From assembly GCA_009103225.1 (NCBI GenBank), contig RHPI01002533.1:938682-1002681 (forward strand): a stretch of 64,000 bases of DNA. The letters run 5' to 3'. Source of the DNA: Chlorokybus atmophyticus (Eukaryota; Plantae; Mesostigma and Chlorokybus algae). Positions 1-64,000 of the stretch are shown piece after piece (position 1 is the stretch's first letter; each line of letters opens with the position of its first letter). The notes below the pieces were generated by a model. That model saw nothing but the letters and a program-made list of their open reading frames with translations. It was not told the DNA's origin and did not search any database. The position numbers were made by a program, and so were the translations under genes.

Positions 1-1331
1 CAGAGAGTACGAGGCGCAAGCAATGTCAGTCAATACCGATGTGTTGCTCCATCACGAAGCATGGCACTCGAGCGCTGACATGCCCCAGGACTCCGTTGCA
101 AAAATGCATGCAAATGCTTGCGTCTCAATGCATGACAGCAGCATCTTGTTGCGTCAGGCATGCATTTCAACACAAAAACGATACTTTATTCAACCACAGT
201 CGCGCAGTAAAATAAACAAGCCTGCCTGGCTAAGAGTCAACGAACACAGCTGCAAGCACATGAGCAACTGTACGCACCCTGCACCATCATTGCTGCCAGT
301 GTCCGCAACGTGCAATACAGAAGCTTCCGACTGGTTTTTTTTCTGCCCTTCGTCAGCGGCAGAAAGAACTGTGTCAGGCCTCGCTAGCAGCAGCACGGCT
401 AAGACAAGCAGGCGGCAAGCCCAGTGAAGACGCCTCCACCAACCAGCCGACCGACGAGCAGACGACCCTCCCCGGCTCGGACTCATGGTAGCCTGACACA
501 ACACCTGCAGGCCTGCAGCAAGAAGCGAGCAAAACCCCTGGCCTGGCTGCTCTCACAGCTGAAGCAAAAACCTGACGCAGCCAAGCAGTAAAGCTCCGTT
601 GGCCACAAAGCAGTTGCTGCGCACACAGGCGCTACGAGCGACAGCAACAAAGCTTGCCCCAAACAGCGGGCAGCGGCGGCAACCGCGCAGACATTTGCCG
701 CCACGTGTCCAAAGCTACACTGCTGCGCGAATTCCTGCATCAGCCTGCATGCCGTCCCTACCCAGTGTAGATGCAGCGCACCTTTCTGAAGCTGCACTGG
801 GTATATGCATTGTTCACGAGTCATTACTCATGTGTGAAGCCTCCTAGCGATTACCGGGAAGCCGAGATGCGATTACATCAAATGGTTGGTTCAATGTCCT
901 ACACACCGGGTACCACATTGGATGCGTATGAGCTCTCACACGATGCAAGATATTAGTCACAATGGTTGCTAACTACAATCTTACACTAGTGTGCAAAGTC
1001 GGGCATGTATTATGACACTACGATCCGTTATCTTTGGTGGTAGGAGTTGTAACAGGTTGAGCAATCGTCTGTACTTGTATTGACTGCTACCCTCCCTCTC
1101 AATATAAATCAGTCGACAACACTGCTAGAAGCGAACAATCGCGTCTGTACATGCCCAAAAGCTATCTGTCAACACATTGCATCAAATTTCACATGAGCAA
1201 TTGCGTCCATCATCTGTGTTACTCAAGTCACATGTGCATGTGTAGATTTCGCACGGTCCCTTCAAGCTGATGCGGAGACCCGACGCACACGGCGATTGCA
1301 TGTCCGCAATGGGAGCCTACTGCAGCGCAAC

Positions 1332-2380
1332 ATGCAGCAAAAGGCCATGCTCGCCTTGGCCGATGTGGAGCGCATCAGTGTTGCAGCCATTCATAAGAAT
1401 GCACGCGCTCGGCGGGAGCTTGTGTGGCAGGAGTTTATGGACTACTTGCAAGCACTACATGTTGCCGTGGAAAATGTCACTCCCATTGTAGTGACGGCCT
1501 ACTTAGCCGGGCATTGGAACGATGTGCACATCAACAAAGCCCGGCGCAAGGATAAGAATGGTGCACTTATGATATCCAGCAGCACCAATGATGTGACCAT
1601 TATGCATTTGAGCGCTGGTTTCAGGTGGCATGGTAGAGTGGGCCCGTGGAGTACAAGTCATCCCGCAGGCAACCCTTGCGAGTCTGTCGATGTGCGTGAG
1701 TATCGCGCTGGCTATGCCAAGTGTACATTCAAGCTGGCGTGCAGCCCGTGCATGCCATACCTTTGGCTCATACCGACATGAACACACTAGTATGCTACTT
1801 TCAGCAGTAAGAGCAAAGTACTTGACCAGAGCGGGACACTTATGAAAGCGCAATCCTCTATCGTGACTACACATTGTGCATGTACTTGTGGTGCACATTG
1901 CAAAAAGGCAGTGAAGGTGCCCGCATAAAAATGGTACATATACTAATAGACGGCACAGAAGTCTATACACAAGCCACCCATCTCAAGTATTGTGCAGGGC
2001 GAGTACCAACTATTAAAGTTTGCAAGAGCGACTTGAGTGTGGAGTTCTGCGAAGTGCTAGAATTGTACTTGAGCCATGTAAAAGAGAGCCCCTTCAGCAT
2101 CAAAAAAGGCCCCATGTTTCGTCCGCTAGCCCGCAATAACAAGCACTGGGAGAAGCGCACTATCAGCGGTGATTGCGCATGTCAGGCATTTGTCAAGCAT
2201 TGCCAAAGAAGTGGTATATAACGCCGCACCTGAGACTGCACTCATTCTTACGAGACAATGCGCAACATGCGCTACGCACGGGTGTGTCCCTGGACGACAT
2301 TTAAGCTGAGGGGTTGTGGAAAGGAGCGCAAAGTATGCATCTGTACTTACACAACAAGTATGTAACACTGGTTCCCATGT
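1332..2380 (+). pseudogene. Tyrosine recombinase of the DIRS-like element
   Basis: ORFs 1296-1781 and 1874-2221 (…GPMFRPL…) continue, after a frameshift, into RLHSFLRDNAQHALRTGVSLDDI*AEGLWKGAQSMHLY at about 2232-2350. This matches the HSxR box, the GxW motif and the catalytic Tyr. Confidence 0.8.
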
Positions 2381-3960
2381 GACGTAAGCCACAACATACG
2401 GATAGGACCCCGGGTTGATGGTGTTGTCGGGTACTCTGGCGCCTTTCACAAACCAGTCAGTGTGCTTGCCTACATGACGCATGTCTCGCTTGCGCCACGC
2501 CATGATAGCAGGCGCTGCCCGGCATCGGCACAGCTGACATGAACGCTGCAGATTTGGCATTCCAATCCGCTGCAAACACATCCAGACAACGCTTGCCAAA
2601 TAGCGATTGCATCCACGCAGTGGGTGTGTTTGCCAGTGCCCAATCCCCTTTGTCCGGCAGCTTCGAGAGCGCATCCTCAACTCCCAAACTATGGAGACCG
2701 CCAAATCTCTTTCCCAAGAAACTTGCCATAATCATTGCAATGCAACTTGCACAGCTGGATGCGATGCTGTCAACTTTATCAGCATGGCCACGGCGGGCTG
2801 GCAATTGCCAACAATCCTTTCAGTGGCATGCTGCAACGCTGGTTGCTATCGTATCAACTCCAAAGAGGCAGCCACATATGCCAATGCCTCTTTCACTGCT
2901 GAAGGCAGACCTTGTTGCCAAGGAGCAAAGTTCCCCACCATCGCCGCCCATGGGCCTGTAGCCCCCCAGCCCATGATGCCAGATGCATCCACGCGCAACT
3001 CATGTGCTACTGGCGGCTTCTAGCACGCCGAGCCATTATAAGCCGGCATGCTGTGCTGCAGCCACAACGCGAAGTCCACCAATAACGGCGGTGTAAACTC
3101 TTCATCCCAATCACTGTGATCAGTGGTCAGCTGTAGTTGCCAGCGCGCATACAGGTATGCGGGAGCTAAGGCCATATTCATTGCCACCAGTTTGCCTGCT
3201 ACCTTTGCCAACATGCGCTTGGTGATCACGTTTGCGCTCATCATCTTGTACTTCAGCTCCAGTAACTTATGTAACTTGTCAGGGGGTATGCAGAACACAC
3301 CACGCTCGGTGTCCAATAGCAGACCCAGCAGCTTGACACACAGTTGCGGCCAGAGCACGCACTTATGCAGGGTGACAAACATGCCCAGTAGTTTCAGCAG
3401 CTGCATTAATTGCAAAATGCGCCAGCACATATGGCGGCGATTGGCATGGCGAAGGTGCATGTCATCAATGTAGGAAACAAAGCCCATGCCCAGCTTGCGC
3501 AAGGGTGTGAAGACTGTGGACATCAGCTCCGAAAACAGCCAACAGGCTTGGTTAAGGCCAAACGGTAGCACTTTCCAACGGTATTCAACTCCTTCATATT
3601 CCATTGCCAAATAGGGCTTGCTGTTTACATGTATTGGCACATGATGATAGCCTGACTTCAAGTCCGCTATCACTAGATAATAGCCTTCACGTGTGTACAG
3701 CAACGTATCCTCCAGGTGCTCATAATTGAAGGGAATAAGCACCAAAAAGACATTTATGTATCTCAGATCCATAATGAGGCGCAGTCTTGCCGCTATCATC
3801 TTTAACCACTCCAATTCCTGTAATAACCTTCACATCTGAAGGTTGTACCGCAAAAATTGCTTTTGGACGCATCGAATTGTTCAACTCCTTAAGCACAAAT
3901 GCTCGGTGCTGTATTGCTGACGGCATGTTGCGCAATTGAATTGAAGTTGGAGTTTCATTT
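2360..3960 (-). pseudogene. DIRS-type reverse transcriptase, RNase H and N6-adenine methyltransferase-like (MT) domain
   Basis: RT: NMPSAIQHRAFV…(frameshift near 3790)…LRLIMDLRYIN…DLKSGYHHV…LPFGL…SYIDD. RNase H, read by hand at about 2700-3000: VDASGIMGWGA…SAVKEALA…GNCQPAV…LWQVSW, with in-frame stops. MT-like domain: DALSK…DWAL…LDVFAADWNAKSAAFMS. Confidence 0.88.
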
Positions 3961-5544
3961 TGCATTACTGCCTCCACATGATCGGAAATGCAATCCTCCT
4001 ACAGCATCATCTGCTTCACCTCTTCCATCTTCGATAGCTGGGTTTCCGATGTGCCCACCCAATCCAACTTGTATCCTTGACTCAACCAGCGTAGCACATG
4101 GTTGTTATCTTGCCAGTGGTAGTCAACCATGTGCGCCACGATTCTTGCCGTTGACAAGGTGTAGCAGCCATAAAGTGATGACGCTATCCAGAGTTGCTAA
4201 GCGCACTACGTGCTGCCACTGATGCTCGTCACACTCGGATCCACAGCCCAGCCTGCACCAGGTTAATCTCACGCCAGAGTTCACGCACCAAGTGCTCCTG
4301 CTCAACATTTGAGCACAGCACCTCCGCATTAGCGGGTGGCGGCTCCGCAACCTTTGCGGGCTAGTAATGCAGGCATGTGCATGCGATGCTGCAATGGTTG
4401 CTGTTTTAAAGCGTCCAGCAAGTCAGAGACTTCAAGGACTGTAACTAGAGGCACGTCTGCATGCATGGCATACTTGTCAATTTGGATTGGTTGCTCGCTC
4501 AAAGCCGTTGAGGCAATGCTCGTCATTGTGGCGCTCAATGGGCGTTTGACTGTAGTAGCCGCCTTCAAACATGGCGGATTGCCGTCATGCGTAGCATATG
4601 GCAGCATTGATGTAGTACATTGTTGTGAAGACTGCTGCAAGTCATGGTGATCGATGGACAACAGCAGCACAGGGTTTAATGAAGCTGGCATAGTTATGTC
4701 GTGTGCCACAAGTCATCATGATCTTGGTCATGGCTGTCATCAAGTGTCCTACACTAGCACAACATTGGCTCAGCACACTGTCATCTCAAAGTGCAATGTA
4801 ATACATTCGGGGTTGATAGCGCTTATTGATGTCCTGGGCAAACTGTATGTCATCTATAGTATCGTACACGTGTGCACGCGTGTACGCATCTCAACACACA
4901 CTATTGTACAATATTCACAACCCTACTAGTGTACACCATACAAAACTCTGCGCACGCGCGCAAGTGGTGCGCATGCTATCATCTCGAGGTATCACACTGA
5001 TTATCGCTTACCGTGGAGCCGGCAGAGCAGGGTGCTCCTCCATCTTCACTCGTGGAGGTGGACCTCCCCATGCAGCAGGTGGTGCTGGCCACGGGCCATA
5101 TGGAGGGTAGAAAGGGCCCGAAGGATAGTGCTGAGCGCCTTGTCCGCGCGACTGACCATGACCGCGGAGGAGCAGGCCACCACCATGATGGGCCTTCCTC
5201 AGAGTAGTGGGTGTTTTGTCGCCAAGCACCCTTCCCTTCTCCTTGCTGGCCCCCACAGCAGAGCGGCCACGCTGCTGCCTGCACGCAGCACACAATGTTG
5301 AGATGGCACGTCAATTGGGTGTGTGCTTCAGGCGCATGCACCGCGCACCAGATGGCCTCAACTGCAGGCTCAGCCCTTCCGGCCATTGTAACAAGTACTA
5401 CTTGACCCACTAGACGCACAATAGCTGGCTGCTTGCAGCTGCACGCCAGCGCGCTACTCTTAGCAACAATGGCACACATGCGCTTATGCAGTACACGGAC
5501 ACATGGCTGGTGCAGACACAAAAGCCCTCAGAAACATGCACCAG

Positions 5545-6060
5545 CTGCGCACACACGCTTGAAGGCGGACACAACACGCAGCTGCACACGCATGTTGAAT
5601 CCACGGCGGCATGACACGTGCCGCTGCCGCTGCACACATACTTGAAACGGATACCAACGCGGCAGGTGTGCACACAAGCTTAAGGCGGACACAACCGCAG
5701 CTGCACACGGACAGTGCTGAATCAACGGCGACAAGACGCATCACGCAGCAGCCGCACACACTCGCTTGAAGCGGACATAAACGCAGTCGCACATGCATTC
5801 GGTGCAACACATGCATGGCGGACACCAACGCAGCTGCACACGCACCCATGCTGACTCAACAGCGACATGACGCACGACGCAGCAGCTGCACACACATGCT
5901 TGAGACGGACACAAACACAGCCATTCACGCACGCATGTTGGATCAACGGTAACATGACGCATGACGCAGCAGCTGCAAACAGAGGCTTGAAGCGGACACA
6001 AAGGCAGCTGCACGTGCAAGCATACGGACACACATACGAACGCAGCTGCGCACACGCGCA
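5545..6060. repeat. Degenerate tandem minisatellite (subunits about 30-45 bp within a period of about 120 bp)
   Basis: GCTTGAAG(G)CGGACACAA…CGCAGCTGCACAC recurs, alternating with AATC(A/C)ACGGCG…ATGAC…GCAGC blocks. Confidence 0.8.
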
Positions 6061-6144
6061 TGCGCCCCAGCCCACAGCTGCCAAGCGCGTCAAAACAGGC
6101 CCACCATCTGCCAGGCCTTGAAGGTACTTCTTCTTTCAACAAGC

Positions 6145-6960
6145 CTAATGCCTAGTATGCACCGCACGCCATAAAGACATGCACGTGTGAGCACACCTTT
6201 GCTGCTCGGGAGGGCGGTCTTGCATGCAAGCCTGAGCTTGCTCATTGTACAGGGCATCAAGTTGCGCAACGAGCTTGCGCTCATTAAACAGCTTATCCAT
6301 CTTAGCCCTGCCAACAAGCTTGCGGCAGAATTGTAAACATATCAGCATAATGGGGACTGCACGAGTGCTGCAGCATCATCTGGTACAGCTGAGCTAGTGT
6401 CCACGACAAGAAGGGGTAACCATGCAACAGAACACCCTGCATGTCGTCCAGTAGGCGCTTCTCTTTAAAGCCCAAGTTCTTGCCACGAGCCTGGTCCCAG
6501 AAGGCATACTGGCGCAAGTCGTGCGTAAACTTGAGGATGCGTCCGTCCATGGCCACGATGACATTACCAGCATCACAAACCGGGGCGACGTTCAATACAG
6601 GTGGCGCCTCATCCGTGTCATTACCTGTCTTTCGCACGGTGCAAATGTGAAATCTTGGGGGCAGATGTCCCTCAGCAATAGAGTGAGTGGCACAAAGAGC
6701 AGCATCCGGACCCCATGCGAGCGTGGACTCAACAGTCAGATGCATGCCGGATTCACCCTCGGGAGGATGCAACAGACTGATGCCCCAGAAAGGCGAACAG
6801 TTATGCATTATGAGCACGAGCACTGACTCTACCTTCACCTTCACCCATCCCATGTCGTTGCTTGTCCAGAGCTCGCAGATGCGACCGCACAGCCAACTGG
6901 GAGTGGAGCTCTTGTACAAGGCGAGCTTGTTTCGGAGTGTGAGGGACTCCACAAAGCGGC
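6145..6960 (-). pseudogene. Fragmentary ORF of probable transposon origin, function unassigned (weak resemblance to KDZ-associated CxC regions)
   Basis: 216-aa ORF (…APVCDAG…MDGRILKFTHDLRQYAFW…) runs into a frameshifted 67-aa ORF. It lies between mobile elements. The family is not confidently recognised. Confidence 0.3.
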
Positions 6961-7297
6961 CAGATGGTGGGGTGACAGGCTGAGCGTCTTTTCAGAGCTC
7001 GAGCACGGCGTCCTCTGCTGTGCGGGGCCTAATGAGGACAGGTCCTCCCATAGGCGCTGCCGAAATGCCTGCAGCTGGCGCTATAATTGGCGTTGCTGAA
7101 TGCACAGCAGGTTGGGGAGTGGCAGCAGGTGCGGACGGGCCCTACTCTGGCAATGCCTGTGCTCCAGCGCCTGTCTGAACTTCACCACCATCCCCCTCTT
7201 CCCCCATAGTCGTGTATGCGGTCTCATGCAACTCTCAATTCAAATTGTACAGCTAACATCAAAACACCTTTACACTTTTACCAACAAGCTGAGCGCC

Positions 7298-7834
7298 TGT
7301 AACGATTGGGGCCCGACCACTAGGCTATGGTAGTAAAGACACTACCATGAGTGAGGTCTGTCACAATTCATCCCAATTTGTGACATTCCTCTCCAATTTA
7401 ACCCATGAGTTTCTCATAATCCAATGAGGCACTAGCCCATGTTGCCGTGTTCGCAACCGTACCACGATCGGTCTGCCCGCGGCCTGTTGGATCCGGCCCA
7501 CGAACGGTCCTGACCGACCGAACGGCCATCCTCACCGCGCGACCTGCCATCGCAGCGCGACCGCTCACGTGGCCTTAGGTTGAACTGGCTCAGCGCGCAG
7601 GTCGTAATTACGCGCCCAGTCTAGGGCAAGCCGCCCCAAATGTTGTGTTTTTGCCTTGGATCTGCCTCAGTCCCCTACGGAAATTGAACCTGAGACGTCA
7701 AGCTTCATTACCATTGTAACAATTGGGGCCCGACCACTAGGCTATGGTAGTAAAGACACTACCATGAGTGAGATCTGTCACAATTTATCCCAATTGGTGA
7801 CATTCAATGTCACGAATTGGGATAAATTGTGACA
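7298..7834 (-). mobile_element. TRIM-like miniature LTR element (TRIM-A)
   Basis: 88 bp direct repeats TGTAAC…GTGACA at 7298-7385 and 7715-7802. On the minus strand a PPT (GGAGAGGAA, 7386-7394) precedes one LTR, and a PBS-like TGGTAATGAAGC starts 1 nt after the other. GCGCC flanks the element at 7293-7297 and 7835-7839 if the extra module 7808-7834 is included. The 329 bp interior is non-coding. Confidence 0.85.
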
Positions 7835-8349
7835 GCGCCGCCGCCGCCGTCGCTGCTGCTCTGCTTAAGCACAACAACAACAACTACTACTACTACGGCA
7901 TGCAAGCTTACAGCGCTGGCGCCCTGCAAGGTACGCTGCGTCGGCTACCGAGTGCGCGGCTTGGGGCTGTGACATTGGCAGAGGATGCAGGCTGAGGGCG
8001 CATTCAACGCCCGCCTGCATCCTATGCGGTGGCAGATTCACAACTGCCGACGTGACGCGCTGTCAGCCAGTGACTTCAGCAGTTGAGTATTGGCCATACT
8101 ATACTGTCAATGCATTGCTGAGCATTGATGGGGTTGGGAAAATGCATTGTTATTGGCGATGGGTTGCAAAGTGTTGCGTAGTTATTATGATCTTTGTAAG
8201 AAATGATGTTAACAATACTAGTGTACATTTCTATTATAGAGTCAAAGAAAACGATAAAACACATGCGAAATTACATGTATATAATAATCATTATGATGTA
8301 TAGCAAACTATGTCGAATAGCGAGCTTCGAATGAACAAACAAAGTGAAC

Positions 8350-10040
8350 ATGTTTGGTAAAGTTTTTCATCTAACCAAGGGCATTATATGTCAGAATTGT
8401 GACTCATATCGACCTGCTTGCATTCGCTGCTACCTTTTGCCGCCCTTCCCTCACATTTGCACGCACTTAGCTATGACGCATAACCAGTTTTTATTGTGTT
8501 TGTATTGCTGCTTCAGAGCTATACATGTTAATTATAGTGCGTGTGTTGATGGTCATCATCAGCGCACGCACAACCTATGCACTACATCGGCTGTGTTGCA
8601 TTGGTGCGGCTAACAGATTCTTCGACCGTCTACAAAAGCTAATAGGTGAAAATGTGCGTTTTATTAACAAGTAAGCAACGTTTGTAGTGCTACACACGTT
8701 GCTTATTAACTAGCAACTTTAAGAAAATTCATTGAATCTTCGTAAACTTGAAGGGGCGAGGTCGCATGGCGCATATGGCTAAGAGCTGTGCTAGTTTGGT
8801 TTAATGATATATGCTAAATTGAGCGGCCATTGACCTGCATCAGCACGCCATTGTCACCAACAGATATACAGCAAGTATACGGCTATTGAACTGGAGTGCC
8901 TTACAGTGTGATGGGTAATGGCCAAACTTTGCGTTTAATGGCCGGGTGACCATGGCAGCTTCAATTGGGTGGAGACAGATTATGCTATGTTGAATGGATT
9001 GTGTTCAACGTGAGATGTCTCTGGTTGATTAACGCGTTGAGTAATAACACTTCAAGATTATAACTTCAACATCGGTTATTGCCCAAATACCACCAACCGA
9101 GATCAATATATTGATGATGCCTTCAAACCATAACTTGAAGTTGTCCCGAGCTCCGCAAGCTTTCAGTGCAGTCTGCTATGTGCAAGCAGCAATTGGTGAT
9201 ACCAGAGTTGCTTATGCCTACCATATTGTGCAGCACAGCAAGTGGACGACATGGTTTTATTCACAAGGCGTCAATGGCAAGCACATCAAGCACATCGCCT
9301 TAACTTAGCAATACCATGAGCACGGTGACTTGCTGTAAACAACAGTTGTTTTTGTCGGGTTATTAAGAATGACTAAGTTTTGATGGGATGCTTTTGCTAA
9401 AGGTGCTGCGACATTCGAAGTCATACCCATACTTTAAAGACATACTTTCACAAAACTCTGCAGCGTCTTGAACTATTCTTCTACTGGTCATCCATTAGCA
9501 AGGACGTGCACACGTATTTATCATTGTATCATACTTGCTAAACATGCAATGAGCTCAACACCTTACATGAGCAACTGCGAAGCATTCAAGTGTAACGACT
9601 CTCTGAACTAATGGCTTGGGACATCATAAGCCCCTTCCCTGAAACAGCAAAAGGGATCAAATACATCATCCGACTGACAACTGCATTTGACGGGCACTGT
9701 TAATAGTTCCTAACATTGAAACAAAGAAAATGGTTGCTTTCGTACTGAACGACTCATCGCCGAGCAATTGTGACCCGAGCGTATCATGTTAAATAGAAAG
9801 AGCAACCGCACAGAAATGGTGATGCAGCTAGTGTGCAAAATGTTTGATACACATTAAAGTTTATGTGCGATAGATACCACCCTGAAATGGACGGGTTCAT
9901 GAAGCAAAAAAATCACTATTGAGGATGAGCTATTAAATTATATTGACTCACAACGCAACGACTGAGACAAACACACCTTCGCTGTTTAAGCCTCCACGCA
10001 ATTCACTCCATAGAAAGCCATATATGGCCGCTGGCTAACG
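8350..10040 (+). pseudogene. Highly degraded Ty3/gypsy pol remnant (RNase H and integrase)
   Basis: RNase H-like KYTAIELECLTV*WV at about 8872-8920. Integrase: KTLQRLELFFYWSSISKDVHTYL…C*TC (about 9452-9550), MAWDIISPFPETAKGIKYII (about 9610-9670) and RYHPEMDG (about 9872-9895). Many stops and frameshifts. Confidence 0.8.
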
Positions 10041-10213
10041 CTACCTCCAATAGTAGGGTTCTCAACACCTCAAGTGCAATGACCAGGTTGGTTCAAGCTT
10101 TCAATGACACCTTACTCATTTAGCATGCGATTAATCAGCATAAACTACACATGGTACAGTTGCACAATTGTGCATTGTGCGCATGCCTTTAACTAGCATT
10201 TTGCATTATTGAA

Positions 10214-10269
10214 CACAACTCAATCCTGTATCGAATCGGCGAGCTGATTCGATACAGGATTGAGTTGTG
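10214..10269. repeat. Perfect 24 bp inverted repeat (hairpin)
   Basis: CACAACTCAATCCTGTATCGAATC, 8 nt spacer, GATTCGATACAGGATTGAGTTGTG. Confidence 0.95.
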
Positions 10270-10384
10270 GGAACCCAATGTCACGTGCAGCATCGGAATG
10301 AACTCACAAGTGTCATAGGCTTTGTCAAACCCTGCGCATAGAAATAACATATGCATCTATGCAAATTTCACAAGGCGCAAAATG

Positions 10385-10572
10385 TATATATATACATATA
10401 TATATTCATATATGTATACATATATGTATATATACATATATATATGTGCATACATATATGTATACATATACACATATATATATGTTTATATATATGTATA
10501 CATATATGTATACATATACACAAATATGTATACATATATGTATATATATACATATATCAATATATTATATTT
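10385..10572. repeat. Degenerate (TA)/(TATACA) microsatellite
   Basis: Alternating purine-pyrimidine, AT-rich simple repeat. The Y/I/M/H-rich ORFs here are artefacts. Confidence 0.95.
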
Positions 10573-12349
10573 GTATTAATAGTGTAAATAAACCAATAAT
10601 AATAACAATAACTTCGCCATAATGTATTCGTCGCTGCTGGAACGGCACAAAATGATTGGGGCCTTTTACCTTGTATTGTTTGATTATGTCACTTGCTAAT
10701 AATATACACCGAAATAGCTACTGCATTAAGTTAAACAAAAGTACTGCTTATTACTTATACAAAAACATCAGTTTGATAGTGGGACATGTTGACCACCCGT
10801 TTGCACTATGTGTATTGTTTTTCCATACTCGTGCCATATGACTAAAAGTAGAATTAAAAGGCCTGTACTATCAACACTATGTTGACATTTCTTGATTTAT
10901 ATGTACGGTAGTTGCAATGAAGCACCTCCACAACTCCAACGTCATAATAAGCAACATTTGAACATGTTTTAATGAGTGATTACCAAATAACACATGCTAT
11001 TAAGCAGATCAGCAATATCAATGTTTGCAATAGCATCAATTGTTATGATTATTTCCAATAAACACACGCGATGTTCAATTGCAATTGCGCATACATCACA
11101 AACTTTAAAATGTTATTTAAGTGACAAAAGTGTAGCATTGTGCATCCGCAGGCATAATTATGAACACGCCTCGCTCGTCAACTGATTGGCTCTAGAGTAT
11201 TGTTTTTATATGCACACGGTATGAGAAATGCTCTTTGTTGAAACGTGTTGTTTCAAGAGGCCTACTTTAGTTGTAGCATATTAAGTTGCAAAAAAACAGT
11301 ATTTATTAAATTGTAATTATCGTTGGACGTTTATAACACAAGTTTATACGTCGCACTTTTGCTTTGAATCAAAAAAATCAGCATTATCGGTCGTATTAAC
11401 TTCAAGAGGCTGCTCAATAAGATATGACAGAAAACGTTGTGTATAACAACACTTTATTTACTTGATATTCAGAAACAACACTTTTATAGGAACCTTAAAG
11501 TCGTCCGACTTTGAGGCTGTGCTCAGAAACATGGTGTTCAATGGATTAATGCATCTTGTTTGGGCATCAGCTTTTACAATAGCAGTAATTGTGAATTATA
11601 GCAAGGATATGACCTCTATTATACTTGTCAGCTGCTTTATGGCTCGGTCTTGGGTTGTTGGTACAAGAGTGTATTGTTATTTGCTCCTAAGTGTGAATAG
11701 ACATGATGGGATTCTCATTGGCACGTTGAATTAAGGCTTAGGTTAAGTTTGGTCTAAGCGGCATTGGTAACTTTTAAGTTACTGTGGCCGTGTAACGGTC
11801 CCGCCTGTCTGCTCCTGCGCGCGCCACGTCTTCACAGGCACTGTGGTCCGGCGCCGTCGGATGGAAGATCTCGGCAACCGAGCACTATCCAACGGCACCC
11901 GCTCGCGCACATTGCCGACCTCAAAGCAAACGTTTGTCGCTAGCGTGCTTCCGCCTCTAGCTGGCACCAGCTGCGTCCACGTCGCGGTGGCCTGCTTCAT
12001 GACGGCTCGAACAAGGCAAAAATCAAGCTCGCGTTGCGGGCCTGATTTAGCAGTGGTGCACCCCATGTAACACAGGACAGCACGCAACATGACGTGACGC
12101 AGGATAAGCATAAGTATGCCAGCGTGTAACGCCGTCCTTAGGGCAAGTCTGTGTGTACAGAGCTGCACCAGCGACAAGGCGTATCAGCAGCGGCGGGGTT
12201 TGTCGACGAGGTTGCTGGAGTGAGCGCCGCCTGGGTTGTTAGTCGGTTGGGAGCGTGTGAGCGAGATTGTCTGGACAAATCTTGATTGCAAGCAAGAGGG
12301 CTGCACAGGGTGGTGCTGGCCGTCTGAGGTCATCTGCAAACCGGTGGTC

Positions 12350-14121
12350 ATGGTGGCTGCAGCTGCCGCCATGAAGGCGGTGGCAGGTGCGGCGACGTTG
12401 TCATCGTCGACGTCAACAGTGTTTTCAGGGTTGTCGCGGGGGCCGCGGCAGCGCTCGGCTCAGCGCGGACAGCGTGCCGCGCAGCAAAGTGTTGCGCGTG
12501 CAGCTTTAGCTGAAGCCAAGGGCCCACACACTGCTTTGGAGGTGGTGAAGTTGACCAACAAGCCCACAACGTCTGCTTCCCCCTTTAGCGTGGCTGTGGC
12601 GGAACCAGCCACGGGAGTGGTGTCCGTCGGTCGCAACACCTTGGCAAATGTTACTGCAGTCGTTGCGGACGACCTAGCACAGCTACACGAAGGCTTGATG
12701 GCGGTAAGCTGGTCTGTAGAGCATGCTGAATACGGCCTTTCCTTATGAACTATTACTTCACAAGCTCACTGTTGCACTGCGGTTATCATCAGTTTCCTGC
12801 ACATGGTCTACACTTTGTGTATGTGTCATTGGTGCTTGCAGTAAGTACAATACAGTAATCATGTTGGACAAGTGCTTGCTGCAAACACTAAGCTTGCACA
12901 ATTTCATGGTTGCAGGTTGTTGGAAACCGGCATCCTGTTTTGATGCAAGCAGCAGAGCAGATATTCAAAGCAGGGGGCAAGCGAATTCGTCCAGCATTGG
13001 TGTTCCTCGCCTCCAGAGCCACATCCGAACTTGCAGGGCTCTCGTAAGTGATGTGATTTTGCGGGTGTGTGCAGCTTGGGTTGAGAACCAAGCTGTTGTT
13101 GTGCCATTTGTTGCCTGACTCTATTCATATTTCACAGAGACATCCGATGGCAACATAGGAGGCTGGCAGAAGTTATAGAGATGATACATACAGCAAGTTT
13201 GGTACATGACGACGTCTTGGATGAGGCTGCCACACGACGAGGTGAGCCTTGCCAGCTGCATGTCGGTTGATAACATCAATTGTGCAGTTGCAGGGTGCGC
13301 ATGTGAAACTGTGGATGTATACTGTTGGCCTTGACTGCTCATCAATCCGTCTGCATTGCAGGTGTCCCCACCGTCCACAAGAAGTTTGGTACCCGCGTGG
13401 CAGTGCTAGTTGGAGACTATCTGTTCTCCCAATCATCACGGCAGCTTGCTTACTTAGAGAACCTGGAAGTTATCAAGCTGATTAGTGAGGTATTGCCTGT
13501 GTTGGCTCTTCTGGCAGTGATGATGCTGACCTAGCCGTGGTGAATAAACATGCTGACCGGTATGTGTGTCAGGTTATTGCAAGTTTTGCTGATGGAGAGA
13601 TCGCACAAGCGCAAGCCTTGTTTAACGTGGACTTGACAATGGAAGAGTACCTGGACAAGAGCTTTTACAAGACTGCATCCTTGGTTGCCGCTGCTACGAA
13701 GAGTGCAGCCATCTTCAGTGACGTGGGACCTGAAGTGTCGCACCAGATGTACGAATATGGACGACATCTGGGCCTTGCCTTCCAGATCGTCGATGATATT
13801 CTAGATTTTACCCAGAGTACCGAGCAGCTGGGCAAGCCAGCTGGTAGTGACCTCGCCAGTGGCAATTTGACTGCGCCAGCATTGTTTGCCATGCAGCGTG
13901 AGCCGTTGCTGCGTGAAATCATCGAGAGCGAGTTTCAAGAGGAGGGTTCTCTTGATGAGGCATTGAGGTTGATTGAGAAAGCTGGCGGCATTGCTGAGGC
14001 ACGTGCACTTGCAAGGCAGGAGGGTGAGCTTGCATGGAAGTGCTTGCAGTGCCTGCCGGTTTGTGATGCGCGGCGAGGGTTAGAAGGAATGGTGGAGGTA
14101 GTCTTAGAAAGAATGCACTAG
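12350..14121 (+). CDS. SPS: Solanesyl diphosphate synthase (trans-long-chain prenyl diphosphate synthase) with a probable plastid transit peptide; 5 exons
   Basis: Exons 12350-12703, 12916-13043, 13138-13241, 13362-13489 and 13573-14121, all GT-AG. Motifs [22 protein letters not shown] (FARM), [19 protein letters not shown] (SARM) and GKPAGSDL…GNLTAP. Ala/Ser-rich N-terminus. Confidence 0.93.
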
Positions 14122-17074
14122 TTCACACTGGCACATGGCAGCGTCTGGAACAGCTGCCAGCTGTTTATATCTTGTTCATTATAGTATTGTATTCATTGGT
14201 ATTGTTGGAATTCAGCATAACTTGGCTGTGTCTTCTCAGAGATTCTGCCAGATATGTGCAGGTCAATTCTGTGTAGTACTGTTTCCTATATTCTTGTGGT
14301 CATCCCAACTGCAATTGGTGGATTGATTGTCAGCAGCGCTGTCGTGTGCATGCATTTCTGCGCATTGTTGGCAGCTGCCATTTGACCCCCGCTGTGCTCA
14401 GCTGTGCTACAGTCCGTCTGCATTGAGCTCTAGCCTAGGCATCTCTTGTGCTTCACTTCTTTGCTCTATAAAAATGGTCAAGCTTTAGCCTGTCATCACA
14501 AACAAGGCCGCCCTTTACACACATGTGCATGGGTGTGTGTAGTGCATTGTGTTGAGGAATAACAAGTGCTTGTTATGGATAATGTAGGGTAGTAGTGCGT
14601 AGATAAGGCGCTTGTTTAGGTTGGTCATTTGTGGTGATCTCTTGCATGCCTTGCTACTGCCAATGCCCTACACCTTATGTGCACGCACTTAGCTAGGCCA
14701 TATAGCAATAGGCACCCCTGCTATAATGGTGACTCTGCTGTGATGTGTGCGCTTGGAGTAGCATGGACATGACCCGCACCCACCGTACGTCTGTGATTAA
14801 TAGAAGATTGAACTTATCCCCCCCCCCCCCCCCAAAAAAAAACAATTGCTATAATGGTTAGTCTGCTGTTGGTGTAAAGGGTAGAACCAAGGGGTCCTTT
14901 ACCCGATCTAACCAATGTGAAAATTACACACAAACACATGTGCGTGCATAGTGTGAGCCAATTAGACAATGTCTTCACGGTAGAGAGTGCCCCATCCTCT
15001 GTAGCTGGCTGTAGCGACATTGTAACGGGGCGATATGGTGGAACCACATGTAGACGGCGTCCAATTGGGCACCATATCTTTAAGTGACTTGCCCGCCTCC
15101 AGTGGTGTTCATGGCGACGGTGCTATGTTATTATTGTGCTTGATATTGCTATTGCCCCTATCGTTGTTTGCATCTACCGTATATGTCATAACGACAACAT
15201 ATGGTAAATAAAGAGCCCCAAGTCACATGCATAAGAGCATACTCCCTCAGTAAAGGACAACATGCTTGTTAAGTAGTGGTTAGCCAAGTGTTAAGTATAG
15301 ACGACAGCTTTCAACATTATTCTCATCCAAGTAATGATGATCACAATGCGTGGCATTATTAATGTTTTCAAACATCATTTGTTCGATAGCTGCATTCCGG
15401 ACTCAAAGTTAAGGGTAGTTCATAAATAAAGCTGACCATAAAGCAGCTGCTCATAAGAGTACACTCCTTTTTTTGGGCCACAACCCAGAGGATTCTCAAT
15501 TTCTCTTCCATCAATGACTCTAGGCAACCATTTTCAATATTACACTCATCCAATTGATCATGGTTGCGACGTGTGCAATAATGTTTTCAAGCTTATTTTT
15601 TTCTGTAGCCGCACTCCTGACCCAAAGTTGGTAGTCAATGAGTGAAGCTGACAACAAAGCAACCGCTCACAAGAGTAAACTTATTCTCTTCATAGTCACA
15701 AACGGGGGATTGTCAATGTCTCTGTAGGGCTTCTCAGTGAATGATTCCTCAAGAGGGTAAGTTACATCCCAATAATTAATTACAAATAACAACATCATTA
15801 ACTACAAATAACAACGTTTATTATCAATCAACGCGTGACGTGGTCTAGCATAGGGACGTCCCATACGCATGCCGAGGTTCGTGTCTATGTACATGTGATG
15901 GATTGCTTGTGCCCTGCAGCGTGCTCAGGCATGGCGTTAAAAGGGCAACCATGGCCGTGTGTGTAGATTTAAGGTGGCCTCGTGAAACTTACCTCATACA
16001 GCAAATGGCCACCAATAATTGCTTGAGGTCAGCAGTGCTGTTGTCCTTGCGTAGCCGCTGTGCATAAGCAACGGTGGATTCGCTAAAAGCACACTCCAAT
16101 CCAGCCAAATAGAGTGCAGAAACCATATGTAGCAAGAACACACATTGCCAGCATAGGTTGAAACAGGGGGTAAGGCAAAGCTCCAGTACATAAGACCCTG
16201 GCATGTAGTTCTTTAAGGCTAGACCCTCAAGCAGCTGGCAAATGTATGTTGGAGAAGAGAGGTGAGACTTAGGCTATGGAGCTGCAAGGGCATGCACCAC
16301 GACGACGATCATCAGTTTTGCCTATGCGAAGACACACTAACATTGCTCACCGTAAAGTTTCCACGGTACAAGGTAGGCAAAGCTTACATTACTACCAACT
16401 TGAATATCAGTATACACTCAGCTCTACATGTGCCCACGATACGCGCATATGCATACATAATATGTTATTAAGTTAAGTGTTGTTGAGTTTTCTAGCTACA
16501 CCTCTTGGGCAACATTTTCAAGGTGTTACCCATATGTAAATGTGCAACTCAATCTTAATAATTTGTCACCATCTCCCTATTTACATGTTTATGACGTTAA
16601 GTGTAGAATCCGTAGTGCTATGCACCCGTCTATCTTTCATCCACATGCAAGCCACCTATCATTTAACACCCCCCCCCCCCCCAATACCACCAACGCCTGG
16701 CACCAAGCACTCGCATCTCGCATCACCACATTATGCGTGCCATCATGCAAACTTCACGTCATAAGCACCACAATATCCGACCAACCCAATGTAATTCTAG
16801 GAAGAGACAGACTGGGGTGTTGAAAGCAAACAAACATCTCGTCATGCCCACATGAAACGTGCGGATATGGCTGATATGATGGACAACTGTTAAAATAGAC
16901 CAAACAGCAACCGTGAGTAACGGTAGTGACGAGTCCCTGACGACCTTGTATCTGACACAACCAATGTTCAACAGCGCTGCCCTGTACACAGCATGTAAGA
17001 GCTGTCATAATGCCGCACGCCTAAGCAATCCATTTAGACCAAGCCAACAATCTCCTACATAATGCAACCAGCTG

Positions 17075-20000
17075 TCACTGACAGCCTGTTAGCAACGTAC
17101 TGTACAACCGTTTTAGCGAGGGGCACACAGTACGGAAGTGGTCCAACATGTCTGCCGTAATCTGCGCAGGACACGGTTCAGGGAAGTCACAACCATGTTA
17201 TCAACTTGCAACACTGGTTCTACAAGAACATGACCTCATACCTGTGAGCAATCTCGAACATCCAAGGTCTCCAGTACTGGGAGCTGGGATAGGGCATACC
17301 CCAAGGTCTTCACATCTAGGCAACAAGCCTGTTGATTCAACAACATGTGTCAGATACACCAACAAGGCATGACGCATCCGGTAGCACATAACTCTTGAGC
17401 AGCTTGCAGCGCACACAACAGGCACACCGCACCTGCAGGTACAAGCTGTGCAGACGGTCACACCTAAGGTTCAGCTCCGTAAGGTGCAGGCAATCACTGC
17501 ACAAGCCACACCACCGCATGTTAATTTGGCTTCAGCCAGAACGGCTCAACACAGCAACCCAAGACATGACATGTAAAACTTGTATGGCCTTTCTTCAGCC
17601 TGATAACAGACTGTACCTGAGGTTGAGGGATGTCAGGTTAGGGCATGTCAGCTGCACACTGCGTACTGCCGAGAGGCGCAGATTGAGAGTTTGAATGGCA
17701 GCCCCAATGCCTGAACCACTGATGACACAAGCTCGTAAGCCATCACAGCCAACGCAGCTTAAACTTTCCAATAGCTTTATTGATTCCTCTTTGCTGGGTC
17801 CACCAGCGGCAAGGGAAGCAGATGACAAATGATGCCACAACCGATCAGTAACGCGAGAGCAACCGTTCAAGTTGACTGAGACCAAGCCTCTGCAGGCAGT
17901 CAAGGCCGCACCAACAGCATCACCACTGCCAGCAACAACATGATAGCTCAGAACACTTTGTTCCGACAACCAAAAACAGCTTCTGGTGACTTCAGCATAA
18001 CTGTACCACATAGACATGACTAAACAAGACCTACAAACTGCACCTGAGATTGCAGTACGACAAGTCAAGTCGCTGCAAGCGAGGGAGAATGTCTGGATCG
18101 CAGAGTGGCGCTATTGCATCGTCGCATAGAAGCTTGCACGCTGACAGATGCAAGCATTCTAGGGCAGGACACGAGGAAAACACCTGTAACCCAAGATAAA
18201 GAAAGTTGTCAGAACACCATGCATCATGTCACATTACAACTAGCACATGGCCGTAAGGGTTAACTGGCCAACCACAGTTTGTGCTTGACTGAAACAACTT
18301 GTGCACAATGTGTTAAGCCATCAAGAGCTGACAGCTATCCTGCACCAGCGAGGCTTACCGGCATCAAATCACTTAGGTCAGTGTATGACAGGTCAAGGAA
18401 CGTGAGATGCGGAAGCCGCTTCAATGTGGCCAACCCTGCAGAACCGACGCCCGGGCAGGCAGCTAACACAAGGGTGCGGAGTGATGTACAATGGTTGCTT
18501 GTGGCTTCCAGGCAGCTGTCATCTATTTGGCTGCAAAACACCAATGCTTAATAGGCACAAAGGCGACAGTGCAAGCCTGGACGAAACTATGCCACAGTGT
18601 CGTTGTCAAAACCAGATGACGCATACTTGCAGTATGAGGCGTCGATGGTTGTCAACTGCGGCGCTGCAATGGCAATGCGGCTTAGTTTGCCACAGCCTCG
18701 CAGCTCAAGGTTGGTCAACTGCGGTGCTAGCAGAGTCAAGGAGTCCAGTCGTGGGCAGATTCCCAAGTTGAGCTCTGTCAATCCCACTGGATGAAGCACA
18801 ACCTGCTGCAATTGATCACACCCATCCAAGCCCAATTGCTTCAAGCTGGGACAGCTGCAGGACAAGACAGCAGTAAGATAGCAGCCTGGATGCCCATGCG
18901 CATACTGTACCGTAAAGGGCGCAGCGAGATGTACGCAAACAATAGCAACAACCGCAGCTTGCATACAACTGTCACACTCGCTGTACGTGTCACAGAAGGT
19001 GACGCGCAATGTGCAGGCAAACACGAACTTACTTGAGAGACAGGCTGGTCAGCTTGCGACAAGATGTAAGGCAAATGCTTTGCAACGAGTCCGAATGGAG
19101 GTTGCCAGCGGTAACACCCTGAGACCAACAGCTAACTGAGCAAGATTCACGCCAGGACCTATATCTGCACCAAGCTCCTGGCATGTGTTACCTCACAGGA
19201 GTCCAACGTGAAAGCCTTCAATGCTGGGCAGCCACCGTCTGATGAAGCGGTTGCAAATATTGTATTGTTTAGAGCATCACAGTCGTAAAACGTGATGTCT
19301 GAAAGGTTGGGGCACTGCAGATGGACTGCTGCAAGCCTGTACATGCAGCGGAATGCCAGTGAAGTCAGCGCAACGGCTGAAATCCTGATCGCTGACAGCG
19401 AAGAACACTCAGACACATTCAAGCTCGTCAGCGCGGGGCTTTGGACATGAACGGTAGTTAACCTGCAATCGACCACAGTCATAAGTCAACAGGTCCTACA
19501 GCGAGACTGCAACACTGCCCACTGACACTCACCATCAACAAGCAAACCACGTTTGTACAACAACACTTACTTGCGGCAACGGAAGAAAGTTATTGTCCTC
19601 AAGCGAGGTAACCGTAGTGTCACGTTTTGCAACAAGCCGCAATCATCCAGGTTGAGCTCTGACAGTGCCGTCCAGTGACACAGCTCTTGTACACTGGTTG
19701 AAGTTATTCCGACACACTCCTTGAAGCATGCATGATCCACTCCCAGCATGCGCACTCCCTACAAGCAATAGAGATGTTGGGAGGTAACAAGGCAGCTGAT
19801 GCCAGGACAATCATATGCGAACGAATCATCTGCGTACCTCCAAAGTAATGTTGGGGCAGTGTGACGCATTCAAAAAGCTAAGATTTGGGCAGCTGCTAGC
19901 AATCTCACGAAGTGTTTCATCTGATATAGATCCACACCCACTGCAACACAACAATGAGATTGATGATGTCTCACAGCAGCGACTAGCAAGGTAAGGAGAG

Positions 20001-21679
20001 CTATACTTGGCAAGCCACACATACCTGACATCTAGCGAAGTGATAGTCGGACAAGCACAAACAGCGGCACGAATCGCTGCGTCTGGCAGTTTAATGCATT
20101 CTGAAAGGTCCAGAGTTTGGAGCTGCGGACAGACCAACAGCAGAGATGCGGTTGCCGTGCCAAGAAGGGACAGAGTGTGGAGCTGCGGATACCTGCAAGG
20201 CATGCATTCCGCATTGTTGAGTACAGCGAGTGTTGAAACCAGTATGTGCCTTTGCCAGCGGCCAACACTAAGAGTTCGTGACATCACAGCTAGAATGCAT
20301 GTGCCAGATGCTGTTGCTTTCAATGCGTGTGAGCTGTTCCATAGACGCACTGAGCATGTGTACGCAAACTAAACGAGCACTACTGTCACACAGCCTTCAC
20401 GCCACTAGTGCTGAATAACCCACCTGATAACCAGCCGTGATACACGCCACGCAATCAGCTTCAAGGTTTTCACGTTGGGATGCCTCATATCAAGGTCAGA
20501 AGGTCCTCCACTACCCGACCATGACCCTTTAAGAGTCAGAGTTTCAAGCTGTAAGCATCTGGATGCCAGTGTCAAGAAAACGCCATCACCAACGTACCGC
20601 TGCCCCATTGTAAGGCTTGTGAGTCGCCTATTGCACAACAAAGTTTGCACAGAGATTGCGCGAGCCATTCCAACTGTGCTGCAACATGGCAAAGTGGCAA
20701 AGCGCATGAGTGACAATGTTCTTACTCCATGGTTGCCAATGTACTTTTCAGCTGAATTTCATCAGGGAAAGCCACACCCTTTACGTTCAAGGTATGTACA
20801 TGCTCCGCATAGCGTTTGCACATGGCCGCCGCTACACATAAACAAATGTCAAAAATTGACTAGGGAAGCGCAATGCGCGAACACATCACACGCATTTGTG
20901 GTACCTTGCTGCCAAGTGATGTTGCGCTTCTCAAAATTCAAAGTCTGCCAAAACTCCGGGCGTGTGGCAAGAGCTTTCCACTGCGTGCAAACCACTGCAC
21001 ACGCGCACAAGTCCACATCCTCCAAAAAGGAAAACACCTGCACAACTCAACAACCATCAAGCACAGCTTGCGCTGCGGGCAGCACAGAACTGCCAAACTG
21101 GAGGTGTCATTACCTGGAATAACAGATTGTCATCGAGCTCACTGAATCCCTGATGCTCTGCCAACCCTAAATCTAAGTCCATCCCGCCAAGTACTTGTGC
21201 TTCTCGCTCATCACCATGCTGGGAGACTTCTGCAACTGCTGCACACGTTCCTGGGTCCATGTCTGACCCACTGCACATGCACATATATTGGACAGGTAAA
21301 CATGCTGTTGTCCAACGCAGCCACATGACTTCGTGGACAATGAGGCATGCGCCAGCACACGACTGCGCCAAATTGTGCAAACGGGAGGCTGAGACATCAG
21401 GGTAAAGAACACTATCTACTTAAATTTCGCATGCAAGGTGCAGCTGCACAACACGTACGTCGCCAAGAAGCGGGAGCGCTTTGACTGTGGAGATGGCTCT
21501 TCCGCAAAGGTGCTTTCTACGCCAGGCGCCAGGTGCGCCAGTTGTCTCGCGAAAGGCTCACCCCGTTCTACCAACTGCACTGCGCGGCCATCGCCCACGC
21601 TGTCGTGCCGGAAGAAAAGGACAACGTCCTCGTCGTCAGTGTGCTCGATTTCATCCAATGCCACAAACGCGCCTTCCAT
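17075..21679 (-). CDS. FBL15: F-box/LRR-repeat protein, plant FBL15/SLOMO-like; multi-exon
   Basis: F-box VFSFLEDVDLCACAVVCTQWKALATRPEFWQTLNFE, followed by many Cys-containing LRRs (LDLSECIKLPDAAIR, LNLGICPRL, LSCVGCDGLR). The C-terminus ends …VCPSLKRLYSTLLTGCQ* (stop at 17075). The start codon is inferred; a probable 5' UTR exon donor lies at about 21955. Confidence 0.85.
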
Positions 21680-24293
21680 CACCCCAAGAAAACCCTCGGC
21701 ATCCCCGCTGTCCCCAAGCAGCAACCTGGCAGACCATGTAAGAGAACCATGAGAGACCGTCCACGGCCGATGACCTTGACTCGACCAACAGCGGCGCCGA
21801 CAGCGACGTCACAGCCACTGCGACAATCCTCACCCCAACCCTAACCCTAACAGCCCATTTCTCAGTACAAACGCCTGGCAAGGCGGGTTGCACAGTCCAC
21901 ACTGTTAGTCAACGCAATGCACACTGACCATGTAGTCGTGACCACACAGCCTTACCTTGCCGCACTCACCGCCGCCGCCGCCACCGCCGTCGCCCCAGTC
22001 CGTCCACAGTCAAGCGCGTTGCGCATTAGCTTTGAGGAAACCGCAGTTAGTAATCAAAACTGACTGCGGATATACTGCGTGCCTTGGCGATATCCTTGGC
22101 CTACCTCACGTGGTGGCGTGGGTAGTTTCTTTTACATTACATGGGCAGCAGTATGCAAGGGTGATGCCTTGGTGTTGCGGGGCGGCGGCGGCTGCAAGGC
22201 CAGGGGTCGCCAAGCAGGGTGTGGCAGAGTGTGTGCTAGCGGCCGCCGCTGCGTTCTGCCCCGGGGACGATCACAAGGCCACCTGTGCGCTGCTGGCGCC
22301 ATCCGGAGCTCTAATGTATGCGAGCGCTCGCACCCACGCACGCAATCACAGTGCGACAGCCTAATCATGCTGCCGCTTGTGTTGGCTTGCATAGGGTATA
22401 ATTCAAATCTTACACATGCAGTCCGAGCATCCACATGCACCACAGCAGCAAGACGAGGTCAAGCAAGCAGGCAAGCATAGTTACATTATGCCCGGGGCCA
22501 TCACGCTACACAATGAGTGATCCTATGTGCCATGGTGGGTGTACGAGTGAGGCAGGCATTAGCAGCAAGTACCAAAATATGAAGTAACCAACCTGAGGCA
22601 CATAAGTTGCGCAACAGTCAGCCCAGTAGAGGTTGGGAGCAGGAAACAGCAAGCAGGCGTGGTGTGGTATGTGCTGTGCTGTACTCTACGCCCGCCCCCT
22701 TTCCCCGTCACTCTCCCTGCCTTGCATGCCTGACTGTTTGTGTGTGTTTGTTCATATGTTTATTCGTTGGGTTTTTTGTTTGTTGCTTGGTTTATTTGGC
22801 CCTGACTGCATGTCTGGAGCTTTTTGTTGCCTGTTGTTATTGTTGCAATTGCCATACAACAGGAAGTGTACACTATTTACACAGTTGCGAAGCTCCCAGC
22901 GAAGTACATGTGCGCTTCCCCTCCCCAACTGCCTTTAAAGTGTTGTTCATGTAGATATGTATATCCATCTGATTGTATGTAACTGTCTGATCGGTTGCTT
23001 GTTGTTTGTGCTGTGTAGCGCCCACGCAGGGCCACATGCTGCAGTTGACGAGGCGCTGCTCGTGCGCATATCGCTGCTCAAGCGCGCAACACTAACTCTG
23101 GGTTGGTACGCTTGCTGTGGCTGACTGAAATGTGAGATCCCCAAAGACATAACTCGGAGTGTGCCAACAAACTCAGATATAATGTTCCGACAACAGGTGA
23201 CCGTCTGGGTGCGGCGTGTCCTGCCATTCGTGTAAAGGGCGAGAGCCGCCTTTGCGTGTGCTACGACGTTGCAGACCATGTAAGAGCTTCTAAGTGTTGA
23301 CAAAACGGGAAAGGTTCTGGTGCCTACCGTACCTGCGCGACTGAGCAATTGTACACCACAGGTGTTGGCGGTGTGGGTGGATTTGCACGTGACAACTTTA
23401 GCTTTGCACGATGGCGCTGCTGTGGACGCACATATGCAGACAATTCTTCAAAAATTGGGGCTGCTGTTGTCCTCTGATGTGTAGACGTGATATCTTTACT
23501 GTCAAGTGTTGCGAATGACGGGAGCGAGCGGAATGCAATCAGGCATGGTACAATGCGTACGGCACTCGCAGCAATGCATGCTGCCACAGTGAGATAAGCC
23601 GTATAATTTGCTTCAACGATGCATTGAACCTTATCACTTGCACACGACACTGTTGAGTGCACTTGTGACTCAGCGGTTTGGGTTGGGCTTAGTGCAGGTC
23701 AGTTCCGACCAAGGTTACAATGAACGGATGCCATGCTTCACCTGCTCTGTGTCTGCCATTCGGGCATTGAAGTTCTGGGATGCTGAGAACAAGTGCTGCT
23801 TGTCACGGCCTAGAGGGCTTGCTTTTGAGGCAGCAGCAATCAGCACCAAGGCAAAGGTTTGATGTGACATGCATTTTGCTGAGTAGCTTACTACGTCGCA
23901 GCAATATCTACTGGTGGCCTTGCTCGATGTGCACAACTGCTTGGGTGCCTGATTATACCAACACCCAGCATACCACTGGGTAATTCAGTCTGCAATCAAT
24001 ACCAACGCTGCTTGCTGACATATGCTACAAGTCAACATGGGCATGGCAACACACTGCTTTGATATGTACAAACAGCAGCGGACCACAAGCTCAGGGCCGA
24101 CGGCGCCACGAGCGTGGTTGCTGCTCTATGTTATTGCCATACGCAGCTCATGTGGAGCCAAAGACACCTCTCACCTCAAAATGTCCTTTGAACCTCAAGC
24201 TGGCTCGTCTCATTTACAATGTCGCCGCGTGTGCTCAACAAAACAGCATCAGCTAACCCTAACGGTGGGCTACAAGGCAGTGATCGCAAGCCG

Positions 24294-27240
24294 CTACCAC
24301 ATAAACCTTTGAATGCCAGGTTCATGTGACCACTCATATGGATGGTACAGGAATAGCCGCAGAACAACTGTGTTCAGTGCCATAAACATCAACATCGTCA
24401 AGGTCACTGGTAAGTTGTGTAACGGGCGTCGAGTGTGCAAAGCGGCAAACAGGAACGGGATGGTATAGTAACGGAACTCCAGCATCAAAGCAGGTACCAG
24501 TGCTGTGCCGGTCACAATCAGGAATAGAAGCACCCACAACTCAGACACTGTCTGCCCTGCAAGCCAACAAATTGCTTGTTACCCACACTACGCCGGTTGA
24601 TTGGTAATAGTGGTGGTTGCTGCACGTAGTAACCCACAACATAACATCAAACAGCATGTTGACGCAACGCGAGCCTTACTCAGCTCATGGAGAATAGACC
24701 AGAAACTGTAGATGTACGCCGGTATCAAGGCATACTTCACCGCCCAGTGCTTGCGGAAAATGTCTTTCCATACATAGAAAGTATAGTGCCGGTTGTCCGC
24801 CAACAGGTATGGATGCACCAGACTGCACACACAAGAACACTGTGTTAACTACACACATTGAACTGTGGCGTTCAATGCACAGGGAAGGTGCAGCACGAAC
24901 AGTAACAAGCCTTGCTGCAAGGGAGCTACAGCAATCGGTGACACATGCTGACCTGCCCCAATAGACCATTGCCCACACTGCAATAACCGTAATGAGGAAC
25001 TTTGAGACAAACATCCTTGGCGACCATTTAAGGCGCTGCCTAAGAAAGCTGAGAAGCGTCCCCAGGCGGGCCGGGCTCCAGTGCAGTGGTGCCATCATTA
25101 TCGATATGAACAGGAAGCAGTACAACGGCTGTGCAAAGTGCAGAGCCGGCCGATGCGCAGAGCGATCACCTGCCAGCAGCGGTTGGCAAGAACTCCACAT
25201 TTCGCTTTAAGGCACTGCTTAGCCACATATGTCAAGTGCCAGGCAGACTTACCAACCACAATGCCACCGTTGCCCTTGACAAACGCGGCGAACATGGTCA
25301 CCACACTTATGCTTGGCCAGAAGTGCTTGAGCAACTTTAGCCGATAATGCCAAGCATCAGCCAAGGCATACTGCAACTGCTCAATTATGCCTGTGTTAGC
25401 ACGCATGCATCAGCCATGAGTGACGACAGAGAGCTTTGCTGTACAAAGCATTCTTTGGCAATAGCAGAAACCGACACACCAGCCAGATGATGCACATGAA
25501 GCTGACTCAGGCCAATGTGGACTATTGGCAGCAGGCAAGGGAAGTACCTTCCGGCTGCTCCACTTCTGCACCTTTCCTTGTCTTTAACATGCTTGCATAA
25601 TGAGAGGACCTGACATAGAGCCTGCCGGTTTCCTGCTCAAGGACCTCCAGCATGCCGACGGCTACAGAAAACATGAGCCACACCACGTTTGTTTGCCTGC
25701 ACAAGACTGCGAATGCACCTATCTGCAATACGACACGATAGCATTATACTCCGCACACAGCAGGTGTGCAAGAGGTGTAGAATAGTGGTACTGTACCAAT
25801 GCTGCACGCAGGTGGCGGCCTCGGAGGGTTGCGAGATGCATCGAGCACACTGCAGTTGTCGACACCACGTCCGTGTAGAACAAAAAGGTGTAGAAGAAGT
25901 GCAGTGGGTACAAGGCTAAGCCAAGAGCGACCATGCCGGGAAAGGCAACGCCCTGCAAGCAGTTGCTGTGCTGAGTGCAGCCCAGCAGCAAAGGCATTGT
26001 GGTAAGCTGCAAGGTAAAACATACCGGTTGTGTCCGCTGACAACCAAGTCAGATCAATGAACAGCACTGTACAGGTGTGTTTAAAAAAATGCAGCATTGT
26101 TACTATATGCGAGGAATGAACACAATATGCGCGCTGTAACTCGTAGACAGCAAGTTTGAGCTATGCTCAGCCGTGCTATCATTGTACTTCTACTGATGAC
26201 AACTGCCAATATCTGCGAGCACTCAAGTGTTATACAGCGATGGGTTGGGTGACTCCAAGCACTGCGAGACCTCAACAGTACGATGCATTTGTTGAAGTAG
26301 CGATTACTGTAGTAGTGACTACGCATTCAAGAGACACACATAACCCCCATATACTCCACCTCCATACACTGCACCTCAGATGGGTGCAGGGCTCGTCGTA
26401 TCTTGATGAACAGTCTTATGCAGTAAAAAGCAGCGACAATGTTGGTCGCTCGTAATGAAGATACACTACACGGACCAACCCTGCGCACCGAATGCGAGAC
26501 ACGATGAGGCTATGAAATGGAATGTCATGTGCACACGATCCGCACATGTGCACGCGCATTCGTACACTGTTTAAGGTTGCAACTTATGAGCTCGTACCCT
26601 CCAGCTGAAGAGGGTGGCTGAAGTACTGCCAGCAGTGGTTGTAGTAACCGAACGCATGATGCAGCAAATATGTACCTGAACAGTCAGCACGCATGCACGT
26701 TGATCGCTTGTTAAGCGCTGTGCGTATGCCATCATACACTTACAAGCCAGGAAAGGTTGTTATCTTTGGGTCCCAAGAGTGGAAGTCGAGCTGGCAGTAT
26801 CGTTGCGCCTGAGGGATGTGGAAGATCTCATCCTGCACATTGGGCAAGTGAGGCTTCTGAGCTTGACATTGTCACTCAAGTTGTCTAAAAGAACTGGGAA
26901 ACGGTAGCTGTCATGCAACAAGTGCATGCAGTGGTCAGTACTAGCCTACAGAGAAGCGGGGCGCCTCATGTGGCTGACCAACGTTTGATGTTAACCACTG
27001 CACCTTGACTGCTACAACCCAATGTGCTAACGAGATGTTGGTTGCTGCGAAAACTCAGAAATGCACTCGATGCAAGGAAGTGCCAGTACAGCAGCGCTGC
27101 AAAACGTTGCTGGTTGATGTGCAATATGCCAGCATTGTGCTCTTGCTAGGTAGGCAGGCGCTTACCATGTAGGGTTCGGGTACGTGCGCATTGACCAAGG
27201 CCGCGACGGGGGCATAGACGCCCGCCGCCGCTGCCGCCAT
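24294..27240 (-). CDS. ALG10: Dol-P-Glc:Glc2Man9GlcNAc2-PP-Dol alpha-1,2-glucosyltransferase; multi-exon
   Basis: VPEPYM|[13 protein letters not shown]…[59 protein letters not shown] and the terminal RFMW*. Confidence 0.93.
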
Positions 27241-27341
27241 CGCCGCCGCCGCTGTCGCATCCACAACAACACCTGTGGTTCAAACGTGCTCCCATTTGCA
27301 CTAGGGTTTTGAAGGCAGGGGCGGCAGTGGCGGGCGCAGGG
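27241..27341. promoter_or_regulatory. Compact divergent promoter between ALG10 and NDUFA2, containing a telo-box
   Basis: The inferred start codons are about 100 bp apart, head to head. TAGGGTTT at 27302-27309 is the reverse complement of the plant telo-box AAACCCTA. Confidence 0.5.
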
Positions 27342-27858
27342 ATGTCTTGGCGGGCGTCCTTGTCCCGCACCGTCCAGGAGCTCCGGATCCACCTTTGCCA
27401 GACAGGCGCTTCAAGCGCTGGAGCAAGGTGAGATGAGTTTGGTTGTGCCGCAGCAGTGTTCTAAACGCAGCATAAACGCCTTGATACTGTTGCTTCACAT
27501 GCGTATGTTGGATAGTGAACGACGTACTTTTTGCATTGCACAGAGCCTTTGTCAAGAGCTCGTACAAGGATCTCAAGGGGCTCAACCCTCGGCTGCCAAT
27601 CCTTATACGGGAATGCTCGGGCATTGAGCCAAAGTTGTACGCGCGCTTCGGTGAGTTCACGGTGTTGATTGACTGTGATAGTGAGCAGCTTTACCAAGAG
27701 TCAATGCAGAAGCTACTTTGGGTTATCGCTAGAATCGTCTGCTTGAGGTTAAGTGGTGCTGTGCAGATTTTGGCAAGGAGAAGAGTGTCTCCGTGGGTGG
27801 GCTTGACGAGAAGGCCATAGCTGCGAAACTCGAGGAATTGGTGAAGAACCCAGCTTAG
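27342..27858 (+). CDS. NDUFA2: NADH dehydrogenase (complex I) B8 subunit
   Basis: Exons 27342-27427, 27544-27650 and 27767-27858 give MSWRASLSRTVQELRIHLCQT…RAFVKSSYKDLKGLNPRLPILIRECSGIEPKLYARFDFGKEKSV…KLEELVK. Confidence 0.95.
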
Positions 27859-29134
27859 CTTGCAAGTGAGGGCATTCGCAGGCGACACTTGGGATGAAAC
27901 TCAGGAAAGGCAGGTCAGGCTCAATCAGTTCTTCATCAGGATTCATAGCTGCCACGGCATCGGCTCACTCAGTGTGCAGATGGTCCAGGACTGTCAAATG
28001 TGATGTGATTTAGTTGCGTTGGGATGGTGATCCGCGGGTTCTTTGTTATCAGGTTTAGCTTAGGTGCCTAATATGATGCAGTCACATGTGCTAGCCGTGT
28101 GCATAGCGTAGACTTGAGGCTGTGTGCGTTGGCTGAAGACAACAGAGTCGCGCGCGCTGTCCGGGTGATCACGATGATTTACATTTGATTGCTTGTCGAT
28201 GTAAAGGTGTTATAGCATCTACAGCATGCATCAGTTTTGGCTAGCTTGTGCTACATTGCCAGGTAGGTGCCAGGTAGGTGTCTGTGAATATTGTAACAGT
28301 TTCCGCCCAAGCCATATTGACAATGACATGTACGTGAAACATATGTTCACATATATTCGTCTTACATCTGTAGGTACATGCTCGGTCTGCATTATTGTTC
28401 ACTTTGTTGAAGATGCGGTTTGTTTTAATGATGTCGTTGCGCAGTTCTACATGCATGTTTGAATTGCAGCCTCGCTGATTGGTTTGCGCGAAGGTCTTCA
28501 CAATCAATGGTACCGTAGAAAAGGAACATGAGCGAATGGGTGCAAGTTGGCATTGAGGTGGGAGAGTCCAAACTCGGCCATTTTGAGTTCAAACTTTCGA
28601 TATAGCATTCATTGCATAAAAACAGGCGCCTCAAGTGCTGCTGTAATCGAAAATTGCACTTTTAGTACATGTATTCGTAAAGGCTGACACGTGTATCGCA
28701 TGTGAGCACCCTATCAGCAATATGTCTTGGTGTAAAATGCGTGCTGCTAAGTGTTGCTTACAATTCAAGTTTGATGTTGATTATTTCGCACTGTATCATG
28801 TATGAACAACCATTTTGAGTCAATATCATCTGGAAGATAGCAGCAGACCATCATAGCATTCATTAACGGCGATGATTGCAAAACATTCATACGAGTGTAG
28901 ATTACTCAATAAGCTTGTGTGATGAATTGCCATTGATTGGTAGTCTGTGCATGATAGCGTGTCGTACAGCTTGGAATCAATACAGTTTATCATTACAAGG
29001 CAAATGATTTCGTGTATTAAATTATACACAATATTGTGTCTACATGTACATGTTGTGCTTGCTGGCTTGCATTGCATTTGGCCCCTACAGTATACGGTAA
29101 AGTTCGCCTTTGCTACTCTTATGCTTGTGATATA

Positions 29135-30394
<1,260 letters not shown>

Positions 30395-30490
30395 TTTAAG
30401 CCTAACATCAAATATCAATGTGTAATGAGGCAAAAGTTTGTGACAAAGGGGGTTCTGATCACTGAACTAACATGACTTTGTGTATATATG

Positions 30491-30525
<35 letters not shown>

Positions 30526-32103
30526 TGTATTTGACCACAGTCACGGTAGCGTCTTTTGCTACCACAACCTAATGGTCGCAACTTGCTTTGCTATCAAGGT
30601 ATTTTATGATAACGTAGTAATTGCATCGGGTTGTCTTCAACGATACCCATATCAATTTGTATTACGTGCATACCTTACGTGCACATAATATGAAATTCTT
30701 ATGCGAGCCTTCCCATTTTTTTGGTCAACAACCTGCAACGTGGAGCTAGCGCTGCAGACCATTCCCGCGATGGGATTGAAGGTCTGGAGGATAGGTGCGA
30801 TCCTACCACTTCTGCAGCTGATAGCTTTGTCTAGGAGGCCTGCCAGCCGGGCAAGATCTTGGCAACCCAAGCGACACGCGAAGTTTATACATAAAATCTC
30901 AAGTCTATACACGTACTGTGGTGACATTATAACATTTCAAACTGTTTAACTGGTAATGCTTGTTTTTAATAATTCGCATATTGGCATGCATTACATGCAT
31001 ACCTTACGTGCATATGTTATAAAACTCGTATAAAGTTAAGGTTATGCATGTACTCTGGTACCATCTTATCTTGGAGTGTTGAAGTGGTACTACAAATCAT
31101 GTATGTAAACGTAAGTATCCGGTATGTTCCCTCGCTCAGCATAAGAGGGTGGTACATGACAGTTGCTCAGGTACATTATGCAGGTGCAGCCCTTGTAGTG
31201 CTTACAAAGGGTAGCATTTATGGTCACTGCAAGCGCCAATCCCAGAAATTAAACGGCTTCTTTGCGAGCCGCGCCGTCCACATTGCGAGGTGACGGGTGA
31301 CGCTTCTCGCGAGCGTTGTGACGCGATTCGTTGTCACTTTTTACGCGTGTGACTTTTTATTCTCGGTTGCCCTTTTGGCGGCCATGTTAACGCGCCTAAC
31401 AGAAACCTCAGACGATTGTCCCAAACTTCGGACACTTTCCACTAGTTAGGGCGCCGCTCACTGGTTATAGCGTTGTCTTTGGAGCTTGATGGTTCTATGG
31501 AAACCTCAGCTGATAAGCTACCAGTTGAGCTTGACAGAGCCAATCAACTGCGTGCACATCACGCCGTCTAAGACCGGCTGCTTGTGCAGGCGGTCCAAAG
31601 CAGTCCGTGCTCAACTTCGGACGGTTGAGAACATCCTTGTAAGGGGAAGGTACATTATAATTACCACAAATCGACCACAAAAGCACCAAGTCTTTTGTGG
31701 TCGAGTGGGCTATGCAGCCGGATCGCCCGAGGGGCTTTTGCCTGCTAGCCATTAAGCAAGTCCCGACCCCCTCACGTCGGGTGCGACCCGCGTGGAGTCG
31801 CGCGGATTGGTGTTGAAAGTGATGGATTTTGGCATTGCAATGTCCGGTGTTTTCGCCGCGTGTCGGGTCGATTGTGCGTGCCTGGGGGCGTGGGTTTGCA
31901 AGGGTCGAGGATGGTCCGCCGTGATTTGTCCGGACCCAAATCCTAGTTGAGTGGTGTAGTGTCGTGGAATGTCGGTGTGGTCTGTCGGAAGTCCACGCGA
32001 GTGGCGGCGGAAGCTGTTGGCGTAAGTCCCCGCGAGTTGAGCGCGAAGCAAATGGTCATTGTGTGCAAGTCCGCAAGGATGCATGCTATACGCTGGAGAC
32101 GAT

Positions 32104-32135
<32 letters not shown>

Positions 32136-32961
32136 GGTGGCGGCGGTGCCGGCGGGAGGGTTAGGCCTTATGTGCATGTGGAGTTTTCTGGAGCGCTCAT
32201 AGATCCGCTGAAGCAGTAGGGTGTCCCGGCGTATTGCCTAGGTGGTGCCATGTGCTGCTTGCAGGCCTGCAGATGCAAGTGAGCCAGGCTTACGTAGACT
32301 TGAGCTGATAGTAGTGACTCCCTTTTGCTTAATAAAGGCTGTGATTGTGGCGTTAATGTGCGTGTCTCATGGTTGGTGTGGGCTGCAGCTTGTTAGCTGG
32401 TGCTTCGCCGTTTTGGCATGTGCATGTGTGTGAGTCTGACGGCAGGTTTGCTAAGGTTCTGTACTGTCTCATGTGCATGTCATGCAAAATGTTGCAGTGT
32501 TGGTTGTGCCCTTGCACAGTCAACTGCTGTATGAATGATCACATAGAACACAATGGTGAGGTTGTTGCTGACTCGTTGTTTTTTACTGTTGATGATGTTA
32601 CTACAGTCTCAAGTGTGATGAGTATGCAATGGTGCTGTGAACATGTTGTGTAAACGAGTGTGGACATTGTCAATGAATGCATGTCAGACGCCTGCTGTGT
32701 TCATAGCTGCGTTCAACTGTAGGATGTCTACATACTCGTACTCATCTTGTGCTTGTGCTTGTGCTTCAGATGCAGTGCTGAGGTTGATTGTGAATGCTGA
32801 CTGTGCACTGCTGGTGTCTTATATGGATGCATCAAGTTATGTGTGCCGTTTGTTGAGCAGCAGGGTGTTTCAAGGGGTGGGCTCTGTTACCAATTGATGC
32901 ACGCCCATATTGACATGCACGTGGTCTCACAGAGTATGCTGTGAGTGCAAGGGCAATGATT

Positions 32962-34156
32962 TCATGTCCATGACAGCGGTGAGCTGCTGACAGTATATCC
33001 TAAAGCACGCAACATGAGTCGGCCTACATACTCAGAGTAGGCCGGAGGTATGCACTCAACTAGTGTTGACTCGGCTCTGATCCACTCAATGCCGTGCGCT
33101 GTCTTCCAGCCCTCTGTTGTCCCACGTGCGCCTGCTTGCCCGTAAATGGGGTACATATGTGTAGTGCCTATGTAATCTGCTTGGCTGGTGGTGTGTGTAC
33201 AGTGTCCTGACAGTGCACCCAAGCTTTTGCCTACGTGATCGCAGACCATATCCACCGCCACAATGGGGTGGGTCTCAAACACACGATGTCTGAAAGTCGA
33301 GACGCCGAACATGGTGCCGCACAGCGTCATGTTCGGCTTCATGTGCCGTGCAGCATCCGGTATCTCTCCAAACAGTAAGGTTTGCCGGATTGATGTAAGC
33401 GAAGGCGCAACGTGTGCAGTAAAGTGCTGTGGTTCCAATTGGAGGAATGTGCTATACGTTGGAACTCAGGTATGCAGCGCGCATAGGCTTGACATGGTGG
33501 GCTCGCCCAAACCACGTCATATGGTGTTAGGTCAATAGTCATTGCATCTCCAAGGATGAAGGGAAACGGGTACTCTGGCTGCTCGAGGCAGTCGACTCCC
33601 GTCACATCGAAGCCTGCGCGATGAAGGCCCATACTAGCGCCACCGCCACCGCAGCACAAGTCCAGTAACTTGGGACGATGGGGGGCTCCGTCGGGGCTTT
33701 GTGCGGTGTGGGACAACAGGAGGGGCGAGGATGAACTCCACAAGGGAAGACAAGGCAAAGGTGGATCTGCCTTTTGGTTGGTAGGTACTCTACCCCCACC
33801 GATCTTGATGCATGACATGAGGCCATTGACTTGAAGGCACACCACTATGTTGTGCTTTTCAATCTTCATGTGTTGCACATCTCCATCACCAAAACGCACG
33901 CTGTGGCGCACTGGCAAAGCAACGTCGTTAACATATGTCATGAGCGTACATGGTGGGCAGCATTAACGACTGCGTGTGATATGATGCATAGCTTGCACTA
34001 GCACTTACAATTGCAGTCGTTGTAGCTGTAGCTGCAACCCTCATACCAGTCACGGTCCGCTGGCCAGTATACCCTCACCGTACAGCCGACCAAGGCAGCA
34101 CCTCCGTCTGCGCAGCGCTTGCGATATGCGGCGGCGTCATCATCGTGTGCATTTCG
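32962..34156 (-). pseudogene. Tudor domain-C5 cytosine DNA methyltransferase fusion (one frameshift at motif VI); likely has more exons up to about 34960
   Basis: Exon 34156-34009 spliced (GT-AG intron 34008-33911) to 33910 gives [51 protein letters not shown] (Tudor). It continues into [15 protein letters not shown]…GVD…GDA…VVWASPPCQ…PYCLE, then a frameshift at about 33364, then IPDA…LCGTMFG…RHRVFE…GIEW…ECIPPAYSEYVG. Confidence 0.88.
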
Positions 34157-35166
34157 CTGCAATTAGCGCATGGAATGTCACGTACGAACGGTACGTGCAC
34201 TGAACGTGGCGTCAACTATGGCAGCATTGCATGCACTCACCAACGGCGAGAGTGGGATGCATGGCAGCTCGTGTGTGCCCCGCGCCTGTGCGCGTGCGAT
34301 GCCTCTCCCGCAACGCGCGTGTTGGGACTGCGTTGCCAAGTCATGTATGTTACAGCTCGTGGCTGACATCAGGATTGGAGTTGTGAACAACACACGTGCA
34401 GCTCACACAATCGACAGGCAATGTGCATTACGTCGTACCGCAAGCATACGAGGAAAGCGGCATGCGTGGTTGCGCGCCTACACACACAATGCACCCGTGA
34501 CTGCAGGTGACTTAGCTGTGAACTATGAGGTGAGCTGATATTACGAAGATTACATACCTTGTGCAAACTGTATGACGCGTCGGTGGGGTGGCTGCCCCGG
34601 GACACATACGGCATGTTGCGCATGGGTTGTCCATTCCATTCGAACAGCGATTCTGCGCATTGATGACAGGTGCACTGTGTGTGGAAGAACTCAGGGTGTG
34701 TGCATTTCATCTCCTCTGCACTCGATGACATGAAGACCAGCTGCTTGATGATGCCAGCAACAGGCGGTGAATCCGAACAACTGCTTGTACTGCCCGCATT
34801 GGGCTTGATGTCTGTTGAGCCTCGCACGTTGGCCGTTCAAGACTGCATATGCTTGGCACACTGAGCAGATCAGTGCAGGCCTCGATCCGCCGGCGGCGTG
34901 CATGATGGCTGCCGGATGCCACGCATGCATTTGACAGCGCAACTGATGCGCTGCCAGTCATGAGCCTCCTGCGATCATGTTCAACCCTAATAATACGCTC
35001 TCAAACTCTAAAATAGCGATCACAGTGTGTATGTTGACAGTGATCAACCGGCGGTGTGGACCTGAGCGTTGGCAGGGTCGGCGGCCTCCTACCAAACAGG
35101 TACATAGATGTGGGCAAATTGCATGCATGCATCCTGTGGAGTAGGGATGTCACAAGAGTTCACCTG

Positions 35167-38100
35167 TTACTCAATAGGCACTGTCAAGTCTTCTATGATG
35201 TCCAACCACTCGGCTACTGTGTGTTCTTGTGCATCCAATTCTTGTATGTCCTCCAGGTCGGAGAGAACAGTACAGTCATCCTCCGACTGCAGGCTGCTGC
35301 ACTCTTCATCTCCAGTGTCATCATCCTCTGAGCTGCTGGACATCTCCAGCTCCTCTTGCATGTGTGTTTGAGTCTGTGTTGGTAACTCCGGCTGCTGTGT
35401 TTGCTGTGTGTTGAGTTGTGTCGGCTGAGCTGTCTCCGAGTTGTTGCAGCCAATGCATGAGCAACTGTCAGAACAATGCGCGCCTTGCTTGCGGCATTTG
35501 CAGGCCTTGGTCTTGCATTGATTCTTCTTGCAGCTGCACCTGTTCAACACGCGGTCAGCCCTGCTCTTGGCAGCTGCCATGTTGGCTGGAGTGTCCATGA
35601 TGGCACATGCAATGTTGTCGATGACCTCAAACCCATGTTGGTCCAATGCTGGCAGGTGCAGCACGGGCTTCCAAGACTGAAGCCACATCTCAACCACCCA
35701 TATGGACCGGAGGCAGTGATAATGCAATGCTGGAGTTGTGGCCATATCTTCGTGACTGTCACTGGTATGGGGCCATGTGGTCTTGCGGATTGCAGTCAAC
35801 CACTTCTCAATGCAGTCAGAATTGTCTTTGCTGGAGCGCGTGCTATTCACGTCGTAGAATAGCGCTGCTGGTGATGATGTCGGTTGAAAGGCTGTCTTGT
35901 GCTTGTAGAAATAAGCACAGCCGATCAAGCGTAGCATCATTGCAATCGCATTGTCTCTGTTGAGCTGACCAACCGGAGCAATGAACTCTGCCTCTCTGCC
36001 CATTGCGTGCTGCCAGTAGTACAGCTTAGAGATACCAGCAGTGTAACTGGTGTAATCGCAGCCAGTAACTGCGAAAAACAGCAAGATCTGGAGTGACAGC
36101 TGGTTGGGTTGTGTGTGTCTCAACTGTGGCAGATGCTTAAGGTTTTGGTACACAAGGTTAAGGTTGACAAAGGGCGCCCTTGTTGAGGCACTCCCATTGG
36201 TACTGATCTGCACGTGGACTTGCTTGACTGCATCACCCCACATCTCCAGCGCTGCAAGCCCAATAATGGACACATCAGTGTCCGGTGAGTAGATGAGGAT
36301 GGTCTTTTGCGTGCACTGCTTTGCACGATACCATACGCGTGAGTCCGCCTCCGCGTGGTTGCAGCTGTAAGTGTCCACAGTGTCGTAGATTGCTACTCCA
36401 TCCTCTATGCGTACTCTGCGTGCGCATCCAGACCACTCATCCAAGTCAGAGCCGCCTGCCACAATCAGCTCCTGTTCTGGACGCAGGTGTGGTGCCGCCA
36501 TCTCGGGGATGGTCGCAGTAAACAGATGACAGAGCTGGCGTTTGAGGGTGCGATCCGACAATAAAGACCTCCAATTCCTTAGAACCTCGGAGTTGAGTTG
36601 CAAACTAATGCTGCTGCGCTGTGTAGTCCCAACCTTGCTTGCTTGCAGATTCGCCTTGACACCTGTCGCATGCTTAGGGTCGTCAAACACGACATGTAAA
36701 GCTTGCAGTGTCGGGTTGTGCAGTCGAGGGATAATGCAAGTCTTCAGCAGCTGGTCCAGGTAGTCCGCGATGGTGGTGACGTGAGGTAGCGGACTCTTGT
36801 TGATGAGAAACATACCCTCCTGGATGAGACACTCAACGCCAGGGGGAAAGCTGCGGCGCTCAGAGTTCTCAGCGCTGCCCACGAGTGCGGCAAGGAATGA
36901 GGCCTTGTTGCCCTTGCGCATCTGGCCCTCTTCGTTAAACAACGCCGCCGGGATGTCGACATATTGCTGTGTGCATGACTCTTCACCGGCGCCCTGCTTG
37001 GCCAGCCTCTTGAGAATCAAAGTCTGCACGACAACAACCAAGTAAAAAAACATGAACTGCGTTGGTGCCGACATTGCAGCTCAATGGCACAGCAGCATTA
37101 GCAGTGTCAGTGCATGTATCAACCACTGTGCATTCACCTTTTCCCGCCTGCACCTGTTCAGTGCGGTGTTGCCCTTCTTTGCCTTGTTGACCACGGCCAT
37201 GGCCTTCAAGCCGAACCGTTTGGTGACCTTCTGCAGTGGCACTTCACGGCTGTGGGTTGCTTGAACAAACAACTTGAATTGGTCTTGTCCTAGCTGATAA
37301 TGGCGCTGTAGGTCCAATGTGGTAGATGGCGCTGCTGGCCGGGCAGTAGATATGTGTTGCAGGGTGTGCAAGTTGGGCTCTTCAAAGACCAATGCAGCAT
37401 CTAGTGCCCGACACATCCGCTGTACATTGAATATGGTGCGGTAGCTGTCATGTGAACTTGCAGCGCCGCGCACGCCAGGTCCACGCAGCATGCAGCCTCC
37501 GTGCATTATGGTCCTGACCTTCTTCAGCATTATAGCTCGGTACGTAAAATGACCACATTTGGTACGCATGCTTTCTGGTGTAGGCCGCCCTATGCAGTGC
37601 TTTAAGTCCTTGTTAATGAGGCATTCATGCGCTTCATCCGATGCCACTGCATGCCCAGGACTGCCTGTGATAGATACAGCGAAAGCACCCGCCTTCAGAT
37701 GCGATAACACATCATGAGGCATGTCTTGGAGGTCACGCAGATGCAGGCTAATCAAGCGCTGGTACCAAGGGCGATCCCATGCAAAGGCAAGCGGTGCCAG
37801 TTCCTTGTAAGCACCCACTCTAAGGTGCCAATTGCGAGATCTGATTGCACAAAACAACTGCACATAGGCAGCTGCATCTCGCTGCGTAAAATTCCACCAT
37901 AGTGCAAAGGTGCAGTCCACTTTGCTGCGCTCCTCGCCCCACTTGGTGAACTTCTCAGACCACTGTGGGTCTGCCATATCCGCCATGTTCCAGTCCTGCT
38001 CCGTCAACCATGTCGTGCCATCGGGTGAGCTAGTACTCCACACCTTGATTTGGTGTCGGTATATGGCCTCCCATACTTGCAACAAGAAAACATGCACGCG

Positions 38101-41100
38101 CTTCAACTGACTTGCGTCCAGCAACAGATTGCGAGCAGTGCTCCTCGGGAAGCCACACTTGACTGCCAATTCTTCAAGGCCGGCATGATAGTATATTTCC
38201 ATGATGACAGGCAGCAAGTTGTAGAGGGCGTGCCAGTCCCCTGGCAGAGGTACCAGCCATTCCCAATATCCAGGCTCATTCAATTTTAGCTGTTGCATGA
38301 GAGTGTACGTCTTTTGATCTCCAGTAATGGCTACATAATGCCTGGTGGGGTCCAACTTCAACCGTTGTTTGACTTCAGCCAATGCCAGGCGCAGATTGTC
38401 GCTGCTGTCGGGGTTGTAAGGAAGCAGCGGTAAGTACAGGACCTTGCTTGGAATGGTGTCCTCAACTGGCTGTGTTTGTAGCCATGCCTCCTTTACACAG
38501 CCCTCTATCTCTGACTTGTCTTGGTTGAACATCCGGTGCATCAGCGTGTTGTGCATACTGATCTGAAACTTTTGCACAGCACCCTTCTCATCCCAAGACA
38601 TATTCACTATGCTGTGCGACGCAGGATGCGTGGTTTGCTCCGTTCGTTGTTCAGCGCCCCGAACATATGTGGTGGGCAATGGCGCTGGTAGGTCAGCTTC
38701 CAAGAGTGTACGGTGTCGCGTCCGCTGCAACGCACGCCACAACATGTCAACATGACTTGCATGCCACCATTTCATGCAACACATACAAAACCATGCTGGC
38801 AGCTAGAATGCACATATTCTAAGCAGATGTCATACCGGCACATCCTCCTGCACAGGGGCAGTTGTGGAGTCGTTGGGAATCGGTATAGTTGCCATGGTTG
38901 TGGTGCAATGCAGATCGGTGGGCACCTTGCCGTCATAGCGCCCCATGAAGGAACTCTTCATGTCCCAGTTGTCAACTGATAAAAGCACGAACTCCCCTTC
39001 GTCTAGTTCTATAGGCGCTGGATTATCCATTGTGGCCTCATTCCTGGCTGTAATGTGCCTGTCCAAAGTGCTACGACTCACACTGATGCCCATTCTGTTA
39101 AACATCTGTATCAGGACGTCACTACTGGAGTACATATCCAGTGTCTCAGCGAGAGCCACATGCATCTTGGAGTAAGCCTTAGGATTCCTTGCATACACCG
39201 TTGATGACAAGAGGAAACCCGCTCGCAGCACCTTCTGCGATATGTGTTGCGGAGCGTCGTCCATGTGTATTAATTGCAGACCACCATCCTTACTGCAAGT
39301 GAGCGCCTCGAACAGTGCCACGAGGTCAGAGTCAGCCTCACGCAGAGTTTCTTGTGCATCAATAAAGCGCAAGTCTGGGCATGTCACTGAATTGATTACC
39401 ACGCGCCTTCTTACTTCACTCTCCACCAGTTGTCTGATGTAGCGCAGTGTGTCTGAGGTCAAGAGCGATGTTTGATTCTTGTGCGCCACCTGCGACGCCT
39501 TCAAGAGATGCTGCGCAGGGTCTACCCACGCTGGCATAACGATGGACCCATCCACACGGTTCCGTGCCACAGTAAACTTGACTGCTGTCTTGAAACACTT
39601 GACCGCAGCATTGAACAGCTGCCTAGAATCCCTCACGCCATATTGTTTACTCACAGCGTTTAGGTTGACAACACACTCTGATGACAACAGCTGTTGCGCT
39701 ATAGCCACCAGCGCTTTGTGCACGGCCCCAACTCCCCTGCTGGTAAGCACTGACTTGATGTGCACCTCGTGTTGCTTGCGCTGTGTTTGTGCCTCCTCCG
39801 CCCCAGTCGTGCGCTCGGATGTTGTCTGTGCACTTGCTGACTGCTTTTGCAGAAGCTCTGTCCGTTTGCACTAATTGCAACTCCTGTTCAGCACAACGCT
39901 CTTCCAGTGGTGTGAAAGCTAGTTGCAGATGTGTGCACTCCGCTTCCCAGTCCTGAAGCTCCCTGGCCTGCTGCTCCACCTTCATCTCCAGGTCCATATG
40001 TTTGCTTTGCAGCTCTGTATGGGACTGCTCCTCCGCCTCCAGCATTCCTCTGACCACAGAGATCTCGTACGCATGCATGCTGGCATCCTCTACAAGCTTG
40101 TTGTTGTGACTGTGCAGCCTCCTTGCGCGCTCCTTCATTGCGGTGAGTTCTTCAGCCCTGGTCCTTGAGTCGCCTTCCACCGCACGTGTGTGCGCTTGCA
40201 GATCAGACATTGCCTCCTCCTTCTCTTTCAACACCGTTTGCATGTTGGTGTTGAGCATGTGTTGGGCCTGCAATTGTCTGGTCACAGTCTCTAAATGTGC
40301 AACCAACGCACGCTGTGCTGCGTCAAGCCGCTGCGCATTCTCCACTACCACGGCTGTTTGCTGACAACGTTCCTGCAGCCCGTCCTGCGCCTGTTGTGCT
40401 CCCTCCTGACTGCGGCGCAATGCGTCATCAAGCTCTGCCACACGCAGCTTCAAGTGTCGCTCAGCCTCTACCGCCCTATCGCGCTCCTCATCACGCACCG
40501 CCAGTGCCTCCTCCACATCTCCAAGCCTGTCGCCAGATATGCCCAGCAGCCCCTCCGCTTCAGCAACTCGCAGTCGCAGTTGACGCGCGCCCTCTTCGAC
40601 CTCTGTGCACTTGGCCACTCTCTTGGCCAACTCATGTGCGGCTGCTCGAGCTCGGTCATTACTGCTGCGTATTTCCTTCTCCGCTTTTGACACTCGCACA
40701 CGCAGTTGACGTGCAACTTCTTCTACTTCACCCCAATCCTTGTCTCGCTGTGCCAACCCTTTTTCAGCTGCCCGCGCTCGGTCGTCACTGATGCGTACCT
40801 CCTCCTCAATCGCAGCCACCTGCGCCTGGTAAGCAATCCCGTCACGTCTGCGCCACTGCACTACAATTGTCGCTGCTAACAGCTGCGCTGATGATGACCG
40901 CGCCTGTGCTTGCAGTGGTCCTTCTGCACGCCTAGCCTCTGCCAAGGACTCCTTCATCGTCGCCAGCTCGGTTTGCAAAGCCTGCGCGTGCTCCTCCACA
41001 CCACGGATGCAAGCCTGTAGCTTTGCCCGCTCCTCCCCCCAAACACGAGCCCTCTCCCTCTGCTCCTCCTCTGCCGCTGTACGCATCTGCTGCCTCTGTC

Positions 41101-41170
41101 TGTCAAGAGTCTCCTCTACCATGCATAGTTCCACCTGCAGCTGACGATTCAAATCCAGCTGCGACTGCAA
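35167..41170 (-). CDS. Academ transposase: coiled coil, DDE core, XPG/FEN-like nuclease, Cys8 (CXC) finger; spliced, with an apparent frame break at about 39870
   Basis: DDE core: VDNWD (about 38970), GDQKT (about 38315), GDWH (about 38235), DEAHE (about 37630). XPG-like: EGMF, VVFDD, NHAEADSRV, SPDTDV, TGCDYTS. Finger: CSCKKNQCKTKACKCRKQGAHCSDSCSCIGC. Phase-0 GT-AG introns at about 38833-38728 and 37138-37026 join the ORFs. Possible 5' exons extend to about 42850. Confidence 0.85.
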
Positions 41171-44100
41171 TTTATTTTACATCTGCAGCAGACGTAGCTG
41201 ACATCAGGCATCAGCCCCCCCCCTCCGAGTTGTTGCNATGGCTGCAAATGATGCCGTTTGGCAATGGAGCTTCCCGTGTTGGTTGCATATTCCAATGCCT
41301 CGATCACACTATTGAATTTGAAGTATTGTTCGTCTCCGTAGGAAAAGCAAATCATTGTGTGCTTTATCTCTGGCACTGGCGTGCAGGCTGAGCTTGTCGC
41401 TATATCTGTGTAAAAAGCCTGCACGCAGAAGGCAAAAGCGTGTATCAGTTGCACTGACAGAAACAAGCAGTTGCCTGTGATGGAACGGCTTGCTTGCGAC
41501 TGAAGAGAAGGAACAGCTCTCTCTCGCACACACACACGCACACACACGCACACACCCCCACACACACACATGTACACTGTGATGGCAATGCTCTACACTG
41601 CAATTAACCATGTACAACATACAATCGCGCAGCCAGCACATTCATAGACACTGCATGCACAGTGACTAGCAGCACAACCTACCTGATCACTCTCTTGTCT
41701 GCAAGTTGCACCACACGTCCTACGTCCTACTGCATGCCCTACAAACAGCAAAGTAGCACAAGCAATTAGATTTCCACCATCTTCATTATGTATCAGAGTG
41801 TTGCAAGGTGCATAGCAGTACACTTATCAAGCAGCTCCTACATACTCACAATACTACGCTATGCTCCAAAGTTTAGCGACGCACCCCCAACAGAGGCACT
41901 CGGATATGTCTTCCTTGTGGTCCCCATCGTACCGGCGGGAGTCCTCATATCGGACTGTGACAACTCCACATTGCCAGGGCGCGGGCGTGGTTGCAGTCCT
42001 ACATTTGACGTCCTCCTGGCCCGTAGCATGTTGCCATCGGCATCAACATAACACATATTCTCCGCATCCCAGACAGGGGGTCTAGGCGGCGGCTGCTGGA
42101 CACGGACGCACGGCGCATCAGATGACTCAAAATTTCGTACATGGCATGTATGTGCACACGCAGCAGAGATGCACTCATATGCAAGAACAACAATGCAGCA
42201 CACGTACAATCTGACACACCTGTGACGGCCTCGCTGCAGGCAGAGCACAATGTGAATCTTGACTGGCGTAGAGTGGCAGCACCGGCGGAGGGGTAAACAT
42301 GACGGCTGCCGGCGTCACATCCACTTTTGCTGGATGCATTGCCTGCCCCGACAAGCACATGAGCATACAGCAGCATAGTAAGCATGAATGACCTGTCAGA
42401 CTTGACTATCGTTCAACACAAGTTGCACATTCACAGTCTGATACAATCAACTCACCGGCAGCAGCCGCAAGCCATCAGGGGCCACCTCCCAACACCTGCC
42501 GCTAGTCAGGGCTAGTGTGTACACCCTTGCCGCACCCAGCTGGCTCTCAATCTTGAGGTCTCTGCGCAGAATCTTCACCTGCTCTGTTTGCAGTGTACGT
42601 GCATTTTGTGCCGACGTCTTGTTCACCTTAGCCCTCTTTACGACATTGACCGCCTTGCGTTTGGACGATGCTGGCTTTTCTTTTTCAGGAGGCGAGGTAT
42701 GCTCTTGCTCCTGCCCCTCGCTATCACCCAGCTCATCACCCCCCACCATGCCCTCCTCCTCCTCGTTATGTTGTGTGCCACCCGGAGAAAGACAACCAAC
42801 CCCAAGATTGCCTTCAAGGCGATTTGAGAACACACTCGGCGTCGTAGACATTGCTATCGCCATTCGCAACACCGCCGCCGCCACCACTACAACGACGACG
42901 ACAACAACAACAACAACAACCCCGCAGCTCTGCTCCACAGCGGCAAACACAGTTTCAAACAATTTAAAACACGCGTTCCAGCCAACGGTCCCCGAGGACC
43001 CAAACCGACTCATCTAACCACACGGAATGTACTGTCCACGAGCATGTTCCCGACCAACGCCGACAATTGCAATTTTGCCATGCTTCGGTCCAGGCCGGTC
43101 CGCGCAGGGATGCCATGACCGATCAGGACTTGCGCTGCCTTGGGCAAGTTGTATCCAACCGGACAAAACCAGACCCAAGGTCCCACGCACCGGCACATCC
43201 CAATAGACACGAAATGATAATTCCACTCGAGTCCGAGGGGCACCACAGGGACCCACGCCTGTCCGACACTTTCGACATGGACCGTTTCGCTTGATGGAAC
43301 CCCCTCGGGCGATCCGACTGTATGACATTAATCATCGGAGCTTGAGACCCTGGTTCGATTCCTGCCTCGCACACGAATTCCGCGGTCGTTGTTTCTCGAT
43401 CCAATAAAATCGTAAATGGTCACTTCATAAGTGCCATCATCGATGGGTCGCGAATTGCCTTATGGCAGTCGCGTCAGACTGACCAGTTCAGTCGGCGCGG
43501 CAGGATGCGACTTGCCTATCGCGGCGACGCAACCTGTGGGGCCGGCAGCGGTGCGCTATGCGCGCGTTGACCGGTATGGGCCTAAAATTGGCCGGTCCTT
43601 GGGTGGTGGGGCCGGTGACCGACCCTAAATCAGACCCTTGGGAAGATTCCCCAGCTGATGAGCGCCAGCTGCCGAGGACGTCAGCGTTCTTAAGTTAAGG
43701 GGGGGAATGTAACGGGAAGGTACATCAAATTACCACAAATCGACCATAAAAGCACCAAGTCTTTTGTGGTCGAGTGGGCTGTGACAAGCCTGCTAAATAT
43801 AAGACATGTGGATGTTGTGGCGGCGCAATGCCGGCCAACCTGCGCGAGGTTGTTGCTGCTGGGGTTAGGCATGGTTGGTGAGTGGATGGTGCTGTGGCGG
43901 CGCTACTTACTGCGGCAGCAGCGGCAGCTTGAGACTTGAGCATGCGTGGGTAAGTATCACACTTACACGGTGTTGCATGCAGTGGTGTGTGTGGCGCTCT
44001 AAACTTGTGATGATGTGCATGTGCATGTAGCATGAACAGCAAGTGTGGGCAGTGTGTTACAGTTCTTGTGTATGTGGCGCTCTCAACATGTGATGGGTGC

Positions 44101-44227
44101 GGGGTGCATGTGCATGCATCATAAACGCCGCCTGTGTCAAAAGTGTAGCATATTGTGTTTCACGCGTGCTATGTACAAGGTAGTGTGTACTCCTATTTAC
44201 AAGCTGTAAGATGCATGTTAAAGCAAG

Positions 44228-47198
44228 CTAGTACAAGATCTTTGCAAGGCGGTAGCCGCCTCTCTTGTTGGCCCATGCGCGATGCTTGGCGACTGCGTTG
44301 GCGCTGAGGGCAGCTCTTGCAATCCCTACAGCAGCGCAGGTGAGATCAGTGACGTCGATGCTGGCACCTGGCCCTGCACATGCTGCCTCCTCCTCATCTG
44401 TGTCGCTGTTCACTTTTTTGTTGCGCAGGGAAGCAGCAAGCTTGGCTGCTGCCTTTACAGCTTTAGCTTCTTCCTTGCGCTGCTGCTTTGCCGTCGCAAA
44501 ATGTTTCCCCTGCTGGCCGACTAAATACTGGCAACGGCCGTGCACCTGAGGATACTCATTTTAGACTGTCGTGGCTCAGTTCACCGGTAATCTCGACAAA
44601 GGGGCCTGAGCATGACGGCCGTCACCACTAGTCGACGGCCGTCTACAGAAAGGGCCTGACCGTAACTGACAGGTACCTGTCAAATACCCATCAGTCAAGA
44701 AAAAGGGATGTAACCTGACTGACACATAACTAACCAGCATCTAACAAGTAGATACCGGCAACCGTATACTACCTGATTGTGCCTGATGATATTTTGAAGC
44801 TGGTGGTATCTTCAAAGTCCTGGTCATTATGTATGCGTACCTGTTAGTACCACTTGGTCATGATTATGTATCACACAATGATTGTCATAACTTGTGCAAG
44901 ACGGTGATAAACAATCATCTTGTAATGCCAATAAAAGTTTCCCATGCTACAATGTAAACTCCACTGTGCTACTACTACTACTGCTAGTACAACCAAGCTA
45001 CTACTTCTAGTACTACTACCCTTGAACTAAGCTGCCGCTCTTGCACCGCCCGCCATTGGCGCTGGCAGCTCCGCCGCCGTTGTTCCTTGACCGCCGCCGC
45101 GCCTATAAAGCGCATAACGCGGTTAAGGCAATGAAACAAGCGCAATCAACAATAACATACACACCTACATGCTGTCGCTTGCCATGTATCGCCACCGCCG
45201 CGCCTGGCCTTGCCTGGCCGCCTTATAGTACAAAGGGTGGTTAGGCTGCCTGCGCTATTGCGCACAACACAACGTTATAACGTACTGATCCTATAATATC
45301 CTACTGTTGGCCATTGCCGCCGCCGCCGCCGCTGCTGCAGCGCTGCTGGCCCCTGCACAACGCTCACAAGTCACTTAAGTCAAGTGTTAACTTAAATTAA
45401 GCCGTTGAGCATTTGAATTGCTGCGAAAGTTACGATGGCACCATCGTACCATCACGATGGTACGATCGTGCCATCATTACGAGTACGTTAATTGCATCGT
45501 ATAAGAGGCACGACTTGCCGGCAATACGCAGTGACAAGTAGGCACTGCCGGTCACTTGCTTGTCGCAAAAGATCGCCGCGCATCATGATGACATGCTACG
45601 GTTAGGTGACGCCCGACAGTCGGACTTTGTGTTGTACATGTCTATATGCTCGTGCATGCTGACATACGCGCCCAGATGCATGATGAACAGATCTGAGATG
45701 CCGAGCATGTGTGTATACTTGTGCATGTTGACTTGTGCGCACATTTGCATGCTGAACAGAGCTTTGACTATGCACGTGCACATTGACTTACTGCCGACTT
45801 GCATGTGTCACACACAGGCTTACCTATCTTCCTGAAGCCGTTAATGACATTTTCCGGGGACATGGATGTAAGGAATGGGCTGGCTATCAGCTGGACAAAA
45901 GTCTTCTTGCACATTCTCAGATTTGGGTTCGCTGCCATTACGCGCACGTAGCCCGACTTGCATGCTTGCTTGAAGCTGTGAAAGCAGCTGACGTCAAGCA
46001 CCTGCCATGTCACAATTTACACATGTGAGTGTTCATGTACACGAATGCACAACAACCAACCCACTCTTTGTACATGTACACGGTTTGGGGAAGCACTTGC
46101 ATAAGATGGGTTAGGTGCGGGGGGAATGTGAGGATGTGGATGCCGTTGCGATGGGCATTCTTGAGCACATGTGGGTTGAGACGAGAGGAGTGTCCATCAA
46201 GCAGCAGCAAGCAGGGGGTTTTCATCGAGGCCCCACTAGGTACATTGTCCAAGAACATGTCAAACTATTGCTCACAAATCTCTGTTGTCATGTAAGCATT
46301 CTCCTGCAACAACGCAAGCATGTACACAGGTGTGAGCACTTGTGAACGCGATGGTGGCATTGACTGTGTGTATGCATGCGTCCCCTCCATACCTGCATTG
46401 CAAGACCATTGCCGGGGGGTGCATCTTCAAGCCAATCGTAAATCACCCTCTTCCCTGTGCAAATGTAGAAAGGGGGCATGTGGGCGCCAGCAGCGTTCAC
46501 ACATGCCATGATGCTGATATGCTCCCTATTCTCAGACAGTCTATGATAGGGGTTGCGGAAGCCACGAGGCGCCACCACTTTGACTGTTCCCAGGTTGTCC
46601 GGTTCTAAGCTAATTTCATCTGCATTCCAGATGCGGGAAGGGCACAAGCAAAGGTCACGCACCAAACGTTTGTACAAATCAAAGAAGTTTTGGACAGCCT
46701 CAGGGGTGGCCCATTGCCAGCGCCGGCGACCTAGCCCTTCAGCTACACACATATTGAGGTTGTGTAATGACAGGAACGGACGACACAGCTTCCTTCCAGA
46801 ACTCTTAAACTCTTCAAACATCCTCAGCCTTTTATCATTGCCCTCAAGTAGTGAGATCACCTGCAGTTGCATGCACAGTCAATGACGCACTCATGCTGCA
46901 CTGTCCCAATGAACCATATGTCTCTTACCCTATGTTGCAGTCCTACGACGGTCACCGCCATGGCATGTCGGCACATGTCCCCCACCCAGGTCACTAACTC
47001 TTCTTCCTTATTCTTGGACAAGATGGGGATACGCCCGGGCTGGCGAGGGTCACTGAACTTGACGGGGTTGCGGAAGTAGTCATTAAGTGTGGAGCAAGGC
47101 ACGCCAATGTCGTCGGCAGCTTCTTGCAATCCTCTTTTACCACCCCGCACCAGCTCACATGCAGCCATCACCTTCTCAAGCAATGTGGAATTGCGCAA
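44228..47198 (-). pseudogene. pogo/Fot1-family DDD transposase (HTH_psq, CENP-B-type HTH, DDE_1), intron-containing and decayed
   Basis: AADDIGVPCSTL; EEELVTWV; RIWNADE; REHISIMACVNAAG…PPFYI; LLLLDGHSSR…PPHLTHLMQ|VLDVSCFHSFK; SPENVINGFRKIG; basic KQQRKEEAK tail at about 44400-44500. Confidence 0.88.
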
Positions 47199-48389
47199 CT
47201 ACATGGCATACTTGAGTCCTTTCGCACACAGGAGGCGTCGCAAGTGCTTAGGCTTGAGCTTTCTGGGGGTCTTAGCTAGTGTTGCTGGTGTACAGGGTTG
47301 TTTGCGCTTGCGCATGGCTAGTGGTGTGCGATCTTTCAGGGCCTGCATTTACACATTTCAGCATGATGAGTGTTCAAGTCAGCACTCTTGGTGAGCAACC
47401 CACTCTGACTAGTTGGCTATTCAGCAAGCAAAAACAGGTGCATAGGCTAGCATGCACTCTACCATAGCATCACAACTTGCATTGCTGCAACACATCTATA
47501 CATTAACACTTTCTCACCTCGCTATTGTTGGTGTACTTGCTGTCCTGAGTATTGCGGCTCTCTTGATTGCATGATGCACGTGAGCGCACTACGGTAGCCT
47601 ACCACACAAAACAGATTGCAAGCAATGTGCAATGGCAACTGTGTGTTCTAGACGTATAGTGTCACACACGCACTATGACTACTTAGGGTAACACTATCGA
47701 ACCATGAGTCACAGCTTGTACCCACCACGGAACCAACATACAAATTTGGGCAACGTGTAACAAAATGTGTACTTTGGCCTAAAGTGGCATAACTCCGTGC
47801 TTAGATCGCCTAATTATGTAATTTTAAGTGCGTATAAAAGGCAGTTACACAGCCTACCATCTGCAAAAATCCGCACCGCCAAAGCTCTCCCAATTCTTGT
47901 TCGCGACTCTTCAAAGTTAACCATAACCATACGCACCAGCTCCTAAGATTTGAACATTTTGGCGGGCTATACTGCCTCACGAGCGTCTCGAGCTGGTGTT
48001 CTGGTTGGCCGCCGAAAACAGCATCTACAGCCGCCAAAGACCAGCATACAGCCAACTGTCCGAAGTCAGGAAATGTCCGAAGTTGGGACACATCACCCCA
48101 TGACCCTAACCCCGGACGTCGCCCAGTAATCTACCAGCGTCGCATTCGGCCGCGTCGCCTGTTACGAACGCATGTAGGCCGTCGGATACAAGAATGAAAC
48201 AATCATGTGCTTTAATCCATCAAATATGACGCGCGTGACGCGTCACTTTATAGGCGTCACTTTTGATTTTCGGCGGCTCCTTTTGGCGGCCATGTTAACT
48301 TGCTTGAAAACAAGAAACGCATGAACATGAATACATTAACGTATATGTGATATTCCTATAAATACACCCTTTTACAAAATCAGGTGACC

Positions 48390-48800
48390 AAGTAAAGATA
48401 AATGTATATACACAGGTATACTTATATACATACATGAATATATATGTATTTGTATATTACTTTAATATAGATGTACAGTTCATATATATAGCTACAGCTT
48501 GATAGATACGAGTACTTCGTAGGTATATTATTATTCTTGTAATTTATGCATATATATATGGACTAAGCATGTACAGTCACGTATATTCACATACATATAC
48601 ATACGCATATACGCATAACATACGTACATATGTATCTTTATATCACATAAAATTTATATGTATAATAAACTATATGCATATGTGTGAGTGTGAACATGAA
48701 TATATGCATATATATCAATGCATACAACGCATTCAATGCATTTCGCACTTTATATTATATATGTGCATACAATGCATGTATACAAATGTTTACATGAGTA
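48390..48800. repeat. Degenerate TA/CATA-rich simple sequence
   Basis: AT-rich alternating tracts. Confidence 0.75.
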
Positions 48801-50524
48801 ACACAATTACATCTGTAGACTTGCATAAGAATTGCATTTGCAACGAGTAAGAAGCTGCGGATGCGCTTTGGCTGGCTCGCTCGGATGTACTTCGCGCGGA
48901 TCTATCGATTGATCAATGTATTGTCGCCGCCCAGCTAATCAGAAGCTGCCGGTGCACCGGGTAGTGCTCGACTTGTTATCCGGTCAGCTAACCGCCGACC
49001 GTGCAAACACATACGCTTGCAGTCACCGTCACTTTTGGTTTGGCTTGTGCAGAGGGAATTGTGCATCACTGGGTGCCTACCAGTACTGGTATAGAGAGGT
49101 CAGACGGCATTGGTTGTGCAGAATGGTGGACTTTACCAGGGCGCTCGGATCATTGGGACAACTGTTGCAACTTTGGCTTTGTTGGGACAGAATTTGTCAT
49201 TGCTAGGGCCCTACGGACCTCGATGTTAGAGCCACTTTTTCGCAAAAGTGACGCTTCAACGGGGACTGACCTCGGCCTAGGACGAAAGATGCTGAAAACA
49301 CGATATTTAAGCTGACGGTTTTGCACAATGCAATCTGTGGTTCGAGGAGATTGGATCCCTCAGTGTGGACGCAGTGCTTACGCGTCGCATGGCCAGTGCT
49401 GTCAGTTGCCGTGGCAAGCGCTGCCCTGTCACGCTGACCGCCGCAAGCGTCATCAAATGATGTCGATGACGGTTATGGCATTGGTGGGAACGTGCGCCAC
49501 GGTGTCGATGATCAGTCGACTGTCATGAGACAGTTCATGACGTTGACTCCAGTTCACTTTTCGCGTCTTGAGCTTAGCCCAAGCAAGACAGTTGGACCGT
49601 ACCGGACGGCGGTTGTGGCCTCAACCCTCAATTTTCAAGAGGTGTGAAGCAGCAGAATGCATTGACAATACTTGATTTGAGACCCCGCATGCAGTATGCC
49701 ACGCACCTGATGCCATCAGGCCTGGTGGTGCATTTGGCACGTAGTTATCCAGAAGACAACACAATCCCCCGCGCGCCCTCGAAAGCGCCCCTCAAAATCC
49801 TCAGAGCGTGGATCCGTGCGTGGTTATCTCGTTTTCGCGCCCATACCAATCCGTCAGTGGAAGTGGATGGATCCAACTGTCGCTGGCAGGCCGCGGGTCT
49901 TTCCCGCGGCTCGTCCTTTCTCAAGTTAAAAAGCACAACCTTTGCAGGTGGCGTCGCAACTGCCGCACGCTGGCAGCACGCCATTGGTCGAATGACACGC
50001 CAAAACACGCAAACCCAAAAGCCTGCTGCAGCTGTCTGGCACGCTTCTGACACAGTTGGTACGACACGCAGCAGCAAGGCAGGCAACACCCTTTCCGGCC
50101 GGATCGACGTTTCATATTCCAAGGTTGAGAACCGAAACAACGAACGACAACCCGGCTGGACGTTAGGTTAAGGTGTCGCGTTGCTCGCCTACACGTCGTG
50201 GCCCCCTGCTTGCCGGTGGGTTCGCACTGACAGCGGAGCAGAGCTAACGTTAGAGCTAACCTGGTTCGGATTTTGGGTGTACATGAGTGTAGATCCGGCC
50301 AGCTGTCGTCTTTCGCGCCTGCTGGAACGGACGGGCGCATTTCCGGATAGTGTGTGCTTATCGCAATTACGGCGTAGCAAGGCGGCGGCGGCGGTGGCGG
50401 CGGTTAGGGCGACGGCGGTGTGGGCGAGGGCGCTGTTGTGGGGCGTTTGTTGTAGGCGGGGCAAGCTGGAGGCGGTCGCAGCAGGGGTGTTTGTCAGCGA
50501 CGACAACGGCGGTCCTCCTCCCTC

Positions 50525-52416
50525 ATGACTCGGAAATGCTCGTATTGCGGGCATCACGGGCACAATTCTAGGACTTGCCCTGACCGTGGGGTGAGGCTCT
50601 TCGGCGTGCGCCTGACGGCTGCTGGGGCTGCTGGTGGGGCCGATACTGGCATGCGCAAGAGCGCGTCTATGCACAACCTGAGCAACCATCACGTCGGTGG
50701 AGGCGGTGGGGGTGTCGGAGTTGTCGGTGGTAGCGCTTCGGGATTAGGTGCTGCTGCGGGTGGTATTGAAAGGGGTGACTCTACTCCCAAAGGAGACAGT
50801 GCGCAGGAAGGGTATTTGTCGGACTCCATGGTGCACACGGAGTCTGCCACCTCCGTCAAAGAGCGGAAGAAGGGTGCGTGTTTGGTCTTCGTTGAGGTTG
50901 CTATGCGCTAGGTTCATGCTCGCTTGACGCAGTAGTTCAACCTTGTGTCGGCTTACTTATTACCATTATCTCTACTACACCGAATGCTTGTTTTGCAATA
51001 AATTTCGCGCTGTCTAGGGGATGTTTTGGTCCGTGTTTGGCATTACTTGTTTCCCGTGTTCGGGCTTTTATGCAGGGCCTTGGCATTCACAGCAGATAGT
51101 CTGTCTAACGTTCCATAGCCTGGTGCCGCAATGATACAGTCTGAGCCACCGATGCTGTGGAATGATTGTTGTTGCGTCCAGTCATTGCATGCTAGCGGTG
51201 TGTGTGGCAACCTTGTGTTATATGTCGTTGGATGGCATTTCGCATTTGCCTCTTTTGCATCCGAGTTTGTGGTGTGTGGCAGCTTTGTCCACGTATTTCA
51301 TGTGTCCTTATTCTCTTTGCTCAACAGGGGTTCCATGGACTGAAGAAGAGCACCGCCTCTTCTTAGTGGGCCTGCAGAAGTTAGGCAAAGGTGATTGGAG
51401 AGGCATTTCCAGACACGTTGTCCAGACGCGCACACCTACCCAGGTCGCTTCGCACGCTCAGAAGTATTTTATTCGTCAAAATAACTTGAACAAGCGGAAG
51501 CGGCGTTCGTCACTTTTCGACATTGTGAATGACTTGGTAAGTGCAGACAGCTGCTTGCAAAAGGCTGCTGACCTAAATGCTTACAGCTGCGCATGCTTAT
51601 ACTATGACCTGTGTGCAGGCCCCCGCTGCTAGCACAAGCACTGCTTCTGCCGCTGAAACCAAGCCTGTGCCTGTGCCATCACCACCACAGTCGGCGCCCA
51701 GTGTGTCCAGTACCCCTGCGCATAGTTACCCGCCTGCAACATTCCTACACCCGTTCTTTGACCTGAGCGCCCAACAACATTATGCGCTCGACCCTCACAG
51801 ACCGCATGCGTATCCTGTGGGGGTGCCTCTCGGCATCCCACCTGCCGGTGTGCCTGTCTTTGCAGTGCCAGGGCAACAAGCAGCGCTTCAGTTGCATATG
51901 CCAGTGGCAACAGGGCAACCGCAAGTGGCAGCAGATGCAAGCAAAAGCGACGCGGCATCAGCACCATCCCATTCTCAGACCCCACCAACAGATGCATTGG
52001 CCTCTGACTCTCAGCAGCCAGCCGCGACAACATCATTGGGGGTGCCAGCAGCAAGCATCAACGGCAGCGGGATGGCGACAGCTGCACAGCAACTGCCTGC
52101 TGGCGGAGCTTACCCTATGTTACCCGACGGCCGATACCTTGTACTGCCATGGCCATCATTACATTTCCCTTATGGTGCTGCACCCAGTAGCTCTGCACCT
52201 GCGGAAGGAAGCTCTAAGATATGCCGTCCTCAACCAAGCCGGCCGGCAACTGTTGGCAAACCGCCATCCGAAGGGCTTTTGAGTTCTTCATCAGACGATG
52301 GCTCTTCTGGCATGCGCCCCTCGCAACTCACATTGAAGCTGTTTGAGGGAACGCAGAGGCCAAGTGCTTTCCATGTTCAAGAAGCGGTGGATAACGCTTC
52401 CATAAGTGTCGTGTAA
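50525..52416 (+). CDS. CCHC zinc-knuckle and single-repeat SHAQKYF MYB transcription factor (MYBS3/KUA1/MYBH type)
   Basis: Exons 50525-50873, 51328-51536 and 51619-52416. Motifs: [43 protein letters not shown]|[12 protein letters not shown]…[15 protein letters not shown]…KRRSSLFD, and the C-terminal LTLKL…RPSAFH. Confidence 0.93.
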
Positions 52417-52939
52417 GGGACATAGAAGGAGTGTGTACAGGCATTGTTCTTCAGCAGCATCTTGGAGGCTGCTATTCTTTGTATAGGTCGCTGTGTACTG
52501 CAGTGGGTAGCTTGTCGTACGTGGCATGTGCATTCCATCTATAGACTAGTGTCAGAAACTGTGTAAGGCATATTTGCCAAAGATATAGTAGTAAGCATGG
52601 TGCTTGAGCGTGATGTGCTCTTTTGACATTCAGCATGTGATAGCTGCACTGTGGCCGGTTTGCTTGGCAATTTATGAATGCCAGCACATGCTGATGACAT
52701 TTGCTGCACTTATACTGAGCATGTGTACAGAATATGCACGCGACGTATGCAACATGCACGACACATGCATGGACACAAAAAAACCACAACCACACTCACC
52801 TCTATCACGACCGCCAGGCTAGGTACACGCGACCTACTGCTACCTTCTGCTTCACTACTCTATTGCCCAACATTGTCAGTCTGCAAGCATGCATCACCTG
52901 CCACATCGCCAGTAGAGCTTTGACCTGCCATTGCGCAGG

Positions 52940-53119
52940 CTATCGGGCTACTTAGCTCTGTACCGGCAGCGCGTGTCTTGCGCGCTGCAGCGTGCCCAGG
53001 GCATCACCATCCTGGAGCGGGGGGCGGCAGTCGTAGCGGCAGTACCAGGCTGGGGTCCGGTCCAGACGGCGGCGCCAACGGCGGAAACGGACGCTGTGCT
53101 GGCGGCTGCGGCAGTGTAG
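52940..53119 (+). mobile_element. Possible 3' tail of a CRE-like (RLE-type) non-LTR retrotransposon ORF
   Basis: YRQRVSCALQRAQGITIL resembles the QRLSVALQRGNA-type C-terminus of such elements. The segment is a GC-rich island with no upstream RT visible. Confidence 0.35.
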
Positions 53120-53289
53120 TTTTCGTGTAGGCGGGCTTGTATGCCGCTGGCATGCGTGTGAGTATGCTTGTGCAGTGATAGGTAGGGATGACAGTACGTA
53201 GCTTGGTGTGAGGATGTTGCTGTTAGTGTATGTATATTTTACCCCAGTCTACACCACAAGCCTCAGCCCTAGCACTGGCATGCGGACTG

Positions 53290-53410
53290 GCTGCGGTGAC
53301 AACCGCGGCCGTGATGTATGAAACACCATTGCCTTGCTGTGCATTTCGCTGCGGTGGCAACCGCGGCCGTGATGTATGAAACACCATATAGCCGTGCTGT
53401 GCATGTCGAT
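53290..53410. repeat. Tandem duplication, 2 copies of about 59 bp
   Basis: CTGCGGTG(A/G)CAACCGCGGCCGTGATGTATGAAACACCAT…TGCTGTGCAT(T/G)TCG occurs twice. Confidence 0.9.
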
Positions 53411-53726
53411 TAGTCCTGTGAACCCTAACCCTATGATGCATCTCCAGACACAGACTTGATACGCATACACATGCCCGCAAGGGCATACATTCATATTGCA
53501 GATTCAGTAGTAGTGATGGCAACTCCACGCAAACTTTGCATACATGCGTGGAAACCAACATATGGTTGCACTTGCCCATGGACTGGCACAGACTCACAGA
53601 GAGAAATGCCAGGAGCAAGACTTGCTAAGCACAACGTCACAGTGCAAATGGACATACCCAGCCAACATGTGTGCGCAGGCGCAATACAGCACTCTAAGTG
53701 GTGTGCTTCACAGTCATGCTATCACC

Positions 53727-56372
53727 TCAGTGCAGATCTTTATCCAGCCACTGGCTATCTACAAAGGCCGCCATGTCCTGTCGGTCCTGCCGTCGGGCCG
53801 CTCGCCTCGCGGCCTGGCGCGTGTTCTTTGCTCGTTTGGGCGCCAACCGCTCGTCCCGCAACACGTATGCCAATCGAAAGCGCTCAGCAATGTGCAACGT
53901 ACTGAAGTCAACATCAATGCCCCTCTTCGCGAGGAATGTCCTCATCATTGCCGCACCCGCGGTCAACCTGTCGTCCAGCTGTGCTTGCGTGCTACTCGAG
54001 GCAATGGATGAAGTCCAACTCCTTTCATCAACGCCCGCGATAAGCGTCGAATCCAATGCCACTCGCGCGTCAGCTTCGAGTGGACAACTCCTACCAACGA
54101 TGGGATTCACCCGCAGCTTGGGCCACTCCTTGGTTAGAAACTCTAAAGACTTCTCATCTATGCTTGGCTACAACGCACACCCGAGTCAGTCAGCGTGATA
54201 CGGACTAACAATCGTATGTGTAACAAAGAGAAACAGTCGCGCAGGCTCCTCTCCTTGATAGGGCCAGTGCACAAGACGACACTACCGTGCATGGCGAAGC
54301 TTACCCAAACGAGGTAGCGCAGCGAATGCGCGCCAACGACCACGTCGTCCAGCTCCTCCCAGCCCGACCGGTCTTCATCATGCCTCAATTTGGGCACCAA
54401 CGCCCTGATGACCTTGCGCATCACAGCATCGTTTGCAGCGCATCCCCTGTGGAAAAACTTGACTGAGCTAGGTGCTTATGCACGAATGCAGCGCATGCAA
54501 TGCAAGCTGTATCACAGGGTAAGCGAGCCCGCTCTTACCCGGGTATAACAGCAAAAGTAACAGCGAACGCCAATCACAAGATCGGAGGCCTAACTACATG
54601 ACGCACAAGCTACCACGGTGTTGGCTTTCTACAGCCTTGTACGTTGTGCTGATGCGACAGTGTGCTGATGTGTGCTGATGCTGACTGAATTCATGCAAGC
54701 CGTGCAAGCAGCATATGACAATTCTTACCCACAGCGCAGCACTTGGAGCTCAGTCGAGCTTCTCACGAGCGACACCACCCCTTCTGCTGTGAGGTTTGCG
54801 CACCAACTGCAGCAAGTAGGGGTCAGAAGGCGCACCACAGGGAGGCAGGCGCAGAGTTACCATTGGCGTTGCCAACACGCTCCGCGCAGCCAAAGGCAGC
54901 ACACTCAACAGTACGTGAATGCCCCGTCAGTACTCACCTTATGTCGACTGCATTCAATCGCGAGCAGAAAGCGCTGGCATGCTTAAGACTGGCGTCCGTG
55001 ACTTGGGAGTCGCTTACATCCAGAAGGGTCCAAGAGTCATCCAGGAATTCCAGGAGCACTTGATCTGCAAGCAGCTTGCGTCTGCGCGCGAGCGCTAACA
55101 GCGATGCCTGTAGTAAGTTGTGAGGTTGCATATTATTGAGACAGTAATGGACACAGTGACCGGGTGCAAGTGACCACCCAAACCTACCTTGATTGGGGGT
55201 GGGAGTATGCGAGACAAGACATCGCCTTCTTCAGCCAACTGTTCCAGCAGGAACTCGAGGTGCTGCCCAATGAACCCGAGACAGGTTGCTAACAGTGTCC
55301 GAGGGTGTCGTCCGGGTCGCGTTGTAGCTGGTTGTGTTTTCCTCAAAGCAAAACTCTGGTGTGATGATGTGGACTCCCCGTTACGCGACTCTTGCTGAAC
55401 TAAGGCCCTGCAGTGCGATTATGGAGTGGTGGTCATGCACTCATCAGCCACAAGCAACACGAACAGTGCTGCAACAAGGTGAGCTTGGAACTCATTGCAA
55501 GCTGAGCTCTGCTGAGCGGACATACCTATTGGTGTTTGAAGACACTGGCTTTGTCAATGATGGAGACTGCGGCGATTGGCGGCTGAGTTGACCCAGAGGT
55601 GATACCTGACAACGACATCCCAATTGTCATCGTGTGAAATACTGTACAGTTTAACTGCACACATGCTCAGCAATATTGCTTGAGATAGCTCCTTAGCAAG
55701 CATTCATTACGACACCAGCAAGCAGCGAACAGCCAAGAAGCGAAAAGGAACAGCCTTCTAGCAAGCTTACAGCAGGGTACCCAACACAAAGCACACCTTC
55801 CCGTTGCCAGGTTTGGCAATCACGAACACACAGCATGGCCCCACAACTGCTCCTGACTGATATGCTTGGGGTGGCATGAAGAAACAAAGAACACCACAAC
55901 AGATTAGCTTGCATGTTTGAACTTCAAAAGATCACAACTGGCCGCGTAGGTAAAACCATTAGATAAGGGTACCCGTGTGTGCTACTTCTTGAACAACTGA
56001 ATCGCAGTAACCTCTACTTATACGGGCAATCGTCCCACTGTGAACACGAACTGCACAAATACAGCGCCTACTAGTAGCCGTGTCTCAACAACACATGTGA
56101 CGTAAGTAAGCCGTGAGAGAAGTAAAGAGGAGCAGAACGACTCTTGCTGAACTGGCTAAGCATGCTAGATGGGCTCAGCTACGCGCTCGGTGTGAGCACA
56201 GTGTTGATTGTGTGAGCCTGTAATGGTGCATGCGTCTTTGGCCGTGAGATGTGCGTTGTGTTACGACCAGCCGCACCAGGGCCGGGATCCTGGCATGCAT
56301 GGTGCAAAGCGAACCACGCGGCCCATGTAGCTGGAACAGGTAAATTGGACTCACTCGTTTGGTGGAACTCAT
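53727..56372 (-). CDS. RNI-like LRR protein (plant AMN1-like family); start codon uncertain
   Basis: TLLATCLGFIGQHLE…PPPIK|ASLLALARRRKLLADQVL…SWTLLDVSDSQVTD…NAVDI|SWCANLTAEGVVSLV…LQVLRCG|GCAAND…GWEELD…SLRYLVW…HIAERFRLAYVLRDERLAPKRAKNTRQ. The core from 53727 to about 55350 is well supported; the 5' exon at about 56372 is tentative. Confidence 0.78.
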
Positions 56373-58569
56373 CACACACGGTCCGAGAGACAAGCAGTAG
56401 CAAGCCTCCTTGATGACACCCAACACGCGCAGCCCGCCGCTGCCGCTGCCGCCGTCGCCACCGCTGCCGCCGACTTCGCCGGCCTGGAAATGATAGCCGG
56501 CACGGCGAAGGGAAAGGGAAGGAAAGGGAAGGGAAGGAAACCAAGTGAAAAGAACGCTAAAAACGGAAAACGTACGTACAAAGGCAGGAAGCTACCGCTC
56601 GCCAATGATCACTTCAAAAAATACATAACGCCAAAAAAGCATGAACGATCGCATGCAAACCATGGCATCACAATTAGGGGTGGGGCCTGACAAAGATTTG
56701 GCGCAATCAAACGAACAAATAACAATAATGGTAACAAGTGTGTTGATTGTTTTTTTTAAAAACATCACATTATATATACAATAATAAACAAATAATGATC
56801 AAAGTTGTCAATGAAAACGTATATCTTAAATTGTGTCTACGGTCAAGTTGAAGCTAAAACGTTTAAACTTAACTTCAACTCTGATCCTAATCAGAACCTC
56901 CATCTCAATATCGATTGAATATCACGGTCATCTCCATTTGTTGTAAAAACATTGCGGATTTGTGCTCTTTGCCTCATTTAGTGAATATTACTTGGTTTTT
57001 TTAATGTTACGATGTGCACAACTGCCGTGCGTATTAACGCACGGCATACCTACCACGTGTTGTTAGTCATTGTCAAGTTGATGAGACATTCAACATTTGG
57101 CAATGATTAATAAGCAACGTTATATATCACTGAAATGGCTACTGTATTATTTACAGTACTTATACTATAGAAAGTACCGAGAATCGGACTGCTTTTGGCC
57201 TCCAAGTTGCAAACTGTGTTGTATTGATCGACAGACGTGTCACATATTGGGAAACGGAACTTGAAGGCGTATACGAGAAAATCAACGTCGTGATCTATTC
57301 ATCTATGGTGTAGCACCACTAATTTTGAAGTCATATCACAGCTGCAGCACAGCATGACCCAGTAGGTAACCATTGAATAACTCTTGCTATATCAACCATG
57401 TCATGGCTACCGACTTTGCAATAGCATCAGTACATGCTAACAAGTACATGTTACATTTGGTTGCGCACACATTATCAAGTTGGGGGATGTTCTTCATGTG
57501 ATAACCCCATGGCACATTGCACAGCCGCAGGCTGCATACTTACAAGCATGTTTAGAATTGTCAAGCAATGCTCGTGTGCCATTCAGCTCAATAAGTGACT
57601 TCCCATAAATCATCATAAGGGATGCCATTTAAAAGGGTTTGAATTTTGGAGGTCTATATGTATCAAAGCATGTTACCTAACTTGCATTAAAACGGAACTG
57701 AATGCAGTTGAGTTACCGGCCAGCCTAGTGTTAAGGGTGTTTTGATTCGCTATGAAGCAATTTTGCGACCTCACTAACCAAAAACTTTTTGCCAACATAA
57801 CAGTGTGGCAACTCGGGGCCCAGACAAATGCTAGCTAGACCACATGCTGCATGCAACATGCGACCGTGCAATGTATTACATTGTCATTCATGGCGTTATA
57901 TTTTATGTAGATTGGTAGCGTAAAAAGTGTATCTTTTTGGTAGTATATGCGTTGGCAAAAAACCTTTTAGCACGCACATTGTGCATTGAGCAAGGAAACT
58001 GCCCTATGTGCATATCGTGCTTGTAATAAATGAAACACAAATCTTTTTAAGCAAACGAATGTTGTAATTCGGTGATGTGCTTTGAAAATCTAGTAAAATA
58101 ATTTTTGTGCGTACAAGGTCACGTCTACATATTGTATGTAAATTAGGCCGTCGTCATGATGTTGCATGTGGAAACAACTTGTGCGTGTTGTTTCGCGACA
58201 AACGGCGCACTCCAAAGGTTTATGATGACTAGCACGCAACTCATAACATGCACTCTTCAAAGCTATAAGTAGTGCAGAACTTTGAGCACTGTTGTTATGC
58301 TGTGCTTTTAACTGAGCAATGAGTACTACTCCAGCACAGTAGCTACTACTTCAGATGTTACAGACACCCATGCAAGGCTTCGACCAAGACAACGTCAGTG
58401 CTGTCAACAAGACCGCGACCAAGACAACGTCAAAACAATCGCACATGGAGTGAGTGTCTCCCACAACCCAACACAGTTCTCAGTTGTCACATATTCTCCA
58501 ACTTTTACTTTCACAAGAAACCACTTGGAGGAGAAGTCATCCCCCCCTTCCCCCCCGGTTTGCAATGAA

Positions 58570-61500
58570 TCACTGGTACACCACCACGCACTCCTGCGGG
58601 TAACCCATCTTCGGCAGCAACCCGTCCGGCGCTCCCACCATAGCTTCCTGCAGACACACAACCAAAACAATCATTCTCTCAACCACCCTCACAACACAAC
58701 ACGACAACACTAGTCCCTGTCAGCCCCACTCCTCTCACATTGAATCCGTGCGGTCCGCACACGAGCACCGTCGTGAGCGCGCCGCTGCTGCGCGTGGAGG
58801 AGGAGTTCTGCTGTTGCTGGGAACCTCCTGATGCGGTCGGGGGAGGAGGCAGGTGCTCCTTCAACTGAGACTTGGTCAACAAGCCGCGGCCACCGGACCA
58901 CGAATCCGAGGCGTGCCTCAACGTGTAAAACACCTAAGGAGGCCAATGATGGGTCAAGACCATTTATCAGAATGTATACTTGCGTGTTCACATACCTGCA
59001 CGCATGCGCGCGCGCGCGCATGCGTGCAGGTATGTGTGCATGCGCATCCATGCGTGCGCGCGTGCGAGCGCATGCGTGCATCGCGTGTATATGTGCGTGT
59101 CCATGCGTGCATCTGTGTGCGTGCGCATGCGTATATGCTTGCGTGTGCGTACCTCAAGTTGTGTCGGATGTTTGGCTGCGAGCTGGTCGATATCCTTCCT
59201 CAGCGGTATCTCCTGCTCGTTCTCCGCCGCGAGCACCAGCCACACTCTCGTCTTATCCTCCGGGTTCGCCAGCACTGCGCTCATCAGCTGATACATCGGC
59301 GTGACGCCCGTCCCCGCCGCGAGCATGCCGATGCGGGCGTACGTGTTGGGCGCGTACGCGTTGGGTAACATGTTGGGCCCACCATTGTTGTTGCCGCCTG
59401 AAGAAGAGGAGCTGCGGTGGAGACGCAACTCGATCTTGGCGCCGGGAGCCATCGAGAACAAGTGCTCGCTCATGTGACCGCCAGCGTAACGCTTGACGAG
59501 AAGCTCCACGGTACAGCGATCGGGCTCGCAGGCGATTGGCGTGTAGAGTCGTGCAACCACTTCACCCTGAGAGAAGTGCGTGTGTATGCGCGCGCGTGTA
59601 TATGACGTGTGTGTGCGTGCGTGCTTGACGCGTGGGCAAGAGCGCACAAGCGTGCGTCGCCGTTGTTGCTACTGTTGTTGTAGTACACGTTGTTGTTGTT
59701 GTTGCTGGTGTCATCATTGGTGTCATTGTCGTACCTGTATGATGGCGCGTGCCATGACGGTTGACGGTATCGTAATCCCGCCGTTGAAAGCATTAGCCGG
59801 CGGACTCGACGAGGACGTCGTGCTCGTCGCCTTCAACTGGAACTTGAACTTTCTCATCTGTGGGCTCTTCTCCGTGACCTTCACCAACATGAACGAGCGC
59901 CACTCCACGGGATCGAGCAGGGCCTTGGATGAGTCGGCGGGAGGAGGAGAGAGAGAGGAGGGGAGAGGAGGTTTGGTAGTCGAGGACGAGCCGGCGGCGT
60001 GAGGAGGAGGCGAGGTGTCGGTGGTGGATGCGGCGACGGCGAGCTTACCGATCACCAAGTCCAACATTTGGCGCTTCACGATGGGGTCCCCGGTGTGCGC
60101 CAGAGCAAAGTGCTGCGGATGGAGTTATGTGTTTGCTTCATGGCGCACATGAGTTTACGCTAGGCGGTGTGCGTGTGCGAGCGAGCATGTATGCATGTGC
60201 GCGTGTGCACACACATGCGCGCGTGAGAGAGTGTGCAGTAATGTTGCCAACAGTTTCACATCGACAGGTGCTGACCCCTACCTGCGTTGAGTCTCGGCCA
60301 ATCTCAGCCTTAAGGACAGATGCACCACCGGGGTGCTGATTGATGAACTTGGTCAGGTTGACCACATTGCCATCTATCACCTGCCAGGCGAGGAAAACAG
60401 ACACAACTACGTCAGCACGGATGAGTGTACGTGTGACCGACACCCACCCAACTCTCTCCCCGCCTTACCGTCAGCTTCCTCCCATCAGCTATGGCCTCCC
60501 CGATCTTCTCCCACGTAAACTGCTGCTGCTTACTCTTCTCCAACTCACTCTCTCCCCCTTTAGGGAACAAACTCCTAAACCCTCCTGGCGCATGTGGCGT
60601 GCGTGGGGACTGCGGCGGTGATGGCGTGGACGACGTGGAGGACACGCCGACGGTTGATAATGTTGGTCTGAAACGACTGCTGCCTGTCTGTTGGCGTATG
60701 TGGAGTGAAGGAGATGGTATGGATGAGAATATGTTGGGAGGGTGAGATTGCTGAGTCTCTCTCTCTTGTTCGGACATGCCGGCGGTCCAGCTGTTGTTGG
60801 AGCGCGTGATGGTTGATAATGGTGATGACGGTGATGTGGGGGAGGTGGGGGAGTGTGGTGGGGATGGGTTGGTTGTGGTGGTACTGCTGCGCATCATCGT
60901 CTGCGCGTGAGGGAGAGGGAGACCGGTCGTGTGCATGTGGGTGGAAGTGGAGGGCCTACGGAGTGATGACTGTGTGTTGTTCATCTGGCCAGCGGAGAAG
61001 GAGATCGATCGTCGTGCAACCCTCTCCTTTAACACGCCGTTGTTGTTGTTGTTGTTGTTGTTGTTGTTGGTGGTGCTGTTGTGGTTGGTCGTCATGTTGT
61101 GCAGGGTGTTTGCCAGCAGAGGGACCTGGTGCAGCGCGGTGCTGACTGAAGCTCTGTGCCGTACGCTTGTTTTACTGGCCTGCGGGGTTGTAGTACTACC
61201 CAACTCTAACCCAACCATCTTCTCCACGCCTCCGACATGATGTTTCCCCACATCATGCTCGACGAGGGTGATGTCGATGCCCGCGGTGCTGATACTCTTC
61301 ACGTGGTGATGACTACCCGTCGTCGTCGTCGTTGTTGTGCCGGAGGAGGAGGGTGAATCAGTTTTCGCCGTGAAAGACTCCATTGAGGGATACATGTGCA
61401 GCTCGGTCTTGTTGGCGCGCTCGACGACGTGCTCGTGACGGTTGGGGGCCGGGGCATCCTTAACATTGACGACATCATCGTTGGTGGTGTCGCTCGCGGC

Positions 61501-64000
61501 GGGCTTGGTGGTGGTGGTGTTGGACACGGAAGTGCGAAGACGCTGCAGCGTGGTCCTCGCTGCATACGCGACACGCCGCAGACTCTCCATTGTCGTCGCT
61601 GTCTGCTGTGGTGGAGCCTCAGGGGCACGCTTAGTGGACTCGCTAGCTCTCTGTGGGCATGAAACTCGATGAGACACACGCACGCGTGTGTGCACAGAGC
61701 CACACGCGCGCTTTCACGCACACGCATACGAACCTTTGAGCGCTTCGAGGACATGTTCGCATCGCGCACATTACCATTCCTCCCCTCCTCCCGTTCCACC
61801 TCCACCTCCACCTCATCACCCCTCTCCCCCTCCCTCCTCCCCTCCTCCTCCTCGTCCTCCATCTCCTCATCCCCCCACCCCCCACTCCCCCCTCCCACCT
61901 TCCTTACACTCCCCCCCCCTCCCCCTCCATACCTCACATGGTTATACGGGTCCCCGTCCAGGTACACCAGGCTGTCTCGGCTGATCTCGTGCGCGAGCCC
62001 TGATCTCAGAGCCATCAGGCGGATGAACACGTCCTGGATCTCCTGCTTGGAGACTAAGTCGGTGGAGAGCTGGAAGGCCGGGATGAGGGAGACGGCCCAG
62101 GCTAAGTAGACGCCGCGGAGGGTGGAGGAGACCTGCGTGTGGGGGTGTGGGTGAGGGTGAGGAGAGTGAGGGAGACTAGACCAGATTGTAGCGTGCTCAC
62201 CCCGAGAGCTTGCATCCCCGTCCAGATTTGGACCAACGCCACGCCCATGAGGAAGTAGCCGGTCGCCCTGCGTGTGTGAGAGGTGTCAATGTATGCAGGC
62301 AGGCCTCTCTCTTCTTCTGATGCGTGTGCGACCAAACAGTACAGCACACGTGGACATGGTGCGCGTACATGGACATGGTGCCCGTGCGCACAGGCTTGTG
62401 CACGTATGCGATTGTCTGTGGGTGCGTGTGTTGCACACACGCACGCACACGCACGCACCAAAATGCTTGCATACACTCACACGCACACATAGACAGGTAC
62501 ATAAAGACACAGGCCCCCCCACCTGTGCAGCCGTCTATAGTCCGAGTTGGTCCTATGTTTACTCGCCAGCACCCCCGTAAAATCCTGCGGTATCGTTATA
62601 AACACGACTATAATCGCCGTCACCGAATGACTCGTCGCAAAGCTCGCGTGCGTGTAGGCCGTCCCGAACAGCTCCCCGACCAACGCCACCAAAGTGACAC
62701 AACTCTGGATGATCTTGTGGGCGCGCATCCAGTGCTTCCAGCCGCGACCGAAACGGGCGATGCCCACGCCGATCACGGCTAAACAGGCCCAGGAAGTGAG
62801 CATCACGAGGCCGTGGATGCGGAGCATGTCGAGCTCGAAGTAGTGGGGGGTGGAGACGGAACCCTGAGGGGGAGATGGGAGGGAGAGTTGGATAGTGCAC
62901 CAGTTCTAGTTCGCCAGCATCGTGCATGCATGCGTGTGTGTGCGCACGCACTCGCACGCGCACACGTGCGTGCGTGCGTCTGGGTGTGTGCGTGCATGCA
63001 AACGTCTCCCTCTCTCTCTTTCTCTTACGGAGTTTGCGGATGCGTTGAAGAAATTGATGTAGGTGAGGCCTCGCTGGCCGAGGCCGTGGTACTGGATGGT
63101 CTGCGTGGTGCCCCAAGCAAAGGTGACCTGCGTGCATGCGTACAACGTGAGCGCACCACGTGAACCCAACATGGACTATGTCTCACACGCACACGCATGC
63201 GCAGACAAGGTCTGCGTGTACACATGGCCATGCACACCTTGTGCACCTGTTCGTACACATGAGCCCAACAGTCCGCCTGTACCTTGGTGAATCCGTCTGC
63301 GATGGCGTGATCGAACGGGTCCCCCGTGACGAGCTTGCGCGCGAACGAGGCGGTGGTAGAGAAGGAGGTCTGTACCCCGTGCGCGTCGATCACGTCATCG
63401 ATACCCCCGAGATCCGTGTCCGCCACGGGCTCCACGTAGTCCAGAGACCAGGAGTCGCGCACGGTCAAGACACCCGCGCTCGTAAACGACGCTGGGCAGG
63501 ATGAGCGACGTGTCAGTGACACACGCACACACGCACGCGCACGCGCGTGCACGTGCACACGTGCACAACCATCAATACGCATACACAAATATCACCACAT
63601 GTCGGTACTACTGCTCACCTATCCATATGTCTGCCTGCGTCATGCCGTTGTCGGTGGGTCCGAACCCGATGCCCATCCAGCGCGCCGTCTGGGACGTTAG
63701 CGCGAACGTGATCTGCTGCCCGTCACTCGATCTGCACATTGCGTTGGCATGAGAGTTGCCTTTGCTTCTTCTGTTTGTCACAACACAGCGTGCGTTCGAG
63801 GGCGTTGTTGTTACGGTGTGCGCTCACAGCTGCCACGTGAGCGTGAGGGCGTCAGACAGCTGAACCGACGACTGCTGCGTGCTGGTGCTGGTGGTGGTGC
63901 TGGTGGTGGTGCTGGTCGAGGATGAGGCGAGCATGAGAGCGCTGCTGCTGGAGGAGGCGGACTCGAGACCGGCTGCAAAGTTGACCTGAAGGGGGGGATA
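58570..64000 (-). CDS. DOMON-cytochrome b561-disordered linker-cytochrome b5-NADH:cytochrome b5 reductase fusion; 5' end lies beyond the window
   Basis: DOMON: WMGIGFG…GMTQADIW, FARKLVTGDPFD, VTFAWG…IQYHG. b561: HGLVMLTSW, WMRAHKIIQ, SHS, LHRW. b5: FTWEKI…IDGNVVNLTKFINQHPGG. Reductase: RLYTP, LVKRYAGGHMSEHL, MLAAGTGVTPMYQ, VLVCGP; stop at 58570. All parts are collinear on one strand with GT-AG junctions. Confidence 0.8.

Follow-up and report, generated by a model that had tools for sequence, protein, structure and literature searches.

The locus analysed here, in a 64-kb stretch of Chlorokybus atmophyticus DNA (the window), raises the question of whether a cytosine C5 DNA methyltransferase found next to a transposase belongs to a transposon, and of what such an enzyme could do for its carrier. 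We consider it probable that positions 31715-43320 are a copy of a cut-and-paste transposon of the AcademX pattern, whose passenger gene combines a Tudor reader with a short C5 methyltransferase. The features of the element are collected in Table 1.

The ends of the element bear out the preliminary description, which had proposed a bounded element with 19/20 terminal inverted repeats (TIRs) and a TATG target-site duplication (TSD). The terminal 20-mers, CAGCCGGATCGCCCGAGGGG at 31715-31734 on the plus strand and CAGTCGGATCGCCCGAGGGG at 43301-43320 on the minus strand, match at 19 of 20 positions (21 of 23 when extended). With up to three mismatches allowed, matches to the 20-mer in the 64 kb were confined to the two ends, and 0 were expected from 100 shuffles. 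Additionally, a direct flank repeat of 74-81 bp encloses a slightly larger segment, 31638-43786; its second copy, 43708-43786, has the sequence GGGC-TGTG-ACA, against GGGC-TATG-[element]-TATG-ACA at the filled site. Since this second copy holds a single TGTG where the filled site holds TATG on both sides of the element, it can be used as a paralogous empty site, in which just 3 bp of repeat extend beyond the TSD. When the element and one TATG were deleted in silico, the remaining sequence was collinear with the second repeat copy. No further copy of the element was found in the 64-kb window, the protein collection or the metagenome contigs.

Table 1. Features of the element, in window coordinates.
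Feature	Position	Strand	Remarks
Left TSD	31711..31714		TATG, identical to right TSD
Whole element	31715-43320		11.6 kb, genes all on minus strand
Left TIR	31715..31737	+	CAGCCGGATCGCCCGAGGGGCTT
Antisense spliced RNA(s)	32184..36654	+	seven GT..AG joints; contigs of probable RNA runs X1, X3
C5 methyltransferase, C-terminal half	32962..33363	-	includes stop codon; without MBD/TRD insert
Frameshift	33364..33365	-	two stray bases in place of Asn codon of motif VI (ENV), i.e. one base lost
C5 methyltransferase, N-terminal half	33366..33689	-	motif I, motif IV SPPCQ, through Glu of motif VI
Tudor-like domain, second half, and linker	33690..33910	-	in frame with methyltransferase
98-nt intron	33911..34008	-	GTAAGT..GCCAG; splicing fuses both Tudor halves in frame
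Tudor-like domain, first half	34009..34162	-	LVGCTVRVYWPADRDWYEGCSYSYNDCN
Nuclease/finger ORF	35167..37074	-	635 aa; FEN/XPG-like motifs and CXC/Cys-rich finger
Candidate 114-nt in-frame intron	37024..37137	-	AAG/GTGAAT..CGTGCAG; would excise stop between transposase and nuclease ORFs
Transposase core ORF	37081..38784	-	GDQKTY, PGDWH, DEAHE; DUF6589 PF20231 at 6.9e-9
Candidate 111-nt in-frame intron	38725..38835	-	GTATGA..TTGCAG; would excise two stop codons
Transposase N-terminal ORF	38830..39765	-	frame common to both ORFs downstream; VDNWD, candidate first catalytic Asp
Coiled-coil ORF	39647..41170	-	507 aa; different frame, overlaps transposase ORF start
188-aa ORF	42447..43013	-	low-complexity, basic, near right end; may be 5' exon
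Right TIR	43298..43320	-	
Right TSD	43321..43324		TATG

Two minus-strand genes had been proposed inside the element, a transposase and, downstream of it, the C5 methyltransferase. Both are indeed on the minus strand, but the element also holds the coiled-coil ORF, for which a Pfam scan returned no family, and a pair of Tudor exons. The transposase is of the DUF6589-type DDE and is broken into three ORFs of the same frame. Its homologues P0121-P0128 are 29-38% identical to it, the best named ones being from Mytilus, and a single Mytilus protein (P0124) aligns with the transposase ORF as well as with the nuclease ORF. The motifs VDNxD, GDxKTY and DEAHE are conserved in the homologue alignments (A1, A2) and are candidates for the catalytic residues; a Ptychodera homologue (P0278) has SVDNID at the position matching VDNWD. 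With the two canonical GT..AG in-frame introns assumed, the predicted transposase frame would still be open throughout.

In the 635-aa ORF, the FEN/XPG-like motifs HVVFDDPK, AGGSD, NHAEADSRVW, IYSPDTDV and TGCDYTSY are conserved in alignment A1. Searches of Pfam, PDB sequences and PDB profiles gave no XPG domain match for this ORF, and fold searches with a poor model (pLDDT 53) did not establish one; we call it putatively XPG-like by its motifs. Weak leads pointed to Pox_G5 (atlas score 0.82) and to Xrn1 (Z of 4.5-4.9). The Cys-rich finger of the ORF, CSCKKNQCKTKACKCRKQGAHCSDSCSCIGC, matches the TCR/CXC family PF03638 at 6.6e-5, scoring 23.6 bits where the cut-off is 23.5, and we read this CXC domain as the published Cys8 finger.

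AcademX elements are outlined in PMC10045372 as having a 3-4-bp TSD and, following Kojima 2020 as cited there, TIRs and genes for a DDE transposase, then a FEN/XPG-like nuclease region and a Cys-rich finger. The present element resembles this outline in its TIRs, which are unique in the window, in its 4-bp TSD with TATG on both sides, and in its DDE transposase with the finger matching PF03638 after it; the region between them is putatively FEN/XPG-like. Likewise, its best named homologues sit in bivalves, where Academ elements are reported to be abundant. Membership in Academ is plausible, since the length of the TSD, the presence of a Cys-rich finger and the putative transposase-nuclease architecture fit. 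In contrast, the element is roughly double the average length given for bivalve Academ elements, and it has the coiled-coil ORF and the Tudor-methyltransferase gene in addition; in the literature searched, neither of these two was found in an Academ element.

The methyltransferase gene is within the TIR/TSD-bounded transposon, where it follows the transposase gene on the minus strand. Its N-terminal half matched phrog_363 ('DNA methyltransferase') at 2e-19 and had 1528 homologues, the best of which, about 215 aa long, share 55-60% identity with it; for phage enzymes the figure is 42-45%. The C-terminal half, searched against 1.84 billion representatives, gave 783 matches, with P0129, P0130 and P0025 as the best. 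In Pfam, the ORF with the N-terminal half reached PF00145 at 0.031 only, below the cut-off; some relatives matched this family at 4e-15 to 5e-7, and four relatives of the MBD clade described below (P0129, P0130, P0146 and P0175) had no PF00145 match in Pfam scans. By sequence, we assign the enzyme to the short phage/bacterial C5 class (phrog_363). The eukaryotic classes DNMT1/MET1, CMT, DNMT3/DRM and DNMT2 were considered and rejected, because the best matches, 44-60% identical and about 215 aa long, come from bacteria, phages and virus-like contigs, and the tree puts the present copy among such enzymes.

In the methyltransferase tree, which was taken without eukaryotic DNMT references, the present copy grouped with a clade marked by an MBD insert (P0001, P0025, P0129, P0130, P0146 and P0175), with an SH-aLRT of 97 for the 7-row clade. 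A tree in which the six MBD-bearing rows were constrained together without the present copy was not rejected (p-AU 0.87), so the present copy may be sister to these rows rather than nested among them. Its end branch measures 0.91, against 0.27-0.59 in its clade. Between motif VIII and the C-terminal block, the relatives carry an MBD-like insert of about 60-130 residues, which is absent in the present copy; the MBD family PF01429 was found in P0001, P0130, P0146 and P0175, and in most clade relatives the MBD is inserted where the target recognition domain (TRD) would be. The contigs of the nearest kin appear giant-virus-like: one carries PolB and Rpb1 with an intein (L008), another topoisomerase II and the small subunit of RNR (L001), and a third a Cys-repeat ORF and a T4 RNA ligase/PNKP gene (L003). 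Thus, the earlier placement of the enzyme in the phage/prophage C5 class, rather than with plant MET1/CMT/DRM, holds as regards the short phage/bacterial class, but the nearest kin sit on giant-virus-like contigs and not in phages.

Along the enzyme, motif I, motif IV (SPPCQ), motif VI (YCLE, then the frame change), LCGTMFG, motif VIII (RHRVFE) and motif X (ECIPPAY, at the terminus) follow one another in the order and form in which they had been described. Of these, motifs I, IV, VIII and X remain unbroken and line up column for column with those of intact relatives. In motif VI, the Glu codon (33368-33366) is followed by the stray bases (33365-33364), after which the Ile codon (33363-33361) resumes the frame; a contig piece of run X1, 33243-33374, spans the frameshift site with 0 differences. 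The loss of one base from the motif VI Asn codon leaves the methyltransferase of the present copy dead. The suggestion that the element uses its enzyme to mark itself is excluded for this copy, since motif VI is broken and the branch is long.

Upstream of the methyltransferase, a Tudor-like domain appears to be fused in frame. This assignment is based on the in-frame, RNA-supported splice and on the pattern VGxxVxVYWPxDxxWYxG...HxVxFxDGD, which we take to be that of plant Tudor domains; each Tudor half alone gave no Pfam match. The joint 33910>34009 is present in X1 contig record 1, and the splice sites and the joined frame were confirmed by reading the sequence. A 900-nt contig of X1, a probable RNA run, is 99-100% identical to the locus with the Tudor intron spliced out in frame, and X1 contig sequence covers 33470-33910 unbroken. 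The methyltransferase had been suggested to be an intronized acquisition, and an RNA-supported intron does lie in the gene; nevertheless, it interrupts the fused Tudor domain, and the methyltransferase domain is one uninterrupted exon. The spliced RNA that is abundant across the methyltransferase runs antisense to it (X1 and X3 contigs), which weighs against our reading of the element; its plus-strand joints are at 32278>32933, 33045>33243, 33374>33470, 35096>35254, 35361>35656, 35763>36132 and 36283>36486.

We propose that the passenger gene would encode a plant-type Tudor reader of a histone mark, split by a spliceosomal intron and fused to the short C5 methyltransferase. In intact copies, the Tudor domain would tether the enzyme to chromatin bearing a particular methyl-lysine mark, and the tethered enzyme would write 5mC at the chromatin so bound. 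In this way, the element, or the region around it, would determine its own methylation state. The element's boundaries, its order of genes, the motifs, the methyltransferase clade, the splicing of the Tudor intron and transcription are observed, whereas catalytic activity, the Tudor target, a benefit to the element and the direction of exchange with viruses are what we infer here.

DNA transposons pick up host fragments, and the methyltransferase could be an accidental passenger, that is, a giant-virus or host-gene fragment captured once by a sublineage of the element, never useful, decaying neutrally and absent from most copies. The motif VI frameshift and the long end branch are the expected look of a decaying passenger, the MBD insert is missing, and a frameshift is also present in the closest relative, P0129, on the contig that carries it. 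Nevertheless, a eukaryotic intron is spliced in frame, the gene is transcribed and the motifs other than VI are still intact, and we regard such a useless capture as unlikely.

A second insertion into this Academ copy, with the Tudor-methyltransferase cassette landing as a separate mobile unit or viral fragment, seems quite improbable to us. The preliminary description had looked to TIRs or a TSD of the methyltransferase's own as the sign of an independent insertion; no TIRs, direct repeats or TSD surround 32962-34162, and the only inverted or direct repeats of at least 20 nt flanking the cassette are GGC microsatellite matches. Additionally, the strand and G+C content of the cassette are the same as those of the rest of the element. 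The direct repeat that brackets the larger span could also be taken to mean that the boundaries are wrong, the TIR-like pair having arisen by chance or being part of a larger composite, and the methyltransferase being a resident host or endogenous-virus gene beside a transposase. We give this very little credence in view of the confinement of the 20-mer to the two ends with 0 shuffle matches, the perfect TSD, and the collinearity obtained on removing the element and one TATG.

Taken as a transposon with a Tudor-methyltransferase passenger, the element can be compared with other carriers of DNA-modification genes. SymbioLINE-Dnmt and SymbioDIRS-Dnmt3 of Symbiodinium and the Dnmt3 retrotransposons of Klebsormidium (de Mendoza et al. 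2018, PMC5890265) likewise carry a C5 methyltransferase of their own, as a coding part or as cargo. However, theirs are largely of the eukaryotic Dnmt3 type and ride on retrotransposons, whereas here a cut-and-paste DNA transposon with TIRs and a TSD carries an enzyme that belongs to the short phage/bacterial class, has kin on giant-virus-like contigs and is apparently fused to a Tudor reader. The short phage/prophage C5 methyltransferases (phrog_363), such as Streptomyces phage Muntaha gp8 and Paenibacillus phage Bob gp50, are similar in motif order, in size and in having no large TRD, but they stand alone at about 205-235 aa. The present gene has a putative Tudor reader and a linker in front and a spliceosomal intron, and its C-terminal LGYTVxxxPL tail is common only to the virus-like MBD clade.

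Orphan virus-derived DNMTs (PMC12344493; Sarre et al. 2024, PMC11244446) are also C5 methyltransferases of non-eukaryotic type in eukaryotic genomes, with giant-virus relatives; they lie in endogenous viral regions or as stand-alone genes, whereas the present one is inside a bounded DNA transposon. The orphan-DNMT survey searched with PF00145 at E<1e-4, a threshold that the family of the present enzyme and its MBD-clade relatives reaches only weakly. TET/JBP dioxygenases ride on DNA transposons in 11 fungal lineages (Kojima 2025, PMC12730594), and in Chlamydomonas TET is found on a cut-and-paste element and on Helitrons, with giant-virus TET nested among them (bioRxiv 10.64898/2026.10.09.758095). 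Here, too, cut-and-paste DNA transposons bear a DNA-modification enzyme as cargo, and this cargo passes from one transposon lineage to another and between transposons and algal giant viruses (PMC12730594; bioRxiv 10.64898/2026.10.09.758095). TET/JBP enzymes modify or remove 5mC, whereas the Tudor-linked enzyme would write it, an opposite action on the same mark.

A TIR-bounded DNA transposon with a C5 methyltransferase is a real new variant among transposon-borne DNA-modification genes. Only tentatively can this be extended to a green alga in which active cut-and-paste (Academ) transposons spread a chromatin-targeted 5mC writer, as a cassette traded between transposon lineages and giant viruses. 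If this were true, the cassette would form a counterpart, on the writing side, to the TET cargo of fungal and Chlamydomonas transposons, and its intact copies would methylate the DNA of Tudor-read chromatin, which may shape the methylome of the host or shield the element.

Our search of the 64-kb window identified exactly two sites for the 20-mer CAGYCGGATCGCCCGAGGGG, one on each strand, and this sequence had no matches in 100 dinucleotide-preserving shuffles. The two TIR arms are identical at 19 of 20 positions, and at 21 of 23 when extended; TATG stands before the left arm and again after the right arm as the TSD, and the element between them is 11,606 bp long. The bounded element with 19/20 TIRs and a TATG TSD that had been proposed in the preliminary description was thus borne out by the window-wide search and the shuffles.

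The left end of the element lies next to one of two copies of a short repeat, the insertion being located 3 bp short of the end of that copy; this position may point to a target preference. At the filled site the sequence is GGGC-TATG-[element]-TATG-ACA, versus GGGC-TGTG-ACA in the second repeat copy, so that taking out the element and one TATG restores collinearity between the two. The second copy therefore provides a paralogous empty site of modest value, since just 3 bp of it extend beyond the duplication. Derivation of the flank from a tRNA or SINE was rejected because ARAGORN was negative both in the window and on the reconstructed empty site. A B-box-like sequence, GGTTCGATTCC, is located at 43357-43367, immediately to the right of the element, where ARAGORN reports no tRNA. 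Based on tblastn, no second copy or fragment of the element is present elsewhere in the window. At 10358-10620 and 29180-30400, the window additionally contains AT-rich arrays of the type (TATATG/TACA)n, which include long imperfect palindromes and in which G+C falls to 32%; it also has 91-nt direct repeats at 7298-7388 and 7715-7805, which are 96% identical with a spacing of 417 bp.

Coordinates of the element ends, its flank repeat, reading frames and candidate introns (window numbering)
Feature	Position	Strand	Remarks
Left TIR arm	31715-31734	+	
Right TIR arm	43301-43320	-	
TSD copies	31711-31714 and 43321-43324		TATG
Flank repeat copies	31638-31714 and 43708-43786		74-81 bp; internal hairpin ACCACAAAAGCACCAAGTCTTTTGTGGT; copies 95-96% identical
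First ORF	38830-39765	-	
Middle ORF	37081-38784	-	
Third ORF	35167-37074	-	
Candidate in-frame intron	38725-38835	-	111 nt; GTATGA..TTGCAG; stop-removing; inferred, no RNA support
Candidate in-frame intron	37024-37137	-	114 nt; GTGAAT..CGTGCAG; stop-removing; inferred, no RNA support
Methyltransferase ORFs, overlapping	33339-33941 and 32962-33438	-	

Every long ORF of the element is on the minus strand, and three of them share one frame, split by stop codons alone. The middle ORF matches Pfam DUF6589 (6.9e-9), and its homologues in a protein search, 29-38% identical, are uncharacterised Mytilus and metagenome proteins. None of the ORFs of the element had an exact match in a collection of 15 billion proteins, and a metagenome scan with the transposase as query returned no match. 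Candidate DDE residues are found in conserved blocks of the first ORF (VDNWD) and the middle ORF (GDQKTY and DEAHE). The third ORF contains putative FEN/XPG-like blocks (HVVFDDPK, NHAEADSRVW, IYSPDTDV and TGCDYTSY), which are kept in Ptychodera and Mytilus relatives, together with a CXC finger (PF03638, 6.6e-5). Since a single Mytilus protein, P0124, spans both the transposase and the nuclease ORFs, the pairing of the two is conserved. No XPG match to the third ORF was obtained in Pfam, by phmmer against the PDB or in a PDB profile search with the alignment of the nuclease region (A1); fold searches of this region with Foldseek and VIA-align, using an AlphaFold model of pLDDT 53, gave weak Xrn1 rows and nothing clear, and there is a weak Pox_G5 lead. 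A lone assembly N occurs at 41237, immediately upstream of a coiled-coil ORF. Regarding the family of the element, PMC10045372 gives TSD sizes of 3-4 bp for AcademX and 9-10 bp for AcademH; by these values, the 4-bp TSD fits AcademX and not AcademH. Bivalves are rich in Academ elements (PMC10294476). Academ is thus a plausible family name for the element.

In an alignment of the methyltransferase with intact relatives, motif I, SPPCQ of motif IV, YCLE of motif VI, LCGTMFG, RHRVFE (motif VIII) and ECIPPAY (motif X) all fell in the expected columns, in agreement with the motifs first recognized, including the frameshifted motif VI. The frame switches between a Glu codon (33368-33366) and an Ile codon (33363-33361) of the minus strand; the Asn codon of ENV, in motif VI, consists of two bases only, indicating the loss of one base. 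Because a sequencing-run contig spans this site with 0 differences, at least one expressed copy truly carries the frameshift. As its reading frame stands, this copy cannot give rise to an active enzyme.

Upstream of the methyltransferase there are two exons, LVGCTVRVYWPADRDWYEGCSYSYNDCN and a second Tudor-like half, which together we take to match the plant Tudor domain pattern. A 900-nt contig of run X1, whose status as an RNA run is an automated guess, is 99-100% identical to the element and lacks positions 33911-34008. This segment is a 98-nt minus-strand intron (GTAAGT..GCCAG), and once it is removed, the Tudor halves and the methyltransferase ORF form one continuous frame; the methyltransferase domain proper has no intron. 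The claim that the methyltransferase is part of the element held when flanking repeats of its own were looked for around the cassette of Tudor-like reader and methyltransferase (32962-34162): neither inverted nor direct repeats were found there beyond chance or microsatellite matches, and the cassette has the same strand and G+C content as the rest of the element. One contig from X2, a run with a different organism label that is probably DNA, matches the element until 34780 and then continues into unrelated sequence, which suggests either a variant copy or a breakpoint at this position.

Contigs of X1 and X3, two studies of one organism, show seven joints between 32184 and 36654 that lie antisense to every ORF. 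Their reading as sense introns was rejected, as donors and acceptors are canonical (GT..AG) on the plus strand only and the minus strand gives CT..AC. The antisense joints and the sense Tudor intron, taken together, make it seem likely that both strands of the element are transcribed. One contig has the minus-strand Tudor intron together with plus-strand joints; it probably arose when sense and antisense RNAs were assembled without regard to strand. The joined forms leave the minus-strand frame open, for which the rough estimate under chance is well under 1 in 100; we therefore treat this open frame as an unexplained observation and do not dismiss it.

The N-terminal half of the methyltransferase matches phrog_363 'DNA methyltransferase' (2e-19), and a search at E<=0.001 found 1528 homologues of it. 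The best of these are enzymes of ~215 aa, 55-60% identical, labelled DNA cytosine methyltransferase by their sources; Streptomyces, Mycobacterium and Paenibacillus phage enzymes share 42-45% identity with this half. The PF00145 match of the corresponding ORF is weak (0.031), and NCBIfam showed no methyltransferase family for either half. Weak agreement with this standard DNMT profile is a property of the family, which profile-based DNMT surveys may therefore have missed. When the C-terminal half was compared with 1.84 billion representatives, the longer proteins P0129, P0130 and P0025 came first, with P0146 and P0175 lower. P0001, the top match of the N-terminal-half search, groups with these five, and the group has an MBD-like insert in the place of the TRD (PF01429, down to 1.2e-8). 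This insert is absent from the copy in the window, which has the tail LGYxVxYxP in common with the group. A maximum-likelihood tree built from 68 proteins places this copy with the six MBD-insert proteins at an SH-aLRT of 97, on an end branch of 0.91, the longest in the clade, and this clade is united with a second one, also insert-bearing, at an SH-aLRT of 95. A constrained tree in which the six MBD-bearing proteins form a group that excludes this copy was not rejected (p-AU 0.87); since that tree stands, a secondary loss of the MBD in this copy is not established.

P0133, from the second clade, is encoded on a 245-kb metagenome contig (L008:1-16012) between an intein-bearing Rpb1 and a 1173-aa family-B DNA polymerase, and this contig is that of a giant virus. 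The 29-kb contig that encodes P0025 also has genes for topoisomerase II, the RNR small subunit and an aquaporin, along with many ORFans. P0129, the closest relative, is itself split by a frameshift and is preceded by a 579-aa ORF with ~12 Cys-rich repeats, presumably EsV-1-7-like, and a T4 RNA ligase/PNKP gene (L003:46-1785, L003:3694-4919). P0001 lies 65 bp downstream of a 2OG-Fe(II) oxygenase. The sole return of an IMG/VR scan with P0130 was a phage contig (L012) with a short methyltransferase. The assignment to the phage/prophage C5 class thus holds at the family level, as indicated by phrog_363 and the phage homologues, whereas the nearest kin are on giant-virus-like contigs. The MBD replaces the TRD in short C5 methyltransferases of six virus-like contigs (L001-L005 and L011). 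Such a protein could be a self-contained maintenance-type enzyme; no report of an MBD inside a viral methyltransferase was found in the literature examined.

Transposons are usually regarded as targets of DNA methylation; the known exceptions are DNMT-carrying retrotransposons and DNA transposons with TET erasers. DNMT-bearing retrotransposons have been described in dinoflagellates and Klebsormidium (PMC5890265), and DNMT-encoding DNA transposons in marine viruses by Bao and Jurka 2013, as cited in the same paper. TET/JBP genes are carried by DNA transposons of 11 fungal lineages, with inter-lineage transfer (PMC12730594), and in Chlamydomonas, TET genes are found on a cut-and-paste element and on Helitrons, with a giant-virus TET nested among them (bioRxiv 10.64898/2026.10.09.758095). 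Additionally, virus-derived 'orphan' DNMTs are present in eukaryotic genomes (PMC12344493). In our literature search, whose coverage is incomplete, we found no paper linking Academ elements to DNMTs and none reporting a Tudor-fused C5 methyltransferase on any eukaryotic cut-and-paste element of a cellular genome. This copy has a full bounded structure, its expression is shown, and its methyltransferase is dead; the observation made in the preliminary description was confirmed and its interpretation supported in part. A 5mC writer fused to a histone-mark reader on a bounded cut-and-paste transposon would fill the missing combination beside DNMT retrotransposons and TET DNA transposons. Through the methyltransferase kin on giant-virus contigs, one enzyme family connects three genomic parasites, namely, phages, giant viruses and transposons. 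Should intact copies prove active, transposons could be the writers of some of the algal methylome.
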